Notes under the pieces: model-generated
Seen by the model: the letters and a program-made list of their open reading frames with translations, nothing else
Databases searched by the model: none
Told to the model about the DNA's origin: nothing
Program-made: the position numbers and the translations under genes
Source: an uncultured virus (IMG/VR IMGVR_UViG_3300032266_000637)
Taxonomy: Duplodnaviria > Heunggongvirae > Uroviricota > Caudoviricetes
Virus record (IMG/VR): IMGVR_UViG_3300032266_000637
Length of the DNA: 64,000 bases
Strand: one strand, 5' to 3'
Shown: piece after piece, positions 1 through 64,000 of the stretch
Position numbering within the stretch: position 1 is the first letter of the stretch
How the letters are laid out: each line of letters starts with the position of its first letter

Positions 1-348
1 TGTTTCCAAGTTATTACCCCAAGCGTAACGGCTGGAACTTTGCAAATTGATGGTTCTGCTATTTTCGCGGCAAGTCCTGCGTCTAACGCTGTAACTTCAA
101 GTGTTGGTAGCTTTATCACACTGGCTAACAGTTTTGTCTTAAATTCAGCAGGAACCAATGTAGAACGAGTAAGTCTTGCAGGTTTTTACAGCATTTTAAA
201 CCTTGTTTACGATAAAACTAACTCTACCTTTACAGGAACAAACTTAAACGCCATTGACTATTTCAGCGTTATAAATACTGAAAGTTTAGTCTCAAGTGGT
301 ACTATAACAGCAACAAACTACGTCGGTATATCCGGAGGAACATTCTAA
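1..348 (+). CDS. tail fibre/tail protein, C-terminal part (5' truncated by window edge)
   Basis: Frame open from base 1; S/T/N-rich; ends GISGGTF, similar to the end of the 10959-12221 product (LIPGGTF). Confidence 0.6.
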   Translation, partial: CFQVITPSVTAGTLQIDGSAIFAASPASNAVTSSVGSFITLANSFVLNSAGTNVERVSLAGFYSILNLVYDKTNSTFTGTNLNAIDYFSVINTESLVSSGTITATNYVGISGGTF

Positions 349-852
349 ATGGCAGCCACAGGTTTCACACCAATCTCGTTATATTACACCACTACTGCCG
401 CGGCAGTACCGGTCAATACTAATTTAGTCAACGGTGAGTTGGCAATCAACATTACCGACGGTAAGCTCTACTACAAAGACAACGCAGGCGTTGTTAAGTT
501 GTTGGCCTCTAACGCCACAGTTGCTCCAGTAACTACATTCTCCGCTGGCTCAACAGGCTTTACACCTAGTACAGCCACTAGCGGTGCTATTACTCTTGCA
601 GGCACATTAGCAATTGCTAACGGCGGTACAGGGCAAACAACTGCAAGTGCTGCATTTAATGCTTTATCACCGATTACGACTACAGGTGATTTAATTCTAG
701 GCAATGGGACAAACAGTGCTACTAGACTAGCAATTGGTGCAAGTACGTACATATTAACTTCTAATGGTACAACGGCAACATGGGCTGCTCCAGCAGCATC
801 AGGTGTCTCAACAGGTAAGGCAATTGCCTTGTCAATGATCTTCGGTTTTTAA
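349..852 (+). CDS. tail fibre-associated protein
   Basis: GELAINITDGKLYYKD motif; TTFSAGSTGFTPS...GTLAIANGGTG module also seen in the 62154+ fibre. Confidence 0.65.
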   Translation: MAATGFTPISLYYTTTAAAVPVNTNLVNGELAINITDGKLYYKDNAGVVKLLASNATVAPVTTFSAGSTGFTPSTATSGAITLAGTLAIANGGTGQTTASAAFNALSPITTTGDLILGNGTNSATRLAIGASTYILTSNGTTATWAAPAASGVSTGKAIALSMIFGF

Positions 853-863
853 GGAACAATAAA

Positions 864-1265
864 ATGGCAAATCCAAACATTGTAAACGTAACATCGATAT
901 ACGGCAACACTGCGTATATTACACCATCAGGAACCTCTGCAGTGGCTACCTGGACATACAACGGAACAACATCATTGCCGGGCCTAACGCCTGCCGCTGG
1001 TACTGTTAACCGTATAACAGGTATTGTTGTCGCAAATACTACAGCTAGTGCAGTTAATGCTACTGTGGCAATTGCTAACAACTCTACATTTGCAAGCGGT
1101 ACGGCGTACCCAATTGCTAGTGCAATCTCTGTGCCGGCTAATGCTACGTTAATCGTAACAGACAAAACAACTGATTTTTATATTACAGAAAACCAGTCTG
1201 TTGGTGTAACATCATCAACGGCCAGTGCACTGACATTTACAGCAACATTTGAAGCTATAACCTAA
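864..1265 (+). CDS. virion structural protein (tail accessory)
   Basis: AAGGAA RBS; MANPNIVNV start, small beta-rich protein in tail cluster. Confidence 0.55.
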   Translation: MANPNIVNVTSIYGNTAYITPSGTSAVATWTYNGTTSLPGLTPAAGTVNRITGIVVANTTASAVNATVAIANNSTFASGTAYPIASAISVPANATLIVTDKTTDFYITENQSVGVTSSTASALTFTATFEAIT

Positions 1266-1276
1266 GGACTGCTCGC

Positions 1277-2425
1277 ATGAGTCTTCGTCTTCCTAACGGT
1301 GCTTTTATAAAGCCTGGATATAATCCAGTATTGGTCCCTGGTGCACCAACAATTACTGCTGTCACACCAGGTGTTGGGCAGGTTATTGTTGCGTTTACTG
1401 CGCCTTCTGATACTGGTGGTTCTGCAATTACATCCTATCAGGCTGTTTCTTCTCCTGGTGGTTTTACTGCGTCTGGCGCCTCTTCACCATTAACAGTCAC
1501 TGGGCTAACAGCAGGTACAAGCTACACGTTTACAGTAGCCGCAACAAACTCGTATGGGCAAGGTACTTTTAGTGCAGCAAGTGCAAGCGCATCACCAATT
1601 TCTTTTGGATCACAGTCTTACACATCACCAGGAACATATTCTTGGACAGCTCCTGCAGGGGTAACTAAAGTGTCTGTTGTTACCGTTGGTGGCGGTGGAC
1701 CTGGCGTAGCTGGTAGCTCTTGTTGTTGTGGTCCTTTTGGTGGAACTGCAGGTGGTGGCGGCGCTTTAGCATATAAAAATAATATTACTGTTGTTCCAGG
1801 AAACTCTTACACAGTAGTTGTTGGAACTGGTGGAACAGGTACTGCTCAAGGTGGCACATCTCAATTTGCTACTTGTGGTTGTGCAACTAGGTATACCGCG
1901 GCTATGGGCGGGTGGGCAAATTGCCATAATGGTGCTGGTGGAACGGTTATAGCTGGCACTGGAGGCACTGGTGGTAAAGGCGGACAGTATACATTCTTTG
2001 GCGGCGGTGGCGGTGGCGGTGGCGCAGGAGGATATGCTGGCACTGGAGGTGCAGGCGCTCATGGTAATGGCTGCGCTGCTACTACTGGTTCGGGCGGTGG
2101 CGGTGGCGGTGGCGGTCAAAGCCCAAGTGGGGCTACTCGAAGTGGTGGCGGTGGCGGTGGCGTAGGAATACTTGGTCAAGGATCAAATGGTACAGCACCA
2201 ACATACCCAAGTTTATGTGGCGGTGGCGGCGGTTCTTGTGGTTCTAATGGAACTGCTGGGAGTACAACCACAAAAGTTGGTGGTGCTGGTGGCGCTTATG
2301 GGGCTGGAGGCGGCGGTGGGGGATACCCTGGTGGGTCAAGTAGTACTGGCGCAGGTGGTGCCGTCCGTATTGTCTGGCCTGGTTGTGTCCGTTCATTCCC
2401 TTCAACTTGTGTGGGATCACCATAA
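1277..2425 (+). CDS. fibronectin type III + glycine-rich tail accessory protein
   Basis: FN3 signature (PGAPTITAV...TVTGLTAGTSYTFTVAATN), then Gly-rich domain ending GAVRIVWPG. Confidence 0.75.
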   Translation: MSLRLPNGAFIKPGYNPVLVPGAPTITAVTPGVGQVIVAFTAPSDTGGSAITSYQAVSSPGGFTASGASSPLTVTGLTAGTSYTFTVAATNSYGQGTFSAASASASPISFGSQSYTSPGTYSWTAPAGVTKVSVVTVGGGGPGVAGSSCCCGPFGGTAGGGGALAYKNNITVVPGNSYTVVVGTGGTGTAQGGTSQFATCGCATRYTAAMGGWANCHNGAGGTVIAGTGGTGGKGGQYTFFGGGGGGGGAGGYAGTGGAGAHGNGCAATTGSGGGGGGGGQSPSGATRSGGGGGGVGILGQGSNGTAPTYPSLCGGGGGSCGSNGTAGSTTTKVGGAGGAYGAGGGGGGYPGGSSSTGAGGAVRIVWPGCVRSFPSTCVGSP

Positions 2426-3574
2426 ATGACAAAGTACTCTGGAGCATTTACATTACAGGCGCAGATGCAAAACGCTGCTGCGTCTACTTGGGCAAGAGCA
2501 CCTGGTGCGCCTACTATTGGTACAGCATCGGTTGCTAGTGGTACATCCGCATCAATAACATTTACACCGCCAACTGACTTAGGCATTGGCACAATAACAT
2601 ATACCGCAACATCAAGCCCAACAGGTATTACTGGCACAGGGTCATCATCCCCTATTACGGTTAGTGGTCTTACAACAGGATCTTCATATACATTTACCGT
2701 AACTGCGTCAACTCCAAGTGGTTCTGGTCCTGCAAGTGCTGCAAGTAATTCAATTACAATGATTATTCAAGGTCAACAACAATATACATCACCAGGCTCT
2801 TATACTTGGGTAGCCCCCACTGGAGTTACTAGTGTTTCTGTTATTGCTGTTGGACATGGTGGATACGGTGGTTCTCGATTTTATTGCTGTGCTTATTTTA
2901 GTGGATCTGGCGGTAGCGGCGGTGCATTAGCTTACACAAATAACTTTTCGGTTACTCCTGGTAATTCATACGCTGTTTTTATTGGTACACAATCTGGTGC
3001 ATGTGCACCCTCTTCCTTTAGTTCATTTAATTCAACTACGGTAAAAGCAAACGGGGGCAACGCAAGTGTCCAAGGATTTGCAAACGCTGGTGGAACTGTA
3101 GCCAACGGCACAGGATTTGCTGGGGGCGAAACTCCAAGTATTAGCAATAACAGTCAAGGCGGTGGTGGCGGTGGCGGTGGCGGAGGATATACGGCTGTTG
3201 GTGGAGCAGGTGGTAAATCTTTTATTAGTTGTGGTCTTGGCGGTTCTAGTACAGGCGGTGGCGGTGGTGGTGGCGCTGGAGGTAAAAATGGACCATGGCC
3301 TGGCTCTGGCGGCGGGGGTGTTGGAATTTTAGGAGCTGGCGCAAACGGAACTGGCAGCTCTTGTAATGCTGGAGGCGGCGGCGGCTCTGGTGGAGCAAAT
3401 GGTGGAAACGCTACTAGACTTTACTCTGCTGGTTATGGCGGGGCTTACGGTGGTGGCGGTGGTGGCTCTTGGTATTGCGCAAATGTTCAACAACCTGGTG
3501 GCTCTGGTGCTGTCCGCATCATCTGGCCAGGTACAACCCGATCATTCCCATCAACAAATACAGGAAATTTATAA
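2426..3574 (+). CDS. fibronectin type III + glycine-rich tail accessory protein (paralog of 1277-2425)
   Basis: Same architecture and length (382 aa); YTSPGSYTWVAP and GAVRIIWPG..RSFPST shared. Confidence 0.75.
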   Translation: MTKYSGAFTLQAQMQNAAASTWARAPGAPTIGTASVASGTSASITFTPPTDLGIGTITYTATSSPTGITGTGSSSPITVSGLTTGSSYTFTVTASTPSGSGPASAASNSITMIIQGQQQYTSPGSYTWVAPTGVTSVSVIAVGHGGYGGSRFYCCAYFSGSGGSGGALAYTNNFSVTPGNSYAVFIGTQSGACAPSSFSSFNSTTVKANGGNASVQGFANAGGTVANGTGFAGGETPSISNNSQGGGGGGGGGGYTAVGGAGGKSFISCGLGGSSTGGGGGGGAGGKNGPWPGSGGGGVGILGAGANGTGSSCNAGGGGGSGGANGGNATRLYSAGYGGAYGGGGGGSWYCANVQQPGGSGAVRIIWPGTTRSFPSTNTGNL

Positions 3575-4291
3575 ATGGATGAATTATATATCAAGGTAAT
3601 AGACGGTCAAGCAATTGACAATCCGGTCTACCAAAGCAACCTTATTCAGGTTTATGGCTATGTGCCACCTGAGTATCAGCCATTTACACGAGTGCAACAG
3701 AACGTTACACCGTTAATTTATCAAAATGTAACAGATACCTATCAAGATGTTGATGGTCAGTGGCAAGATGTTTGGGTTATCTCCGAGCAGACAACCGAAG
3801 AAAAAGCAGCCACGACAGCACAGATTAACGCTAATGGTGAAGCACAGCAACAAACATTAATTAACAACGCAAACAATCAAATTGCCACCTTGACCGAACA
3901 GGGTGACACTCAGGGCGTTGAGACATGGCAGACATATTTAGCCAATATTACAGCATGGACAATGCCACCAATTAACCCTAACTGGACACAGTCAACAATT
4001 GCTTACGGCTTTCCAAAACAGCCAAGAAAAGTAACTATTTTTAATATTGGCGAGGGCACAGGCACGTTTGCCAACATTGAGACTGTTTACCAATCAACAG
4101 ACGAGACATTAGCAAACGCAACTTGTCAAGCTACGACGCAAAACTACAATGGCTGGACAGCTGGCACTGAGTTACCGGTAACTGGCATTAGTGGCGAGTT
4201 TGTTGCTGACCAAGTTATTTTCGGTTATACTAGCTTTGCCCAGTATAATTTCCTTTCAACAGGCAGTTCTTCTTGGGTAATACCTTCATAA
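3575..4291 (+). CDS. hypothetical tail-associated protein
   Basis: Abuts previous stop; 238 aa ORF in tail cluster. Confidence 0.5.
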   Translation: MDELYIKVIDGQAIDNPVYQSNLIQVYGYVPPEYQPFTRVQQNVTPLIYQNVTDTYQDVDGQWQDVWVISEQTTEEKAATTAQINANGEAQQQTLINNANNQIATLTEQGDTQGVETWQTYLANITAWTMPPINPNWTQSTIAYGFPKQPRKVTIFNIGEGTGTFANIETVYQSTDETLANATCQATTQNYNGWTAGTELPVTGISGEFVADQVIFGYTSFAQYNFLSTGSSSWVIPS

Positions 4292-4309
4292 AAACCCAAG
4301 GAATATTAC

Positions 4310-4990
4310 ATGTCTATTGAAATAATTGACGAAAACGGCGTAACACAACAACCATTAGAGCAATGGAACTATTTTCCATCAACGCTCTATGTAGTCCAAA
4401 AGCCTGAGTTTTTAGAGGCGGTTAAACAAGTCTCCGGCGAGCTTCTTGCAAAAAGAAAAGAAGAGATGGGTAAGGTAAATGAGATCTACCCAGTTGTAAT
4501 GACAGATAGCTTTTACGACGACCCCAAGGCCAAAGATTTTTCAGAGTATGTTGGTCAGACTGCTTGGAATATCTTGCAGGGTCAGGGTTACAGTATGGAG
4601 CAGTTTAACACCCAGTTTACTGAGATGTGGGTACAAGAGCACTACAAGCACTCCCTCATGGAGCAGCATGTTCATGGCTACGGATCACAGCTAGTTGGCT
4701 TTTACTTTTTAGACTGCCCAGAAAACTGTTCACGGTTAGTTATCCATGACCCAAGACCTGGCAAGGTACAAGGCAATTTGCCAGAGACTGATCAAACTAT
4801 TGCAACGTACGGCAGCAATATGATTAACTTTGAGCCAAAGCCAGGTATGTTAGTGTTTGCTAACTCATGGCTACCACACTCGTTTGGTCGTCATGCCAGC
4901 GACAAGCCAATTAAGTTTGTGCACTTTAATATTACAGTAAACTATGCACCGACCTTGGCAGTATGTCAGGCACCTGCAGAGATTATTTGA
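4310..4990 (+). CDS. putative 2OG-Fe(II) oxygenase
   Basis: HVH...GFYFL...HDPRP...PKPGMLVFANSWLPH pattern of phage 2OG-Fe(II) oxygenases. Confidence 0.7.
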   Translation: MSIEIIDENGVTQQPLEQWNYFPSTLYVVQKPEFLEAVKQVSGELLAKRKEEMGKVNEIYPVVMTDSFYDDPKAKDFSEYVGQTAWNILQGQGYSMEQFNTQFTEMWVQEHYKHSLMEQHVHGYGSQLVGFYFLDCPENCSRLVIHDPRPGKVQGNLPETDQTIATYGSNMINFEPKPGMLVFANSWLPHSFGRHASDKPIKFVHFNITVNYAPTLAVCQAPAEII

Positions 4991-5223
4991 TGAACAAGTA
5001 CTGCATCCGTTTTAACAAATCCCGTGGTGCCCCAAATAGGGGTACTCCGGAACACGCATGGCGTGTGTTTGAAAACGGCAAAGAGTATTTGTTTAAGCAC
5101 TTTAAATTAAACGTTCCTTCTACCAGCGAAAAAGAAGCGAACAGTGAAGACTGGAACGTTGTCTGTCAGGGCGTTATGACGATAGACAAAGAGACATCCA
5201 CCGCAATCATTAACAGAGAATAG
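4990..5223 (+). CDS. hypothetical protein
   Basis: TGATG overlap with upstream gene gives MNKYCIRFNKSRG start. Confidence 0.55.
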   Translation: MNKYCIRFNKSRGAPNRGTPEHAWRVFENGKEYLFKHFKLNVPSTSEKEANSEDWNVVCQGVMTIDKETSTAIINRE

Positions 5224-5226
5224 ACA

Positions 5227-6651
5227 ATGAGTGAACGTTACCCTGGCGGAATAATTTCCAAGACCCCCGTTACCCCAACTGGTGCATACGAAACAAGTAG
5301 CGCATCAGGTGTATGGACATTGGACCAACAAGCCTACTGGGCAAAATTAAACAATTGGCCAACCGCAGGCAATGTACAAACTGTTTACTTCCTAGGTTAC
5401 TATAATAGGCAAAATAGCACAGGATTATCAGTATGTCCTTCTAGCACTGGAGGTGTAAACGTTGGGTTTGATGATACCATTTTAGGCTATCCAGCAGTAT
5501 TGACATTAAATAAAAATGCTGTTGCACAAACTGAATATACTTTAAGTTATGGAAGTAATACGGGTGGACAAACTAATGGAATCTCAACTGATTCTAGCAA
5601 CAACATTTATTTTTCTGGATCTTTTGGTAGCGTGTATTATGGGTTTATAGCAAAATATAACTCTAGTGGTACTTTACAATGGCAAGCATCCAATCAAAGC
5701 CTTCCAGGGTTTGTGTATTCAAATCCAGTTATAGATAGTTCTGGAAATGTTTTTGTAACTGGTGGGGTGTATGCATCTGATTTTTCGTCAATATCAGGAA
5801 GTATTAATAAGTTCAATTCTTCTGGAACTGAACAATGGTCAAAAAAGTACACATATTCTAGTGGTGGTGGCTCTAATTATTTTACAAATACCGGCGTTGC
5901 GTTAGATAGTTCTGGAAATGTTTATGCTGCAGGTTCAGGACAAGGTATTTTTGGATACATTGTTAAATTTAACACTAGTGGAACTGTGCAGTGGAATAAA
6001 CAATTTAGAACAGCCTCCACTGGCGGCACCACAATTACAGAAATTTCAATAGATAGTTCAGGTACTATTTATTATTCAGGTTATAGTTACCCTAGTTCAG
6101 GCATATTTTATACAATATATGGAACCTGGGACTCATCTGGAAACACATTAACATCAAATAGACTTAGTACCACATACGTAGGTGATGCACGTAGTTGTAT
6201 AGACTCTTCTAATAATCAATATATTTTTTATTATGCGGGTTCTAGTACACGAAAAACATTGTATTTAGTAAAAATAAATTCATCAGGGGCTGTTTCCTGG
6301 TCAAGAACATTTAGCATAACAAGCACCACAAATGGTAGCGGACTTCTATCTAGTAAAATTTCTGTTGATGGTACAGGGTCTTTATATCTTAGCGGAACTA
6401 TTTATGCTGGTAGCAGCGGATACGAAGTCTTTTACGCTAAAGTACCATCTGACGGAACTGGAACTGGAACATATACTTTTGGGTCTGCGACTGTAGTATA
6501 CGCAGCCACTTCCGTTTCATCATCATCTGAATCATACACAAATACTTCTGTTGCGTTAACTGACAACGGAGCATATAGTATGTCAAATAACGGGTATTCA
6601 CTAACTTCCCAAACATTGACAACTAACTATCCCACAACATTTACTGTTTAA
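5227..6651 (+). CDS. beta-propeller repeat virion protein
   Basis: Repeated DSSGNV(Y/F)xxG...K(Y/F)NSSGTxQW blades; N-terminal GVWTLDQQ motif. Confidence 0.7.
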   Translation: MSERYPGGIISKTPVTPTGAYETSSASGVWTLDQQAYWAKLNNWPTAGNVQTVYFLGYYNRQNSTGLSVCPSSTGGVNVGFDDTILGYPAVLTLNKNAVAQTEYTLSYGSNTGGQTNGISTDSSNNIYFSGSFGSVYYGFIAKYNSSGTLQWQASNQSLPGFVYSNPVIDSSGNVFVTGGVYASDFSSISGSINKFNSSGTEQWSKKYTYSSGGGSNYFTNTGVALDSSGNVYAAGSGQGIFGYIVKFNTSGTVQWNKQFRTASTGGTTITEISIDSSGTIYYSGYSYPSSGIFYTIYGTWDSSGNTLTSNRLSTTYVGDARSCIDSSNNQYIFYYAGSSTRKTLYLVKINSSGAVSWSRTFSITSTTNGSGLLSSKISVDGTGSLYLSGTIYAGSSGYEVFYAKVPSDGTGTGTYTFGSATVVYAATSVSSSSESYTNTSVALTDNGAYSMSNNGYSLTSQTLTTNYPTTFTV

Positions 6652-6657
6652 AACACT

Positions 6658-6849
6658 ATGACCGAACAAGAAAAAATTGAATTGCAAACTGCTTGGAGTA
6701 ATTGGGCTAAACGACCTAATCCCTGCAATTTTGCATCTTGGGTATTAGATGAGTCTACCGGTGAGTTTGTGCCCCCAATTCCAAAACCAACTGACAGCAA
6801 AAACTATCGGTTTAACGGAACAACAAATTCTTGGGAAACATTTGAATGA
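6658..6849 (+). CDS. small tail accessory protein
   Basis: SWVLDE...PPIPKPTD...Y.F.....W motif. Confidence 0.5.
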   Translation: MTEQEKIELQTAWSNWAKRPNPCNFASWVLDESTGEFVPPIPKPTDSKNYRFNGTTNSWETFE

Positions 6850-7016
6850 GTGAGTTTATTGATAAAAACGAGGCGGCGTTATCCGCCCATGAGCAAATCT
6901 GTGAGGTACGATACGAGTCCATCTGCGCTAGACTAAAGCGTTTAGAGCAGATCCTCGTCGGCTCTGCTGGATTTATTATCGTGACCCTACTTGCCATTGT
7001 ACTTAAAATACACTGA
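6846..7016 (+). CDS. small membrane-anchored protein, 56 aa (not in ORF track)
   Basis: ATGA overlap; MSEFIDKNEAALSAHEQICEVRYESICARLKRLEQILVGSAGFIIVTLLAIVLKIH, coiled coil plus C-terminal TM. Confidence 0.65.
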   Translation: MSEFIDKNEAALSAHEQICEVRYESICARLKRLEQILVGSAGFIIVTLLAIVLKIH

Positions 7017-7022
7017 TGATCA

Positions 7023-7478
7023 ATGCCAATAGACCCGTTCGGAATTGCAGAGGGAGCAAAGACTCTCAGCGGTAGCCTAGACTCCGCCCGTGAAGGATCT
7101 CATCAACTAAGCAAAAGCATCGAGGGCATACAGCAAGACGCCACCGATGTAGCAAACAAAAAAGCCCAAGAACGCAAACGGGCTGCCCGTGAGGCAGAGT
7201 TCAAAAAAGAACACGCGCTCATAAAGGCACTAGAGCAGTGGAACCACAAAAAACAAATCTCCGACCAAGAGGCAAAGTTAAAGATTGACTTTGTCAAAAA
7301 GTATGGGGCCAAGGAGTGGGACGCACTGCTCAGAATAAAACTAGACATAGAAAATATGGAAAGAAAAAACAATGAAGAATATCAACACGATCTTAAAGCA
7401 GTTCGTAGAGTTCAGTTCTACTGCTTTGCGTTGGCTGCGGTCATTGCCTGGTATTGTACTTGGGGCTATAAGGGGTAA
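7023..7478 (+). CDS. coiled-coil protein with C-terminal TM (lysis cluster)
   Basis: Charged helical body, hydrophobic C-terminus. Confidence 0.5.
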   Translation: MPIDPFGIAEGAKTLSGSLDSAREGSHQLSKSIEGIQQDATDVANKKAQERKRAAREAEFKKEHALIKALEQWNHKKQISDQEAKLKIDFVKKYGAKEWDALLRIKLDIENMERKNNEEYQHDLKAVRRVQFYCFALAAVIAWYCTWGYKG

Positions 7479-7483
7479 GTAAT

Positions 7484-7978
7484 ATGGAATGGCTTAAACA
7501 AATTGCACCTACAATTGCCACCTGCCTTGGCGGTCCCTTGGCAGGACTTGCTGTCACTGCCGTTTCCAAAGCATTGGGAATTGACGAGGATAAAGTCCAG
7601 AACACCATTAACGAAAGCAAACTAAACGCCGATCAAATTGCCTGCCTTAAGCAGGCCGAAATTGAGTTGCAAAAAAGTGCCCAAGAGCTGGGTCTAAACT
7701 TTGAGCAGTTAGCCGTAGAAGACCGCGCCTCCGCGCGTGATCTACAAAAGGAGACAAGATCTGTTGTTCCCCCAGTGCTATCCGTTTTAGTAACCATCGG
7801 ATTCTTTGGGATTTTAGTGGGCCTAATGTCTGGACAAATCCACACATCTGACGCCCTTATGCTTATGCTAGGTTCCTTAGGAACCGCATGGACGGGAATT
7901 ATAGCGTTTTACTTTGGATCTTCGGCAAGCAGCCAAGCCAAGGACGCAATGATACACAACTCGACACCTATCAAGTAA
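7484..7978 (+). CDS. putative holin
   Basis: IAPTIATCLGGPLAG N-terminus, two C-terminal TM segments, FYFGSS motif; precedes lysozyme. Confidence 0.65.
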   Translation: MEWLKQIAPTIATCLGGPLAGLAVTAVSKALGIDEDKVQNTINESKLNADQIACLKQAEIELQKSAQELGLNFEQLAVEDRASARDLQKETRSVVPPVLSVLVTIGFFGILVGLMSGQIHTSDALMLMLGSLGTAWTGIIAFYFGSSASSQAKDAMIHNSTPIK

Positions 7979-8020
7979 TTCCCCAATTTACGCTAATATA
8001 GCGTAAACAAAGGAGTAAAA

Positions 8021-8542
8021 ATGAATAAAAAAATAGTAGCAATACTATTGTGGGTGGCGGGTATATTTGCCGCAATCCACTTTACAGAACGATATACTCA
8101 CATTGAAGAAAACGTTATGGCAATAGCAAAATCTACTCTATCCTTTATTACCAAAGAAGAAGGCTCCCGCAACAAGGCATACAAGGACTCTAAGGGTCTT
8201 TGGACAATTGGCGTGGGTCATCTCATCAAGGCAGACGAGCAGCACCTTATCACTGCCACCCTAACAGACGAGCAAGTAGAAGACCTACTTAAAAGCGATT
8301 TAAAGTGGTGTAGCGACGCCGTTGAGAGCTCGGTGAAGGTACCCCTTACCCAGAGTCAATTTGACGCCCTATACAGCCTCTGCTTTAATATTGGTGAAGG
8401 TGCTTTCCGTAAGTCCACTGTAGTTCGTAAGATTAACGAGAATGATTTACAAGGGGCTGCAGACGCCATCTTAATGTGGAATAAGCCAGAGGTTCTTGTA
8501 AACCGCCGTAAGCGTGAAAGAGCTTTGTTTTTAGGGGCGTAA
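8021..8542 (+). CDS. GH24 lysozyme/endolysin with N-terminal hydrophobic (SAR-like) segment
   Basis: EEG...YKDSKGLWTIGVGH catalytic E/D/T, QFDAL.S..FNIG, RRKRERALF; AAGGAG RBS. Confidence 0.9.
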   Translation: MNKKIVAILLWVAGIFAAIHFTERYTHIEENVMAIAKSTLSFITKEEGSRNKAYKDSKGLWTIGVGHLIKADEQHLITATLTDEQVEDLLKSDLKWCSDAVESSVKVPLTQSQFDALYSLCFNIGEGAFRKSTVVRKINENDLQGAADAILMWNKPEVLVNRRKRERALFLGA

Positions 8543-8567
8543 TCAACCCTATTTTTGCATAAGTAGT
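8535..8567 (+). promoter_or_regulatory. phage late promoter GGGCG-N17-GCATAAGTAGT
   Basis: One of 7 copies with exact 17-nt spacing; sense to downstream genes. Confidence 0.8.
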
Positions 8568-8614
8568 ATTAGGGAACTGATCATCCCACTAACCCATTAA
8601 CTCGAGGATATACC

Positions 8615-9091
8615 ATGGAAGACTTCAAATCAACAGCCAAAATGCAATGCTTCAAAGAGGGTGGATCTGTTAAATACAAATCCCGTCATTCTGAAAAATC
8701 AGAAATGAGTGAAGACATGGCTCAAGATAAGAAAGTTGTCAAAAAAGCATTTGCAATGCACGATAAACAAGAGCATGAAGGTGAAAAGACTGATCTTTCC
8801 AAATTGCGTAAAGGTGGTCGTGCTAAAAAGGCTGTTGGCACAGTTAAGAAATATAAGTGCGGTGGTGGTGTGTATGGTGCCAAGATGTCTAAAGCAGATG
8901 TTAAAAATGTTGACGCAGCTAAAGATTGCAAGCCTAAAATGTTGTCAGATGGCGGCAGTGCTTTGAAAGATGTTGATGCTGAAGAAAACCCAGGTTTAGC
9001 TAAACTACCAACCAATGTTCGTAACAACATGGGATTTAAGCGTAACGGTGGCAAAGTTAAAAAGATGATGACTGGTGGAACCTGCTCATAA
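8615..9091 (+). CDS. Lys-rich protein with six xxxGG motifs
   Basis: GAGGA RBS; FKEGGSV, LRKGGRA, YKCGGGV, LSDGGSA, KRNGGKV, MMTGGTC. Confidence 0.6.
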
Positions 9092-9258
9092 TGCCAATTA
9101 AATCTAAAGCACAACTAGGCGCAATGTATGCTGCCGCGGAAGGCAAAAGCACAATAGGTATTCCTAAAAAGGTGGGCAAGGAGTTTGTCAAAGCTGGCAA
9201 AGCCAAGCCTAACCTTCCACAAAAAGTACAAAAGCGAGCAGCTGGAAGAGGGCGCTAA
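9091..9258 (+). CDS. small basic protein, 55 aa (not in ORF track)
   Basis: TAATG coupling; [36 protein letters not shown]... Confidence 0.65.
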
Positions 9259-10338
9259 ATGGCGTATAGCGGCACATACAATCAGACTAAAGTTAATGTA
9301 GACGAATTAATTTCGTATGCGTACCGTGACGCAGGTAAAACATCGGAAGAGATGACACCCGAGTATGTACAAGCGGGTAAGCAAGCTTTGTTTTATATTC
9401 TTCAAAACTCTGCCAATCGTGGTATTAACATTTGGTTGCAAGAGATTGTAGTTCTTGGTGCTCAGACAAACCAGCAAGTACTTCCTATGCCAACCAATTG
9501 CGTTGACGTACTGGAAGCAAACTGGATATACATTGTCAACCCAACATTTTCAAGCACACTTCCAGTTTCAAACCCAAACGTATCACTCCTATTTGATCAA
9601 ACAACAAACGCAGATTTAAACCAGCACGTAGATTCTACATTAGGTGCTAATTATTTTGGTGCGGCTTACTCTCAAGCGACGAGGTTATTTTATGTTGGCT
9701 TTAATGCTTATGCTCCTAGTGGCACTGCTACTTACAATCTTGATTTTCAAGTAAGTTCTGATGGCATTACGTGGACAACATGGGAGTCATTCCCATCTGT
9801 CACGCTTGCTGATCGTCAGTGGCAGTATTATCCAATCAACACCACACAGGCGTTTAATTACTATCGCCTAAACAACCGCACCACTGGATCAATAATGTCA
9901 TTGCGTGCAATTCAGTTTGCCCAGTCACAGCAAGTCATTCCATTAGCTCGACTTAATCGTACTGATTACTTCTCTCTACCTAACAAGCAATTCCCAAGTC
10001 AACGCTCATTACAATATTGGTTTAATCGTCAGATTGATCCAGAAATGTATTTATGGCCAGTTCCTAATAATAACTTCCAAGCGTTTTCTTTAATTATTGA
10101 ATGTCAACCACAGGATGTTGGTTCGTTGACTAATCAGCTGTACATGCCTGATAGGGCTATTCCATATTTCCAAACAGCACTGTCTCACAAACTGGCAATG
10201 CAGTTACCTAGTGTGGATATGGCTCGAGTGGCGTACTTGGAAAAGTTAGCATTAGATGCTCGTACTCAATTTGAAGAAGAAGATCGTGACAAGTCGCCAA
10301 TTTACTTTCAACCTAATATAAGTTACTACACACGATGA
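9259..10338 (+). CDS. head completion/adaptor-like protein with inserted beta-sandwich
   Basis: NRGINIW...YWFNRQ..P.MYLWPVP pattern; position before tail tube genes. Confidence 0.55.
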   Translation: MAYSGTYNQTKVNVDELISYAYRDAGKTSEEMTPEYVQAGKQALFYILQNSANRGINIWLQEIVVLGAQTNQQVLPMPTNCVDVLEANWIYIVNPTFSSTLPVSNPNVSLLFDQTTNADLNQHVDSTLGANYFGAAYSQATRLFYVGFNAYAPSGTATYNLDFQVSSDGITWTTWESFPSVTLADRQWQYYPINTTQAFNYYRLNNRTTGSIMSLRAIQFAQSQQVIPLARLNRTDYFSLPNKQFPSQRSLQYWFNRQIDPEMYLWPVPNNNFQAFSLIIECQPQDVGSLTNQLYMPDRAIPYFQTALSHKLAMQLPSVDMARVAYLEKLALDARTQFEEEDRDKSPIYFQPNISYYTR

Positions 10339-10955
10339 GCGGCGCTTATGTAATGAACTATGACAACCTAATTTCTGACGTTCAGAAGTATATGGAACGT
10401 GATGACATTGGGTTTGTTGAGCAAATTCCAAGCCTTATTGGTTTGGCTGAGTCTGCCATTGCCGCAGAGTTAAAGACACTACTGCAGCTAACTGTAGTAG
10501 AGACAACACTAGCAGCCAATCAAGTTATATTAAATAAACCTGCCCGTTGGAGAAAAACTGTTTCTCTAAAGGTTAATGGTGCACCAATTGTAATGAGATC
10601 GCAAGATTACATTGCCATGTACCAATCAGAATCATCCCCCGGGACACCTAAGTTTTATGGTGAGTACGACTACAACAACTGGGCAATTGCACCAGCACCA
10701 AGCGCAAATGCAAGCGTTGAGATTATTTACTACAGTGAAATTCAGCCATTAGATACATCAAATCAAACTAATTTGTTTACCCGTGAGTGCCCACAGGCTA
10801 TGCTATTTGGAACACTATTACAGGCTCAGGGATATTTAAAAGCATTAGACAAATTGCCTGTTTGGAAATCATACTATACAGACTCAATTACTGCGCTCAA
10901 AAAAGAAGATAATAGCCGCCGTATTGATAGAAACACTACGGTACAGGAACCTTAA
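10335..10955 (+). CDS. head-tail adaptor protein
   Basis: IPSLIGLAE...GTPKFY...IAPAP...MLFGTLLQA pattern of podophage adaptors. Confidence 0.6.
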   Translation: MSGAYVMNYDNLISDVQKYMERDDIGFVEQIPSLIGLAESAIAAELKTLLQLTVVETTLAANQVILNKPARWRKTVSLKVNGAPIVMRSQDYIAMYQSESSPGTPKFYGEYDYNNWAIAPAPSANASVEIIYYSEIQPLDTSNQTNLFTRECPQAMLFGTLLQAQGYLKALDKLPVWKSYYTDSITALKKEDNSRRIDRNTTVQEP

Positions 10956-10958
10956 TAT

Positions 10959-12221
10959 ATGCCAACATTTACATCGCCGTTTACTGGCACCGTTGTACAG
11001 CCTACAGACGTATCATACTACGCACTTAATTTTAGTACTAATACTCAGCTTTATTGGCCTGCTGTTGTTAATCCAACACAAGTCCCTGCTGCCCGTATTA
11101 TGGACTGTGTTCCGTCTACAACAGGACTAACTGTAATATTACCGCAGGGTGATCAAGGCGCTGTTGGTACCGACATTTTAATTCGTAACAAAGGTTCTGT
11201 TAATTTTACTGTAACTGCCTTTGGTGGAACACAGTCCGTTACTGTGGCGTTTGGAACATCACGCTATTTTTACTTATCTAGTAACGGCACAACCGCTGGC
11301 ACCTGGCAAAATGTACAATTCGGTACTGGCACATCTGCCGCCGATGCAGCCTCTTTACAAGGTGCTGGACTAACAACTATTACCGGGCAACTAGCGGCAA
11401 CTAGCAACATTGTTCAAGTTTCTTCTACGCCAAGTATTACAGACAACAGCCGAGCTGCTACGTTTGTGTGGACTAGCGGTAACGGCACCTTTTCTTTACC
11501 GGTTGCATCTACACTATCAGGCGGCTGGTTCATTGGTTTTAGAAATAGTGGCTCTGGCAACCTTGCTATTACTCCAAACTCACCGTCTTTAATTAATGGT
11601 CTGTCAACCATTTCAACAAATCCTGGCGACTCTGGTTTTATTTTTTACCAGCAGTCCACAGGCAACTTTTTTACTGTAGGCTGGGCCGTTCCGTCAAACG
11701 TTACCTTTACATCGGCGTCTTATGATGTAGATAGTATTATTGGTGGCACCTTAAGTCTTATATCGAATGCCCCAATCATTCAGACATACGTAGCATTATC
11801 CAGCGCACGCACCACCAACCTATCTATTGTTTTACCGGCAATTACACAGATTTATGTTTTAGTAAACAACACAAGCTCTGGTGCATATAACTTATCGTTT
11901 AACGTAACAGGCGCAGTAACAGCCCCCGTTATATTGGCAGCAGGTCAAGTTGCTACCGTGCTTAGTGACGGCAATAAACTGTTCTCATTAACACAAACTA
12001 CCAGTGGCGTGTTCTTAGCTAATAATGGATCTCAGTCCGCACCATCACATTCATTTACTTTAGATACCCATACAGGTATGTATTTGGTTGGCACCAGCGT
12101 TTTAGGTTTGACAGCCAATTCAATTAAAATGCTAAACATTGATAATACCAACACAGCAAGCCCACAGATTTCAACACCGGCAACGTTTAACGCTGGGCTT
12201 ATCCCTGGCGGTACGTTTTAA
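10959..12221 (+). CDS. tail structural protein
   Basis: S/T/G-rich, GSQSAPSHSF..DTHTGMY fibre-type motif. Confidence 0.55.
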   Translation: MPTFTSPFTGTVVQPTDVSYYALNFSTNTQLYWPAVVNPTQVPAARIMDCVPSTTGLTVILPQGDQGAVGTDILIRNKGSVNFTVTAFGGTQSVTVAFGTSRYFYLSSNGTTAGTWQNVQFGTGTSAADAASLQGAGLTTITGQLAATSNIVQVSSTPSITDNSRAATFVWTSGNGTFSLPVASTLSGGWFIGFRNSGSGNLAITPNSPSLINGLSTISTNPGDSGFIFYQQSTGNFFTVGWAVPSNVTFTSASYDVDSIIGGTLSLISNAPIIQTYVALSSARTTNLSIVLPAITQIYVLVNNTSSGAYNLSFNVTGAVTAPVILAAGQVATVLSDGNKLFSLTQTTSGVFLANNGSQSAPSHSFTLDTHTGMYLVGTSVLGLTANSIKMLNIDNTNTASPQISTPATFNAGLIPGGTF

Positions 12222-14371
12222 TGGCTGATCAGGGCGCCTCACAGGAACAGTATAATCTAGTCTATACACTGGGTGTGCAATCTGGTATTAAACGTGATGG
12301 TACTAGGTTTGAGTCACGTGAATACCAAGATGGTGTATGGTGCCGATTTCAACGTGGCACGCCTAAAAAAATGGGCGGCTACCGTGAAATATTTTCTTCG
12401 TTTAGTGGAATTTTCCGTGGCATGATCTCTAACACCTATGACGGTGTTAATTATGTATTTGCAGGCACTGCAAATACACTAGATGTGTTTACGACAGGTA
12501 CAACAATTGCTGTTGGCTCTGGCCCATACCAAGTTACTTTTACTCCAGGGTATTCTGCCCTACCAATTTACTCAAATACAACAACTACGTTTACAATTCG
12601 TAGTTATGCCGCTACACCTAAAAGTTATGCCTCTGTTTATCCAGCGGGCACTAAAGTAATTTTTACACAATCTGGCACACCAACTGTTTATACAACCGTT
12701 GGAACACCCACGTTTTCAACTCCCGACACTACCATTACAGTCACTGGAACAATTGTTGGTTCACCGACAACTGTATGGATTAATAATTATAAGTTTACTC
12801 CAGATCAGCGTAACTTATGGCAGTTTGATTTACAATACAATCCATCTGGTGGTGCATTACAAGTTATAGCACACCCTGGGCTAAATTTATTAAATATAGA
12901 CAATGGTATTCCTACCCAAATTCAAGTTGGCAGTGTTCTTCCAAACGCTTCTGAAGAATGGACCTTTACGGGCCTTGCTGATACCGCAGGCCAGAACCCT
13001 ACTTATAAGCCTATTGTTGTGGATGGTGGTGTCTGCGTTTTGTATCCATATCTTTTTGTATATGGTACAAATGGTTTTATCGCAAACAATCACGTAGATT
13101 CTTCTCTAGCTAATTATTTTGCTAACAGTTTATCTGATTGGAATGGCGCAACAGCCAACCAAACTAATATGGCCTCTAGTAAAATTGTTAAAGGCGTTCC
13201 TGTTCGAGGCGGCACAAATTCGCCATCTGGATTATTTTGGGGAACAGATAGTTTAATTAGAGTTTCATTTACTGGAGCAGCCCCGTTGTATTGGCGCTAT
13301 GATATTGTTTCTAGCCAAATCTCTATTATGTCATCGTCTGCAGTTGTTGAGATGGATGGCACGTTCTACTGGATGGGTGTTGATAGGTTCTATCAATACA
13401 ATGGTCAAGTTTCGGTTTTAAAAAATGATAAAAACGTAAACTGGTTATTTGACAATATTAACTACCAGTACCGTCAAAAAGTATGGGCTACTAAGGTCCC
13501 ACGCTACAATGAGATTTGGTTTTTTTATCCACGCGGATCTGCTACAGAATGTACGGACGCCATTATCTATAATGTCAAAGATCAGATTTGGTATGACGCC
13601 GGTTCTGCAGAAGGCGCACAAAGATCTTGTGGATATACAACAGAAATTTTACCGTATCCACTTTGGGCTGACTGGAACTATAATGTTTCGTACAGCGGGT
13701 CTTTTACTATTATAAACAACCCAGCTAGTTTACCTGCCCCTAATACCAAACAGTTTTATGTAAGTGGAAATCAAACCGGAGTGTTTAGTCCTGGAGATTA
13801 TTTATCTTTCTCTACTGCAGCGCAGGCTACAACGTACAGAGTTACAACAAGCACCTTTACTTTTAACTCAACAATACAGCCGCTTTACCCAAATGGTGTT
13901 ACTTTAGTTACCAGTTCTACCGTGTTTAGTCCTTCAATACTTACAGGTGATTTAGTTTATAATATTATCGGAGGCTATGGAATTTGGCAGCAAGAGTACG
14001 GCCTAAACAAGGTAACGTTTGTGGATGAGCTTTCTATTTTATCTAGTTTTACCACATGCGATATTAGCTGGGTTGGTGGGACACCATCACAAGACGGAAA
14101 CTCTGGCGTAAATCGCCGTATGCACTTACGCCGTATTGAGCCAGATTTTGTTCAAGATGGTGAAATGACATTAACGGTTTTAGGTCGTAAATTTGCCAGG
14201 GGTGATGTTGAGGCATACACACTATTTCCTTTTGGTCCAGAGACTGGTAAAATTGACATGCGCGTTGAGCATCGTGAATTAACTTTACAGTTTAAATCAG
14301 ACACCCTTGATGGCAACTATGAAATGGGCCGCTTGTTAATTACTGCAGAGTATGGAGACGAGAGGCCATAA
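12221..14371 (+). CDS. tail hub/nozzle protein (P22 gp10 / T7 gp12-like position)
   Basis: 716 aa; WCRFQRGTPKKMGG, FYWMG.DRFY.Y.G, EIWFFYP motifs. Confidence 0.65.
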   Translation: MADQGASQEQYNLVYTLGVQSGIKRDGTRFESREYQDGVWCRFQRGTPKKMGGYREIFSSFSGIFRGMISNTYDGVNYVFAGTANTLDVFTTGTTIAVGSGPYQVTFTPGYSALPIYSNTTTTFTIRSYAATPKSYASVYPAGTKVIFTQSGTPTVYTTVGTPTFSTPDTTITVTGTIVGSPTTVWINNYKFTPDQRNLWQFDLQYNPSGGALQVIAHPGLNLLNIDNGIPTQIQVGSVLPNASEEWTFTGLADTAGQNPTYKPIVVDGGVCVLYPYLFVYGTNGFIANNHVDSSLANYFANSLSDWNGATANQTNMASSKIVKGVPVRGGTNSPSGLFWGTDSLIRVSFTGAAPLYWRYDIVSSQISIMSSSAVVEMDGTFYWMGVDRFYQYNGQVSVLKNDKNVNWLFDNINYQYRQKVWATKVPRYNEIWFFYPRGSATECTDAIIYNVKDQIWYDAGSAEGAQRSCGYTTEILPYPLWADWNYNVSYSGSFTIINNPASLPAPNTKQFYVSGNQTGVFSPGDYLSFSTAAQATTYRVTTSTFTFNSTIQPLYPNGVTLVTSSTVFSPSILTGDLVYNIIGGYGIWQQEYGLNKVTFVDELSILSSFTTCDISWVGGTPSQDGNSGVNRRMHLRRIEPDFVQDGEMTLTVLGRKFARGDVEAYTLFPFGPETGKIDMRVEHRELTLQFKSDTLDGNYEMGRLLITAEYGDERP

Positions 14372-14622
14372 TGGCATTTCAACAGTTTTTTCCATTTACC
14401 CCCAATAACATGAGCTGGGAAGATTGGAATGGTAACCTGATCATGTTCTATGGCCAGGAGCCCATTGCTTATCACACCGAAGAAAGTTGGCGTGAGACTG
14501 CCAGGGGTGTAGCCCAACTTACTACCTTTGAGGTATACCCAGTACCAAACCCAGATACCTATGAAAATTGGCAGGACTGGGCGCTAGATTTTACCGAGAT
14601 TATTAACGGTCCAAGCTTTTAA
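14371..14622 (+). CDS. hypothetical virion protein
   Basis: TAATG coupling; Trp-rich 83 aa. Confidence 0.55.
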   Translation: MAFQQFFPFTPNNMSWEDWNGNLIMFYGQEPIAYHTEESWRETARGVAQLTTFEVYPVPNPDTYENWQDWALDFTEIINGPSF

Positions 14623-14625
14623 TTG

Positions 14626-14658
14626 GGGCATTTTTACTCTAAAAATTGCATAAGTATA
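14626..14658 (+). promoter_or_regulatory. phage late promoter, variant GGGCA-N17-GCATAAGTATA
   Basis: Same 17-nt spacing; intergenic before ejection-protein operon. Confidence 0.7.
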
Positions 14659-14681
14659 TATAAGACAACCAATTTTTTACT

Positions 14682-17600
14682 ATGGCGCTAGAGACACTAA
14701 ACAATCGATACGGAATTCGCCATTTTGATGAAGGTGGGAGTACTGACACGCCTACTGGTACCGTCACGGTTACTGGTGCTCCTGCAAACATGCCTAATGA
14801 TCCTATTGCTGGATTGTATCAATCTACATTTAATCGTGCTCCAGACGCTGGTGGTTTGGCTTATTGGCAAAATGCGTTAAACACAGGCACACCCCTAGCA
14901 GACATTCAAAACGCTTTTAAAAGCTCACAAGAAGCACAGGCGTTGCCAGTAAAAAATACTACGACAAATAAGAACACATATGTTAATACCCTCGGTGGTA
15001 CTGGCGCCAACCTTGACAAAGATTTTGTAAACCCAAATCCAACTAATGTGGTACAGAATATTGCAGTTGAGCCAATGTATGGATCAACACCTGCACTTAC
15101 TGCTTGGTACCAAACAAATCTAGGTCGTGCACCTGATCTAGCAGGTTTAAATTATTGGAGTAAGGCCTTTGGGTCTTCATTAGATCCAAACGAAATTGCT
15201 CAATTGCAAGCAAGCCCAGAGTATAAAAATCGTCAGGCAATCACTGGATACTACGATACCGAAATAGGTCACGCCCCAGACAAGGTAGGATTAGATTACT
15301 GGACTGGATTGGCTGGCACAGGCACTTCATTAGCCGATATTCAAAAAAGTATTAGTGCAACGCCTGAAGGTCAAAAGTTTGACCTTAAGTCATTATACAC
15401 AAATGAACTAGGCAGAGATATAGATCCATTAGGATTAAAATACTGGCAGGATAAATTAGCCGGTGGTGCTTCTTTAGCAGATATTAAAAAAGAAATTAAT
15501 AACTCAAAAGAAGGAATTGTTGCACAAGATTATTTTAATTACACTGGTCGTAAACCCGATGCGGCAGGATCAAAATATTGGCAAGATCAGTTAGCCGCAG
15601 GTAAAACAAAAGATCAAATTGCACACGAAATTGCACTATCTAACGAAAGTGTTGCAGCAAACTCGGCAAGTGTAAAAGCTAATCTTGAAGCGGTGTTAGG
15701 TAAGGATGTTGTTGCTAGTATGACACCAGCTCAAATTGATGCCTACACAAGAATTATTTTAGATCCTACTCGCCAAGGAACAAACGGTTCACAATACGCT
15801 ACACAAGCAGACAACCTAAAAGAAGTATACAAACAAATTGCTTTAGATCCTATTTTAGGAGCTAAGTTAAAAGCGGCAGATCCTAATTTATATGCAAAGG
15901 TTACACCGTTAGAAAATATTACTGGCGCGTTTAACGGCGGTGCGTCAGGAACCCACGGCACAATGAAGGTGGGCGGTGTTGATGTCCCAATTTTAAGTGC
16001 CCAAGTGGCGGACAGTTTACTACAAGGAACTACTGGGACCAAAAATAATGTTGAAACTGGTACCGCCTTAGGATGGGCCGGTGGGGGTGTTAGTAGTAAA
16101 ATATCTAAGGGCGCAGACGCACTTGGTGTAGAGAAGGTTCAAGACGAAGATGGTAATCTTTATGGTTATAACGGGTTAAACGAAGCTGCCGACTTGCTTA
16201 AGATTGACAAGAGTCAATTTAAAGACAAATACGAACCCATATTAACTAAAGATGTAACAGATGCCAACGGCTATGTAGTATCAACAGCTGGCCAACCGGT
16301 TTATCAAAAAGATAGCGAAGGCAATACAATATACGGCGCTAACGGTCAGCCAGTGCCAGCGATGCGTACAATAACTGCAAATGATCAACTTTACGACGCC
16401 GTTAATGCTGCATCACAAGATTTGTATTTGTTTACGGGCGCAAACCTAGACCAAAACCTTTATAATGTAGGAACAAAAGGCAATCAATCATTTCAAACTA
16501 CTTTCTATCAAAAATCTGGCGACAAACTAATTCCTATTAGTAAACCACAAGCGCACGGTGGTATTGTAGCGAACTCTGATTTAGGTGGCGGCGATGAGTG
16601 GAAACAGCCACTTATGATGGCGGTTGCAATTGGTGCGGCGGCTTTTGCACCACAAATATCTGCGTACCTTGTAGGCACTATGGGCACTGTTGGTGCCGCT
16701 ATAGCAACTGGAGTTATAGTTGGTGCTGGTGTTGGTGCGGCAAACGCAACAATTTCCGGAACGAGTGTTGGACAAGCCTCTTTAAAAGGTGGTGCTGTTG
16801 GTGGTGTAACCGCTGGTGTAACTGCTGGTTTAGCACAAGGTTTAGATACAGCATTCCCCCCAACAATTGCCGCAGACGGAACAAAGGTAGCAAATTCTAT
16901 TTTCACTGGTGCCAGTGACATGATGAGTGGTGCAATCAGCCCAACAGGAGTGCAGTCAGTTGTTACGCAAACTTTAGCCCGCACCTTGGTGGGTGCCATT
17001 ACACCGGGTGCTAGTGGGGATAAGATTTTACAGCAGTTTGGTACTGCCTTAGTATCTTCTGGATTAAGTGTTGCGGCATCCGAACAAATTGTAAATCAAT
17101 TAAAAGATTCCGGATTTGACAAAGACAATATTGCTAAATTAGCTAGAACTGTACAACTTGCTGTTAACACTGGATCTACTGCCGCATTAAGCGGTAAGAG
17201 CAGCGATCAAATTTTAAATTCTATTATTACCGGAGTTATAGCTGGTGGCCCTAGTATTGCAAAGGTAACAGGTGAGCCTCCTAAGATTGAGCCAACTAAT
17301 CCGTTTGGAACTGAGAATGTTGGTATGACATCGGGTTCTGTTGATAAGGTATTGCAAAGCCAGATCATGGACGGGATTGCTAACAAGACAGACGATCCTA
17401 TTGCCTTTATGAATGCGGCAAAAAACTGGACTGGTGATGGTTCCAAAAATGTGGAATATGTTACCACTGCTATGGTCAAGCAAGGTATTTCAGCAGATCA
17501 AATTTCTAAAGATTTACAAGACTTGTATCGCATTCCAGCCGATAAAGCGGATGAGTATGCAAAGTACATGGTTACTAAAGTTGGTCCTACGGTTAAGCCA

Positions 17601-19565
17601 ACTCCTGTTACAACGACAACAACAACAACAACCACACCAGTAAATACTACTACTACAACACAACAGCCGACCAATACTGCTGTTACTCAAACTAACGCTC
17701 CAGTAACCAATACAACGCCCCCATCATCTGGCGGAACAACTACTCAACCACTAATTAGTGGGATGTCATACACACCCTCTGCGGCTTCACCAGGTAATCA
17801 GCTATTTAACCAAATGGCAAGCAGTACTGGCAATCAAAACCCAGTCAATTTAACCACTAGCGGTGCTGGCGGCAGTAACATGGCATTCTTAGGTCAAACA
17901 TTGCCTTATGCTCCAGCGGCTGTAGCTGCATCGGGTGTTGGTGGTTTTATCCCAACATTAGCCGAAGTGGGTTCTGCATTAGATCCTTTAGCTAGAGAAG
18001 CGGCTTTAGCTACTCGAGTTTTAGGTGGTGCTGGTTTAGCACTATATCCTTCTGAATTAGGTTCTGGCACCTTAACAAGAGATCAAATCGCCGCACAAGA
18101 TGCAATGAGCCGTTTGCCGCCTAGCGAAAGAACAACAGCTACCACTGGCACACAAGGTAAACCAACTGGTGTTGATAGTTTTAGCATTCCTAGCAGTGTG
18201 ACTACTCCCGTTGCTCCGCCACAGCCAATTCGTGGTGAAGCTGCAGAAGCCCCATCTGGCTTCTCTGGTGTGCCCGTGTTACCTTCACCGGGTACGGCTC
18301 CAGTGGGTGATGTGACTATTAACCCCGCTAATGAAGGGCAGATGTTTAATCCTAATGCTGTGCCTAGAGCAGATACATTTACTCCAAGGGGCGATAGCAT
18401 TACTGCTTCTCCAACATCACCAAAACCAGGTCAAGTGCCGTTGCCAATTACACCGTTAGTTCCTGGTGAAGGTACACAACCCGCTATCAAACCAGAGATT
18501 CAGCCAGCGGTTAAAATTGACACAGTTACTGACAATGTTGTAACACCGCAAACAAAAACTGAAGCTGTAGTAACACCACAAGTACAAACTGCTATTCAAA
18601 CAGTGGCAAGAACACAAGCTGAAGCGGTAGCATTGACGCAAGCTGTTCCAATGGTAGTTGAATTAATTAACACAGGTATTCCAAGAACGGTAGCTATTCC
18701 TCAAGTAGCAACAAAAGTCGGTGTTCCAGTTCAAGATTTGACCGCAGTTATTGATGTTGCTGTTCCAGATGTGAATGTAACTCCCACAACAGTAACACCA
18801 CCAACTGTAACTACACCAACACCTAAGACGTCAACACCCAAAACGCCAACTGCGCCGACTACAACGGTTGGTAAAACTGGTGTTATATCACCGTTCTTGT
18901 TACAGCAGTATGGTGGAATACAAGATCTATCACCCGGATTAACCGGAGGCGGAAACTATTCTTTATCAGGAATTCCAAGCACAAATACTAATATGAACCC
19001 GATGACCCCCAATTCCCCGTTACCGCAATTTGCTTCTACATCACCTCCCTCTCCATTAGAGCTTGGTGCACAACAGCAACCAAATGAGCCGATGCAGATG
19101 GCTACTGGTGGAAGTACTTCTGCTACTTCCAATGCATACAATCCGTATGATGTTAGCACTGGTATTAGCGGTTCGTTAACTCCAGGTTTAACTAAAGCTC
19201 GTTTGGATTATTTACTTACTGGGTTACCACAGAGTCACGCAGAAGGTGGTACAATCGGACACAACCCACAGTTTTTTAGTGAGGGTGGTTTGGGCTCTAT
19301 GAATAATACCTTTGTAAAAGGTAATGGAGACGGAACTAGTGATTCAGTACCCGCTATGTTGGCAAATGGGGAGTTTGTCATTCCAGCGGATATTGTATCT
19401 GGTTTGGGTAACGGCAGTAATGATGCGGGTGCACAAGTTTTACAAGAGTTTTTAAAAGTAATTAGAGAACATAAGCATTCTGCAAAGGCAAACAAACTGC
19501 CTCCTAAGAGTAAAGGCCCATTGGCTTATTTAACAAACGCAAAAAGAAAAGTGAAGGTGGCATAA
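14682..19565 (+). CDS. large internal virion/ejection protein with five DUF4214-like repeats
   Basis: Repeats of Y...lGRaPD.aGl.YW; central hydrophobic Gly/Ala stretch; C-terminal GDGTSDSVPAMLANGEFVIPAD. Confidence 0.65.
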   Translation: MALETLNNRYGIRHFDEGGSTDTPTGTVTVTGAPANMPNDPIAGLYQSTFNRAPDAGGLAYWQNALNTGTPLADIQNAFKSSQEAQALPVKNTTTNKNTYVNTLGGTGANLDKDFVNPNPTNVVQNIAVEPMYGSTPALTAWYQTNLGRAPDLAGLNYWSKAFGSSLDPNEIAQLQASPEYKNRQAITGYYDTEIGHAPDKVGLDYWTGLAGTGTSLADIQKSISATPEGQKFDLKSLYTNELGRDIDPLGLKYWQDKLAGGASLADIKKEINNSKEGIVAQDYFNYTGRKPDAAGSKYWQDQLAAGKTKDQIAHEIALSNESVAANSASVKANLEAVLGKDVVASMTPAQIDAYTRIILDPTRQGTNGSQYATQADNLKEVYKQIALDPILGAKLKAADPNLYAKVTPLENITGAFNGGASGTHGTMKVGGVDVPILSAQVADSLLQGTTGTKNNVETGTALGWAGGGVSSKISKGADALGVEKVQDEDGNLYGYNGLNEAADLLKIDKSQFKDKYEPILTKDVTDANGYVVSTAGQPVYQKDSEGNTIYGANGQPVPAMRTITANDQLYDAVNAASQDLYLFTGANLDQNLYNVGTKGNQSFQTTFYQKSGDKLIPISKPQAHGGIVANSDLGGGDEWKQPLMMAVAIGAAAFAPQISAYLVGTMGTVGAAIATGVIVGAGVGAANATISGTSVGQASLKGGAVGGVTAGVTAGLAQGLDTAFPPTIAADGTKVANSIFTGASDMMSGAISPTGVQSVVTQTLARTLVGAITPGASGDKILQQFGTALVSSGLSVAASEQIVNQLKDSGFDKDNIAKLARTVQLAVNTGSTAALSGKSSDQILNSIITGVIAGGPSIAKVTGEPPKIEPTNPFGTENVGMTSGSVDKVLQSQIMDGIANKTDDPIAFMNAAKNWTGDGSKNVEYVTTAMVKQGISADQISKDLQDLYRIPADKADEYAKYMVTKVGPTVKPTPVTTTTTTTTTPVNTTTTTQQPTNTAVTQTNAPVTNTTPPSSGGTTTQPLISGMSYTPSAASPGNQLFNQMASSTGNQNPVNLTTSGAGGSNMAFLGQTLPYAPAAVAASGVGGFIPTLAEVGSALDPLAREAALATRVLGGAGLALYPSELGSGTLTRDQIAAQDAMSRLPPSERTTATTGTQGKPTGVDSFSIPSSVTTPVAPPQPIRGEAAEAPSGFSGVPVLPSPGTAPVGDVTINPANEGQMFNPNAVPRADTFTPRGDSITASPTSPKPGQVPLPITPLVPGEGTQPAIKPEIQPAVKIDTVTDNVVTPQTKTEAVVTPQVQTAIQTVARTQAEAVALTQAVPMVVELINTGIPRTVAIPQVATKVGVPVQDLTAVIDVAVPDVNVTPTTVTPPTVTTPTPKTSTPKTPTAPTTTVGKTGVISPFLLQQYGGIQDLSPGLTGGGNYSLSGIPSTNTNMNPMTPNSPLPQFASTSPPSPLELGAQQQPNEPMQMATGGSTSATSNAYNPYDVSTGISGSLTPGLTKARLDYLLTGLPQSHAEGGTIGHNPQFFSEGGLGSMNNTFVKGNGDGTSDSVPAMLANGEFVIPADIVSGLGNGSNDAGAQVLQEFLKVIREHKHSAKANKLPPKSKGPLAYLTNAKRKVKVA

Positions 19566-20479
19566 TGGCCGGACTAAATAGTATGATTTCAAATACTGCG
19601 CAACAACAAACTACGCTACCAGCGTGGTTTGACACAGCGCAGCAAAATGTTGTTACACAGGCGGGTAATGCACTTACTGCGGCACCTGCGCCCGGTTCTA
19701 CCGTTGCTCAGAATGCGGTTAACGCTTTGGCTGGTCCAACAAATGATTTCACCCGAGCTACTGGCACACTACAAAACATTGCTACTGGTGCGGCTAATCC
19801 ATTTTATACTGATCCTACAACAGGGCAAGTAAGTCCCAATACCAACACAGCATTGGGCGGTTTGTTCCAAGCTCAAAACCAACAATTGCAACAAATAATG
19901 CCCCAGTATACGGCTCCTGTTCAAGGTGCTAATATTGCTAGTGGAAACTTTGGTAGTTTGCGTGGTCAAACAGCCTATAACAAAGCAATGGGCGATGCTC
20001 AAGCCAATTTATTTGCCCAGCAAAATCAAGCGGCATTGCAAAACCAATCTACTGGTACACAAGCTGCTATCGGTGCTGGCACAACGGCTCAAGAAAACAT
20101 TAATAATTTGCTTACCACGGGTCAATACCAGCAAGCCGCTCCGTTTACTAATGTGTCAAATTATGGTAAAGTTATTGGTGGTATTACAGCACCTACAACA
20201 GTATCTAACCAAACACAATTGTCTCCATTAAATCAATTTGCTGGCTTGGCTCAAGCTCTTGGCGGTACAACAGGAACTAACGGTATTTTAGGTTCATTAG
20301 GAATTGATAAAACATTACTCGGAATTGGTAAAAGTATTGGTGATTATGACTGGAGCAAGGTTTTTGGTGGTGGCGGTGGTATTTCATACGATACTAATGG
20401 TAGAGTTATTAACTCTACGGTTCCTACAGATTATGGTACAACCACTGGCGCAGATGCGGGTTATGGAGTAGGAGTATAA
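19565..20479 (+). CDS. putative DNA ejection/pilot protein
   Basis: Q/A/G-rich, GNFGSLRGQ motif, position in ejection cluster. Confidence 0.55.
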   Translation: MAGLNSMISNTAQQQTTLPAWFDTAQQNVVTQAGNALTAAPAPGSTVAQNAVNALAGPTNDFTRATGTLQNIATGAANPFYTDPTTGQVSPNTNTALGGLFQAQNQQLQQIMPQYTAPVQGANIASGNFGSLRGQTAYNKAMGDAQANLFAQQNQAALQNQSTGTQAAIGAGTTAQENINNLLTTGQYQQAAPFTNVSNYGKVIGGITAPTTVSNQTQLSPLNQFAGLAQALGGTTGTNGILGSLGIDKTLLGIGKSIGDYDWSKVFGGGGGISYDTNGRVINSTVPTDYGTTTGADAGYGVGV

Positions 20480-20480
20480 T

Positions 20481-22265
20481 ATGGCAGAAACTACAGCACC
20501 ATTAAGCACGATTACCCCCGAGCAAGCCGCCAGTGAACCAGCATACCAAACTGGCACTAAGGCTAAACCGACCATTACTAACGAAAGCGTTTTAGCTGAG
20601 TTAGAAAACATCTACAAGCAAAGAAAAGCGGAAAAAGAGTATTTCTTAAACCCACTTAAGCAAGCTGCAGTAGGTTGGTGGAACCCACAAGGTCCAGGTG
20701 TTGGTTTACCCTTGGCTGACAGAATGCGCCGTGAAGAAGAGGCTGATTTACAAAAGCTTCAGTCAGACATTGCTACGAGCAAAATTGGTATTGGTCAATT
20801 GCAAAACGCAATGGCTTCTACTCAAGTTGGTGGTGCTCCTCAAACTACAGCACCTAGAATATCTTTAGCTGGTGGTGCTCCTCAAGCTGGTGGAACTAAT
20901 ATTCCGCCAGGGTACAAACCATTTGATGGTAATTGGTATGCTCCAAGAGATCATGCCATTATTATGGGTTTATTAAATCGCCAAGATTTAGCTGGTGCTC
21001 AAAAATATGCAGCAGGTGTTGTTAGTGAAGAAAATAAATTCTTTTTGAATCCAAGTGCATACGAACAAAAAGAGCGTTGGAATGAAGACAAGGGCAGAAA
21101 AGAATACAAGATGCCTATTGAAACTCGTTCGGAGTACTTGGGTGGTGCTCCAAGGGCACCGATGCAACCTAATGCACCTATTGCAGATACTAACACTCAA
21201 GCTGCAATTAGTGCTGGTGTGCCGGTTTTAAGTGGGTATCGCTCAAATGAAAAACAAGCTCAGTTAGTTAATGCTAGTCAACAACCCGGCTACACTGGTC
21301 CTCCCGTAGCCCCCGTTGGTAGAAGTTTGCATCAAAGCGATGAAGCTATTGACGTGCCAGATTACAAAGCGTTAAAACCAGAGCAATTAAAATGGTTGGC
21401 GGATAATGGTTACCGCCGTACTTTACCAGACAAAAGTCCTAATCATTTTGCTAAGATACCTGGTACTGAAGTTAGTTTGGCTACTCAAAAAGCAACATTA
21501 GCTGATGCTCAAACCCCAAGAAGATTTAGTAGTAAAGCAGAGCAAGACGCTTTTGAAAAACAACAAGCTGAATTCTTAACTAAGTCCAGTGGTAAGTCTG
21601 GTGAAAAAGCAGGTGAGCGTCAAGCATTCTTTGAGTCTGCGGCAGCAGAAGCAAATCAAGATTTACAGACAACCAATGTAATGTTAAACATCTTAGACAA
21701 AAACCCAGCGGGTATTGGTTACGGGTATAAAAACAAAGCACTTGGTGCTACCATTGAAGGTGTTAAGTTGCTTACTGGTAAAGACATTGAGCCCCTTGCT
21801 CGTCGTTCTACTCTGTCTAAAGAAGACATGGATGCCAGTATTAAGTTTGACGCTTTGGCAGAACGAAACAATTTAAAATTCCGTCAAGCTGTGTATAAAG
21901 GTACTGGTCAAGTTTCTGACTTTGAAACCAAGCTTTCTGAACGAGCTTCTGGTTTGTCTCGTGACAACAGCGTTGAAGCTAACCGCTTCTTTGCTACTGT
22001 TGCCGCAGAAAACTTTAGGACGCTTGATAAGTTGGGTACTCAATGGCAAGATTATCAGAAGAGAAACCCCGGCGCAACATTTGACAAGTTTGAACAATCT
22101 ACTGAATTTAAGAGTGCTCAAAGAGAACGTGAGCAACGTTTGAGTAGATACTTCCCAGAGTTAAGCACAGGCGAAACTGCATTTGGTGGATCAAAACCAA
22201 GTGCTGGGGCAAGTAGTCAAGAAGTAGAAGGTTGGAAACAACGCTATGGAAGAAAGCCACAATAA
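20481..22265 (+). CDS. putative ejection protein with peptidase M15-like domain
   Basis: SGYRSNEKQ...VAPVGRSLHQSDEAIDV...PNHF. Confidence 0.6.
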   Translation: MAETTAPLSTITPEQAASEPAYQTGTKAKPTITNESVLAELENIYKQRKAEKEYFLNPLKQAAVGWWNPQGPGVGLPLADRMRREEEADLQKLQSDIATSKIGIGQLQNAMASTQVGGAPQTTAPRISLAGGAPQAGGTNIPPGYKPFDGNWYAPRDHAIIMGLLNRQDLAGAQKYAAGVVSEENKFFLNPSAYEQKERWNEDKGRKEYKMPIETRSEYLGGAPRAPMQPNAPIADTNTQAAISAGVPVLSGYRSNEKQAQLVNASQQPGYTGPPVAPVGRSLHQSDEAIDVPDYKALKPEQLKWLADNGYRRTLPDKSPNHFAKIPGTEVSLATQKATLADAQTPRRFSSKAEQDAFEKQQAEFLTKSSGKSGEKAGERQAFFESAAAEANQDLQTTNVMLNILDKNPAGIGYGYKNKALGATIEGVKLLTGKDIEPLARRSTLSKEDMDASIKFDALAERNNLKFRQAVYKGTGQVSDFETKLSERASGLSRDNSVEANRFFATVAAENFRTLDKLGTQWQDYQKRNPGATFDKFEQSTEFKSAQREREQRLSRYFPELSTGETAFGGSKPSAGASSQEVEGWKQRYGRKPQ

Positions 22266-23194
22266 TGTCTAAACAGCAAGAAATTCAAGAGTTGTATGGT
22301 TTATTGCGTTCAGCCGATGCTAAAGCACAAGCTGGTGATACACAAGCTCAAGCTGATGCACAAGGAATCTATGATCACATTCAATCATTAGAAGCTCAAG
22401 CTAATGAGCAAAAAGCGGGGGAGTACCCTTCAGTAGTTGCCGCTGGTTTGGGCGTTGGTACAAAAGCCGTTATTGGTGCAGGTAAAAGAATTAATGAGTT
22501 TTCTAAAGCGGGACAGTATGCTAAAGAAGCAATGCAAGCACAAAAGTCACAAGCTGAAATTTTAGCTGAAATTTTAAAAGACAAAAAAGTTCAAGAATCT
22601 ATTCGTGGCGTTACGGATCCCAATGGGGGAACAAGCTGGACAAAAAAGCTGGCTGGCATTGCACCTCCGGGTTCCAATATGTCTAAAGGTAGTTTGCAAA
22701 CTGCTGAAGATTTAAAATCCATTGTAGCTCGTGGTGGTCCGCTTGCTGGTGGCAGTATTCATGCTGAGTCTTTTGCAGTTCCTCCAGATCCAAAGGCTGA
22801 GAAGGCTGCCCAAATGGAAAAAATGCTCAGAGAAAGAAGCATGATGGGTAAGTTGGGTAAATACGGAAGTGCTATCAGCAATACCGTTGGTCCCGTGCTT
22901 AACAAAGCAATGCCTTGGATGAACGCTGCCACACTGCCACTAAACGCCGCTGAAACATATAACCGATATACTGGTGAAGATCCTATTGGTGCTGGCATTA
23001 GTGCAATCGGTACTGCGACTGGTGCCGCTTCTTTATATCCTCCATTGACCGTCCCCGCTGGCTTGGTTTCATTAGGCGCGGCTGGTACAAACTGGGCTCG
23101 TGATGAGTATTTAAAGCGCAGAGGTCAGCCACAAATGGGCAATGAGCAACAACCCCCACAATACGCAACTGGTGGTTTAGTTTACTTAAGGTAA
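22265..23194 (+). CDS. putative internal virion protein
   Basis: TAATG coupling (MSKQQEIQ); C-terminal hydrophobic helices; ends YATGGLVYLR. Confidence 0.5.
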   Translation: MSKQQEIQELYGLLRSADAKAQAGDTQAQADAQGIYDHIQSLEAQANEQKAGEYPSVVAAGLGVGTKAVIGAGKRINEFSKAGQYAKEAMQAQKSQAEILAEILKDKKVQESIRGVTDPNGGTSWTKKLAGIAPPGSNMSKGSLQTAEDLKSIVARGGPLAGGSIHAESFAVPPDPKAEKAAQMEKMLRERSMMGKLGKYGSAISNTVGPVLNKAMPWMNAATLPLNAAETYNRYTGEDPIGAGISAIGTATGAASLYPPLTVPAGLVSLGAAGTNWARDEYLKRRGQPQMGNEQQPPQYATGGLVYLR

Positions 23195-23197
23195 TTC

Positions 23198-26100
23198 ATG
23201 GCATACATTGATCCAGTAACTGGTGCTTATGTTGAGGACGGATTAGACGCATTACCGCCGGGTTACAATCGACCCAAGCCTACTGATGCGGCTAGTATTG
23301 CTAGAATGCGAGCGCAACTAAACAGCGAAGAGGCAATGCGTCAGCAACAGCTTAACGCTCAAACAAAAGACAGATACCTATCTAGCCCCGCTGGATTGGT
23401 TAAGTACGCCTATGAACATATGCCAGGGGCTCCGATTGCTCAAGCTGCCTTGGGTGCGGCTTCAGATATGTTTGGCGGATTGCTTGGCATGTACTACGGT
23501 GCGGGTAAGGGGATTGGTTCTGCAATAACAGGAAATAATCAACCAGTTAGTAAACCCTATGCTGACATTGAAAATGTTGCTCAAGCATTACATTACACGC
23601 CTCCTACACAAGCTGGTCGTGATATTTATGAAGCTATTAATAAGGCGCCACAAGTAGTCACTGGTTCGCACATGGGCATGGGACCATTGCCAGAATTGTG
23701 GAATACTCGCATTCGCTTTACTCCAGATGGTCTTCGTGTTGCTGGTAAAACAGCCATTGAAGACATCCGCAATCTACCGATGGACTACATGAACGCTCGT
23801 GCTGGATTACAGCGTGAGTATCCCACCATGGGTTCTAGACTGGCCGGCACCACTGAAGCCGCTGGCAATGTAGCTCGTCCACTTGCTGAAAAAGCATACG
23901 ACATGTACATGAACCCAAGCAATGCCGAATCCTTCGGTATCAATCCCGTATCAAACCTTAGTGGTTTAGCTCCCGCTGGTGGTCCAATGTACGCTGTCAA
24001 ACCAAAGGGTGGTAACTGGCCAACCAATTTGGGGGCTACTAAGCCGTTAGCAGAGCAAGGTGAACTTGGTAGACATTTATCTGAAGTGCAATACAACGAT
24101 CCTATAGCTGCTTTTCAAACTCAAATAAATAAACACTTTCAAAATCCAACACAAAATCGTGAATTGGCAGATAAATGGCGCGATTTTTTAACTGACTATC
24201 TAATAAAACATGAAAATGATGTAACTAAATCAGCAAATGATTTAAAAAAAGAAGCAGCAGATAAATTTGTTGAACAATACAATAATTTAGTTCATTCTAT
24301 AAATTATGGGTTACCGCCTGAAGCCGAACACGAAAGAATTTTACGTTCTTCAAGTGAAATTGAACAAACATTACCTCTCTATAACTCATGGGTAATGGGT
24401 CCATACCAAAAATACATTACCAATCAGATGGCTACTGGTTTGGCAACAGATCCTTTACTACAAGCAGTCAACGAAAGTGGTATGCCCCCCCATGAAATAT
24501 TTGGGCAACAAACACCTAGGGATTATGAAATAGAAAGCACAACAAAACGTGCTGCTCAAAGAAGAAAAGATTTTCCAGATACAATGTTTGGTTACAAAGA
24601 TACGCCAGAAAAAATGGCTGCTTTAGAAAATTCTCCAATTGGGAAACTAACAGCAACTACCCCAGAGGGGATGGATTATGAAAACTATTTGGACGCTTCT
24701 TTGTATCCTAAAGTTCCATCTTTATTTAAACCAGAAGCTGGGTACCCAGTTTCAGCTAAATTAGATAGAAATACATTAATTTCTGATTTTTTAACTGATC
24801 CCGAAGATCGCACTGGATTTAAAGAAATCAGAAAACAAGTTTTTGAAGATTTAATTTCTGGTAAAATTAGTCCAGATAAGTTGTCTAATGTCACACCCGC
24901 TACAGTAACTCGCCAAATGATTAAAGACAAAATGGCAGAGTTTAAAGAGCAACAGTTAAGCAAACAAGCTGCAGCGGATTGGATTCCAAAACGTGCTGCA
25001 GCAATGCCAACCGATATGGCGTTTGATGATGGTTCTAAAATGACCATTATCACACCAGAGATGGCAAACGCTGATGAAAACATGACTGCCCGTGATTTAG
25101 GTCAAATTACAATTGACTTAAATCAATGTATTGGTGCTGGTTGTCATGGTACTCAAGATTACCCCGGTCATGGCCCATATGTAGTACCGCACACTGGCAA
25201 ACCCCCTCGTGGCAAAGTACAGTATGATAATTACGGATATTTAAAACGCCTTAAAAATGGCGACATTGAAGTTGCAAGTTTAAAAGATCCAGAAGGCGTA
25301 TCACAAGTCACTATTGATTTAAAATTGAACGAGCAAAGATTATCAGATTACGACAAAGATAAAATTGTTAATCAATGGATTAAAGACAACGCGCCAGATT
25401 TTAAAGATGAATACGACACTAATGTGGAAAAGTTTGGAGAAAGAGCAGCTCTTAACAATGCGTTACAAAATTATCCAGAATTAAACAATGTTTTGAAAAA
25501 TGCAACGCCTATTAAAAAATCTATTCAGCAAATGAAAGGTGAAAATAACGGCAATGTTAAAGGAAAGTATGTTTCGCATACGGTTGAATGGTTAAATAAA
25601 AATGCTGATCAATTAACTGATGTTCGTGATCTAGATAAATTACCCGGCGTGCATGATTTAAGTCGTTCATATGATTCTGTTGGTAAAATGGTTGATCAAC
25701 ACCCTCACTGGGATGCGGATACTGTTGAAAAGTTTTTTGATGAAATGGAATATCAAAAAGCTCTCCCAAGGTTTTTTACAACAGATGATTTTGCTTTAAA
25801 AGCCACCGAGCGTGGTGTTGATTTATCGGCTTCTCCAGAGTATTCAGGCAACACACCGACATTAGAGCAAGAAGCTTATCAAAAATTAAGTATAGAACTT
25901 CGTAAAACTTATGGGGATGTTTACCTTCAAGAATTTGAAAGAGGTGATGCTGATGTACGACAATCTATTATTAATGACATAGATTCTTTTCCGAGTCAAT
26001 ATGGTATGGGTAAATTTGGGGAACACACTCGGCAAATGGCTATTCAACGTTTGTTAAACGATGGTTTGTACACACCCGGTCGTGAATTAGAAAATGTGGC

Positions 26101-26722
26101 GCAACAATTTGAAGTGGAACCTACTCCATTTGATCAAGTTAATGCTATAAGACAACAAGCTTATGAAAATCTTAGTGAAACAATTATCAGATTAGCTCCG
26201 CAAGCTTTTGAGCAACTTAGAGATAATTTATATATAAGACAAGCTTTTGCTGATGTTGTAAGAGCGGATCCAGCTATGTATGGTTTAACTAATTATTCGC
26301 CAGGTTTACGAGAGCGCATTATTGATAGATTTGCAAGAGAAGGTTTTGCACCAGAACCAGAGGTAGAAGAACAATTACCATTTGATAGACCTGAATTCCC
26401 AGACGCTCTTACTCAAAATATGAGTGATTATTTTGAAGGTAGAGCTCATAATCTTCCGGAGGATATGATTGAACCATATGCTACAGAAACTAGGATTTTA
26501 ATGGGTAGTCAAAGACCGGAAGCTCGTTTACCAATTGGTGTGCATCGTGTAATTGTTGACGCTTTATTAGATCAAGACAACCGCACCAATGTTATTCGTC
26601 GAGCAATATCTGGATTGCAAATGGCAAATGCGGTTAATGGTATTCAACTAACTCTACCACAAGCAGAAAACGCTCTGAATATATTGATTGATTGGACAGA
26701 ACGTTATCCGCTTAATGAGTAA
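23198..26722 (+). CDS. large internal virion protein with possible PcfJ-like domain
   Basis: 1174 aa; LNQCIG...VASLKDPEGVSQVTI...IQQMKGENN. Confidence 0.45.
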   Translation: MAYIDPVTGAYVEDGLDALPPGYNRPKPTDAASIARMRAQLNSEEAMRQQQLNAQTKDRYLSSPAGLVKYAYEHMPGAPIAQAALGAASDMFGGLLGMYYGAGKGIGSAITGNNQPVSKPYADIENVAQALHYTPPTQAGRDIYEAINKAPQVVTGSHMGMGPLPELWNTRIRFTPDGLRVAGKTAIEDIRNLPMDYMNARAGLQREYPTMGSRLAGTTEAAGNVARPLAEKAYDMYMNPSNAESFGINPVSNLSGLAPAGGPMYAVKPKGGNWPTNLGATKPLAEQGELGRHLSEVQYNDPIAAFQTQINKHFQNPTQNRELADKWRDFLTDYLIKHENDVTKSANDLKKEAADKFVEQYNNLVHSINYGLPPEAEHERILRSSSEIEQTLPLYNSWVMGPYQKYITNQMATGLATDPLLQAVNESGMPPHEIFGQQTPRDYEIESTTKRAAQRRKDFPDTMFGYKDTPEKMAALENSPIGKLTATTPEGMDYENYLDASLYPKVPSLFKPEAGYPVSAKLDRNTLISDFLTDPEDRTGFKEIRKQVFEDLISGKISPDKLSNVTPATVTRQMIKDKMAEFKEQQLSKQAAADWIPKRAAAMPTDMAFDDGSKMTIITPEMANADENMTARDLGQITIDLNQCIGAGCHGTQDYPGHGPYVVPHTGKPPRGKVQYDNYGYLKRLKNGDIEVASLKDPEGVSQVTIDLKLNEQRLSDYDKDKIVNQWIKDNAPDFKDEYDTNVEKFGERAALNNALQNYPELNNVLKNATPIKKSIQQMKGENNGNVKGKYVSHTVEWLNKNADQLTDVRDLDKLPGVHDLSRSYDSVGKMVDQHPHWDADTVEKFFDEMEYQKALPRFFTTDDFALKATERGVDLSASPEYSGNTPTLEQEAYQKLSIELRKTYGDVYLQEFERGDADVRQSIINDIDSFPSQYGMGKFGEHTRQMAIQRLLNDGLYTPGRELENVAQQFEVEPTPFDQVNAIRQQAYENLSETIIRLAPQAFEQLRDNLYIRQAFADVVRADPAMYGLTNYSPGLRERIIDRFAREGFAPEPEVEEQLPFDRPEFPDALTQNMSDYFEGRAHNLPEDMIEPYATETRILMGSQRPEARLPIGVHRVIVDALLDQDNRTNVIRRAISGLQMANAVNGIQLTLPQAENALNILIDWTERYPLNE

Positions 26723-28651
26723 TTACTTCCTGTAACGCTTATCAACCCAACCCTCCGCCGCTAGTGGGAAGTCTTGCGCCCACTTTGGTGGAGTGGTCAT
26801 AATCGAAGTCACAGTAGCAAGTGTCTCCTCGCCCTTATCCTCATCTGCCAACATTAGGACTTCGTCATGGATCAAATTGATAACTTCAAATCCAGCCGTC
26901 TCGAGGGACAGCGTACACTCGGCGAGTATATCTCTAGCCGTGCCTTGAACAGCGGATTGGAAAATACTGGATCCAATCAAACTGTTTCTACCCCACTGAC
27001 GAGTGAAAGTGTTTTGATTGCGGACAGTGATGCCGTCACGCTGAGCACCCCATGGAGTCAGTTGCTTCTCGACCTTGGGATCACGCCAACAGATAAGCCT
27101 CCCACTTGGTAATCGCATCCATAGTGCGTCCTTAGTAAACTTAAATAGGAGTTTACCCGTTTGGAATGCTTGACCTGGGTGATTGACAGCTTGCATAGCA
27201 CTTTGTTCACACTCGTACCAGCAACTCTTTACCTTAGCATAAGACGAGCGGTAAGCATCTACAGCCTCCCTACTCTGTCCTTCTGACAGTTTAACCCCCA
27301 TCCCCTCAGCATACTTCACCAAGCCTTTATACCCCTGACCAAACATGCATCCCAAAACGGCTGATTTTGATATCTGGCGTTGATCCTTCGTGACTTGATC
27401 ATAAGGGACTCTGTATAGGCTTTCTGAAGCGAAGACTTTATACTCATCTAATCCTTCTCTAAAGAGTTGTACTTTGTCATTTTGGCCTGCCAAATAGACT
27501 CCGACTCGGTTTTCAATTGAGCTAAAATCCACGTCAACGAAGGTTTTTGTTGAAGGAGCCACAATTGCACTTCGGACGAGGGAGGACAGTTGAAGCATCG
27601 AACCCACCCCAGTCCCAAAGACAACTGGTATTGCCTCGTTAATCTCGTCCTCAGAGATGGTGGGGCGAGCAATATTCTGCAGATTAAGTCCGCCACGGCT
27701 TGCCCAGCGACCTGTACTAGCACCATGATATACCAGTGTATTCCTAATCCGTCCTTCACGTTGTATCTCCATCATCTTAGCATACTTAGCCACGCTAGTT
27801 TGGCTTCCTTCTTGTCTTAGCTCCAATGCTCTACGCACATTAGGTTTTAAATTGGTGCGTTGCAACATGGCTGTAACCATCTCAGCAGTCATGTTGGACA
27901 TATCCATACCATGGGCATTTAACCAACCCAGCAGTTTATCCCTCTCAGACGCTCTAAAACCCGTCAAGGCGACGCATTCGTTGTCAATGGCATCCTGTGC
28001 CCTTGCCACAGCTAGGACAGCGTTGTGGAGCTCATTAAAATCCACAGGAACGCCTCTAAGGTTGATCCGTTGGGTAGCCTCCCAGACCTCCTGTTCAACC
28101 TCTGTAAGCCCCCTTAAAACGCTTCCTATAGCCATTTCTGTGCGTACGTCTTGGGTACAGTACTCAAACAACTGAGCCATCAATTCGGGGTCTTCGTTAA
28201 ATAGCCCTTTTGTATTGGGTTTGGACAGCTTCATAATAAGTCTCTTACCAATAGGGTCTTTCTTATATTCAGCATTGAGAAATGCACCAGCCTCATCTAA
28301 GCTTTGTGGCACATTATTGCAAGCTGCAATAGCCATGGTGTCAATGCACTGGGATAGCTTAAGTGGAGGCCAGCCGTACTTAGGCACACAAACACAGTTC
28401 CAGATGGCGTACTCAAACATGGCGTTCCATGCTTGGATTTTGCCACCATACTTAACGTGTTCTAATAAATTGATAAAACTAATTTGGGATAAAAGAGGGT
28501 CTTTACTAACGTGACTGACATGAACATTGTCAATTGTGTCGCCGTACGCAATACACAACACTTCTGTGCTGGGGTCGTTGGCGTAGATGTCTAGCCCTTG
28601 TTCGGCTAGATCGATGGTGCTGCGTGTTTCAAAGTCAATGCTATAAATCAT
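26723..28651 (-). CDS. polA: DNA polymerase family A (3'-5' exonuclease + polymerase)
   Basis: DFETRS exo I, DFSSIENR motif A, RQISKSAVLGCMFG motif B, IHDEV motif C; GGAG RBS before ATG 28651. Confidence 0.93.
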   Translation of the reverse strand: MIYSIDFETRSTIDLAEQGLDIYANDPSTEVLCIAYGDTIDNVHVSHVSKDPLLSQISFINLLEHVKYGGKIQAWNAMFEYAIWNCVCVPKYGWPPLKLSQCIDTMAIAACNNVPQSLDEAGAFLNAEYKKDPIGKRLIMKLSKPNTKGLFNEDPELMAQLFEYCTQDVRTEMAIGSVLRGLTEVEQEVWEATQRINLRGVPVDFNELHNAVLAVARAQDAIDNECVALTGFRASERDKLLGWLNAHGMDMSNMTAEMVTAMLQRTNLKPNVRRALELRQEGSQTSVAKYAKMMEIQREGRIRNTLVYHGASTGRWASRGGLNLQNIARPTISEDEINEAIPVVFGTGVGSMLQLSSLVRSAIVAPSTKTFVDVDFSSIENRVGVYLAGQNDKVQLFREGLDEYKVFASESLYRVPYDQVTKDQRQISKSAVLGCMFGQGYKGLVKYAEGMGVKLSEGQSREAVDAYRSSYAKVKSCWYECEQSAMQAVNHPGQAFQTGKLLFKFTKDALWMRLPSGRLICWRDPKVEKQLTPWGAQRDGITVRNQNTFTRQWGRNSLIGSSIFQSAVQGTARDILAECTLSLETAGFEVINLIHDEVLMLADEDKGEETLATVTSIMTTPPKWAQDFPLAAEGWVDKRYRK

Positions 28652-28681
28652 AAGTGCTCCTTGGGCAACCGACGTATCGGC

Positions 28682-28707
28682 AAAAAAGGGGGCCTTACGG
28701 CGCCCCC
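28682..28707 (-). terminator. intrinsic terminator after RNR
   Basis: GGGGGCGCC-GTAA-GGCCCCC-TTTTTT on minus strand. Confidence 0.7.
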
Positions 28708-28732
28708 AAACCAACCACCATGTAAAATTTAA

Positions 28733-30607
28733 TTATATCTCACAACTTCCTGCACTGCAAGCTAACATCTGCGCACCTTCTACGTTGTCCGTGTTTTCTT
28801 TGAGGTCGAGCCAGTTGACTTGCGGGATTTTGGCTTTGAGTTCGTTGTACTCTTGTTCGGTGCACTCTTCGTACGGGGCTTGACGGTAGGTTCCGCCGTC
28901 GTAGGGGAGGTAGCTGACGCCGCTGATTTCACTAAAGTTTTCCCACGTCCATGCGCCGACTGCGGGCCAGTCCTTTTCCTCCACAGAGATGGTGACGGAC
29001 GGTTTGTGTTCGCACCAATAGCGTTGGTACGTAAGCCACAAAGCCAAGTGGCTAATCGGAGTAACATCCGAGCGTACCAAGCCGTCAGGCGCTCTTTGAG
29101 GGAAACTAAATACGGTTGTTTGGGTGGGTTTGTAGACGCAATCTTCATTGGGCACTCCTTGGTTAATTAAGAATTCGGTGAGAGGGTCTTTCTTATCTCC
29201 TCTAACTCGGCGGATGTAGAACTTAGAATGTCTTGGGTGGATTCCAGAAGCACTATCAACGAGTTGGCTGACGGTGCCTGATGGCTTGACGCAAGTAATT
29301 GAAGCACTCGTAGGTACTCCAAGCAATGCTGCAAATTCCTCATTGGTTCTTCTAGACTCCTCTCGAAGTTCGGTAAGTAAGGCATTTAACTCTTCTCCTT
29401 GCGTGGTGAGTAATGGGTTGTCGTAAATTCCGGTGAGGGAAACTCCGAGTAAGCGTTCTTCCTCGGTATTGCGTTGCCACACCTTTCGCAAGTAAGGGAA
29501 TTTTGTGAAGGTACTTTGGATTGTACCAAGGATGGTGGCAAGCCGCACCTTACGCAGTAATGTTTCTTTGGTGTCATCATGACGCACTACTACCTCGCTA
29601 AGGTTGCAGAATTGGTAAGGCCGAAGTACAATTTCTGAGCATGGGTTAGTTCCGAATTCAAAATTAGGATCACGGTGACTGTACTTTTCCACGGTTTTAC
29701 GCGCAGCCTCACGGTTGAATATCCCCCGTTCTCCGCTGTGTGAATTGTATAGAGAAAGCCATTCTTCCATAAACTTTCCAACGGTAGGTGTCTCATTATA
29801 AACTGCGCTATTGTTGGCGAGTGCACGGTGAGGTGCAGTATCCCACCATGGACCAGCTTTAGCATGACGAATCCTTTCATCATCAAGATCAGACAACGAG
29901 ATCATTGCAGAGCGACGTACGCCACCCACTACAACCACCTCACCAATTTTACACATTAGGTCGTGGCACTCTAAGCTATTTAGCTTGCGACCCTTAGCGT
30001 GTTTAAATGTAGCTACTACAAATTCAAACAGATCAATTAGTGGTTGCGGCCCGGAAGCTCTTCCACCAAATGTTTTGAGTCGTGCTCCGGCAGGTCTAAC
30101 ATTGCTGACATCCCACTTTGGGATTTCTCCGGCCCAGAGGTTGGCGAGGAGTAGACGCAATGATTTTGCCCATCCTTCTTTGGAATCGTGCACGGCAATG
30201 GTATGTTCGGAATCGAATAAACGGTCTGGCACTTCCGGCAACTGACTAATATATTTTGACTCGACTGAGAAACCAACTCCAGTGCCACACAAGAGGATAA
30301 ACATCGCTTCGTCAAACGATTTTGGATCATCCACTGGGAGATAACTGCAGTTATAGACGCAAGTATTGTCACGATCGGCACTCTTTCCTGCTGTCATCAT
30401 GGCACGCATGGACGGCATAAGTTCTAGGTTTTTAATTGCGGAGAATAATTCTTCTTTCAACGCAGAATTTGCGGAGATTGCGGGGGTTCGGGTGAAGATG
30501 TAATTGATAAATCGTTGTACTGTTTCGTCCCAAGTTTCACGACGACCTTTGTCATCTTGGTAACGTGCATACCGACTGGCTGCGATATATTCTTGGTATT
30601 GATCCAA
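28733..30607 (-). CDS. nrdJ: class II (B12-dependent) ribonucleotide reductase
   Basis: YNCSY, VVVGGVRRSA, GTNPCSEI, FCNLSE, TCVKPSGT, C-terminal CSAGSCEI; no nrdB partner seen. Confidence 0.92.
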   Translation of the reverse strand: MDQYQEYIAASRYARYQDDKGRRETWDETVQRFINYIFTRTPAISANSALKEELFSAIKNLELMPSMRAMMTAGKSADRDNTCVYNCSYLPVDDPKSFDEAMFILLCGTGVGFSVESKYISQLPEVPDRLFDSEHTIAVHDSKEGWAKSLRLLLANLWAGEIPKWDVSNVRPAGARLKTFGGRASGPQPLIDLFEFVVATFKHAKGRKLNSLECHDLMCKIGEVVVVGGVRRSAMISLSDLDDERIRHAKAGPWWDTAPHRALANNSAVYNETPTVGKFMEEWLSLYNSHSGERGIFNREAARKTVEKYSHRDPNFEFGTNPCSEIVLRPYQFCNLSEVVVRHDDTKETLLRKVRLATILGTIQSTFTKFPYLRKVWQRNTEEERLLGVSLTGIYDNPLLTTQGEELNALLTELREESRRTNEEFAALLGVPTSASITCVKPSGTVSQLVDSASGIHPRHSKFYIRRVRGDKKDPLTEFLINQGVPNEDCVYKPTQTTVFSFPQRAPDGLVRSDVTPISHLALWLTYQRYWCEHKPSVTISVEEKDWPAVGAWTWENFSEISGVSYLPYDGGTYRQAPYEECTEQEYNELKAKIPQVNWLDLKENTDNVEGAQMLACSAGSCEI

Positions 30608-30637
30608 AATTGTTCTCTTTTATTGTTATTAAGTTGG

Positions 30638-30668
30638 AAAAAACGCCCCACCAGACTGCAGTGGGGCG
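30638..30668 (-). terminator. intrinsic terminator after SSB
   Basis: CGCCCCAC/GTGGGGCG stem followed by T6 on minus strand. Confidence 0.75.
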
Positions 30669-30692
30669 AACGTACTACACAAGGAACACTAC

Positions 30693-31211
30693 TTAAACTG
30701 CGAAGTCTACTGCTGCGGATACACCGCCACCACCTAAACGCTCACCTTCTTCGAGCTTCTGAATATTGCCTAAACCGCAAGCAATACCTTTAGCACCTTC
30801 TACGTTGTATGGGTAGAACTCAATTGCTACACGACCATAACAACCCGAATACAACTCATCTGGATCCAAGATTGGATTCATATCAGCGTCAACTACACCT
30901 GGACGCTTGGCTGAGTTTGCGTTGATAAACATGCAACCAGCGTATTCTGCTTCTTCCTTCTCAGCGTCACCATCACGCAAACCGCCTTTGAGCAATTTGG
31001 GTACTGTGCCACCAAAGTATGCGGCTGAATTGGCTTTTGCCTCTTCAAACGCTTTGGTTACTTTTGTGATTGTTTCCTTGTCAGTCTTTGGGATAAGAAT
31101 AGATACGCCATACTTACCGACAGTACCATCTTCTTTTACTTGTGGTTGAAACGCATATACATAAGATAAGCGTACTTTACCAGTTACTACACGAGGGTTC
31201 TTTGTTGCCAT
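30693..31211 (-). CDS. ssDNA-binding protein (DUF2815 / T7 gp2.5-like)
   Basis: VRLSYVYAF.P, LRDGD, YSGCYGR, GIACGLGNIQK. Confidence 0.88.
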   Translation of the reverse strand: MATKNPRVVTGKVRLSYVYAFQPQVKEDGTVGKYGVSILIPKTDKETITKVTKAFEEAKANSAAYFGGTVPKLLKGGLRDGDAEKEEAEYAGCMFINANSAKRPGVVDADMNPILDPDELYSGCYGRVAIEFYPYNVEGAKGIACGLGNIQKLEEGERLGGGGVSAAVDFAV

Positions 31212-31264
31212 TTTCTGATTTCCTTTTTTACTGTTTCATGATTAGATTTAAACGGCTCTAATCT

Positions 31265-31408
31265 TTACCGTACTGTCAAGAGTATACCACAATTTCCAAT
31301 TGTATACCCTAAAAACATTATTGCTGGTCCAGTGTTGCCTTTTAACAACTGATCTAATGATACACCTAAATATATTAAAGTGGAAATAATAATTAAAGAT
31401 GTGCTCAT
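31265..31408 (-). CDS. small two-TM membrane protein, 47 aa (not in ORF track)
   Basis: ATGA overlap; MSTSLIIISTLIYLGVSLDQLLKGNTGPAIMFLGYTIGNCGILLTVR. Confidence 0.6.
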   Translation of the reverse strand: MSTSLIIISTLIYLGVSLDQLLKGNTGPAIMFLGYTIGNCGILLTVR

Positions 31409-32532
31409 GAGAAGTCTTCTGCCAGTGTAGCATCTTTTACTAACTTAGGTGGTCCGTCTGGACGAATCACTAAAGCACCTAATGCTGCCGCAACTTGTCC
31501 TTTTTGTCCAAGCTTTTCTAATTGTGCCATAGATTTTTGTTTTGTCTCGTACATATCGTCACGATTAAAACCTTTTTCTTCTAACACAGTTACTGCTAAA
31601 TCAAAATCTGCAATTCTGCGGTTACCTTTACCATACACTAGTTTGTAACCTTTTGGTACAACATTTTCTTCTACTGCTTTAGTGATTGCGTATTCTTCTA
31701 CATCGGATACCCAAGATTTTAAATCTGCTGATCTAGATAATACCAGATCTAATTCTTCTTGTGTCAACAATGGTGCTGGGCGGAAATCTAATGCAGCCAC
31801 TTCGTTACTGAAATCTGCACGAGCACGGCATTGTGCTTTAGCTTTACAAAACTGGCAATGATCGCCGGGTAAGAAATCTCCTGTACCAGCCCATGCTCGT
31901 TTAGCTTTGGTCTTTACGAAGCTATTTGCCCAGTCGACCAATTTAGCGACTGTTGTGCCGTCAGATGATATGCTGTCCAAGCGAGGCTGGTGGATCGTGT
32001 AGGATACCTCTTTGATAGTCGGATACTCTTCCTTAAATTTTGCGTAAGCACCAAGAGCATATAGTCGCAACTGGGAGTTGTCCTGCGCAGACACGGGGAT
32101 GCCTTTTCCAAATTTAAGATCGATGACTCTGATTGAATGCTTTGAAAGTATAACGACGTCTGCAGTACCAAATCCGTCAGGTACCCAGTCACTGAAATCC
32201 ACACGTTGTTCAAATAATGGGACATCTCCTTCACCAATTTGGGAACGAACGTATAAAACATAATTGTCGACGTTAGCCTCGAAATCGTCATTGTAGTAGG
32301 GTGTGTTTTTAATAATTTCATATTCACGTTCGTATTCTTCAATTCCAATTTGTCCAAAATGGTGACGCAGTTTAACTTCTGCAAGCGAATGAGCGGTAGT
32401 GCCTTCTTGACTAAAGTCAAAGGCATTGGGTGATCTTTTTGGCTCTGGGAGGGTAGCTTCTAATCTTGCACTGGGCGTACATGTAAGCCAACGCTTAGAA
32501 CTAGAGGCTGATAAGAGGGCATGTGCTGTCAT
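31405..32532 (-). CDS. DUF2800 PD-(D/E)XK (Cas4-like) exonuclease
   Basis: HALLSASSSKRWLTC, GFGTAD, IDLKFGKG, QLRLYALGA, HCQFC....CR. Confidence 0.9.
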   Translation of the reverse strand: MTAHALLSASSSKRWLTCTPSARLEATLPEPKRSPNAFDFSQEGTTAHSLAEVKLRHHFGQIGIEEYEREYEIIKNTPYYNDDFEANVDNYVLYVRSQIGEGDVPLFEQRVDFSDWVPDGFGTADVVILSKHSIRVIDLKFGKGIPVSAQDNSQLRLYALGAYAKFKEEYPTIKEVSYTIHQPRLDSISSDGTTVAKLVDWANSFVKTKAKRAWAGTGDFLPGDHCQFCKAKAQCRARADFSNEVAALDFRPAPLLTQEELDLVLSRSADLKSWVSDVEEYAITKAVEENVVPKGYKLVYGKGNRRIADFDLAVTVLEEKGFNRDDMYETKQKSMAQLEKLGQKGQVAAALGALVIRPDGPPKLVKDATLAEDFS

Positions 32533-32571
32533 TTCTGTTTTTCCTTTTTGCTGATTTTCTTTGAGTGTACT

Positions 32572-32586
32572 ACTACTTATGCAAAA
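32572..32586 (-). promoter_or_regulatory. phage promoter, -10 element only (TTTTGCATAAGTAGT), no GGGCG at -35
   Basis: Exact 11-mer upstream of the DUF2800-SSB-RNR-PolA genes. Confidence 0.7.
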
Positions 32587-32615
32587 AAGCCTAGGTTTTT
32601 TATGCCTAGGCTTTT
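32585..32615. terminator. hairpin/terminator after TerS-like operon, abutting the promoter
   Basis: AAAAGCCTAGG / CCTAGGCTTTT inverted repeat. Confidence 0.65.
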
Positions 32616-32638
32616 CATAATGTGAGATAAATTGTAAT

Positions 32639-33031
32639 TTATTCTTTTGCGGCTTTTAAGTCCTTGATTAAATTGGAAACTGCTCCTGCAAAATCAATTG
32701 ACACATCGGCTTTAATATCTTGCTTGATTTCCATGCGTTCTTTGTAGTCTGCTGGGAACTGGGCACGGGTTGCAATCTCGAATAAACGGGTGTTATAGGT
32801 GCGATTGTTGAGGTTGGCTAGGGCTTCCCTTTCCCACCATGCTTGCGCCTCTACAACGGCTCTATCCATTGCTTCAGCGAAGTCTGGCTTCTCTTTCTTC
32901 CAGCGGTCGGCAGTCTGTTTAGAAATGCCTAGTGACGAAAACATAATTTTTTGTGACGCACCAGTTTTACCTAGCTCTACCACCACATCGCACATCTCTG
33001 GTTTATATTTGGAATTTGCTGGCGACGCCAT
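32639..33031 (-). CDS. terS: putative terminase small subunit (HTH DNA-packaging protein)
   Basis: SKYKPEMCD...G.S......LGISKQT..RWKKEKPDFAEA...AQAWWE pattern. Confidence 0.65.
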   Translation of the reverse strand: MASPANSKYKPEMCDVVVELGKTGASQKIMFSSLGISKQTADRWKKEKPDFAEAMDRAVVEAQAWWEREALANLNNRTYNTRLFEIATRAQFPADYKERMEIKQDIKADVSIDFAGAVSNLIKDLKAAKE

Positions 33032-33288
33032 TAGCACTTCCACCTTTTAAAGGCGGCGGCTTTGCGTGTAGGCTTGCCGTTCTCGTCCTTCATAGGGCCA
33101 GGAACGCCAGACATTCTTGCGCAAAATGATTTCTTACGGGAGCCACCTTCGGGTTGCGGAGCTTTTAAATTAGAGCCAGTTGCCGCGTTATATTTAGCAC
33201 GACCCTTGGCGGTAAGTCCAGCACCTTGGGACACGGGTAACTTCTCGCCACGACCAATAGATAGGGATGGGTTCTTTTTAGTTGCCAT
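33031..33288 (-). CDS. small basic phage protein
   Basis: GLTAKGRAKYN..TGSNLKAP...RKKSFCARM...RWKC; TAATG coupling. Confidence 0.7.
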   Translation of the reverse strand: MATKKNPSLSIGRGEKLPVSQGAGLTAKGRAKYNAATGSNLKAPQPEGGSRKKSFCARMSGVPGPMKDENGKPTRKAAAFKRWKC

Positions 33289-33437
33289 TATTTTTTAGCT
33301 GTCTTTGCAGACTCTTTAAACTGTTTAGCAGTAGGAGCACCTTTGGCACCCGGCTTGCGCATTTTCTCGCCAGAACCGTTTTTAATGCGCTCTCTTTTAG
33401 CTGCGATATTGGCGTACAAACCAGGTTTAGTTGCCAT
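33288..33437 (-). CDS. small basic protein, 49 aa (not in ORF track)
   Basis: MATKPGLYANIAAKRERIKNGSGEKMRKPGAKGAPTAKQFKESAKTAKK; AAGGA RBS, TAATG coupling. Confidence 0.7.
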   Translation of the reverse strand: MATKPGLYANIAAKRERIKNGSGEKMRKPGAKGAPTAKQFKESAKTAKK

Positions 33438-33446
33438 AGTATTTCC

Positions 33447-33704
33447 TTAAAATATTACTGAAACGCCTGACATCTTTTTAACTAAGCCTGTCAGTTCTTT
33501 AGTTGTTTGACCACTAACAAAGGTATTGATTTCAATAGCCTTGTCGATGATCTCTTCCATTGTCGGGAATTTAGGAGCTAACTCAGCAGCTTCCTTAGTT
33601 GTTTTGTCTAACACCTGCCAAGCAGCCATGTTGGCTTCGTGTTGCTTGACCATTAGGTCTTTGGCTGTGTTAAATACGGAAAAACGTAGTTCAAATGGAT
33701 TCAT
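33447..33704 (-). CDS. phage hypothetical protein
   Basis: MNPFELRF....AKDLM...FPTMEEIIDKA.EI..FVS; AGGAG RBS. Confidence 0.65.
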   Translation of the reverse strand: MNPFELRFSVFNTAKDLMVKQHEANMAAWQVLDKTTKEAAELAPKFPTMEEIIDKAIEINTFVSGQTTKELTGLVKKMSGVSVIF

Positions 33705-33774
33705 GTGAATCTCCTATGTGATGTGTGTAAGAATAGGGTTTCCAAGCGTCTCACGACGAGTTGTACTCCCTAAT
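33705..33774 (-). ncRNA. candidate structured 5' leader RNA
   Basis: TAGGG/CCCTA outer stem enclosing GAG-TACAA-CTC and CGTC-GTGA-GACG hairpins. Confidence 0.35.
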
Positions 33775-33807
33775 ACTACTTATGCAAAATCTAAAGGGTT
33801 TTCGCCC
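33775..33807 (-). promoter_or_regulatory. phage late promoter GGGCG-N17-GCATAAGTAGT
   Basis: Exact motif on minus strand heading the TerS-like operon. Confidence 0.8.
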
Positions 33808-34784
33808 TTATTTATCGTTTGGAACAACAATGGTACGCATGTTGGCTTTGCGCTTCTCTTCAGCCTCCATGGCTTTCTTTAGGTGGGGCAGCATCTCGTT
33901 GACCATTTTAAGGGTCAAACCCATAGCCTTTTCACGATCAAGCATTTCTTTTTCTTGCGTGTCCCGTTTGACATTTTCCTCTACCGCCTTAACAACGTCG
34001 TTACTAAAGCCCCTGCTCTTAAGTAATTTAGCTAGATCCATCTTGTGCCTTTGTCACAGCCGCTAAACCGTCCTGTGCCTTTTGAGCTTGTGGTCCGGCC
34101 TGTTGCTGAATTATGTTAATGAACGCTACCAAGGTAGTTGCTGGTACCTGGTTTGGTGTGTTTAAAATATTTAACAGTGCGTTTACCTCTTTTACTGTTA
34201 GCTCAATTGTAATTGCAAAATCGTCAATTGATGGTAGTTCTTTTTCTTGCGTCATTTCTTCTTACCTTTCTTTTTGTTTAAAACAATTTTTTCAAAATAA
34301 TTCTCTCTTGCTGCTAATTTTACTGGGTCGGTGCAGTACTGGTCCAGTTCAAACTTACGTCTATATGTATCCATCAATTCCCACATACGCATCTCTTGAA
34401 TTTGCTTTAAACCAAGAAGAGTATTTGCTACTTGATCCTCTGTCATTGGTTTTTCTGCATCGCCGTGGTACCTGTAAAACGTGTCTAAATCGTCAACAAT
34501 TTGCCACGCCTTCATAATGGCCGATTCTAAATCAATTCTAGTGTTGTCACTCATTTTGCCTTCCTTGCTTTCTTAACAGCTTGTACAAAGTCATCCCCAA
34601 CAAAGTACCATTTTGCTAAAACTCCTATTGCTTTTACAGTTTCTTTAAATGCCTCGACATCGTCTTCGTGCATATTTTCTGGTGTCTTTAAATCATGGGT
34701 TAAGTTAACATAATCGTTTACCAAAGCAGTTTGCACGATTGTGTCTGCCATGTCGTCATCAATATTTATAATCATTTGCCACAC
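33808..34784 (-). other. four small hypothetical CDS (33808-34041, 34028-34255, 34252-34554, 34551-34784)
   Basis: Overlapping start/stop chain, helical 75-100 aa products. Confidence 0.65.
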
Positions 34785-35002
34785 TCCTGTTCATGGTTGG
34801 GTGGCAACATCTTTTTGATGTACCACATTGCTTTTTCTAAATCTTGTACTCCGCCTTTTTTCTTCCAGCGAAAAAGATACTTAATGGCGTTACCAGTGCA
34901 CATTGCTTCTAGCCCTTCTAAACCATCGATGGCTGCTTCAATAGCATCAATGCACTCTACTTTACCTTGGTAGTGTGGTGGGTTATTTACCAGATCGGCC
35001 AT
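34772..35002 (-). CDS. DUF3310 protein (T7 gp1.7-like)
   Basis: VNNPPHY..KVECIDAI...GNAIKYLFRW..K.G.QDLEKAMWY. Confidence 0.88.
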   Translation of the reverse strand: MADLVNNPPHYQGKVECIDAIEAAIDGLEGLEAMCTGNAIKYLFRWKKKGGVQDLEKAMWYIKKMLPPNHEQECGK

Positions 35003-35168
35003 GCTTTCTCCTTAATTCACTTTCTACTGCTTGTACTTCTATTTCATTCTCACACATCCATAGGGTTTGCAATTGTGGATATTGGCTCATGTCAATGTCT
35101 TCTACACCAGCAATTGTCTCTATTACCGAATGACCTTTATATTTATGCTCAACGACAAAGTAGCTCAT
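34983..35168 (-). CDS. hypothetical protein
   Basis: ATGA coupling, 61 aa. Confidence 0.5.
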   Translation of the reverse strand: MSYFVVEHKYKGHSVIETIAGVEDIDMSQYPQLQTLWMCENEIEVQAVESELRRKHGRSGK

Positions 35169-35461
35169 AATTTCATTTCCTTTTTAATAAAGTCAACTGC
35201 TTTTTCATAATGGTAACGCCAATACTTTTCTGATACTCCAATGTCCGTATAACTTATGCCGTTTAGTAAAGCTTCCATCACTTGTCTTTGTTTAGGCAAC
35301 ATACGCTCATCAATAATTCGTCTAATGTCAATTAGGTCATCGACATCCCAAGGAACCCAACCTGGGTCGAGGTGACCAGCAAAGGCATCAATGTCGTCTG
35401 CTTCTAGCGGATCCATCTCCTCATCAGATAAACGGGGCTTACTATATCTTACATATCTCAT
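35165..35461 (-). CDS. stand-alone sigma70 region 3.2/4-like protein
   Basis: Acidic N-terminal segment, then LPKQRQVMEALLNGISYTDIGVSEKYWRYHYEKAVDFIK resembling the sigma4 HTH. Confidence 0.5.
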   Translation of the reverse strand: MRYVRYSKPRLSDEEMDPLEADDIDAFAGHLDPGWVPWDVDDLIDIRRIIDERMLPKQRQVMEALLNGISYTDIGVSEKYWRYHYEKAVDFIKKEMKL

Positions 35462-36792
35462 TATTGTAGTGCGTCCATTAAAGCATCTTGTAAATTTATT
35501 TTTCCTTCCAATACCTTTACAACCTGCTCGTCAATACTTTTGGCTATGGTTAGGTGATGTATGATAACCGGTTTTTCTTGCCCTTGGCGGTAGATCCTAG
35601 CATTCGCCTGGATGTAGTTCTCTGAGCTCCATGGTAGATCGAACCAGACCGTTTGTGCTGTGTCTCCAACGTTGCACTGTAAATTAAGCCCGATCCCACC
35701 GCTTTGCGGGTGGGCAAGGAGCATACGAATCTCGCCACGGCGCCACGCCGCAATGTTGTCATCGTCCAGCACCACCGCCTCTGGGAACTGAAGACGTATT
35801 CGTTGCAAGCTATGCTTGAAATGATAGAAGACAAGCGTGGGGCTTGAAGATTCTTCCATGATCGACTCAAGGAATTCCAGTTTAGAGCGGTGTACTTCTT
35901 GTGCCTCTCCCTCCTCATTATAAACTGCTCCCGATGTGAACTGGAGCAGTTTGTTCGCCAGTGCCGCTGCTGTTGAAGCTGTGATTTTTTCTTTCTTGAC
36001 CTCAACAACCATGTCTTTTCTAAGTTGGTCATACTTTGCCCTTACATTCTTATCAATCTCAATGCTGTGATACAAATTAGTTAATTTTGGTAATTCTAAA
36101 TAATCTTTAGCCCTTAAAGATAAGCAAATATCAGATATCTTTTGATTGATAAGCTGATCAGCACCTTCGTTTAAATTCCAGTTGTACACGACACGGGTAT
36201 GCCGATTAATATTGCCTGGGTGCATATACTTTGTCCTAAACTTAGTAAGACTGGTTTCCAGTCGTTGCCCCATATCCAGTATTGCTACTTGGCTCCACAA
36301 ATCGGCATACCCTTGTGGTGTAGGAGTACCCGTTAATATTATACGCCTTTTAAATAGAGTCAACACCTTTTTTAACGCTTTAAAACGCTTAGTGCTACTA
36401 TCTTTAAAACGGCTTGATTCATCAATGATCAGATAATCAAAGCTTCGTGCTGGCCAGTTATCAACCAACCAAGCTACATTCTCCACATTGATAACATACA
36501 CATCCGAGTCGCTCTGCAATGTCTTCAATCGATTCGCCTCCGACCCCATTACTAAGCAACATCTCATGGCATTCAGATGCTCCCACCGAGAACATTCCTG
36601 TGCCCACACAGATTCGGCAACGCGCTTGGGTGCTATGATCAGTGTCCTTCCCCTCTGGCTCTCCTGTATGATGGTGAGCGCCGTTACAGTCTTGCCCAGA
36701 CCCGGCTCCAAGAACAGTCCCAAGCTGGCTATCCGTTTGGCTTTGTCCAAGATGGTTTTCTGATATTGGTGTAGGTTGGTTTTTGAAAGCAT
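35461..36792 (-). CDS. SNF2-family helicase
   Basis: LHQYQ, PGLGKT, IIDESS, LTGTP, GGIGLNLQ, QANARIYRQGQ. Confidence 0.92.
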   Translation of the reverse strand: MLSKTNLHQYQKTILDKAKRIASLGLFLEPGLGKTVTALTIIQESQRGRTLIIAPKRVAESVWAQECSRWEHLNAMRCCLVMGSEANRLKTLQSDSDVYVINVENVAWLVDNWPARSFDYLIIDESSRFKDSSTKRFKALKKVLTLFKRRIILTGTPTPQGYADLWSQVAILDMGQRLETSLTKFRTKYMHPGNINRHTRVVYNWNLNEGADQLINQKISDICLSLRAKDYLELPKLTNLYHSIEIDKNVRAKYDQLRKDMVVEVKKEKITASTAAALANKLLQFTSGAVYNEEGEAQEVHRSKLEFLESIMEESSSPTLVFYHFKHSLQRIRLQFPEAVVLDDDNIAAWRRGEIRMLLAHPQSGGIGLNLQCNVGDTAQTVWFDLPWSSENYIQANARIYRQGQEKPVIIHHLTIAKSIDEQVVKVLEGKINLQDALMDALQ

Positions 36793-37168
36793 TAAGTACT
36801 TCTTTCCTTTTGTAGTGCAGCCAATCGGCTACAGCATATATTTCTTTTTCGGTAACATCTTGTTTAATGCAATTGGCTTTATGTGATATGTAAACCACAT
36901 TGTCAATAACATACCCGAGCTCTGGAATTATTCTATCTAAAGACGGCACTTCACTATCTTCTTTTTTAGTATATAGCCCCCACACAAATGGTGTTTTAAA
37001 AATAGGACATTCGTCAGTTGCAATTGATTCTAAATAATTTAAACTTAAATCAAAAGCAAGATTCTTTTTAATAGCTTTTGCTTTTATTCTAGCTAAAGTT
37101 TTACTAATGTGCCCTCGTTTTGTGGTGTGATATTTTTTTACATTTGGATAATTAGGTGTTTGCCGCAC
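36461..37168 (-). CDS. HNH-like (His-Me finger) endonuclease, probably free-standing homing type
   Basis: ECPIF...PSLDRIIPELGYVIDNVVYISHKANCIK. Confidence 0.65.
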   Translation of the reverse strand: MRQTPNYPNVKKYHTTKRGHISKTLARIKAKAIKKNLAFDLSLNYLESIATDECPIFKTPFVWGLYTKKEDSEVPSLDRIIPELGYVIDNVVYISHKANCIKQDVTEKEIYAVADWLHYKRKEVLNAFKNQPTPISENHLGQSQTDSQLGTVLGAGSGQDCNGAHHHTGEPEGKDTDHSTQARCRICVGTGMFSVGASECHEMLLSNGVGGESIEDIAERLGCVCYQCGECSLVG

Positions 37169-37433
37169 GAATGAATTCCTCTATGTCGTCGTATGATCTT
37201 AAAATGTGTACTGGAAAACCTGCTTCACCAAGTTCGTCAAATACAACGACTTGTCTTGGTGATAGTTTTCCCGTTAGGGTTTTTAATTCTACTAACATAA
37301 TCTTTTCGTTTAGAATTACTATCCGATCCGGCACCCCCGTCACCGAGCTCTGCCATTTGTAACAAAGCCCCGACAACTGCTTGATTCTTTTGATCAAGTA
37401 TTTTTCTATATCTTTTTCTAATATTAGGCTCAT
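37152..37433 (-). CDS. VRR-NUC domain nuclease
   Basis: LEKDIEKYL...GVPDRIV....VELK...GKLSPRQ. Confidence 0.88.
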   Translation of the reverse strand: MSLILEKDIEKYLIKRIKQLSGLCYKWQSSVTGVPDRIVILNEKIMLVELKTLTGKLSPRQVVVFDELGEAGFPVHILRSYDDIEEFIRAANT

Positions 37434-37788
37434 CTAGGATCTTTTTAACCTCTGTGTAAATATATTCTGTTAGGTAAGCACGAATTTCTTCCCCTGGAGT
37501 TTCTTCGTTGATGTATTCAAATATGCGATATACCAAATGAACAGACTCATGCACCAAAGTGGCATCAATATCATCAATTGTATTTAAGTCTAAAACCAAA
37601 GAGATCAAGGTACGCCCATCCAGTGTCGGGGTTGAGTGCACTTCCGCCATGGCACCGCCTTCAAGGTATTCAATTTTTTGAGGTACTTTTTTATCTTTCA
37701 GCATTTGCCTAAATCCAGCCTCATCCAAACACACATAAATGTTTGCTGGGAATATGGGCACTCTAAAAACACGATATAGTTTTTTCAT
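37237..37788 (-). CDS. HExxH metallopeptidase-like hypothetical protein
   Basis: TLVHESVH...EEIRAY. Confidence 0.5.
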   Translation of the reverse strand: MKKLYRVFRVPIFPANIYVCLDEAGFRQMLKDKKVPQKIEYLEGGAMAEVHSTPTLDGRTLISLVLDLNTIDDIDATLVHESVHLVYRIFEYINEETPGEEIRAYLTEYIYTEVKKILDEPNIRKRYRKILDQKNQAVVGALLQMAELGDGGAGSDSNSKRKDYVSRIKNPNGKTITKTSRCI

Positions 37789-37997
37789 TGTCTTGTGTAC
37801 TTATTATCTGGATCTTCTAGTTCATCTAAAAAATCATCTACTTCTTCTTCTGTCAAAGAGATTCCGTTTTTAAATATTTCTCCGTTCTCTACCAATTTTT
37901 CAATCTCGCCAATCAACGCATCCAGCTCTTCTTGGGTCATCTCATCGGAGATGTCATCGAAGCAACCTTCAGCATAGGTTATTTTTATATTAGTCAA
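37785..37997 (-). CDS. small acidic hypothetical protein
   Basis: Overlaps both neighbours by 4 nt. Confidence 0.5.
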   Translation of the reverse strand: MTNIKITYAEGCFDDISDEMTQEELDALIGEIEKLVENGEIFKNGISLTEEEVDDFLDELEDPDNKYTRQ

Positions 37998-40306
37998 AAT
38001 GTCTCTTCCTCATCAAATAGGGTTTGCTTATCTACGAAAGCTTGTGCTTTCTCATTTAGTTTTACTCCAACATACTTATGCTGACGCTTGCCTTCTATTC
38101 TGACCGCTGAAGAAGATACACCCTTGTCTTGGGTTGCTGCTAGGAACCTACGCTTGAATGATAAATCATTTCCGGGGTTAAGTCCATGCTTAACTGCCCA
38201 CCGCTTGTAGCATAGGAATACGGCATCCTTATCTACTTCACCATCGGCATCGTAGTCCAGTGCTTGGTCAATGAATGAGCCGATTGGATTAGACATCTCT
38301 TCCATGGTTTCAAGTAGTTCTTTGCCCGTTGCTGGCTGTACAAAATACCCACCGCGGCTGATACGTCTGCTTAGTCCTTCCATTGCCCAGTTAAAAATGC
38401 CCGACAGTTCAGCCATCAATTTAGTAGATAGTGCCGTGTCTTCCTTGCCATAAAACGACTTGCTCATCTTGAGCACAATCATACGACCAGTTAACGCATT
38501 ACTCGATTCAGATAACTGTAGCACTTCGTTAGAATAGATGACAATTCTTGTAGGCAAGTAACCATTCCAAGACTCTTTATTCTTTCGATTAACAGTGACA
38601 GTATCACCGCCAACAATACGCAACAACTGAGAAACAACAGAACCAGCATCTCGTCCAGGTGCACGGGCATCTGTGAAAGAGGCAAGGAGTTTTCCAAGCC
38701 ATGGTTGAAGTCCAAAAGTATCACAAAGTTCTCCTAGTTCTGGTGCTACTGTATTGTACTGTCCAAGTAACTCAACTAGCACCTTGTTAATCGTGCCCTT
38801 ACCAGAACGGCGTGGTCCAATAATATTAAAAAACTTTTGCTGCAATGTGTCGCCCGAAAGAATATAACCAAATATTTCTTGCAAAGTATCAATTGACTCT
38901 TGGTCATCTGGCCAGACATCATTCAAGAACTTAGTCCACTGTGGGCAATCTGCTTGTGGGTTATACGAAAACGGCAAACTGTTTTGTGTGAAGAACCCAA
39001 GTGAGTGGGGTAGCAACACATTGTCTTCCAAGTGAAACAAACCATTCTTTAAGCTAACCAGTTTGTTGGCTTCGGGACGATTATAACTGTACCCATCTAA
39101 CCACACTGGTGGTCTAGTATTAGCGTGGTTTGGCAAGTGTACAAGGGCTTTGGCAGCATCTAACGCACCATTAACTGTTGCTGGGTTTGGTGCGAATGGT
39201 TGTAAGTTGCCCTTCTTGTCTTGTTTTTTGCACTTATCTAAAAACTTGTATAAATCCGAACGCACTGTAGACTCTTCCATTTCAGCATAGTGTGTGCCTT
39301 GATAAGAAAAGAAATCACCAGAGTAGTGAACCAGTTTAATGCCTTCTTCACAAGCAAACTTAGAATGCAAAAACACTTGAGCGTTATCCATGGGTGCTGA
39401 AGTGAGAATCACTTCACCTCTTTGAATAGCCTCTTCACGCTTAACCTGAGTTACCTTAAAGGTTAGTGTACGCAATGTAGCTCCGCCACCCTTTTGACTA
39501 AAGCTATTCCATTTGTTCTCACAAGCATTCGGAGCGTAAGTTACTACACTGCCATCGCCATACGACCAACGATCCCACATCTCACAAGCCTCAAGATCGC
39601 CTTGAAACTGGTGGTGTAGGCACATACCCACTTGCAACCAATCTGTATACCCGCAGTCAGGATCAAACTGGGGTAGTAACTCTGCCTCTACCCTTGCCAT
39701 ATCCCAATCATCCATCGGTGGGTTGTAGTCTGCAAACGCATCACCTGACGCTCTGACTGTACGCTCCGGAATGATAGAGGTAAGGTCTTGTGATTGCGTT
39801 GGTAAGTCACCACGAATCTTATGGCCAGTAACAGTGAAGTATCTGCCCTTTGGATAGATTTCTAGACCCTTATCATGGTCAACGTGCGCTCCATCAAGGT
39901 CAGCTAGGGTAAATATCTTTACACCCGTCCCCGAGGGGCTAATTTCCATGTAGCCTTCAATCTTCTTGGCTATGGTTTCTAACTCATCATTAATAAACTG
40001 GTTAGTACTGTCATCGTAACAATCGTCTAGATCCACCCCAATAATATTGTCGTCTCCAGTAAACACAAAGCCAATGCCATCAAAACGCCCTGTAAGGTAC
40101 GCAGCCTCCGCACTGAGGAAGTCTGTCCAAGTGGTAGGGTTTGTTGAACTGGCAGCCTTTCCAGTGGGTTGTACTGGCAATTTAGACCAGCGTTGTGTCT
40201 CTCCTTCGCCAATGAGGACATAGTTCCATAGTGTCCATCTTGGTATTGATCTTAACCCCAGTGGTATGTTTTGAAACAACACTGGTAGTGTTTTTGGTTT
40301 GCTCAT
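37994..40306 (-). CDS. primase with PriCT-2, D5_N and SF3 helicase domains (P4/D5-like)
   Basis: GIGFVF...GVDLDDC, EISPSGTG, YTDWLQVGMCLH, GPRRSGKGT Walker A. Confidence 0.88.
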   Translation of the reverse strand: MSKPKTLPVLFQNIPLGLRSIPRWTLWNYVLIGEGETQRWSKLPVQPTGKAASSTNPTTWTDFLSAEAAYLTGRFDGIGFVFTGDDNIIGVDLDDCYDDSTNQFINDELETIAKKIEGYMEISPSGTGVKIFTLADLDGAHVDHDKGLEIYPKGRYFTVTGHKIRGDLPTQSQDLTSIIPERTVRASGDAFADYNPPMDDWDMARVEAELLPQFDPDCGYTDWLQVGMCLHHQFQGDLEACEMWDRWSYGDGSVVTYAPNACENKWNSFSQKGGGATLRTLTFKVTQVKREEAIQRGEVILTSAPMDNAQVFLHSKFACEEGIKLVHYSGDFFSYQGTHYAEMEESTVRSDLYKFLDKCKKQDKKGNLQPFAPNPATVNGALDAAKALVHLPNHANTRPPVWLDGYSYNRPEANKLVSLKNGLFHLEDNVLLPHSLGFFTQNSLPFSYNPQADCPQWTKFLNDVWPDDQESIDTLQEIFGYILSGDTLQQKFFNIIGPRRSGKGTINKVLVELLGQYNTVAPELGELCDTFGLQPWLGKLLASFTDARAPGRDAGSVVSQLLRIVGGDTVTVNRKNKESWNGYLPTRIVIYSNEVLQLSESSNALTGRMIVLKMSKSFYGKEDTALSTKLMAELSGIFNWAMEGLSRRISRGGYFVQPATGKELLETMEEMSNPIGSFIDQALDYDADGEVDKDAVFLCYKRWAVKHGLNPGNDLSFKRRFLAATQDKGVSSSAVRIEGKRQHKYVGVKLNEKAQAFVDKQTLFDEEETF

Positions 40307-40328
40307 CTGTTTTCCTTGTCTATGCCCA

Positions 40329-40343
40329 ACTACTTATGCAAAA
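40329..40343 (-). promoter_or_regulatory. phage promoter, -10 element only (TTTTGCATAAGTAGT), no GGGCG at -35
   Basis: Exact 11-mer 22 nt upstream of primase ATG. Confidence 0.7.
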
Positions 40344-40374
40344 TATACCGTGCCTTTTTATCTATTTCTAGATG

Positions 40375-40632
40375 TAAAAGTAATAAGCTTATTACTTTTA
40401 GTTATGATTATCCATAGAAGACAGGGTACGATTTGGTGAAAATAGTGTATTGCGGCGCACCATTTAGTTTGTAGGTTGTTGATTCCATTAGCTTATTTTT
40501 TCTCAAAGACAGGGTATCCATAGTATCCATAGTATTTCTCTATTTTTTCTCTATTTTAAAATAAAAATAAAAAGGTATAGGAGGTAAAGTGAAAATTACT
40601 GTGGATACTATGTCTTTTGCGGCGCACCATAA
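40375..40632. repeat. origin-like element copy A
   Basis: 26-bp perfect palindrome 40375-40400; inverted ATCCAyAGT units flanking an AT tract; blocks identical to 49651-49749. Confidence 0.6.
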
Positions 40633-40657
40633 TGCAAAATGCCCCGTAGGGCATCTT

Positions 40658-41150
40658 TTAGGTGAGGTCATGTCCTTTTTGACGAACCATGTGTTTTACC
40701 CATTCTCGAAAAGCAATTCGGTTCTTTTCGGTTTGCTCATCGTTATCATCCCAAACGGCATCAAACAAATGCTCTCCACTTTCTAGAGTGATCTCAATCT
40801 TTTCTAAATTACCATCTTGATCAAATATTTCTTTCTGCCTGGCTTTCATGTATTTCTCCAATATCTATCGTTGGCGTTAGCAAGCATACTGGCAAGCAGT
40901 TCATCTATGGTTTTGAACCACTGAATAACTTTAAGCCCGTTTGCTTGGTAGATGGTAAAGCTCATTCAAAAATTCCATGGGTTCGCTCAATGGCTCGGGC
41001 AAACTCAACATAAAAGGGATGGGAAACACTACCAGCAGCCCATAGATCTGGCATTTCATGGGCTACACGATCATGTATTTCTTTAATTTGTTCTTCGGTT
41101 AACGGGTATTCCCCCGCATGTAATCTGTCTTCTGTGGTGAATGTAGTCAT
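40658..41150 (-). other. small hypothetical CDS (40658-40861, 40962-41150)
   Basis: ORF track, co-oriented with the early operon. Confidence 0.5.
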
Positions 41151-41177
41151 TTCTCTTGTGCCTTTCCAGTTATTAAT

Positions 41178-42503
41178 TCATCCATTTGATTTCTCCACCA
41201 TTTCAATTTGTTGTCCAATCCATTTCATTACTGGTACTGCCATACTGTTACCCATTGCCTTGTAGCGTGGACCATCGGGTGACTCATCTTTCTTTCTCCA
41301 CGGAATGTTAGTGTGGTCATCGGGAAAGCCTTGTAACCGCTCACACTCCACTGGAGTAAGCCTACGCACGGCCATTTGACTAGCCATCGCAGTCTGGTTA
41401 TCACCCATGTTCGCTCTTAATGTTGGTGAGCAATCTTCAACAAACCTAGCTGGGTTGCCTTCACGCTTGGCAATTCCGGGTTCAAATCCATAAGCCACAC
41501 CATGCACACCAGTAGCGTTCAAGGTATACATCGGACCATTTTCTGTGTAGCCAGTTCCGTTACCACCATTTAAGGGTTGTCGTCCGATCGTGTTTTCAGC
41601 CAGAGCAAAAGGCACATTCCCACCACCAGTTCCCCATCGAGAAGTAACAGTGGAACAGATACTACCCAGTTCTTTGACTCGACTATCAGCGGGATGATTT
41701 TCATATACTATTAATCCTCTGCCATCTTTCATATCTTGGTTGCCAAAACCTTTGTAGTCACGAGCCATCAAAGTTCCAATGGTGTCTTTACCATCTGGAG
41801 GGCAAGGGATCAATGTGTTTGTTGTAGGGTCGTGTCTTGTTTTAGTGGAAATAGCATGAGCTATTCTGTTCTCTCCGCCATTGATTTCAGTGCTTGATGT
41901 AGAAGTGGAGGTAGTGTTTTGTTTCTTACTTCCGCTCTTCTTAGAATTCCCGAGCAAGCTTTTTGGCTCAAATAAAACCTTGGATGCACTGGACCAGTCT
42001 CCAAGACATCCAACAACGAACACTCGCCTTCTCCGTTGAGGCACTGCTCCTGCCCCTCCAACGTATTGAGCGTCAAGCACCCGATATGCGAACCCATACC
42101 CGAGTTCGACCAACGCCCCGAGGAAGGCACCAAAGTCCCGTCCTCCGTTGCTACTAAGGACACCTGGCACGTTTTCCCATACGCACCACTTGGGTCTAAA
42201 CTTGTCAAGAATTCCAACATAGGTAAGCATGAGGTTTCCTCTCGGATCTTCCAATCCCTTTCTAAGTCCAGCGACTGAAAATGATTGGCAAGGTGTTCCT
42301 CCAACAAGAAGGTCAATTGAGTCATTTAAGTTCCATTCCTTATATTTAGTCATGTCCCCAACATTAGGGACGTTTGGAAAACGATGTGCTAGTACTGCTG
42401 ATGGGAAGGGTTCAATCTCCGAAAAGGCTACTGGTTGCCACCCCATGTCATGCCAAGCTACTGACGCAGCCTCGACACCACTACAAACAGATAAGTATTT
42501 CAT
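41178..42503 (-). CDS. C5 cytosine DNA methyltransferase
   Basis: LSVCSGVE, GGTPCQSFS, WENVPG, PQRRRRVF, RRLTPVECERLQGFP, MGNS. Confidence 0.93.
   Translation of the reverse strand: MKYLSVCSGVEAASVAWHDMGWQPVAFSEIEPFPSAVLAHRFPNVPNVGDMTKYKEWNLNDSIDLLVGGTPCQSFSVAGLRKGLEDPRGNLMLTYVGILDKFRPKWCVWENVPGVLSSNGGRDFGAFLGALVELGYGFAYRVLDAQYVGGAGAVPQRRRRVFVVGCLGDWSSASKVLFEPKSLLGNSKKSGSKKQNTTSTSTSSTEINGGENRIAHAISTKTRHDPTTNTLIPCPPDGKDTIGTLMARDYKGFGNQDMKDGRGLIVYENHPADSRVKELGSICSTVTSRWGTGGGNVPFALAENTIGRQPLNGGNGTGYTENGPMYTLNATGVHGVAYGFEPGIAKREGNPARFVEDCSPTLRANMGDNQTAMASQMAVRRLTPVECERLQGFPDDHTNIPWRKKDESPDGPRYKAMGNSMAVPVMKWIGQQIEMVEKSNG
41861..42325 (-). CDS. nested alternative-frame ORF resembling the M.EcoHK31I beta polypeptide
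   Basis: 154-aa ATG ORF within the MTase; CSLLDVLETGPVHPRFYLSQKACSGILRRAEVRNKTLPPLL. Confidence 0.55.
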   Translation of the reverse strand: MTQLTFLLEEHLANHFQSLDLERDWKIREETSCLPMLEFLTSLDPSGAYGKTCQVSLVATEDGTLVPSSGRWSNSGMGSHIGCLTLNTLEGQEQCLNGEGECSLLDVLETGPVHPRFYLSQKACSGILRRAEVRNKTLPPLLHQALKSMAERTE

Positions 42504-42504
42504 A

Positions 42505-42852
42505 TTAGTCTTCCTTGAAATATTGGTATAAGTCCACTACATCTTGGCGATCATCGTCCCAGTTATCTTCATCACCATAATCACCACGGGTAGCTCGCAT
42601 TCTATCTTCATGCCTAAACCTTGGTTCAATATCCCACCAAGCTTGGGATGCCTCCAAGTATTCAAACCATTCATCATTCCTAATAAACTGGCAATGATTT
42701 TCGCCAACTAATTGGATACTATCTAAATACTGCCGATGGGGTATGTAAGGTTTCTTAAAGTTACCAGCCGTTTTAACAAGCTTTACTTCATCTCTTGCTC
42801 GGATAAATCGGTTGTATGCTCTTTGTTGCTCTTCGGTTAGATTAAGTTTCAT
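42505..42852 (-). CDS. hypothetical protein
   Basis: 115 aa, overlaps sigma stop; no sigma4 resemblance. Confidence 0.55.
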   Translation of the reverse strand: MKLNLTEEQQRAYNRFIRARDEVKLVKTAGNFKKPYIPHRQYLDSIQLVGENHCQFIRNDEWFEYLEASQAWWDIEPRFRHEDRMRATRGDYGDEDNWDDDRQDVVDLYQYFKED

Positions 42853-43417
42853 ACCCTTCTTCTTTTAAATGATCAGTATCAAAAGCCTCTAAACTAATTG
42901 GTTCTTTGTTTAGTATAGAATTAATATGATCGATACGCTCGGTTTCAATGCCCATCTTATCAGCCAGTTCTTTGTTGCTTGGTTCTCTGCCTAGCTCTTG
43001 AGATAGGATTCTTTCATTGTACTTTATTCTACGCAGTTCTTCAGTAATATTAACTGGCAATCGAATAATGTTTTTAGTATTAGCAACACCTCGATTAACC
43101 TCAGTCAGAATTACTTTTCGTGCATAGGATATAAAGCGGATGTTACCTTGGGGTTTCCACTTCCTAGCAGCCATTATCAAAGCCTCGTTACCAAAGCCCA
43201 ATAAATCTTCCATGTCCACACCAGAGTGATGCCAGGTCGGTGTGTTTTTAATGGTAGTTACTACAAAGCGTAGGTTATGAGTCACCAGTTCTTCAAGTGC
43301 AAGCTCATCGCCTTGGGCAATAAGGTCGGCCAGAGTTCGCTCTTCTTCTCGTGTAAGGGGTTTAATACCATATAACGATCTTACATAATCAGAGAGAGCG
43401 TTCTTCCTAATTTTCAT
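42842..43417 (-). CDS. sigma70-family factor lacking region 4
   Basis: Region 1.2 (YVRSL..IKPLTREEE), 2 (LVTHNLRFVV, MEDLL..GN.AL, RFISYA), 3 (IRLPVN, LSQELGREPS..ELA), stops just after PISLE. Confidence 0.85.
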   Translation of the reverse strand: MKIRKNALSDYVRSLYGIKPLTREEERTLADLIAQGDELALEELVTHNLRFVVTTIKNTPTWHHSGVDMEDLLGFGNEALIMAARKWKPQGNIRFISYARKVILTEVNRGVANTKNIIRLPVNITEELRRIKYNERILSQELGREPSNKELADKMGIETERIDHINSILNKEPISLEAFDTDHLKEEGYET

Positions 43418-43725
43418 TATGTCCTAAGTGTTTTCTTACTTACTACTGGTTGCGGAAAGATAATTTCAAATCGATCCAATGGAGTTCTTCTAAGTATACC
43501 ACTTTTTGGAACAAACACAATGTCGTTGCCTTCGAGATACCAACAAGCCTCGATCACATTATCCTTGGCATCAGTCGCATAAGCTTGCAAGTGTTTTGGA
43601 TTTGTCTTGCAGTCCATATTGTCTAGGATGGTGTATCCACCAATGGTGTTAGGTGTTACGGCAATCGGTCGGGCATATGTTGCATTGCAACATAATAGTG
43701 AGGCTACAATTATTAATTTTTTCAT
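43417..43725 (-). CDS. exported hypothetical protein
   Basis: Signal peptide MKKLIIVASLLCCNATYA. Confidence 0.55.
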   Translation of the reverse strand: MKKLIIVASLLCCNATYARPIAVTPNTIGGYTILDNMDCKTNPKHLQAYATDAKDNVIEACWYLEGNDIVFVPKSGILRRTPLDRFEIIFPQPVVSKKTLRT

Positions 43726-46700
43726 TCTATTATCCTAAATGACCAAGCTATTGGTCGGTCAAAGTTCCAGTTTTGTGCATCCTTCTCACTATGAAAATCC
43801 CAAATCTTGCCATAGCAATCAATGACTACCTTATCGCCAGGTTTTAGATCGTCAATTTTGACAGCCTTGTGACCAGCATTGGGGCAAGCCCATTGTTTTT
43901 TATACGGGTGTTTTAGCATATAAGGTTCTGTGTCAATTAGTGTCCATTCGTTTCTAATCATATTGCCTCCTCATACTGTTCAATAGTAATACCAATTGAG
44001 TCACAAAAATCTGATAACAGATCGCCTCTTTCCATTGCTGATAATAACATATCACCATTGCCAATAAGTTTACGATCCATAAGATATTCTGCGTATCGAT
44101 CTTCCAAACTTTTGGTTGGTGGGTTGACCAGTTTGGTAATAAAGCTTTCTACAAATTGTTGTTCCCAGTTCATAAAACCTCCGTAAATATTAAAGTTAGC
44201 ACAATGCTGCTGAAGATCATACCAAAAATCAAAAACCAATTTACCGCATATAGATTGGTTTGTCCATAAAAGCAAGTCAAAAAGATTAAGCCAAAAATGA
44301 ATGTTAATAGTAAGTTCATACTGCCTCCTCTTCTGAATTCAATAAAATAACATGAGAATCATCGTACACAATCTCGCCAAGAAAAGTATCGGGCATAAGA
44401 TAAGAATCATAATTATTGGCGATCATATAATCATCAGCCTCTTCTTCTGTCATACGTGGTTCTACATGGTCAATGCTATGTACGATCACCATTTCGGTAG
44501 AATCGTACCCTTTAACAAACGCACCATGAGTCATGCGACCAAACCAAACGGCAGTCTTTTTCATACTGTTTCCTCCCACAAATTTAATATATCTTTTCGA
44601 AACTGCTCAGATGTGTAATCACCATTTGCCATTTCAACTAACAAACCAAGCAAAGCCTCTTTACTGTCGTGGTCACTACCGACCCAATGTTGCACCATCA
44701 TTTGATTAATTCTTTTCATATTAGTTCTCCAAGTGGATAGTTAATGTTACTGGGTTGTAAATCTCATTCTCTTCTAACCAGAGATGGCAATCAGAGGCGG
44801 TTTTGAAGTGAATTTGGTGATCCAAAACCTGGCCAGCCTCGGGCTGCTCAGCTTGTTTAATAAACTCTTTGCAACAATTCACTAATATTTCTTGGGCATC
44901 ATCGTAATGGATCTGCCCCTCGTCCCATTGTTCGTGAATGTCATTGACCGAAAAGTGTAAGCTATCGATTGTGTATAAATTCATACTACCTCCTTAAATT
45001 TAACTTCAAATGTACAAAAGTCTTCGTCACATTTTAAACAAGCAAACTGGTAACCCTCGCTTACCTTGTTTGGTTCTTGGGTAAGCAAACCACTACAATG
45101 TTTGCAGAATGGTTTGTAGTTTTTCATTTGATAATGCTCCTATCTCTATAAGGTTTATTTAATTGATACTCGTCACACTCGATGCCATGTTGATCCCCAA
45201 ACATAAACCAATCGGGTTCAAGATTACATTGTTTAGTGTGAATACGCAATGCCTCTAATACTGTTTCAATAGCAGTATCGTCACTTTTACTATATGCCTC
45301 GAATGAGAAATTGCGACTGTCATAATACGCACGATAGATTTTCATGATAGTTTCTCCGTTAAGTTACCCTCGTTCCACATCGCTCTTGCAAAACTGATAA
45401 TGTCATCACTTACTGGGAAATCATAACCCTCGGCATGATGCTCGATTACATCGATGGGGCATTCTGTTTCTGTTGGGAAATTGTCACCCCACAATTCACC
45501 CCATGGTTTGTCGTTGGTTTTTTCTACCCAGTAATCACAAACACCAACTTCCATTGAACGCATTACCATAGCATTCATGCAATCCAAGGACAAGTAACCC
45601 CAATTGGATAGTTCATTACGAACATCCAAAACATTCTTGTTGGGGTTGTTTGCCATATATTCCTTGATATAGCTATCATCTACTTCAAATACCATTTTGA
45701 TTTTCATAACATTCTCCTTGTTGAAGACTCAATATTACTGCCACTACAATAAAAGTAAATAGGTAGAAACCCTGGTCCCGGGACCAGGGATTACCCCTAT
45801 TGATTCTCAAGGCTGCCTTGCACTTCTATTTCTGCGACTCGCCAATCTTTGTGGTTAAAATCTTCTAAGTAACCCATTTCAACTGCTAGTTCACAATCCA
45901 TAATGAAATCTTGCAGTTCAAAGAATGCATCATCTTTAGTATCGTAAAAAACTGGAGGTTCACAAGTGTCCTCCCAGTCACCATTTGCAAGTAAGGTTTG
46001 GATTTGCCATTTTTTCATTTGATCCTCCGCACCCAATGGTTGCCAGTAATGCAAGAAAATTCAGCATAGTCATTAACATCAAGTGATTTCACCATGTCAA
46101 TTTCTACTTCACCATACCCACGATCTTCAGTAAAGAAATCCTCATCGTGGTATGCAAGCATGGATCTATTGTCCGCATCACGATAGCCATCACCCCAAAA
46201 ACATTCAAATAGTTTCATCAAATACTCCATAGTCGTTTTCTACATCCATGATCTGATTGAAATCAAAATCATAGTCCAGTTTGCCACCTACTACTTTCCA
46301 ATCTCCTTGGAAGAATGGGTACGATTCAACATAGCCACCATCTTGGCTATCATCTGCGTCCATATCCAAAAAGATCAATTCACGAACAGTTTCCATACTG
46401 TCACGATCGCCCAGTTTGAGATTTACCCAAACTTCACAATCGTATTTTTGATTAAATATTGCATATGTATTGCTCATCATTTGCTCCCTTTAATTAATAA
46501 TTCAACAAATAATTTAGCATGAGTAGATTGCTCAAATGTAGCTACCCAATACTTTCGTGTTGCCTCTTCGATCCTAAATACTTTCCAAGTAAAATCGGGA
46601 TCTTTTACTATTTCAAAATTCATGCTTTGCTCCCTTGTTTTAGTTAACTACTGACTCCAACAAAAACCACTCTATAGAATGGTTTTTAGTAGGTCAATAA

Positions 46701-47503
46701 TGGTTTACCCTAATCCTGGCCGTGGTATAAAAACAACACTTAGGTTAGGGGTTGATCAATCCCTCATCCAGTAACTGGCGAAGGGTACGCCCAAAAAACC
46801 CTTGTAACCCATAACCTATACGACTGTCATGCAAGTGTTGCCAAGCTTGTAATACTTGCTCTTCACTATCGCATTCGATAAACCCCTCTGCAATTCCAAC
46901 TGCTTGATAGCTATCCATTTATATCCTCCATTTGTTTTAACTGCTCAATTGTGTGAGATTTTAAAAACTTTTTTACTTCATTTTTGGTTTTGAATAAACC
47001 TAGTGTTTTGGGGTTAATTTGATTTTCGTCCATCATCAAATCTATCATTACACAAAAACGATAGTAAGCATCATCGCTAGGGTTATAGCATTCACTTTTA
47101 TTTTTGTTTTTGTAATCGCAATAAACTAGGATATATTCATGCTCCCCTATTTCTTTACCGATACAAGGGCAAGCATCATTTTTATATGAGAAATCAGAAA
47201 AACCCTCAATTACTGGGAGGGTATCGTCATACCTAGGAAATGCATATTCAATTAGTGACATTTTTATGCTCCCTTTAATAAGTTTTTTAATTCTTGCTTT
47301 AATACTTTGGCATCGTTACCCCTAAAGGTTGATGCATTAGCTAAAAAATACATAATGACACTTCGAGCATCATCATAGATATATTTTGAATGAATGTTAT
47401 CTAGATACTCCATTGCATCTAAATATGGTTTAGCTCCGAAATAGGGTTTTGCCCAAACCCGTTTTATATCTCTTGCAATACTACTGATTGATCTTTTTTC
47501 CAT
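43722..47503 (-). other. cluster of small early-type hypothetical CDS
   Basis: Many co-oriented, mostly acidic ORFs of about 45-120 aa with GGAG RBS and ATGA overlaps, incl. 46745-46918 not in track. Confidence 0.65.
46669..46697 (-). promoter_or_regulatory. putative host sigma70 early promoter
   Basis: TTGACC-N17-TAGAGT, preceded by an AGGGTAAACC box. Confidence 0.45.
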
Positions 47504-47578
47504 TTGCTTATGCTCCCTTGTTTACTGGTTAAAAAAGTGTTGCTATACATACATTTTAATAGTTTGCCTAGTATTTTG

Positions 47579-47827
47579 GTAAACTAAAAACCCTAATAGG
47601 GTTAACCCTGATAAATGGGGGGCAAAATGCCTGTTGAGAATGATTATCAATTAAGCATACCCCTAAAATCGATTTAAACGGGTTTTGGAGGGTTTTGATG
47701 GGTTTGCTCATAAGTGCATTGGGAGGGTGTCGATCGTTTAACTGGGGACGATCTGATCGTTAGGGTTTACCCTTACCGGGATGTTGTTTTGCAGCAACAC
47801 TTTGCTTGTCAATAGGTAAAAACCCTG
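47579..47827. repeat. regulatory cassette copy 1 (diverged direct repeat of 48625-48861)
   Basis: Same ordered elements: AGGGTWWACCCT, Fur-like box, GATCGT-N10-ACGATC, AGGGTTTACCCT, TGTTG-N8-CAACA, GTCAATAGGT. Confidence 0.85.
47635..47649. promoter_or_regulatory. Fur box
   Basis: TGAGAAT-G-ATTATCA, one mismatch to the 7-1-7 core TGATAAT-N-ATTATCA. Confidence 0.65.
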
Positions 47828-47862
47828 TGTGTTGTTTTCATACCACGGCCAGGTTTTTAGGT

Positions 47863-47889
47863 AAAAAAAAACCCTCCAATTGGAGGGTT
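47863..47889 (-). terminator. intrinsic terminator after gp88-like gene
   Basis: AACCCTCC-AATT-GGAGGGTT followed by T run on minus strand. Confidence 0.7.
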
Positions 47890-47909
47890 ATAGGGTTTTA
47901 CCTAATTGC

Positions 47910-48548
47910 TTAGTGATATTTATAGGAAATATTAGGAATTGATTTATCCCAACAATTGCGACAATCTAAGCATTTTCCGCCTTGCTTATAACTAGGGCAT
48001 TCTGTGCCAATTGCACTATTAACTAAATGTACTGTGGATGTATTGGAAAATTTTGGAGGGTTACTATCCCTTTTTGTTGCAGATACTCTCACAATTAAAT
48101 TAGTAGGAAAATCCCCAAAAGTATCTTGATATTGCTTTACTAAATTACTCTCTTTAGTGGGTATCCAAAATTTAGTATTAGGGCATTGCTCCGCAACACT
48201 CACAATATTAAGCAAGTGTTGGAATGATTGAATATCTCCGCTATCATGCCATCTAAAATATTGCATTTGTTGCTTATTGATAATAAATACCATAGCGTCA
48301 ATCCATTGTGGATTTGTAAGGGTTTGATATCTCCGCTCATGAGCAATATCTATTGTTTTGGCATAGCGTACATAATTACCCTTAAGAGCGTAACAATTAT
48401 GACAAACTGTACCCTCTATTTTTGCAAGCTTTGATCCAGTATTACAACGCTTTGCTGATATTGAATAGCTAGAACATGGCATTTTAGATGGAGCGGATAA
48501 CCCCCCAACAATTTCTAAAGCTTGTTTAATGGTTTTGATTTGTTGCAT
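47910..48548 (-). CDS. gp88-like protein (Cys-rich, radical-SAM-like)
   Basis: SKMPC, VCHNCYA, YFRWHDSGD, CP.....GKCLDCRNCW; GGAGG RBS. Confidence 0.8.
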   Translation of the reverse strand: MQQIKTIKQALEIVGGLSAPSKMPCSSYSISAKRCNTGSKLAKIEGTVCHNCYALKGNYVRYAKTIDIAHERRYQTLTNPQWIDAMVFIINKQQMQYFRWHDSGDIQSFQHLLNIVSVAEQCPNTKFWIPTKESNLVKQYQDTFGDFPTNLIVRVSATKRDSNPPKFSNTSTVHLVNSAIGTECPSYKQGGKCLDCRNCWDKSIPNISYKYH

Positions 48549-48624
48549 ACATCCTCCAATTGTTTAGTTAATTAGGATATTGCTCACCTAATACTATAAT
48601 TTTAAAGCTTTGTGCAATAAATTA

Positions 48625-48861
48625 GTAAACTAAAAACCCTAATAGGGTAAACCCTAGGTTTTGCCTGTTGATAATCATTCTCATTTGACTATGCCCCTAA
48701 AAACCATTTAAACGGGTTTTGGAGGGTTTTACTGGTTTTGCTTACAAGTGCATTAGAGGGTTAGTGATCGTTTAATATGGCACGATCTGAGACTTAGGGT
48801 TTACCCTAGGCCAGGTGTTGTGTGAATACAACAGTCACTTGTCAATAGGTGTTTACCCTAA
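48625..48861. repeat. regulatory cassette copy 2
   Basis: See copy 1; palindromic elements conserved, spacers diverged. Confidence 0.85.
48669..48683. promoter_or_regulatory. Fur box
   Basis: TGATAAT-C-ATTCTCA, one mismatch to the 7-1-7 core. Confidence 0.65.
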
Positions 48862-49000
48862 TTGCTGTTTAAGTGTCGTATATTTGCAACATGGTCGGTT
48901 TGCCTAAATATTAAGCAGATTAGCCCTATACCTCTCGCACCCGCATAAGTCAATAGGTACATTCCCTGATAGGGTAAACCCTGATTGGGCAATTTGCTTA

Positions 49001-49284
49001 TGCACCAACTTGGTGCTGGTCCAATGCACCAGATTGGTGCGCCTGGTTAGTGAGTACTTACTAACTTGCCCCATTGTTAGCGTCCACTAACTTGCTGCAT
49101 TGCACAACTTACCAATGCACCAGATTGGTGCTGGTCCAAAGTGAGTGAGTGCTTACTTACCAGGTGCACCAGATTGGTGCGCTTGGCAATGTGAGTAAGT
49201 GCTAACTTACCTAATGCACCAAGTTGGTGCGGCCGGTAAGTTAGTGAGTGCTTACTTCAATCAGGTGAGTGAGTACTTACTAAC
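49001..49284. repeat. array of alternating palindromes: 5 NtrC-like and 5-6 SlmA-like sites
   Basis: TGCACCA-N3-TGGTGCK at 49001, 49025, 49116, 49165, 49215; GTKAGTRAGTRCTWACTWAC-type at 49046, 49141, 49191, 49240, 49265. Confidence 0.8.
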
Positions 49285-49468
49285 TTGTCAGGTTAGAGCG
49301 TTGTTATTCTGCAACAAGGCAAAGGGGTGTTGTTTTTGCGCCACACCACCACTTTACGACTCCCTGAGTTTTGGGGCGGGGAGGCTCCAACCAAACCCAA
49401 GGTCTTGTCGATTTCCTATACATGTTTTTTGGATATGTATATTTTTTTTAATTTTTTATACATATTGA

Positions 49469-49805
49469 CTGACTTGTATAGTAATAAGACAGGATACGAT
49501 TTTTATATCGCGGCGCACCATTTTTGCTCTAAGTTTTTGTTTTATAAGGAAAAGTACTGACTTGTATAGTAATAAGGTGACAGGGTACAAAAACGCATCC
49601 TGTCTCCAAAACGCTTGTAAGTTATTGTTCTATAAGGGCTGTATAGTAATAAGACAGGGTATCCATAGTATTTCTTTATTTTTTATTTTTAATTTAAAAA
49701 AATAAAATAACATATACAGCATAAACTTGGAATTACTGTGGATACTATGGATACCCTGCCTCCTTCTATACAAGTTTGTGGATTTAGGGCGCAACTTGTA
49801 TAGAA
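49469..49805. repeat. origin-like element copy B
   Basis: TGTATAGTAATAAG x3; 20-bp inverted repeat (1 mismatch) 49652-49671/49742-49761 around an AT tract; 13-bp inverted repeat 49764-49776/49793-49805. Confidence 0.65.
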
Positions 49806-49819
49806 CTTGCATAAGTAGT
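49787..49819 (+). promoter_or_regulatory. phage late promoter GGGCG-N17-GCATAAGTAGT
   Basis: Exact motif heading the terminase operon. Confidence 0.8.
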
Positions 49820-49822
49820 TAC

Positions 49823-50083
49823 ATGAAGAGAATCAATCCAGATACCAACCAACCGTTCAAGTACGGCGACAAGCGCGCTGACGGAATGGTATTCTTTAAC
49901 TACCGTAGCGATAAACTACTCACCGGGTTTCAAGGTGAGCGTTGGTTAACGCCAGCAAAGTTCTTATTGGCTGAAGCAAGGGATCGGTTCCTTAAGCATA
50001 AAAAACGACGGCAAGATGGGAAACCCATAAGGATGACAAGAGGCAAGAATGAAAGATTGCGAGATAAAGAAGCCCATGTCTAA
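49823..50083 (+). CDS. basic hypothetical protein
   Basis: MKRINPDTNQPFKYGDKRADG; ATG 3 nt after promoter motif. Confidence 0.6.
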   Translation: MKRINPDTNQPFKYGDKRADGMVFFNYRSDKLLTGFQGERWLTPAKFLLAEARDRFLKHKKRRQDGKPIRMTRGKNERLRDKEAHV

Positions 50084-50354
50084 GAACTATGTTTACCAGA
50101 TCAAGGGCATTATGGAACTGCCCAACAAAGAAATCGGTGCGATCCGAGTTGCTATATGCTCAGTTGATATACTTGACTATGTGGATGTGCCAGCAGCCAT
50201 ATTTAACAAAGAGCTTCTTGCCTACCTCAAGTATCGATTGGCAGTAAACAACTATGTCGATGTGCGTAAGTTTCCAGACAAGATCACCAACCAGCTTAGA
50301 ACCCCACTGAATACCTATCTGGATAACTGGGTGTTGTCTTCCTCCTTCAAGTAA
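50049..50354 (+). CDS. hypothetical protein
   Basis: Overlaps both neighbours; start may be the downstream MSKNY. Confidence 0.55.
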   Translation: MKDCEIKKPMSKNYVYQIKGIMELPNKEIGAIRVAICSVDILDYVDVPAAIFNKELLAYLKYRLAVNNYVDVRKFPDKITNQLRTPLNTYLDNWVLSSSFK

Positions 50355-51334
50355 TGGCGATTGCTGGAGATACCCCCGTGCCGGTTCCTAGCGGCTGGAC
50401 GATTGCCTCCCAGCTAAAACCTGGTGACTATGTGTACGGCTCGGATGGACTGCCGCAGAAAGTCTACACTACCCACACCTACACCCCCGCCCAGATGTAT
50501 TTGGTCACGATGGGGGACGGTGTTGCCATTGAAACGGATCAGCATACCCTCCTGCCGATCAGCACCATCAACAACCGCATCGTAGAGAACAAGTACAAAG
50601 GTAAACGCAAGCGCAGAGCCGTCCAGAAGTTTGCCACACCGACCGAACTGCTCGAGCATGGGCTCAAAGGGACGAACAGGAACTGGCTGTTCTCGATCAC
50701 TAACACAGCCCCAGTGCAGTTCCCTCATGAAGACCACCCTGTACCCCCGTTCATTGCGGGGATGTGGATGACAAGACGCAACCATCAGAGTCACTTCTGC
50801 TTAAGGGAAGAGGTTTTGGAGTATGCCCAGAAAGAAATCCGTTCTTGTGGCTGGGCGTTTGTGATGTTGCGTAAGAATTTACTAGAATTGCGCCCCAACA
50901 TACGCAATTCGTTCTTAACTCGCTACCCTATCATCCCCACCACACTGCCAGTGGACTATTATTTCGGGTCAATTGAGCAACGGATTGACCTTTTGCGGGG
51001 ATTATTGGTTACAAACCCTAGCGCTTACAACAAAAAGACTGAAGAATTTCTGATTCACAGCAGAGATTTGCGTCATTTGATTAAATTGCAAGGAATTTGT
51101 GAATCATTGGGCATGAAAACCCAAGTTTTTGAGAATAAAATCTCTTTCACGCATAGATTACGTTTTAAAACCAACATCGTTCTGCTTCCGTGGCAAAAAG
51201 TTGAACCCAATTTGAAAAATGCGGGAAGAAGATCGATTACTGGTGTGGAGCCAATCCGTAGTTCGGCATCAATCCACATCACCACAGAAAAGCCCTTCGT
51301 AGTAGGGCAGGGATTTTTACCAATATGGCATTAA
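50354..51334 (+). CDS. free-standing degenerate intein-like protein (Hint + LAGLIDADG remnants)
   Basis: AIAGDTPVPVPSGW..LKPGDYVYGSDG.P..V block A; PPFIAGMWM and SIEQRIDLLRGLL endonuclease blocks; FVVGQGFLPIWH end. Confidence 0.75.
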   Translation: MAIAGDTPVPVPSGWTIASQLKPGDYVYGSDGLPQKVYTTHTYTPAQMYLVTMGDGVAIETDQHTLLPISTINNRIVENKYKGKRKRRAVQKFATPTELLEHGLKGTNRNWLFSITNTAPVQFPHEDHPVPPFIAGMWMTRRNHQSHFCLREEVLEYAQKEIRSCGWAFVMLRKNLLELRPNIRNSFLTRYPIIPTTLPVDYYFGSIEQRIDLLRGLLVTNPSAYNKKTEEFLIHSRDLRHLIKLQGICESLGMKTQVFENKISFTHRLRFKTNIVLLPWQKVEPNLKNAGRRSITGVEPIRSSASIHITTEKPFVVGQGFLPIWH

Positions 51335-52770
51335 CTAAACTTCAAGAAACGATTCTTGACAAATTTGCGCAAGCAAACAAGCATTGGCCAAAGGATCAGC
51401 TCGATCTAGCGTTATGGCGAGTGCGATGGGAGCTCATGGCACTAGATCATCAAAGGGAACCAGAAGATGGTGAGTACAACACGATGCTGATGCTCGCAGG
51501 TCGTGGTGCTGGTAAGACTTACACAGCGTCTAACTGGATTGGAATTCGAGCGTCTCTTTATAACGGCACTCGTTGGTTGGTAACAGCCCCCACTTCAAAC
51601 GATATTAGAGCAACTTGCTTTGAGGGTGACTCGGGACTGATGAACATCATCCCTCATACGCTCATTGACACCTACAACAAATCGCTGTTTGAAATCCACC
51701 TAAAAAACGGCTCGATCATTCAAGGTATACCTGGTTCAGAACCAGAACGGTATCGTGGTAAACAGTTCCATGGTGCGTGGTTTGACGAGTTGGCGGCGTT
51801 TGACTACCTAGACGATGCATGGGATCAAGCGCAGTTCACTCTGCGTCTACGGGACAGCCGTATCAAGCGAGTCCAGCAGATTGTTACCACCACCCCCAAA
51901 CCAAAAGAGCTCATCGTTGATCTGAACGAGGGTAAGGTAGGGGGTGATGTGTATGTGGTGAACGCCAGCTCGTACGACAACCGAGAGAATCTGTCTGAGT
52001 CGTTCTTCAACGCACTAGAGACATACGAGGGCACCGACTTAGGTAAGCAAGAGATCTATGGTGCGATCCTTGACCCCGAGGATGCGGGTATTGTCAAGCG
52101 TAAGTGGTTGAAGATGTGGCCAGCCAAACAAGCCACGCCAATTCTTGAGTATGTGATTGCCAGCTACGACCCAGCAACCAGTGAGAAGACGACTAACGAC
52201 CCGACTGCTTGCGAAGTGTTCGGTATCTTTGAGCACCCAGACAAAGGCACTTGTGTTATGTTACTGGACGCATGGGATACGCACATGTCTTACCCCGAGT
52301 TGCGTAAGAAAGTGATCAGCGATTTTAAAGAAGTGGTGTACGGATCAGACAACGACTTCGCTAAAGGGCGAAAGGCTGACCTCATACTGATGGAAGATAA
52401 GTCCGCTGGTATTTCACTGATCCAAGAGCTCCAAGGCTCGGGTGTACCAGTGCGAGGATACAACCCCGGCAAAGCGGATAAGGTGCAGCGATTGAACATT
52501 GTGGCACCGCTCATTGCTAAAGGGAAAATTTACATTCCAGAAGATCCAGACATCCCCGGCGAATTTGCACCATGGGCAAAACGACTCATTAGGCAAGTCT
52601 GCTCGTTCCCAGAGGCGGGTGGGCATGATGACTATGTGGATGCCCTATCACAAGCACTGAGGGTGCTCAGAGACTCTGGTTGGATCCAGCTTGACATTCT
52701 GCCAGCAAGAGACTATGGTTACTCAGATGATGAGAAAGCCAAGCAACGGTACAACCCCTATGCAGCATAG
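51325..52770 (+). CDS. terL: terminase large subunit
   Basis: AGRGAGKT Walker A, AWFDE Walker B, VTTTPK, SYDPA, MEDKSAG, HDDYVDA. Confidence 0.95.
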   Translation: MALTKLQETILDKFAQANKHWPKDQLDLALWRVRWELMALDHQREPEDGEYNTMLMLAGRGAGKTYTASNWIGIRASLYNGTRWLVTAPTSNDIRATCFEGDSGLMNIIPHTLIDTYNKSLFEIHLKNGSIIQGIPGSEPERYRGKQFHGAWFDELAAFDYLDDAWDQAQFTLRLRDSRIKRVQQIVTTTPKPKELIVDLNEGKVGGDVYVVNASSYDNRENLSESFFNALETYEGTDLGKQEIYGAILDPEDAGIVKRKWLKMWPAKQATPILEYVIASYDPATSEKTTNDPTACEVFGIFEHPDKGTCVMLLDAWDTHMSYPELRKKVISDFKEVVYGSDNDFAKGRKADLILMEDKSAGISLIQELQGSGVPVRGYNPGKADKVQRLNIVAPLIAKGKIYIPEDPDIPGEFAPWAKRLIRQVCSFPEAGGHDDYVDALSQALRVLRDSGWIQLDILPARDYGYSDDEKAKQRYNPYAA

Positions 52771-52802
52771 GGCGGAAACAGCCCCCAGTTTGCATAAGTA
52801 GT
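52770..52802 (+). promoter_or_regulatory. phage late promoter GGGCG-N17-GCATAAGTAGT
   Basis: Exact motif between terL and portal operon. Confidence 0.8.
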
Positions 52803-52810
52803 AATAGATC

Positions 52811-53650
52811 ATGGCACTCGACCTACTTAAAACCCCCTACGAATTGCTGTTAGAGCAAGCTGGCTATCCACGGATGCAAGCAGGTGGACAACCGCCGAGA
52901 AATGCATCACTAATGGCAATGGCTTCTAGATATGGTGGTTTGGGTGGTGCGGGTCAAAGCGTAGATATGACCTCATCCAATCCAATCAATGTGTATCGTG
53001 CAGATCCTACTGGCAGATACGGCGGTAAAGATCGCATGGAAACCCGCCCAACGGTGCTAGACAAAACAACCCTTCAAGATTACATTAAAGCCATGCGTGA
53101 GGGAGAAGCCCTCGGTGTTCCTCAGTTAACTCAAGATCAATTAGCAAGAATGGCATTAGTAGAGGGTCGTAGCGACTTTGGTTTTAATGCTTTAAATGAA
53201 GACAACAAGCTGGCTATGAAGAAAGCACAACTCTTGCAAGAAATGGGACACAATCGTGTGCCTGCTGACTTTGCTGCAGCCTTGTATGACAAGCAAAAAG
53301 TAGCTGAAAGAATTAACAAACCGTTCCAAGAAGTATGGAACGGTACAGGTCGTTCTGGAATGACAGGCAGAACAGGAGCCCAACACAACGATCGATATAA
53401 CGAGTTTGGTTACGCTGTTGACCATCCTAAAAATGCAGACTTGATGCAAGCCATCAATGAGGCGTATAATTATCAACCACCAGTCAAACAAACTCTAGGT
53501 GCCAATGAGTACGCCGATCCGATGGGAAGTTACATTCCTACAATCGAGCAAAACAAACCTGGTAGACTGTATGCAAATGGTGGTGCAGTAAAACCTAAAA
53601 CCTTTCATGACATAAGCAAGTTGCTTATTCAAAAACATCTTGGAAAATAA
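52811..53650 (+). CDS. hypothetical virion-associated protein
   Basis: 279 aa between terL and portal; MQAGG and YANGGAV motifs. Confidence 0.55.
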   Translation: MALDLLKTPYELLLEQAGYPRMQAGGQPPRNASLMAMASRYGGLGGAGQSVDMTSSNPINVYRADPTGRYGGKDRMETRPTVLDKTTLQDYIKAMREGEALGVPQLTQDQLARMALVEGRSDFGFNALNEDNKLAMKKAQLLQEMGHNRVPADFAAALYDKQKVAERINKPFQEVWNGTGRSGMTGRTGAQHNDRYNEFGYAVDHPKNADLMQAINEAYNYQPPVKQTLGANEYADPMGSYIPTIEQNKPGRLYANGGAVKPKTFHDISKLLIQKHLGK

Positions 53651-53653
53651 TTA

Positions 53654-56566
53654 ATGGCTCTACCTCAACTACCCGTCCAAGCAGGCTCAAACCTTGCATC
53701 ATTGGAGCGAGATAAGGATATTGAACAGACGCAATTAAGCGAACAAGAAATTGAAGCTTACGAAGATGCGTTAGGTTTACAAGGCGATGATAAGACGCTA
53801 GACGAAGAAGTAATTGAGTTAGATGATGGCTCAGTCATTATTAACTACACACCTACAGAAGGCCCGTTAAAGAATCCAGAGTTCTATGCTAACTTAGCAG
53901 AAGAAATGGACGAAGGTGTCTTAGATGGCTTGGCTACTGAGTTTATTGAACTCATTGATGTTGACCGTGAAGCTCGTGAAGATCGAGATAAACAATACGA
54001 GGACGGTTTACGCCGCACTGGTTTAGGTAAGGACGCACCTGGAGGCGCAACCTTTGATGGTGCCTCTAAAGTCGTTCACCCCGTAATGGCAGAGTCATGC
54101 GTTGACTTTGCTGCTAGTACTACCAAAGAATTACTCCCACCAGATGGCTTAGTTAAATCCTACATCAAGGGCGAGACAGACAAGAAGCGTGAACAGACTG
54201 CTGAACGTAAAGCAACTTTCATGAACTGGCAGTTAACCGAGCAAGTAGTTGAGTATCGTGACGAGATGGAGTGTCTCCTAACCCAGTTACCCTTGGGTGG
54301 ATCACAGTACCTCAAATGGCGTTATGATTATGAACTGCGTCGTCCTACGACAGAGTGGGTTCCAATCGACAACATTCTGTTGCCATACGCTTCAAACAAT
54401 TTTTATACTTCCGCTCGTATAACGGAAGTGCAAGACATCACTGGTGATGTTTACCAACAACGAATTGACCAAGGCATTTATCGTGATTTAGAAGATGGTT
54501 ACATTTCAGATCTAGGTCCAGAAGAAATGACCCGTTCGCAAAAAGCGAACAATAAAATTGAAGGTAAAGAAAAACCAGAGAAGAATGTAGACGAAGTACG
54601 TCGCATTTTTGAAATTACTTGTTTTTTACGGCTAGAAGAAGATGAAGAAACTGAAGGCAAACGTGCTCCGTATATTCTCACAATTGACGAATCGTCTGGC
54701 AAAGTATTGGCTCTATATCGAAACTGGGCTTACGGAGATGAAAAGCTCGAGAAGCTGGATTGGTATGTCGAGTTTAAGTTTATTCCTTGGCGTGGTGCTT
54801 ATGCTATCGGTCTTCCTCACCTTATTGGCGGTTTGTCTGCCGCCCTTACTGGTTCTCTACGGGCTTTGTTGGATGCAGCCCACATTAACAACAGCCAGAC
54901 AATGCTTAAGCTTAAAGGTGGACGCATTGGTGGACAGTCTGACAGAATTGAACCCACGCAAGTAATAGAAATTGAAGGTGCACCTGGTGTTGATGACGTT
55001 CGCAAGATTGCGATGCCAATGCCGTTCAACCAGCCCTCTAGCGTATTGTTCTCCCTCCTTGGTTGGTTAACAGATGCAGCTAAAGGTGTTGTATCAACAT
55101 CGGAAGAGAAGATTGGTGAAGCTGGTAACAACATGCCAGTGGGAACAGCACAAGCTCTGATCGAGCAAGGTGCAAAAGTTTATTCTTCTATTCATGCTCG
55201 TTTACATCGTTCACAAGCTAAGTCATTACAGATCCTTTCTCGTATCAACCATTGGTGGTTGGAAGAGATGGACAATCAGTCTGGCGAAGAGATTGAGATC
55301 CGTGATTTTGCGGTTAACAATGACATCCGTCCTGTATCTGATCCTAACATCTTTTCTGAGACACAGCGTCTTGCCCAAGCTCAAGCAGTATTGCAGTTGG
55401 CTAACTCTGCACCTCAGATGTACAACTTGCGTGAAGCCCACCGTCGTGTGCTAAACCAGTTAAAAGTACCAAACATCCAAGAGATCCTACCAAACCCAGA
55501 TGGCGTGAAGGAATCTAACCCAGCACTCGAAAACGTTTCGATGGCTATGGGTCGTCCAGCGGCAGCTTACCCCGATCAAGATCATATTGCTCACATCAAG
55601 GTTCACTTGGCGTTTGCGATGGATAAGAACTACGGTTCTAGCCCATTGGTCGGTCCGGCGTATGCACCACACCTCTTAGAGCATTTGAAACAACACATCT
55701 CATTACATTACCTACAGTCCATGCGTAACTATGTTGCCCAAGCTGGCGGTGGCGAGGATGTATTCAAGCTTAATGAAGAGCGTCCAATGGACAAAACCAG
55801 TGAACAAGCTCTGGCAATCGCATCTCAACTGGTAACAGAAGACGCGGCACAAGAATTCCAAGGTATCATGCCAGCGATTCAGCAAATTGTTCAGAAGGTT
55901 CAACAAGCTCAACAGAACCAGCGTCAAATTGCTGCTGAGTCTGATCCGACTGCTCAAGTGATCATGAAAACTCAAATGGCTGAGACACAGCGTAAGTCAC
56001 AAGAGTTCCAAGCAAAGATGCAAGCTGAAGTTCAACAGCAACAACAAGAATTCCAGCTTAAAGTGGCTGAGTTGCAACAGAAAGTTCAAGACCTGCAAAC
56101 TAAGTACACTGTTCAGTCTAACATCGACAGTCAACGTAACGCTAAAGATATTGCCTTGGCAAATATCAACAATGCGGCTAAAGAGCGTGTGGCATTGATT
56201 GGGGCTGGTACTCAAATTGATCAGTATCAAGCTCAGTTAGAGCACGAGCAGAACTTAAACGCTATTCAAGCAACCCAAGCAGCAGAATCAGATATCCGTC
56301 AACATGGTTTGGCAGTAGAACAGGCAGCATTCCAACAGCAAGCACAACAATTGCAAGCTCAAGCCGATGCCGAAAGACAAGCTGCCATGGAAGCGCAAAA
56401 ACATCAGCAAGAAATGATGCAACAACAGTCGCAAGCTATGCAACAACCACGGCAACCTCAACAAGGTATGCCAGAAGCGGCGTTAGGGCAAGCAATACAG
56501 CAACAAGAACAGCAACCAGTAACACCAAACGTAGAACCAATAAAACCCCCACAAGGAGCAATATAA
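53654..56566 (+). CDS. portal protein with long Gln-rich C-terminal coiled coil
   Basis: FYANLAE, GASKVVHPVMAE, FMNWQLT, PVSDPNIFS; follows terL. Confidence 0.85.
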   Translation: MALPQLPVQAGSNLASLERDKDIEQTQLSEQEIEAYEDALGLQGDDKTLDEEVIELDDGSVIINYTPTEGPLKNPEFYANLAEEMDEGVLDGLATEFIELIDVDREAREDRDKQYEDGLRRTGLGKDAPGGATFDGASKVVHPVMAESCVDFAASTTKELLPPDGLVKSYIKGETDKKREQTAERKATFMNWQLTEQVVEYRDEMECLLTQLPLGGSQYLKWRYDYELRRPTTEWVPIDNILLPYASNNFYTSARITEVQDITGDVYQQRIDQGIYRDLEDGYISDLGPEEMTRSQKANNKIEGKEKPEKNVDEVRRIFEITCFLRLEEDEETEGKRAPYILTIDESSGKVLALYRNWAYGDEKLEKLDWYVEFKFIPWRGAYAIGLPHLIGGLSAALTGSLRALLDAAHINNSQTMLKLKGGRIGGQSDRIEPTQVIEIEGAPGVDDVRKIAMPMPFNQPSSVLFSLLGWLTDAAKGVVSTSEEKIGEAGNNMPVGTAQALIEQGAKVYSSIHARLHRSQAKSLQILSRINHWWLEEMDNQSGEEIEIRDFAVNNDIRPVSDPNIFSETQRLAQAQAVLQLANSAPQMYNLREAHRRVLNQLKVPNIQEILPNPDGVKESNPALENVSMAMGRPAAAYPDQDHIAHIKVHLAFAMDKNYGSSPLVGPAYAPHLLEHLKQHISLHYLQSMRNYVAQAGGGEDVFKLNEERPMDKTSEQALAIASQLVTEDAAQEFQGIMPAIQQIVQKVQQAQQNQRQIAAESDPTAQVIMKTQMAETQRKSQEFQAKMQAEVQQQQQEFQLKVAELQQKVQDLQTKYTVQSNIDSQRNAKDIALANINNAAKERVALIGAGTQIDQYQAQLEHEQNLNAIQATQAAESDIRQHGLAVEQAAFQQQAQQLQAQADAERQAAMEAQKHQQEMMQQQSQAMQQPRQPQQGMPEAALGQAIQQQEQQPVTPNVEPIKPPQGAI

Positions 56567-56793
56567 TGGCAATTAAAAAACAAGCTGGCGAAATTGGTTT
56601 TCGTCAAAATTACAAAGAAACCGGTCAATTATCAAGCGGTGGTGGTCCAGACGCTAAAGTAGACAATGGTAATTCAGGCTCAAGCAGAAACAATAATTGG
56701 AAAATTGGCGCATCACAGTGCAAGGTAACCAAGGATTCTAAAGTTGGTCCTGGTAAAAACCTTAAAGATATTGGTGGCGGTAATTTCTATTAA
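56566..56793 (+). CDS. small basic Gly-rich protein
   Basis: TAATG coupling to portal. Confidence 0.55.
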   Translation: MAIKKQAGEIGFRQNYKETGQLSSGGGPDAKVDNGNSGSSRNNNWKIGASQCKVTKDSKVGPGKNLKDIGGGNFY

Positions 56794-56796
56794 TTA

Positions 56797-56829
56797 GGGC
56801 GGAATAATCCCTCGTATTGCATAAGTAGT
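56797..56829 (+). promoter_or_regulatory. phage late promoter GGGCG-N17-GCATAAGTAGT
   Basis: Exact motif heading the capsid operon. Confidence 0.8.
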
Positions 56830-56832
56830 TAT

Positions 56833-57027
56833 ATGAGGGACTTAATTTCTGAATTAATCGAGCGTTTGAAAAACGCTGACAAAGATACAGCCGAAGCTCT
56901 AGCTTCTGGCAACAACATCCATAACTTTGATACATATCAAAGATTACTGGGTACTCGTGAAGGCATTCAACAAGCCAGAGCGATACTAGAGAACCTCTTA
57001 TCAGAGGATGACCAAGACGAAATGTAG
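56833..57027 (+). CDS. small helical head-region protein
   Basis: LASGN...FDTYQRLLG..EGI; precedes GroES. Confidence 0.6.
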   Translation: MRDLISELIERLKNADKDTAEALASGNNIHNFDTYQRLLGTREGIQQARAILENLLSEDDQDEM

Positions 57028-57053
57028 CCGTATGGCTTTAGGAGCAATGAAAA

Positions 57054-57491
57054 TTGTTTGATTTAAAACAAAATGAAGAACCAGATTTACGAACAGAGCA
57101 GGAATGCTTTCCAGACGTAGATCCAGGTGTAGAAATACTGGGTGATCGAGTACTTGTGCAGTTACGCAGAGAAAAAACCACCAGTAAAGGCGGTATCTTC
57201 TTAGTTGAAGAAACCAGACAGACGTTACGTTTTAACGAAACGGTAGCTAAAGTAATCAGCATAGGTCCATTGGCTTACAAGAGCCCACAAGATCTAACTC
57301 CTTGGGTAGAAGGCCCTTGGTGTCAAATTGGTGACTTAGTTCGTACGATTAAGTACGGCGGCGATCGATTTGTGTTGCAACCAGACGACGATGGTGCTCC
57401 AGTAGTGTTTATTACACTGCAAGCACGAGAAGTGATCTCTAAGATCAAATCGTTCGAGGCGGCACAGAAAATGAAAGCGTTTGTAGATTAA
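57054..57491 (+). CDS. groES: GroES-like co-chaperonin
   Basis: LGDRVLV....EKTTSKGGIFL...VISIGP...GDLV...KYGG; TTG start with AGGAG. Confidence 0.85.
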   Translation: MFDLKQNEEPDLRTEQECFPDVDPGVEILGDRVLVQLRREKTTSKGGIFLVEETRQTLRFNETVAKVISIGPLAYKSPQDLTPWVEGPWCQIGDLVRTIKYGGDRFVLQPDDDGAPVVFITLQAREVISKIKSFEAAQKMKAFVD

Positions 57492-57509
57492 CTTTGTAGA
57501 AAGTAAAGA

Positions 57510-58484
57510 ATGGCAGATCAAGAAAATAACATCCCCATTAAAGAAATGGACGATGGTAGTGTAAAAGCTTCCATGGGTGACGAAAAAGACCCTTTTGAGG
57601 GTGACGAGCAAGAAGTAGAAGTAGAGGTAGATGAGCATTCTGAAGGTGAAGAAGTTGAAGCGTCTGATGAAGATGACAACGATAACGAATCCGAAGAAGA
57701 TCGTGAGAGAATCCGTGAAGCTCGTCGTGAAGAACGCAAGTTAAAGAAAGAACTTCAAAAGCAACGTGAAGTTTCTTCCAAGCACAAGATTAGTGCACTT
57801 GAGAGACGCAATGAAGAATTGGCAAGGCGTTTAGCGGCAGTTGAAAACACTGCAGCATCTTACCAGTTCGCTCAAGTGGACAAAGCAATTGAAGATGAAG
57901 CTACTCGAGTAGAGTATGCCAAAATGAAGTTGGTGCAAGCGGCACAAGCAAATGATGCAAATGCCCAAGTAGAGTATTTAGAACAACTTCAAGATGCAAA
58001 AAATAAATTATCACAGATTCAAGCTTACAAAAAGCAACAATTAGATAATGCAAAGAACCCCAAGCAAAATGTTCCTAACGAAGTGTCAACAGAAGTACAG
58101 CGTCAGGCAACAACTTGGTTAAAAGATAACAAATGGTATGACCCACAAGCGAGAGATACAGATAGCAAAATCGCTAAGTTGGTTGACCAAGATTTAGCAG
58201 CAGAAGGTTGGGATCCATCAGACCCTGAGTACTGGGACGAATTGGATAATCGATTATCTGCTCGTTTGCCACATCGGTATTCGGCAAAAGCTGGTACAAG
58301 CAATCGTAGGGGTGGTCCGACTGCTTCAAGCAGAACGGCAAACCCATCTGGGAAAGCTGGAAACACCATTACTTTAAGTCGTGAACGTGTAAATGCAATC
58401 AAAGACGCAGGTGCATGGGATGATCCCATCAAGCGTAGCAAAATGATTAAAGCATATGCGCAGTTCGATAAAGATAACCGATAG
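57510..58484 (+). CDS. putative capsid scaffolding protein
   Basis: Acidic N-terminus, long coiled coil, W...N.WY, upstream of capsid gene. Confidence 0.7.
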   Translation: MADQENNIPIKEMDDGSVKASMGDEKDPFEGDEQEVEVEVDEHSEGEEVEASDEDDNDNESEEDRERIREARREERKLKKELQKQREVSSKHKISALERRNEELARRLAAVENTAASYQFAQVDKAIEDEATRVEYAKMKLVQAAQANDANAQVEYLEQLQDAKNKLSQIQAYKKQQLDNAKNPKQNVPNEVSTEVQRQATTWLKDNKWYDPQARDTDSKIAKLVDQDLAAEGWDPSDPEYWDELDNRLSARLPHRYSAKAGTSNRRGGPTASSRTANPSGKAGNTITLSRERVNAIKDAGAWDDPIKRSKMIKAYAQFDKDNR

Positions 58485-58495
58485 GAATAAAAATC

Positions 58496-59053
58496 ATGGC
58501 AAATACAAGAATTAAACGTGACTTAGACGATCGAATGATCGACCGAGCACAAGAAGTGGTAGAGCGCTCAACTAGCGCTGAACCAAATGACATTGCACGT
58601 CGTGAACGCCTTGATGCGTTTAGAGACAAGTGGGCAAATAGTGCGTTGCCCGATCTTCCTGCGGGGATTATTCCGGGGATGCACTTGTGTTGGTTGTCCA
58701 CAACCAATACTTACGACAGTATCGACAAACGTATGGCGTTGGGTTATGAGCCAGTTAAAGCCTCAGATTTAGGAAAAGGCTTTGAAGGACTAGGCAAGAT
58801 GAGCTCGGGCAAGTTTGAAGGCTGTGTTAGTTGTAACGAAATGGTGCTTTTTAAGTTACCAGAGGACATCTATCAAGAAGTAATGCGTATGCTCCATTTA
58901 GAGGATCCGCTAGAACACCAACGCAATATTACAGCGCAAGTTCGTGATACTGCACAAGGCAACAAAGGTGGTCGATCAGTTCTTGAGGGAGGTCTTCTAG
59001 AGATGGAAAAAGACACCGCAAAAGGGAATGCTAAAAACATTCACTTCCAATAA
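58496..59053 (+). CDS. head-region hypothetical protein
   Basis: LPD..AG..PG...CWL...GYEPV...MVLFKLPE. Confidence 0.6.
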   Translation: MANTRIKRDLDDRMIDRAQEVVERSTSAEPNDIARRERLDAFRDKWANSALPDLPAGIIPGMHLCWLSTTNTYDSIDKRMALGYEPVKASDLGKGFEGLGKMSSGKFEGCVSCNEMVLFKLPEDIYQEVMRMLHLEDPLEHQRNITAQVRDTAQGNKGGRSVLEGGLLEMEKDTAKGNAKNIHFQ

Positions 59054-59084
59054 CATTCTTCAAAATAACAAAGGAAATAAACTA

Positions 59085-59747
59085 ATGTCAACAACATTAC
59101 GTCCCTTTGGCATGAAGCCTGCGTTTCATCCTAGTGGCTTAGACCGTTCTGTACCATTTGCTGGTACAAACAGTTTCGTTACTGGTGTGACATACACAGC
59201 TCCTTACTCTTTGAGCTCTGGTCAGTCTTTCTACCAGTATCAACCAGTTGGAGTTACATCTTCCGGCCAATTAACAATCGCAGCTACTGCAGCTGCAACT
59301 AGCCCTGTATATGGCGTATTTGACGGTGTAGAATATACAACCGCTGAAGGTCGTCGTACATTAGGTAAATCAATCTCTAAGGCTTCTTTAGACGCAGCTT
59401 CTGCTATCGTATTTTGGATCTTCCAAGACCCAGCATTAATATACGAAATCCAAGCAGCTGGCTCAGTAACTTCTGCAGCTATTGGTTCACAGTACAACTT
59501 CTCCGCAACTTCTGGCTACACAACTGCTGATGGTTATACCATTGGTACAGGTGGCGCTGGTTTCTCCACAACAGCCTTGGCAGCTTCTGCCGTAGCTAGT
59601 GGTGCACAGGGTCAAGTTCGTGTTGTAGGTTTGGGTCGTGAAGTAGCGTACCCATCGGGCGAATTGAACAACTGGGGTGACACATACACCATCGTTCAAG
59701 TCGAAATCTCTAACAACACATTCCGCGCTCCTAAGGTCTCGGTTTAA
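59085..59747 (+). CDS. putative capsid decoration/minor capsid protein
   Basis: AAGGA RBS; PFGMKP...GVFDGVEY...DPALIYEIQ; immediately before MCP. Confidence 0.6.
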   Translation: MSTTLRPFGMKPAFHPSGLDRSVPFAGTNSFVTGVTYTAPYSLSSGQSFYQYQPVGVTSSGQLTIAATAAATSPVYGVFDGVEYTTAEGRRTLGKSISKASLDAASAIVFWIFQDPALIYEIQAAGSVTSAAIGSQYNFSATSGYTTADGYTIGTGGAGFSTTALAASAVASGAQGQVRVVGLGREVAYPSGELNNWGDTYTIVQVEISNNTFRAPKVSV

Positions 59748-59774
59748 TTAACAACGAAAGAAAGGTAATAAGCT

Positions 59775-60692
59775 ATGGCAACCCCAATGCGTAGTACGGA
59801 CTTTCGTGCGGTAGTCGAACCGATTATCAACGAAGTCTTTGATGGTGTTTACGAACAACGTGCAGACGAATGGAAAGGCTTTGTAGAGCAGATCCAAGGT
59901 ATTCCACGTAACTATCATGAAGAAGTAATGTTGTTCGGTATGAACGCAGCTCCTGCAATGCCTGACGGCACTCCAGTTAGCTACGATCAAGGCGGTACAC
60001 TGTACATCACCCGTTTCATCTACCAAATCTATGGCTTGGCATATGCCTTAACCAAAGTTTTGATGGAAGACGGCGATCACATCCGTATCGGCTCTACCTT
60101 TGCTAAACACTTAGCTCAGTCTATGATTGAAACTAAGGAAACCCTCTGTGCCAACTTGTTGAACTTTGCGTTCACAAGCGGCTATGTTGGTGGCGACGGC
60201 GTAACTTTGATTAACACAGCACACCCAATCGCAAACGGTCAGACTTACTCTAACCAGTTATCTACAGCTGCTTCTTTGAGCCAAACTTCTGTTGAACAGA
60301 TGTTGATTCAGATTCGTGGCGCTGTTGACAACAACGGTAAGCGTATTCGTCTCAAAGCCGAGCAGTTAGTTGTTCCACCAGCACTCGAGTTCCAGTCTGA
60401 GGTTATCCTCAAGTCTGTTCTCCGCTCTGGTACAGCCGACAACGATTTGAACCCAATCAAGTCAACAGGTATGTTGCCAAAAGGCACACACGTTGTTACT
60501 CGTTTGAGCTCATCTAAAGCTTGGTGGGTACAGACTGATGCCGAGAATGGTCTAATGCTCGTAATGCGTCGTCCAATGGAGAAATCCATGGAAGGCGATT
60601 TTGAGACAGACAGTATGCGTTATAAGGCCACTGAGCGTTATGCTACAGGCTGGCACGATGCACGTAACATTTACGGTACAGCAGGTTTGTAA
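59775..60692 (+). CDS. major capsid protein
   Basis: 305 aa; GGDGVTL..TAHP, LVVPPALEF, ADNDLN, DFETDSMRYKATERY; biased codon use; terminator follows. Confidence 0.88.
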   Translation: MATPMRSTDFRAVVEPIINEVFDGVYEQRADEWKGFVEQIQGIPRNYHEEVMLFGMNAAPAMPDGTPVSYDQGGTLYITRFIYQIYGLAYALTKVLMEDGDHIRIGSTFAKHLAQSMIETKETLCANLLNFAFTSGYVGGDGVTLINTAHPIANGQTYSNQLSTAASLSQTSVEQMLIQIRGAVDNNGKRIRLKAEQLVVPPALEFQSEVILKSVLRSGTADNDLNPIKSTGMLPKGTHVVTRLSSSKAWWVQTDAENGLMLVMRRPMEKSMEGDFETDSMRYKATERYATGWHDARNIYGTAGL

Positions 60693-60714
60693 TCGAATTA
60701 CCCCCGCAGTAAGT

Positions 60715-60743
60715 AAAAAAGCCACCCACAAGGTGGCTTTTTT
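60715..60743 (+). terminator. intrinsic terminator after MCP
   Basis: AAAAAAGCCACC-CACAA-GGTGGCTTTTTT. Confidence 0.85.
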
Positions 60744-60751
60744 GCATTTTG

Positions 60752-60784
60752 GGGCGTTTTTATCTTGCAGTTTGCATAAGTAGT
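60752..60784 (+). promoter_or_regulatory. phage late promoter GGGCG-N17-GCATAAGTAGT
   Basis: Exact motif directly after the MCP terminator. Confidence 0.8.
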
Positions 60785-60880
60785 AATAGGAAGATTAATC
60801 CCATTCTGACCGCCGATACTTCCCGGTGAGACGCCTCAGAGACAGCTTGGGATACCCACTGAGATAAGGAAACACCTCAA

Positions 60881-61414
60881 ATGTCATCTACATTTACACA
60901 ACCACTACGCATTTTTAAGCGTAACAACCCATCAAACGACGGTACAATTGCTCCAGAAAACGTCGGTGCGGCTCAATCAACACAACAAGCATTTATTACC
61001 CCAATCACAGCAACTCGTACAGCAATTGCTTTGCCAACTTTTGATGTAGGCACAACAACAGCGGTTCCTTTTGTTTTACCAGCTGGCGCAATTATTAGTA
61101 CTATTCGTTTTTATGAGACAACAGCTCCATCAGCAATCACTGGTGGCGTTATTACTGTAGCTGTCGCTGGTGTTGACGTCGGCACAATCACCCCAACTAC
61201 AACTGGTGGCATCATTGTTATGACCCCAACAGCAACTGCAGCAGTAGCAACAATTATGAATAACGTCGGTACAACTGATGCAACTATTACCTTCACGCCA
61301 ACAGCTATTAGTGCTATCACTGGCACATTGGCCGGTACATTCTCTGTTGAATACACTCCACGTAACTCTGACGGTTCAATCATTGCCTACGGTTCTGGTT
61401 ATACAAATAACTAA
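60881..61414 (+). CDS. virion structural protein
   Basis: T/A-rich beta protein after MCP; TAAGGA RBS. Confidence 0.6.
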   Translation: MSSTFTQPLRIFKRNNPSNDGTIAPENVGAAQSTQQAFITPITATRTAIALPTFDVGTTTAVPFVLPAGAIISTIRFYETTAPSAITGGVITVAVAGVDVGTITPTTTGGIIVMTPTATAAVATIMNNVGTTDATITFTPTAISAITGTLAGTFSVEYTPRNSDGSIIAYGSGYTNN

Positions 61415-61421
61415 TTAAGAC

Positions 61422-61444
61422 GGCGGGCCAGTCCCGCCTCTTTT
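61422..61444 (+). terminator. putative intrinsic terminator
   Basis: GGCGGG-CCAGT-CCCGCC-TCTTTT. Confidence 0.55.
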
Positions 61445-61462
61445 AACCTTTTAGGAAACACA

Positions 61463-61747
61463 ATGACAGCATTAAATGATGTATTTCCCTCGCATCTAAA
61501 CGGAAATGGTCAGGCCTTTACTGGGCCCGGTCGTATCGGCGGCTGGCAAGTAAAACCAGGTGGAACAGCAGGCTCAGTATTGTTTTATGACAATACTTCA
61601 GCAACTGGTACACCATTAATTGAAATTGATTTAACAACCAATACCGCAGTTATCTCAACATTAGTCCCTGGAACAGGCATTCGTTTTTCTACGGGATGTT
61701 ATGTCACATTGCCTGCGTCTTCCGCAATTACAATATTCTGGGGCTAA
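61463..61747 (+). CDS. small virion structural protein
   Basis: PGTGIRFSTG.YV...ITIFWG ending. Confidence 0.6.
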   Translation: MTALNDVFPSHLNGNGQAFTGPGRIGGWQVKPGGTAGSVLFYDNTSATGTPLIEIDLTTNTAVISTLVPGTGIRFSTGCYVTLPASSAITIFWG

Positions 61748-61750
61748 ATA

Positions 61751-62149
61751 ATGCCCGTTTACCTTGACACTCGAGGTAACTCAGTCCTGTCTGTGGCGAT
61801 CTGTGATCGTTGCAGTAGGAAATTTGCGTATGTAGATTTAATGCCAGACCCAAACTTTCCAGGTATGAGAGTTTGTAAGGATGATTTAGATAAGTTTGAC
61901 CCATGGCGTCTTCCAGCCATTCAGACAGAAAACATTGCGCTGCGCTTTCCGCGCCCAGACGTATCGGTTGCAACTGGTCCTATAGCAGGACAACAAGTCG
62001 TAACAGCACCAGCACCAAACGGCCCGATTGATAGCCCTCTAGGACAGCTTGTACGCAAACCAAACAACCCCGGACGTAATTCAATATTTATTACTCGGGA
62101 TAAAAACAAGTCAACAACCGCTGGCGAGTCCGGCGATATAATTACATAA
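61751..62149 (+). CDS. CxxC-containing phage protein
   Basis: AICDRCSRKF...RVC...D..DP...PRPD. Confidence 0.6.
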   Translation: MPVYLDTRGNSVLSVAICDRCSRKFAYVDLMPDPNFPGMRVCKDDLDKFDPWRLPAIQTENIALRFPRPDVSVATGPIAGQQVVTAPAPNGPIDSPLGQLVRKPNNPGRNSIFITRDKNKSTTAGESGDIIT

Positions 62150-62153
62150 GACT

Positions 62154-64000
62154 ATGGCCGATCAAAGTATATCGCAACTACCAGTAGCAGCCACCATCAC
62201 AGGTAATGAGCTTGCTGTTGTTGTGCAAAACGGTATTACAAAACAAGCACAAGTATCTCAGCTTGCCAATGCCATATCGCCTGGTAAGTTAATTAATTAC
62301 TTGTACTTTGACGGCGCAAGCAATTTAATTGTTGTCTACACAGATTCAACAACACAAAACTTAGGCCCAATACCAGGCTACATTGCAGCAAGTATTAACA
62401 GCGTTGGTCATTTAATTTTAACTAACTCCACTGGTGGTACAACTGATGCGGGTTCTGTATTTGCCTCGTTAACTCAGACATTTACTACTGTAAACAACGA
62501 GACAGCAACATTACCAAATAGCCAGCGTTTAATTGCTGGTGCAAACATTTCGTTAACCAGCGGCACAAACACGCTGACTATTGCGGCATCTGGTTCGGCT
62601 GGTAGTTTAAATTCAGCTGGTCTAGGTTTTATTGTAAAAGATACTAGCAACACGGTTGTTGCCCGTACACTTACTAGCACAGCGGGTATTAGCATTACTA
62701 ACCCTACAGGCGGTGCAGGCAATCCAGTTATCAGCCCGTCTTTAAAATTAGCTGACATTCAGAATTTAGCAACAACAGGTATTTTAGCGGTTGTTGGTGG
62801 TACTACTGTAATTGATCGTAACATTGTTGGTACAGCATCACAAATTACCGTAACTGGTGGTGACGGATCTGCTAACCCAACAATTAGTATTGCACCAAGC
62901 CCGGTACTTCCAGGTACAGGCTCGGTAACATTACCAACGGGTACTACAGCACAACGCCCTGGTGCACTGGCTGGTCAGTTACGTTTTAATACATCATTGA
63001 ATGTATTTGAAGGACAAAATAACAGCGGTGTTTGGCAGACATTGGCCCTTGGTGGCGGTGTAACATCTGTTGGAAGTGGCACAGGCTTAACAGGCGGCCC
63101 AATTACATCTACAGGCACTATCAGTATTGCTAACACAGGCGTAACAGCAGGTAGTTATACAAATGCTAACATTACAGTTAATGCGCAAGGTCAGATTACT
63201 GTTGCATCAAGTGGCTCAGCTGGAGGTGTTACAACATTTAGTGCAGGCACAACAGGTTTTACGCCTAGTGCAGCATCAACAGGTGCTATTACTCTAGCTG
63301 GCACATTAAATGTTGCAAATGGTGGAACTGGTGCAACCACATTAACAGGCTATCTAGTCGGTAACGGTACAAGTGCAGTAACTGCAGTAGCTACTATACC
63401 AAATGCAGGCTTAACAAATAGCTCTGTTACTTATAATGGCACAACAGTTGCATTAGGCGCAAGCGGTACAATTACTGCTGTTAACCCAAACGCATTAACT
63501 ATTGGTACTGGTCTAACAGGCACATCTTATACGGGTGCGGCTGCAGTGACTATTGCAATTGACAGCACAGTAGCAACATTAACTGGAACACAGACGCTTA
63601 CTAATAAAACAATTAGTGGCGCAAGCAACACATTAACAAATATTGCCAATGCAAGTTTAACAAATAGCTCAATTACATTAGGCACAAGTGCTGTATCATT
63701 AGGTGGTACGTTACTTGCACCAGCCGGACTAACAAGTGTTACTGTAACAGCAGACCCAACATTGGCCTTGCAGTTAGCAACAAAACAATATGTTGATGGA
63801 TTGGTGTCTACCGGATTGGCATACCACCAGCCAGTACAAGCTGCAACAACAGCAGCATTAACTGGCGTTGTCGTTTACAATAACGGCGCAGCGGGAGTCG
63901 GGGCTACACTTACGCTTACCACGCCATTAACTGTTTTAGATGGGTATACACTACTTAACACTAACCGCATACTGATTAAAAATCAAGTTGATCAGGCTCA
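62154..64000 (+). CDS. tail fibre protein (3' truncated by window edge; not in ORF track)
   Basis: MADQSISQLP start; LPTGTTAQRP..GQLRFN, GTGLTGGPITSTGTI, TQTLTNKT, ATKQYVD, RILIKNQ fibre motifs. Confidence 0.8.
   Translation, partial: MADQSISQLPVAATITGNELAVVVQNGITKQAQVSQLANAISPGKLINYLYFDGASNLIVVYTDSTTQNLGPIPGYIAASINSVGHLILTNSTGGTTDAGSVFASLTQTFTTVNNETATLPNSQRLIAGANISLTSGTNTLTIAASGSAGSLNSAGLGFIVKDTSNTVVARTLTSTAGISITNPTGGAGNPVISPSLKLADIQNLATTGILAVVGGTTVIDRNIVGTASQITVTGGDGSANPTISIAPSPVLPGTGSVTLPTGTTAQRPGALAGQLRFNTSLNVFEGQNNSGVWQTLALGGGVTSVGSGTGLTGGPITSTGTISIANTGVTAGSYTNANITVNAQGQITVASSGSAGGVTTFSAGTTGFTPSAASTGAITLAGTLNVANGGTGATTLTGYLVGNGTSAVTAVATIPNAGLTNSSVTYNGTTVALGASGTITAVNPNALTIGTGLTGTSYTGAAAVTIAIDSTVATLTGTQTLTNKTISGASNTLTNIANASLTNSSITLGTSAVSLGGTLLAPAGLTSVTVTADPTLALQLATKQYVDGLVSTGLAYHQPVQAATTAALTGVVVYNNGAAGVGATLTLTTPLTVLDGYTLLNTNRILIKNQVDQA

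What the first reader, a model, noticed from the sequence alone, without database searches (positions are those of the whole stretch)
47579..49345. Overall model: a host transcription-factor landing pad/decoy region at the early-late divergence point
Seen: about 1.1 kb of non-coding DNA densely tiled with at least six distinct palindrome families (Fur-like, NtrC-like, SlmA-like, TGTTG-N8-CAACA, AGGGTWWACCCT, GATCGT-N10-ACGATC), plus single TGC-N11-GCA (48901) and TTGCTGCATTGCACAA (49092) sites. Inference: the DNA itself is the effector. It could reprogram iron, nitrogen, carbon and division control by titration as the genome amplifies, or coat the first-injected end with host proteins.
Basis: inference. 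Interest (0 to 1): 0.8.

Follow-up and report, generated by a model that had tools for sequence, protein, structure and literature searches.

The report
Phage array of host-protein docking sites
A lake-type phage keeps, beside its DNA-packaging genes, a tightly tiled row of near-perfect binding sites for bacterial proteins it does not encode, above all the cell-division blocker SlmA, so it may stop its host dividing with DNA alone; binding and effect are untested.

Summary
The stretch is two copies of one ~330-bp early-gene cassette around a GP88 gene, plus a separate ~400-bp array (48950-49345). That array holds 5 SlmA-type, 5 NtrC-type and 1 PhaR-type sites, 22-27 bp apart. SlmA, NtrC, PhaR and Fur assignments are well supported. 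The SlmA sites match the published long consensus at flank positions I did not search for. The other three motifs mark glnA/amtB, phasin/phaR and TonB genes in candidate betaproteobacterial hosts. Of 32 distinct relatives, 30 carry SlmA sites in this zone (74 sites against 1 in 374 kb of flank), in reshuffled order. Paired SlmA sites also lie upstream of terminase in about ten unrelated phage lineages. Titration is a weak unifying model, because DNA sites switch SlmA on. Best reading: a host-protein landing pad whose SlmA core blocks FtsZ rings over amplifying phage DNA, at the presumed packaging end. Host, genome termini and binding are not shown.

The parts
47264..47503 (-). 79-aa early ORF directly downstream of cassette A
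   Evidence: phrog_13953; seen in relatives at the same place
47545..47890 (-). Cassette A: putative leftward early promoter (-10 at 47553-47558, -35 at 47577-47582) with upstream protein sites
   Evidence: one search lists it at 9 of 12, but the region has fewer promoter-like hits than shuffles (19 vs 25.2), so the promoter is inferred; duplicate of cassette B
47590..47609 (.). Box A tandem pair next to the -35; binder unidentified, probably a host response regulator
   Evidence: intergenic in candidate hosts
47635..47649 (.). Fur-type box
   Evidence: same 15-mer lies upstream of TonB and a TonB-dependent receptor in G025
47655..47760 (.). Phased T-tract element (tracts at 47673, 47683, 47693, 47703) that includes the N10 palindrome 47732-47753; bent or wrapped DNA, possibly a gyrase site
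   Evidence: periodicity test inconclusive; N10 not supported as a host regulator site
47762..47847 (.). Box A (47762), N8 site (47782), Box A variant (47808), N8-like site (47830)
47870..47889 (-). Terminator-like hairpin after the GP88 gene
47910..48548 (-). GP88-family gene (212 aa) between the two cassettes
   Evidence: PF17338, E 2.4e-24
48590..48870 (-). Cassette B: -10 at about 48599, Box A pair 48636-48655, Fur box 48669-48683, phased element 48689-48790 with N10 48766-48787, Box A 48796, N8 48816, Box A variant 48841
48900..48917 (.). Single T-N11-A dyad (LysR-type by recalled rule); binder not tested
48932..48947 (.). Conserved left landmark of the tile array
   Evidence: found at the same place in most relatives
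48949..48982 (.). Box A variant and Box A opening the tile array
49001..49230 (.). Five NtrC-type sites (49001, 49025, 49116, 49165, 49215)
   Evidence: motif lies upstream of glnA and torF-amtB in candidate hosts; ntrC in 5 of 5 genomes
49046..49284 (.). Five SlmA-binding-site (SBS) cores (49050, 49145, 49195, 49244, 49269) with extended flanks, plus a degenerate site at 49076
   Evidence: consensus from PMC3020112 and PMC4423959
49092..49107 (.). PhaR-type site (imperfect here; up to 6 good copies in relatives)
49299..49345 (.). Two N8-like sites closing the array; the last is conserved in position in many relatives
49373..49388 (+). G-rich right landmark; presumed packaging-start signal (inferred, not mapped)
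   Evidence: similar G-run upstream of the small terminase in cultured PaP2 and DSL-LC05
49440..49770 (.). AT-rich stretch with three clade-specific direct repeats (49475, 49563, 49640): candidate small-terminase or origin sites, distinct from the host-type array
   Evidence: different repeat words at this place in other relatives
50354..52770 (+). Intein-like ORF (50354-51334) and terminase large subunit (51325-52770), start of the late operon

Best explanation
The region is a landing pad for host DNA-binding proteins, in two parts. (1) Cassettes A and B are duplicated early-promoter modules with an upstream Box A pair and a Fur box, probably read by host RNA polymerase and a host activator. 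(2) The tile array 48950-49345 packs optimal sites for SlmA, NtrC and PhaR end to end, next to the presumed packaging start. Its conserved core is SlmA. Each site would bind a SlmA dimer of dimers, which is the active FtsZ antagonist. As the phage DNA amplifies, clusters of five sites would spread active SlmA through the cell and block Z-ring assembly, as multicopy tandem-SBS plasmids do in E. coli. NtrC, PhaR and Fur tiles are exchangeable fillers that make the segment a continuous protein coat. Shown: the sequences, their conservation and turnover, their match to host regulons, their position. Inferred: the host, binding, the genome end, the division block.
For: SBS core matches the published 12-bp consensus. 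Flanks not in my pattern match the 24-bp SBScons: the commonest base at -5, -3, -2 and 0 (91, 112, 106, 132 of 148 strand-symmetrised rows) is the published base. 30 of 32 distinct arrays carry SBS: 74 in 39.8 kb vs 1 in 374 kb. The window has 5 strict sites in 231 bp, against 3-5 per candidate-host chromosome and 7 in E. coli K-12. Candidate hosts encode SlmA over the family cut-off (5 of 5) with a recognition helix identical to a solved SlmA. Their extended sites are 102 vs 48 control and origin-proximal. Paired SBS recur in about ten terminase groups below 35% identity; 60 of 79 such loci have a terminase, always downstream, and 44 of the 60 have a G-run within 50 bp of the last site. Spacings are stereotyped: NtrC-SlmA 22.5/26.5 bp in 28 of 55 pairs, PhaR-SlmA 18.5/22.5 in 29 of 70. 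Multicopy tandem SBS block division (PMC3573117). SlmA plus FtsZ recruit SBS DNA to membranes in vitro (PMC7468209).
Against: No binding data. The host link is weak: one relative is co-binned in a betaproteobacterial MAG that holds at least three such phage contigs. Three clade members keep an array without strict SBS (L053, L083, complete genome G043), so SlmA is dispensable for the array. The strict core is not enriched in hosts (20 vs 42 control) and only mildly terminus-poor (5 of 20 in the middle 40%). The plasmid block in PMC3573117 was shown at about 4x native SlmA. A division block does not need the sites beside the terminase, and that position may only reflect where non-coding DNA is. 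NtrC and PhaR counts are not significantly anticorrelated (rho -0.23, p 0.2). The promoters have no statistical support.
Confidence: 0.5

Rival explanations
1. End cap or anchor. The array coats DNA next to the packaging cut with any tight-binding host protein. This would shield a free end (the first-entering end, or the unpackaged side of a pac cut) from exonucleases, ratchet it into the cell, or tether it to membrane or PHA granules. Which regulator binds is secondary.
For: The array is bounded by conserved landmarks and ends at the G-run before the terminase operon. Tiles are exchanged freely and arrays without SBS exist. Paired NtrC sites lie upstream of terminase in 64 of 64 loci with a terminase hit, of 78 examined. 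The record of the nearest cultured relative (Caulobacter phage RW, 40.6% TerL) repeats 2,940 bp and ends in the non-coding gap upstream of its terminase genes.
Against: Termini not mapped; contig ends do not stack at one base. Outside this clade SlmA sites mostly stand without NtrC or PhaR sites, which points to a SlmA-specific gain. RecBCD-type enzymes evict bound proteins (recalled).
Confidence: 0.27
2. Nutrient-sensing control region. NtrC, Fur, PhaR and the Box A factor regulate the early promoters and tie phage development to nitrogen, iron and carbon status.
For: Box A pairs abut the putative -35 of both cassettes, with a Fur box about 25 bp further upstream. SlmA can act as an activator in V. 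cholerae (10.1101/141812). Sigma-54-type boxes were seen by eye in two relatives; rpoN is in 3 of 5 candidate hosts.
Against: The tile array is 400-700 bp from the nearest putative promoter. Order and content are shuffled between close relatives, which suits occupancy better than regulatory logic. No integrase or repressor was found among the scanned ORFs. It probably holds for cassettes A and B only.
Confidence: 0.12
3. Multi-regulon decoy. Amplified phage DNA titrates Fur, PhaR, NtrC and the Box A factor and reprograms host metabolism.
For: The sites are as good as or better than the host's best: none of 5 hosts has a perfect NtrC-pattern match, while the window has five. Multicopy Fur boxes titrate Fur (recalled FURTA assay). 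PhaR loss would free phasin genes (inference).
Against: A decoy needs neither fixed spacing nor a fixed place. SlmA, the best-conserved tile, is activated, not drained. NtrC titration should hurt nitrogen supply (inference). Fur boxes occur in only 12 of 32 arrays.
Confidence: 0.09
4. The repeats are sites for phage proteins (small terminase, initiator), and the likeness to host sites is chance.
For: Repeats upstream of terminase genes are often terminase sites (recalled: lambda cosB, P1 pac).
Against: Four independent motifs each match a host regulon. The same SBS recurs beside terminases under 35% identical. Clade-specific repeats, the expected terminase sites, lie separately at 49475-49661.
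Confidence: 0.02

Closest known systems
SlmA-binding sites (SBS) of E. coli nucleoid occlusion, and laboratory pUC-2xSBS plasmids (PMC3020112, PMC3573117, PMC4423959; passages read)
   Same: Same 12-bp core and same extended flanks; tandem copies on DNA that becomes multicopy
   Different: Chromosomal SBS are dispersed, outside promoters and mostly imperfect (24-52 per chromosome). Here five near-perfect sites sit in 231 bp of phage DNA, interleaved with NtrC and PhaR sites
Phage FtsZ inhibitors such as lambda Kil (PMC3961180; search listing and start of abstract only) and T7 Gp0.4 (recalled)
   Same: Proposed outcome: block of host Z-ring assembly during infection
   Different: Those are phage proteins; here no protein is encoded and a host inhibitor would be switched on by phage DNA
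Host-factor sites on phage DNA: IHF site in lambda cos, LexA box of CTX phage, Fur box of the stx1 prophage promoter (all recalled)
   Same: Phage DNA borrows a host DNA-binding protein, in lambda next to the packaging cut
   Different: Single sites with one factor each; not a tile of optimal sites for four or more unrelated regulators with free turnover
Transcription-factor decoy arrays (synthetic yeast arrays, PMC3322331, search listing only; FURTA assay, recalled)
   Same: Repeated high-affinity sites on amplified DNA
   Different: Synthetic, one factor, acting by titration; this array is natural, multi-factor and fixed in position

Membership tests
SlmA-binding site | 12-bp palindromic core with fixed positions 1, 2, 4, 5 | tested here: met
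   5 of 5 window sites keep these positions
SlmA-binding site | Extended flanks for dimer-of-dimers binding (SBScons) | tested here: met
   74 clade sites; unsearched flank positions match the published oligonucleotide
SlmA-binding site | Host encodes SlmA with the same recognition helix | tested here: inconclusive
   Met in 5 of 5 candidate genomes, but the true host is not established
SlmA-binding site | Motif is terminus-poor on the host chromosome | tested here: inconclusive
   Extended pattern: 1 of 25 sites in the middle 40% of 7 apparently colinear chromosomes, many orthologous (hand count). Strict core: 5 of 20
SlmA-binding site | SlmA binds and FtsZ assembly is inhibited | not testable with these tools
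   needs EMSA and cell assays
NtrC-binding site | Dyad lies upstream of glnA and amtB in hosts that encode NtrC | tested here: met
   38 vs 7 control in 5 genomes. Of 8 loci fetched: 2 glnA, 1 torF-amtB, 1 other intergenic, 4 in ORFs. ntrC in 5 of 5
NtrC enhancer (UAS) | A sigma-54 promoter within reach of the sites | not tested
   no systematic scan was completed; boxes seen by eye only in L042 and L077
PhaR-binding site | Motif lies upstream of phasin and phaR genes | tested here: met
   74 vs 10 control. Of 14 loci fetched: 5 phasin, 1 phaR. The window's single copy has 2 mismatches
Fur box | 7-1-7 dyad upstream of iron-uptake genes | tested here: met
   19 vs 1 control. Of 7 loci: 2 TonB/receptor, 4 orthologous DUF6662 operons, 1 HiPIP/rubrerythrin
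Host regulator site (Box A) | Enriched and intergenic in host chromosomes | tested here: inconclusive
   101 vs 66 control in 40 genomes without G002 (hand sum); 7 of 8 fetched loci lie between real genes; binder not identified
Host regulator site (N8, N10) | Enriched and intergenic in host chromosomes | tested here: not met
   N8: 11 vs 28 control in 41 genomes (also 71). N10: 7 vs 6, 4 of 4 in ORFs. The true host may differ
Strong gyrase site (Mu SGS type) | 130-bp motif with two arms of 10.75-bp GC periodicity (PMC6379681, passages) | tested here: inconclusive
   One arm is periodic at 9-10 bp in both cassettes, the other is not; the left arm of Mu itself did not pass
pac, cos or terminal repeat | Virion DNA ends map at the locus | not testable with these tools
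   only assembled contigs were available

The most novel reading that the evidence does not exclude
Many unrelated freshwater phages have converged on a protein-free host-takeover device: tandem optimal SlmA sites beside the packaging locus that turn the host's own nucleoid-occlusion factor against its division ring. In this clade the device has grown into a modular tile of SlmA, NtrC, PhaR and Fur sites that wraps a genome end in host proteins.
Probability: 0.5. Interest if true: 0.9.

Novelty: categorically new. Interest (0 to 1): 0.8.

Why it matters
Known phage division blocks are proteins. A DNA-only block would be a new class of host takeover that gene-centred annotation cannot see. The motif sets are also a host fingerprint for uncultured phages (slmA, ntrC, phaR, fur), and they give optimal sites for regulators of uncultured freshwater bacteria, including an unidentified Box A factor. 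The central claim can be tested in laboratory E. coli with one plasmid and a slmA mutant.

Tried and rejected
No whole genome is held for the window. BLASTN of the region against cultured phage records found nothing useful. Eight cultured or annotated TerL relatives (DSL-LC05, two Ralstonia phages, Tiera, PaP2, RW, two Manatee Spring phages) have no SBS cluster, so none could lend mapped ends to an SBS array. Termini: no raw-read run and no RNA holder were listed. Four contig sets showed no stacked ends, and run X1 may be the source of this DNA. Contig starts of relatives do not stack. The 100-bp end repeat of G043 looks like an assembly overlap. The paper on RW gives no termini in the passages and section read. 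Small ORFs overlapping the array (49199-49468, 49327-49560) have no Pfam match and were rejected as genes. N10 as a regulator dyad was rejected; it is part of the phased element. NtrC-PhaR trade-off not significant. Gyrase-site test inconclusive. Identity of the Box A binder was not found in print; a FixJ/NarL-family regulator is a recalled guess. The TerL tree is the quick version only, with long-branch warnings; SBS label 5 changes vs 6.8 shuffled, so independent origins are likely but not shown. A scan for further host motifs (sigma-54, IclR, FNR, LexA and others) and a flank table for SBS outside this clade were not completed, so those questions stay open. Literature searches found no report of SBS clusters or multi-regulator arrays in phages; the library lacks most subscription papers. 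No supplements were read.

Full report
Setting. The window is most of a tailed phage genome: DNA polymerase A, B12-type ribonucleotide reductase, SNF2 helicase, D5 primase and an RpoD-like sigma fragment on the minus strand; terminase, portal, capsid, an SU10-type adaptor and lysozyme on the plus strand. The finding lies where the two arms diverge. The nearest cultured terminase is Caulobacter phage RW at 40.6%. IMG/VR holds 566 related stretches, of which the best 80 were fetched.

Observation. The anatomy is simpler than six independent families. Cassette A (47545-47890) and cassette B (48590-48870) are one module duplicated around a GP88 gene. Each has, reading away from its gene: a -10 box with a poor -35, a Box A pair, a Fur box, a phased T-tract element containing the N10 dyad, Box A, an N8 site and a Box A variant. 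The promoter call has no statistical support. Array C (48950-49345) is different: NtrC-, SlmA- and PhaR-type sites follow each other at 22-27 bp between two conserved landmarks. Beyond the G-rich right landmark lie AT-rich, clade-specific repeats and then the late operon.

Conservation and turnover. Of 55 loci with enough upstream DNA, 32 had distinct arrays. In the 1.3-kb zone (39.8 kb in all) against 374 kb of flank: SlmA 74 vs 1 (30 of 32 loci), NtrC 71 vs 0 (21 of 32), PhaR 61 vs 2 (21 of 32), Fur 14 vs 8 (12 of 32), Box A 42 vs 6 (19 of 32). A de novo palindrome count returned the same families at the top. Order and number change between close relatives while spacings are kept: NtrC-SlmA 22.5 or 26.5 bp in 28 of 55 neighbour pairs, PhaR-SlmA 18.5 or 22.5 in 29 of 70, PhaR-PhaR 15 in 11 of 16. 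These loci are kin, so the counts are not independent events. L053, L083 and the complete genome G043 have arrays of NtrC, Fur and Box A without strict SBS. Contigs from co-occurring populations show unit gains and losses in array C and one joint that skips cassette A with GP88 (these may come from related phages).

Are they host sites? One relative is binned in a betaproteobacterial MAG, G002. That bin holds at least three such phage contigs, so it is only a lead. Its relatives are mostly 1.4-2.8 Mb genomes; Polynucleobacter is my recalled guess and was not tested. In five complete-looking genomes the NtrC pattern is 38 vs 7 control and marks glnA and torF-amtB (3 of 8 loci fetched), and ntrC is present in 5 of 5. 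The PhaR pattern, taken from the phage arrays, is 74 vs 10 and marks phasin genes and phaR (6 of 14 loci fetched). The Fur pattern is 19 vs 1 and marks TonB systems; the window's own 15-mer occurs there unchanged. Box A is modestly enriched (101 vs 66, hand sum) and mostly intergenic, before GNAT, TctC and dehydrogenase genes, binder unknown. N8 and N10 fail this test. No TetR, Fur, NtrC or PhaR family protein was found among the window ORFs scanned; the window may miss a few kb of the genome.

SlmA. The core equals the 12-bp consensus of PMC3020112 (passages). More telling, the flanks of 74 phage sites, which my pattern left free, agree with the 24-bp consensus oligonucleotide of PMC4423959 (passages) at every informative position. 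That is the site of a dimer of dimers, the form that disassembles FtsZ. All five candidate hosts encode SlmA with an identical recognition helix. The strict core is rare in them (3-5 each, below a control of 6-12; 6 of 6 fetched inside ORFs) and in E. coli (7 vs 5). The extended pattern is 102 vs 48 in 27 genomes and origin-proximal, 1 of 25 in the middle 40% (hand count, partly orthologous). One phage genome thus carries as many strict sites in 231 bp as a whole host chromosome.

Beyond this clade. Sixty have a terminase within about 3 kb, always downstream of the cluster; 9 of the 60 belong to this clade and 27 to one other group; 44 have a G-run within 50 bp of the last site. The terminases form ten groups at a 35% identity cut. 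Outside this clade NtrC and PhaR sites are rare beside the SBS. Paired NtrC sites are mostly clade-specific: 59 of 78 loci, upstream of terminase in 64 of 64 with a hit. Cultured relatives keep the G-run but no SBS cluster. The main confound is that this gap is often the only long non-coding stretch, although hugging the G-run is tighter than that requires.

Mechanism. Multicopy plasmids with tandem SBS block division through dispersed SlmA-SBS complexes, shown there at about four times native SlmA (PMC3573117, passages). SlmA is in excess over its chromosomal sites (300-400 copies vs 24-52 sites; PMC4423959), and with FtsZ it draws SBS DNA to membranes (PMC7468209, abstract and section 8). 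Phage amplification would reproduce that plasmid experiment. I therefore put a SlmA gain of function first (0.5), an end cap or anchor second (0.27), promoter control third (0.12; likely true for cassettes A and B), titration fourth (0.09) and phage-protein sites last (0.02). The first two are not exclusive. That host proteins bind the array at all I put near 0.9. The end-cap reading rests on position and on the RW record, which repeats 2,940 bp and ends in the gap upstream of its terminase genes; RW's gene layout differs, so this is weak.

Novelty. Searches found no paper on SBS clusters or multi-regulator tiles in phage DNA. Single host-factor sites on phages and protein inhibitors of FtsZ are known (mostly recalled). 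Earlier notes of this scan report SlmA-type sites in other phages and one similar array; they are unchecked AI notes and not independent support. New here are the host-regulon check for NtrC, PhaR and Fur, the rejection of N8 and N10, the stereotyped spacing, and the link to terminase and the G-run across lineages. Verdict: real, conserved, very probably a docking array for host proteins; function untested; interest 0.8.

Noticed in passing
window 42842-43417 (-): RpoD-like sigma factor of 191 aa with regions 1.2 and 3 but no region 4 match; could read -10-only phage promoters
   Followed up: no
window 50354-51334 (+): Free-standing intein-like ORF overlapping the terminase start, matching the intein parts of other terminases; kept across the clade at 26-54% identity
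   Followed up: partly
window 46690-46745: Partial third cassette in inverted orientation (Box A half and N8-like site; 33-nt arm 88% complementary to 47824-47856)
   Followed up: no
window 47655-47760 and 48689-48790; similar elements in L160, L164, L192, L201, L206: About 90-bp element with T-tracts every 10 bp, in either orientation and in unrelated phages; resembles one arm of the Mu strong gyrase site by eye
   Followed up: partly
L042 and L077, array zone: Sigma-54-type -24/-12 boxes seen by eye among the tiles; L046 and L083 carry a further dyad of IclR type (recalled)
   Followed up: no
window 47910-48548 and relatives: The gene after cassette B is swapped between distant GP88-like alleles in close relatives, and GP88 genes sit beside SBS clusters in unrelated phages
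   Followed up: no
G002 contigs C27, C42, C85: A betaproteobacterial MAG holds at least three contigs of this phage type, which inflates its size and Box A count
   Followed up: partly
MK929790.1 1-2940 and 59423-62362: Caulobacter phage RW record has a 2,940-bp terminal redundancy not mentioned in the passages read
   Followed up: partly
L159 4001-4050; L199 4001-4062: SBS-like tandem repeats with no terminase nearby, one in a GC-rich phage and one in a 957-kb contig; may be unrelated
   Followed up: no
L215 and L216: A 5.5-kb contig with the same array inverted at both ends; probably an amplification artefact
   Followed up: no
window 57054-57491, 4310-4990, 33031-33288: GroES-like gene, 2OG-Fe(II) oxygenase and DUF6321 gene
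   Followed up: no

What the first reader, a model, noticed from the sequence alone, without database searches (positions are those of the whole stretch)
49046..49284. Cluster of SlmA-binding-site-like palindromes: possible DNA-encoded cell-division block
Seen: 20-mers at 49046, 49141, 49191, 49240 and 49265 with cores GTGAGTACTTAC, GTGAGTGCTTAC or GTAAGTGCTAAC, plus GTTAGCGTCCACTAAC at 49076, interleaved with NtrC-like boxes at about 25-bp pitch. Known: the E. coli SlmA consensus is GTGAGTACTCAC, and DNA-bound SlmA antagonises FtsZ assembly. Inference: replicating phage DNA recruits host SlmA and stops septation without encoding an FtsZ inhibitor. Another TetR-family binder is possible, and the host is unknown.
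Basis: partly seen in the sequence, partly recalled or inferred. Interest (0 to 1): 0.85.

Follow-up and report, generated by a model that had tools for sequence, protein, structure and literature searches.

The report
Phage array of SlmA-type binding sites
A non-coding stretch of an uncultured freshwater phage carries tightly packed, near-perfect copies of the DNA sites that the bacterial division inhibitor SlmA and the nitrogen regulator NtrC recognise, which suggests that the phage DNA itself captures host proteins and may stop the infected cell from dividing.

Summary
Window 49001-49284 holds five 20-bp palindromes (box B), one 16-bp variant and five 17-bp palindromes (box A), about 25 bp apart. 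They lie in the 1.2-kb untranslated spacer between leftward early genes and the rightward packaging genes of a lytic-type phage.

Box B matches the experimentally defined SlmA site: 4 of 5 fit the 12-bp rule, and 3 of 5 fit the 20-bp E. coli consensus with 0 mismatches. No E. coli K-12 chromosomal site fits with fewer than 2. Box A is the NtrC consensus in 16 of 17 positions.

Both boxes recur in over 100 related viral contigs. Positions not used in the searches also follow the host consensus.

Arrays of box B alone lie upstream of terminase genes in several phage lineages. The gene next to the array is unrelated or of a different family in these lineages, and no TetR-type gene was found in the phages searched. 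A shared host factor therefore fits better than a phage packaging protein.

SlmA orthologues with an identical recognition helix are common in the bacterial family of the one MAG that holds a fragment of this phage family.

The host, actual binding and any division phenotype remain untested. Published work shows that multicopy tandem SlmA sites block division.

The parts
49001..49284 (.). whole array: 5 box A, 5 box B and 1 16-bp variant, with a 49-50-bp A+B unit repeated three times
49046..49065 (.). box B1, GTTAGTGAGTACTTACTAAC; 0 mismatches to the 20-bp pattern GTNAGTRAGYRCTYACTNAC
49141..49160 (.). box B2, GTGAGTGAGTGCTTACTTAC; 0 mismatches
49191..49210 (.). box B3, GTGAGTAAGTGCTAACTTAC; 1 mismatch; its core breaks the 12-bp rule at one position
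49240..49259 (.). box B4, GTTAGTGAGTGCTTACTTCA; core perfect, 2 mismatches in the outer flank
49265..49284 (.). box B5, GTGAGTGAGTACTTACTAAC; 0 mismatches
49076..49091 (.). 16-bp variant GTTAG-N6-CTAAC (GTTAGCGTCCACTAAC). The tighter form GTTAGT-N4-ACTAAC is in 29 of 71 related regions, 30 copies in all. GTTAG-N6-CTAAC is in 29 of 58 protein-found relatives.
49001..49017 (.). box A1, TGCACCAACTTGGTGC+T; 16 of 17 to the NtrC consensus
49025..49041 (.). box A2, TGCACCAGATTGGTGC+G
49116..49132 (.). box A3, TGCACCAGATTGGTGC+T
49165..49181 (.). box A4, TGCACCAGATTGGTGC+G
49215..49231 (.). box A5, TGCACCAAGTTGGTGC+G
48549..49726 (.). 1.2-kb spacer without a recognised gene, between the leftward early genes and the rightward packaging genes; the array lies in it
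47910..48548 (-). first leftward gene, GP88 family (PF17338)
50049..50354 (+). 101-aa protein conserved downstream of the array (71 of 83 loci); fold without a clear solved relative
50354..51334 (+). free-standing intein-like protein with a PI-SceI-type fold
51325..52770 (+). large terminase subunit

Best explanation
Box B elements are high-affinity binding sites for the host's SlmA, the TetR-family nucleoid-occlusion factor. Box A elements are binding sites for the host's NtrC.

The proposed mechanism has four steps:
1. The phage DNA enters and replicates, and each copy offers five consensus-grade SlmA sites.
2. SlmA dimers-of-dimers load on these sites and are switched into their FtsZ-antagonising form.
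3. Phage DNA is not confined like the nucleoid, so active SlmA-DNA complexes spread through the cell.
4. Z-ring assembly is blocked, and the infected cell stays undivided without a phage-encoded FtsZ inhibitor.

What is shown: the sequence identity of the sites, their conservation, their spread across lineages, and the lack of a phage TetR gene. What is inferred: SlmA binding, the host's identity and the division block. I put about 0.65 on SlmA binding and about 0.4 on the whole chain being the selected function.
For: 1. Core match. 4 of 5 boxes meet the mutational rule G,T,R,A,G,Y per half-site (rule from PMC3020112).

2. 20-bp match. The consensus oligo in PMC4423959 contains GTAAGTGAGCGCTCACTTAC. 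B1, B2 and B5 fit GTNAGTRAGYRCTYACTNAC with 0 mismatches. The whole E. coli K-12 chromosome has no site with fewer than 2 mismatches.

3. Independent positions. In 205 unique boxes from 185 viral loci plus the window, the four flank positions not used in the search read G 0.81, T 0.76, A/T, A 0.90. This is the consensus flank. The same holds in three other gene contexts.

4. Same motif, different neighbours.
80 loci were fetched and 79 new ones analysed.
- 64 of the 79 lack this family's genes.
- Of those 64, 42 hold one of two other large-terminase clusters (31 and 11 loci). Five of the other 22 also hold a large terminase.
- The gene next to the array differs between lineages. The 101-aa and 151-aa families are unrelated (hhalign probability 0.2%). 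Other loci hold an Sf6-type small terminase or a weak Terminase_2 match.

5. The boxes are optional. Among 58 relatives found by protein with at least 1400 bp upstream, B is in 49 and A in 40. Two cultured relatives of the second lineage have no site.

6. No phage binder of the right type.
- No TetR_N or HTH_8 match in 4 related phage records, 3 of them at least 91% complete.
- No such Pfam match among the 89 window ORFs scanned.

7. SlmA is available. Matches above the curated cut-off occur in 44 of 61 genomes of the order and 37 of 41 of the family of the MAG holding a phage fragment. Two such orthologues share the stretch VSEAALYRHF with E. coli SlmA. That this stretch is the recognition helix is my recall of TetR-family structure.

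8. Precedent. Tandem SlmA sites on a multicopy plasmid give a lethal SlmA-dependent division block (PMC3573117).
Against: - The host is unknown. The only host hint is a 1.2-kb contig binned into a Betaproteobacteria MAG, and no slmA was found in that MAG itself.
- The 20-bp motif is not enriched in 61 genomes of that order: 241 hits against 343 for the reversed control at up to 3 mismatches (my sums). The test is weak, because E. coli itself gives only 19 against 10.
- The arrays sit again and again just upstream of terminase genes. At least 62 of the 79 loci hold a large terminase within 2.5 kb. A pure decoy does not require this position.
- Box A pairs are largely confined to this one phage family (67 of 80 loci). 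That could point to a family-specific phage binder for box A.
- No cultured phage record holds such an array, so nothing can be tied to a known host.
- No binding or phenotype data exist.
Confidence: 0.4

Rival explanations
1. The boxes do bind host SlmA and NtrC, but the selected function is local. The bound host proteins would act at the neighbouring late or packaging operon in one of two ways. They could be architectural helpers for terminase assembly, as IHF is at lambda cosB (recalled). Or they could be a copy-number timer: scarce SlmA represses the adjacent promoters until replicating phage DNA titrates it away. Any division block would then be a side effect.
For: - Box B arrays lie 100-160 bp upstream of the gene in the small-terminase position in 28 of 28 loci of a second lineage. 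Arrays also lie upstream of terminase genes in further lineages.
- In the window's family the array is upstream of the 101-aa / intein-like / terminase trio in 74 of 83 loci, always pointing away from it.
- SlmA is present at about 300-400 molecules per cell (PMC4726725 passage), so about 100 genome copies could titrate it (my arithmetic).
- Relatives carry sigma-54-type promoter boxes beside box A, a complete NtrC/sigma-54 control module.
Against: - Close relatives with the same packaging genes lack the boxes, so the boxes are not needed for packaging.
- The window has no sigma-54-type promoter scoring at least 9 of 12 in the spacer.
- The genome ends are not mapped.
- The region next to terminase genes is often the largest non-coding stretch of a phage, so the position may be only permissive (inference).
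Confidence: 0.25
2. One or both box types are bound by an unrecognised phage-encoded protein, and the likeness to host sites is convergence or mimicry. For box A this would be a protein specific to this phage family, such as the 101-aa protein or an early ORFan. The array would then be an operator, packaging or partition-like site of the phage's own.
For: - Tandem box A pairs occur almost only in this family (67 of 80 fetched loci carry its genes).
- Many small early ORFs have no family match.
- The 101-aa protein has a confident model (pLDDT 86.9) with no clear solved relative.
- In some relatives box A is replaced by another palindrome, TGTTGCA-N-TGCAACA, as expected if a phage binder changed.
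Against: - Four separate motif classes match host consensus sites at positions not selected in the searches.
- Box B is shared by lineages whose neighbouring genes are unrelated.
- Box type does not follow divergence of the adjacent proteins. Relatives at about 30% identity keep A and B, while some at about 50% lack A.
- The intein-like protein has the single-chain PI-SceI-type fold. Such enzymes read long asymmetric sites rather than short palindromes (for the fold; the specificity is recalled).
Confidence: 0.2
3. The array is part of the replication origin, with the repeats acting as iterons.
For: - Cumulative GC skew has its minimum at 46-50 kb.
- An AT-rich stretch flanked by a 20-nt inverted repeat lies 370 bp to the right.
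Against: - The skew minimum coincides with the switch of coding strand.
- The boxes are palindromes of two unrelated kinds rather than direct iterons.
- They are missing from close relatives.
- Box B arrays occur in phages with other replication modules.
Confidence: 0.05

Closest known systems
Chromosomal SlmA-binding sites (SBS) of E. coli and relatives
   Same: Same 12-bp palindromic core and same 20-bp extended palindrome. The predicted binder is a TetR-family dimer-of-dimers.
   Different: In E. coli there are 24-52 dispersed, degenerate single sites (PMC4726725). None fits the 20-bp pattern with fewer than 2 mismatches. Here 5 sites lie within 240 bp, three of them perfect, on a virus, interleaved with another protein's sites.
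Laboratory multicopy plasmid with two tandem SBS (pHC534; PMC3573117)
   Same: Tandem SlmA sites on a multicopy replicon. This was shown to inhibit Z-ring assembly throughout the cell in an SlmA-dependent way.
   Different: The plasmid is an artificial construct, and its effect was scored with induced slmA. The phage array is natural, larger and conserved in more than 100 contigs.
NtrC enhancer sites at sigma-54 promoters (e.g. glnAp2)
   Same: 17-bp TGCACCAnnnTGGTGCA (PMC8743547). Relatives also carry TGGCACnnTTnTTGC-type boxes, the sigma-54 motif.
   Different: The window has five sites but no sigma-54-type promoter in the spacer. In relatives the promoter-like boxes occur in both orientations and only 11-12 bp from box A. 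That is not the usual arrangement of an enhancer about 100 bp upstream (recalled).
Host-factor site in a phage packaging region: IHF site I1 in lambda cosB (recalled)
   Same: A host DNA-binding protein's site lies in the non-coding DNA just upstream of the small-terminase gene.
   Different: Lambda has a single IHF site among sites for the phage protein gpNu1. Here there are arrays of host-type sites, they are optional among close relatives, and no terminase-specific repeats were identified.
Protein or RNA division inhibitors of phages and prophages (lambda Kil, T7 Gp0.4, DicB/DicF; recalled)
   Same: The proposed outcome is the same: the Z ring is blocked during infection.
   Different: Those are gene products acting on FtsZ or its partners. 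Here the proposed agent is a stretch of phage DNA that activates a host inhibitor.

Membership tests
SlmA-binding site (SBS) | 12-bp palindrome with G,T,A,G at positions 1,2,4,5 of each half, a purine at position 3 and a pyrimidine at position 6 | tested here: met
   4 of 5 boxes are exact and the fifth has one half-site with T at position 3. The rule is from PMC3020112.
SlmA-binding site (SBS) | Extended 20-bp consensus GTAAGTGAGCGCTCACTTAC | tested here: met
   B1, B2 and B5 have 0 mismatches to GTNAGTRAGYRCTYACTNAC, B3 has 1 and B4 has 2. Unselected flanks in 205 boxes read G/T/W/A.
SlmA-binding site (SBS) | The organism in which the site acts encodes SlmA | tested here: inconclusive
   The host is unknown. 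slmA is above cut-off in 37 of 41 genomes of the family and 44 of 61 of the order of the MAG that holds a phage fragment. It was not found in that MAG itself.
SlmA-binding site (SBS) | Specific binding by SlmA, and SlmA-dependent antagonism of FtsZ | not testable with these tools
   Needs EMSA or fluorescence polarisation, and a slmA+ versus slmA- plasmid assay.
NtrC enhancer site | 17-bp palindrome TGCACCAnnnTGGTGCA | tested here: met
   All five boxes match 16 of 17. In 237 unique boxes the unselected T before GCACC is at 0.75 and the A after it at 0.97.
NtrC enhancer site | Serves a sigma-54 (-24/-12) promoter nearby | tested here: not met
   The window's spacer has no site scoring at least 9 of 12 to TGGCACG-N4-TTGCW. 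Such boxes are found in 12 of 103 and 4 of 80 related loci.
Terminase recognition site (cos/pac) | Lies beside the terminase genes | tested here: met
Terminase recognition site (cos/pac) | Specific to, and kept together with, its small terminase | tested here: not met
   The same 20-bp motif sits beside unrelated or different neighbouring proteins. The boxes are absent from relatives with the same packaging genes.
Terminase recognition site (cos/pac) | Virion DNA ends map at or near it | tested here: inconclusive
   Only assembled contigs were available, no raw reads. Two near-complete related contigs break at a homopolymer run between array and packaging genes, which may be an assembly effect.
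Replication-origin iterons | Direct repeats for an initiator next to an AT-rich unwinding element | tested here: inconclusive
   The boxes are palindromes of two kinds. An AT-rich inverted-repeat element lies 370 bp away, and the GC-skew minimum coincides with the strand switch.

The most novel reading that the evidence does not exclude
A large group of uncultured freshwater phages uses non-coding DNA as an effector. The spacer upstream of the packaging genes would be a landing pad of consensus-grade sites for several host DNA-binding proteins. SlmA sites are the most widespread; NtrC, sigma-54 holoenzyme and Fur sites are present in subsets. As the genome replicates, the pad would capture or activate these proteins. 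That would impose a DNA-encoded division block and rewire or sense the host's nitrogen and iron responses, without any dedicated phage protein.
Probability: 0.3. Interest if true: 0.9.

Novelty: new variant of a known kind. Interest (0 to 1): 0.8.

Why it matters
Known phage division inhibitors are proteins or small RNAs. A natural virus that blocks division by displaying the host's own nucleoid-occlusion sites on its replicating DNA would be a new class of host takeover, invisible to gene-based annotation.

It would give SlmA biology a natural gain-of-function case with sites better than any chromosomal one. It would also suggest that large non-coding regions of phages can be read as lists of host proteins the phage engages, which might be used to predict hosts.

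The idea can be tested at once with existing E. coli tools, namely purified SlmA and the tandem-site plasmid assay.

Tried and rejected
- **Own genome.** The window's own assembly is not held. The nearest record, G001, has no match to the spacer.
- **Cultured phages.** No match to the spacer or to a triple box B query at E up to 10.
- **Earlier notes of this scan.** Nothing found by place or by sequence.
- **Known RNAs.** Rfam gave only sub-threshold microRNA look-alikes on the inverted repeat.
- **Hairpin right of the array.** In the window it folds no better than shuffles (z = 0.53). I do not call it a terminator here, though relatives have a clearer stem followed by a T run (read by eye).
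- **tRNAs.** None.
- **Genome ends.** Nine runs were listed, all as assembled contigs, and no RNA holder was listed. Read laying was therefore not run and the ends are unmapped.
- **Contig ends.** Many related contigs end in or beside the array, at varied positions. Two near-complete contigs break in a homopolymer run. I read these as assembly breaks.
- **Box B enrichment in candidate host genomes**. No enrichment was found, but calibration on E. coli shows the test has little power.
- **MW202545**, the closest deposited relative by terminase. It has a different gene order and no boxes.
- **The 101-aa protein.** No Pfam or PHROG family, and no solved-structure match with E below 0.001.
- **Not used.** Complex prediction (no protein pair in question), the metagenome-contig scan, the search for homologous proteins, the search of protein representatives and the protein-atlas search.

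Full report
**What the window is**

The window is a phage genome with a lytic-type gene set.

- Minus-strand genes from 48548 down to 26723 include a GP88-family protein, a sigma factor, a C5 methylase, a D5-type primase-helicase, an SNF2 helicase, a family A DNA polymerase, a ribonucleotide reductase and an Enc34-type ssDNA-binding protein.
- Plus-strand genes from 49727 onward encode the large terminase, portal, capsid and tail proteins.
- Basis for both lists.
- No integrase or tRNA was found.
- The finding lies in the 1.2-kb spacer between these divergent blocks (48549-49726).
- The window's own assembly is not held.

**The observation**

- The relaxed SlmA core GTRAGYRCTYAC occurs 4 times in 64 kb, all within 49050-49280. 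Shuffles expect 0.06.
- The five exact TGCACCANNNTGGTGC boxes all lie in 49001-49230.
- The boxes alternate at 22-28 bp centre to centre.
- A composite A+B unit of 49-50 bp is repeated three times. The alternation may therefore simply reflect tandem duplication.

**Are the boxes SlmA-type and NtrC-type sites?**

*Box B*
- Tonthat et al. (PMC3020112, passages read) define the site as GTGAGTACTCAC. G, T, A and G are required at positions 1, 2, 4 and 5, with a purine at position 3 and a pyrimidine at position 6.
- Four of the five boxes obey this rule on both halves.
- PMC4423959 (passage) gives the consensus oligo taken from Cho et al. It contains the 20-bp palindrome GTAAGTGAGCGCTCACTTAC.
- The window's boxes have that same 20-bp build. 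B1, B2 and B5 fit GTNAGTRAGYRCTYACTNAC without a mismatch.
- As a calibration, the E. coli K-12 chromosome has 19 sites at up to 3 mismatches against 10 for the reversed control, and none with fewer than 2 mismatches. The strict core gives 5 against 2. The phage sites are therefore closer to the consensus than any natural E. coli site.

*Box A*
- The NtrC consensus is TGCACCAnnnTGGTGCA (PMC8743547, passage).
- All five boxes match it at 16 of 17 positions.

**Conservation**

- A relative whose neighbouring protein is 53% identical keeps the array.
- A scan for box A within 5-35 nt of box B found 103 viral stretches.
- In 74 of the 83 loci that could be analysed, the array lies upstream of the same three genes, always pointing away from it. 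The three are a protein of about 101 aa, an intein-like protein of about 326 aa, and the large terminase.
- These loci fall into two clades whose intein-like proteins are only about 30% identical to each other, yet the boxes are the same.
- Positions not fixed by my search patterns follow the host consensus. The four flank bases of 205 unique B boxes read G 0.81, T 0.76, A/T, A 0.90. In 237 unique A boxes the flanking T is at 0.75 and the inner A at 0.97.

**Other host-type motifs in the same spacer of relatives**

- 12 of 103 pattern-found loci and 4 of 80 protein-found loci carry one to four copies of TGGCACnn(T/A)TnTTGC.
- That is the sigma-54 motif TGGCACnnTTnTTGC reported in PMC8743547. 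About 0.04 copies are expected by chance in all the DNA examined.
- These copies are often interleaved with box A.
- 28 of 103 and 17 of 80 loci carry a 7-1-7 palindrome of the type TGATAAT-N-ATTATCA. The window has two, at 48669 and 47635.
- This resembles the Fur box. The 19-bp consensus string appears with the phrase 'Fur box' in 51 papers (search listing only). The 7-1-7 reading of it is recalled.
- Four motif classes matching host consensus sites make coincidence very unlikely.

**Host factor or phage protein?**

Six results favour a host factor for box B.

1. No TetR_N or HTH_8 domain was found in four related phage records, three of them at least 91% complete. Neither domain matched any of the 89 window ORFs scanned with Pfam.
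2. An unbiased search with the intein-like protein found at least 520 relatives.
   - Of the best 80, 58 have at least 1400 bp upstream.
   - Box B is present in 49 of the 58, box A in 40 and both in 35.
   - Four loci (L171-L174) have neither.
   - In L132 box A is absent and another palindrome, TGTTGCA-N-TGCAACA, stands beside the B boxes.
   - Box content does not track protein divergence.
   - Of 79 new loci analysed, 64 lack this family's genes and range from 36% to 63% G+C.
   - 31 of them hold a different large terminase. In 28 of these a 151-aa gene starts 100-160 bp from the array.
   - 11 hold a third terminase cluster. At least five more hold a large terminase of other clusters; two of these also hold an Sf6-type small terminase.
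   - The 101-aa and 151-aa families are unrelated (hhalign probability 0.2%).
   - The unselected flanks of box B are the same in all these contexts.
4. Two cultured relatives of the second lineage have no such site: phage DSL-LC05, whose large terminase is 68% identical, and a Ralstonia phage.
5. The intein-like protein has a PI-SceI-type single-chain fold (model pLDDT 89.8; TM about 0.7). As I recall, such enzymes read long asymmetric sites, which does not suit short palindromes.
6. A host factor with E. coli-like SlmA specificity explains the shared motif.

Box A differs. 67 of the 80 fetched loci with tandem box A belong to this one family. A family-specific phage binder for box A therefore remains possible.

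**The host and slmA**

- A scan of bacterial genomes for the A+B pattern gave two hits.
- One is a 1.2-kb fragment of this phage family binned into a Betaproteobacteria MAG.
- The other is a single A-plus-B pair in a high-G+C Gammaproteobacteria MAG chromosome, which I read as probable chance. That MAG has slmA.
- NCBIfam NF007015 (SlmA) passes its cut-off in 44 of 61 sampled genomes of the first MAG's order and in 37 of 41 of its family. It passes in only 1 of 14 control genomes, E. coli. One of the 61 is an unpublished genome (G033).
- The MAG itself gave no match.
- Two of these orthologues are 44-46% identical to E. coli SlmA and share the stretch VSEAALYRHF. That this stretch is the recognition helix is my recall of TetR-family structure.
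- The 20-bp motif is not enriched in the 61 genomes (241 against 343 control, my sums). The E. coli calibration shows this test has little power.
- The NtrC motif is enriched in 4 of 5 genomes tested.

**How it most likely works**

- DNA-bound SlmA is the active form that antagonises FtsZ (PMC4726725 and PMC4117426, passages).
[quoted passage not shown] The cause is plasmid-borne SlmA-DNA complexes dispersed through the cell (PMC3573117, passage).
- A replicating phage genome with five stronger sites should do the same in a host with SlmA.
I rank it first, at about 0.4 for the whole chain.

**What it leaves open**

- The repeated placement just upstream of terminase genes suggests a local role as well or instead. 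The bound proteins could be an accessory for packaging, or a titration timer for the adjacent operon (0.25).
- The position may also be only permissive, because that is where these genomes keep their largest non-coding stretch.
- The genome ends could not be mapped. Only assembled contigs were on offer. The breaks of two near-complete contigs fall in a homopolymer run.

**Known or new?**

- My full-text searches found no report of SlmA sites in a phage genome. I searched 'SlmA' + 'bacteriophage' + 'binding sites' + 'phage genome'. Three papers were listed and none is on this topic by title or abstract.
- No cultured phage record holds such an array.
- The sites themselves are a known kind. Their natural occurrence as consensus-grade arrays on viruses, mixed with other host-regulator sites, is a new variant.
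- If the division block or a broader capture of host proteins is confirmed, it would be a new mode of host takeover.

Noticed in passing
window 50354-51334 (+): A free-standing intein-like protein is encoded between the 101-aa gene and the large terminase, in its own reading frame. Its N-terminus matches DnaB inteins (6bs8, E = 2e-8). The model (pLDDT 89.8) matches PI-SceI with TM about 0.7. It begins Met-Ala instead of Cys and lacks the usual terminal His-Asn (the usual motifs are recalled). At least 520 viral stretches encode a relative. It looks like a domesticated intein endonuclease in the small-terminase neighbourhood.
   Followed up: partly
related loci, e.g. L036, L083, L030, L073, L023 (oriented regions): Repeated exact sigma-54 promoter-type boxes (TGGCACGGTTCTTGC) are interleaved with box A, in one or both orientations. 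They occur in 12 of 103 and 4 of 80 related loci and are absent from the window.
   Followed up: partly
window 48669-48683 and 47635-47649: Fur-box-like 7-1-7 palindromes (TGATAATCATTCTCA and TGAGAATGATTATCA). Similar ones, some exact to TGATAAT-N-ATTATCA, occur in 28 of 103 and 17 of 80 related loci.
   Followed up: partly
window 46699-48983: A third palindrome, TAGGGTWWACCCTA, occurs 7 times at up to 2 mismatches, against 1.99 expected. All copies lie in the early region and the spacer, several of them between small early genes. Its binder is unknown.
   Followed up: no
window 49475-49488, 49563-49576, 49640-49653: Three exact copies of TGTATAGTAATAAG point towards the packaging genes. Two of them score as weak sigma-70-type promoters with TATAGT as the -10 element. 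A similar TATAGTATTAGG lies on the minus strand upstream of the first early gene (read by eye).
   Followed up: no
window 49652-49761: A 20-nt inverted repeat, 95% complementary, flanks a 70-nt AT-rich stretch. The arms contain TGTGGATAC, which resembles a DnaA box (recalled consensus). In two near-complete related contigs (G002, G003) the assembly breaks in a homopolymer run at the equivalent place. This could be an origin or a genome end.
   Followed up: partly
L203-L281 (other viral contigs): Arrays of two to five near-perfect 20-bp SlmA-type palindromes lie 100-160 bp upstream of genes in the small-terminase position in other phage lineages (G+C 36-63%). They are often followed by a G-rich tract. 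L213 has three identical copies 4 bp apart.
   Followed up: partly
L110 2990-3055: A high-G+C Gammaproteobacteria MAG chromosome has overlapping NtrC-type boxes next to one SlmA-type core, GTGAGTGCTTAC. The MAG encodes SlmA at 281 bits. This is probably a chance neighbourhood.
   Followed up: no
window 49820-50083 (+) and relatives: A small basic protein (about 87 aa from its ATG, with the motif NPxTNxPFKxGDxRxDG) lies between the spacer and the 101-aa gene in 25 of 83 loci. It has no family match.
   Followed up: no
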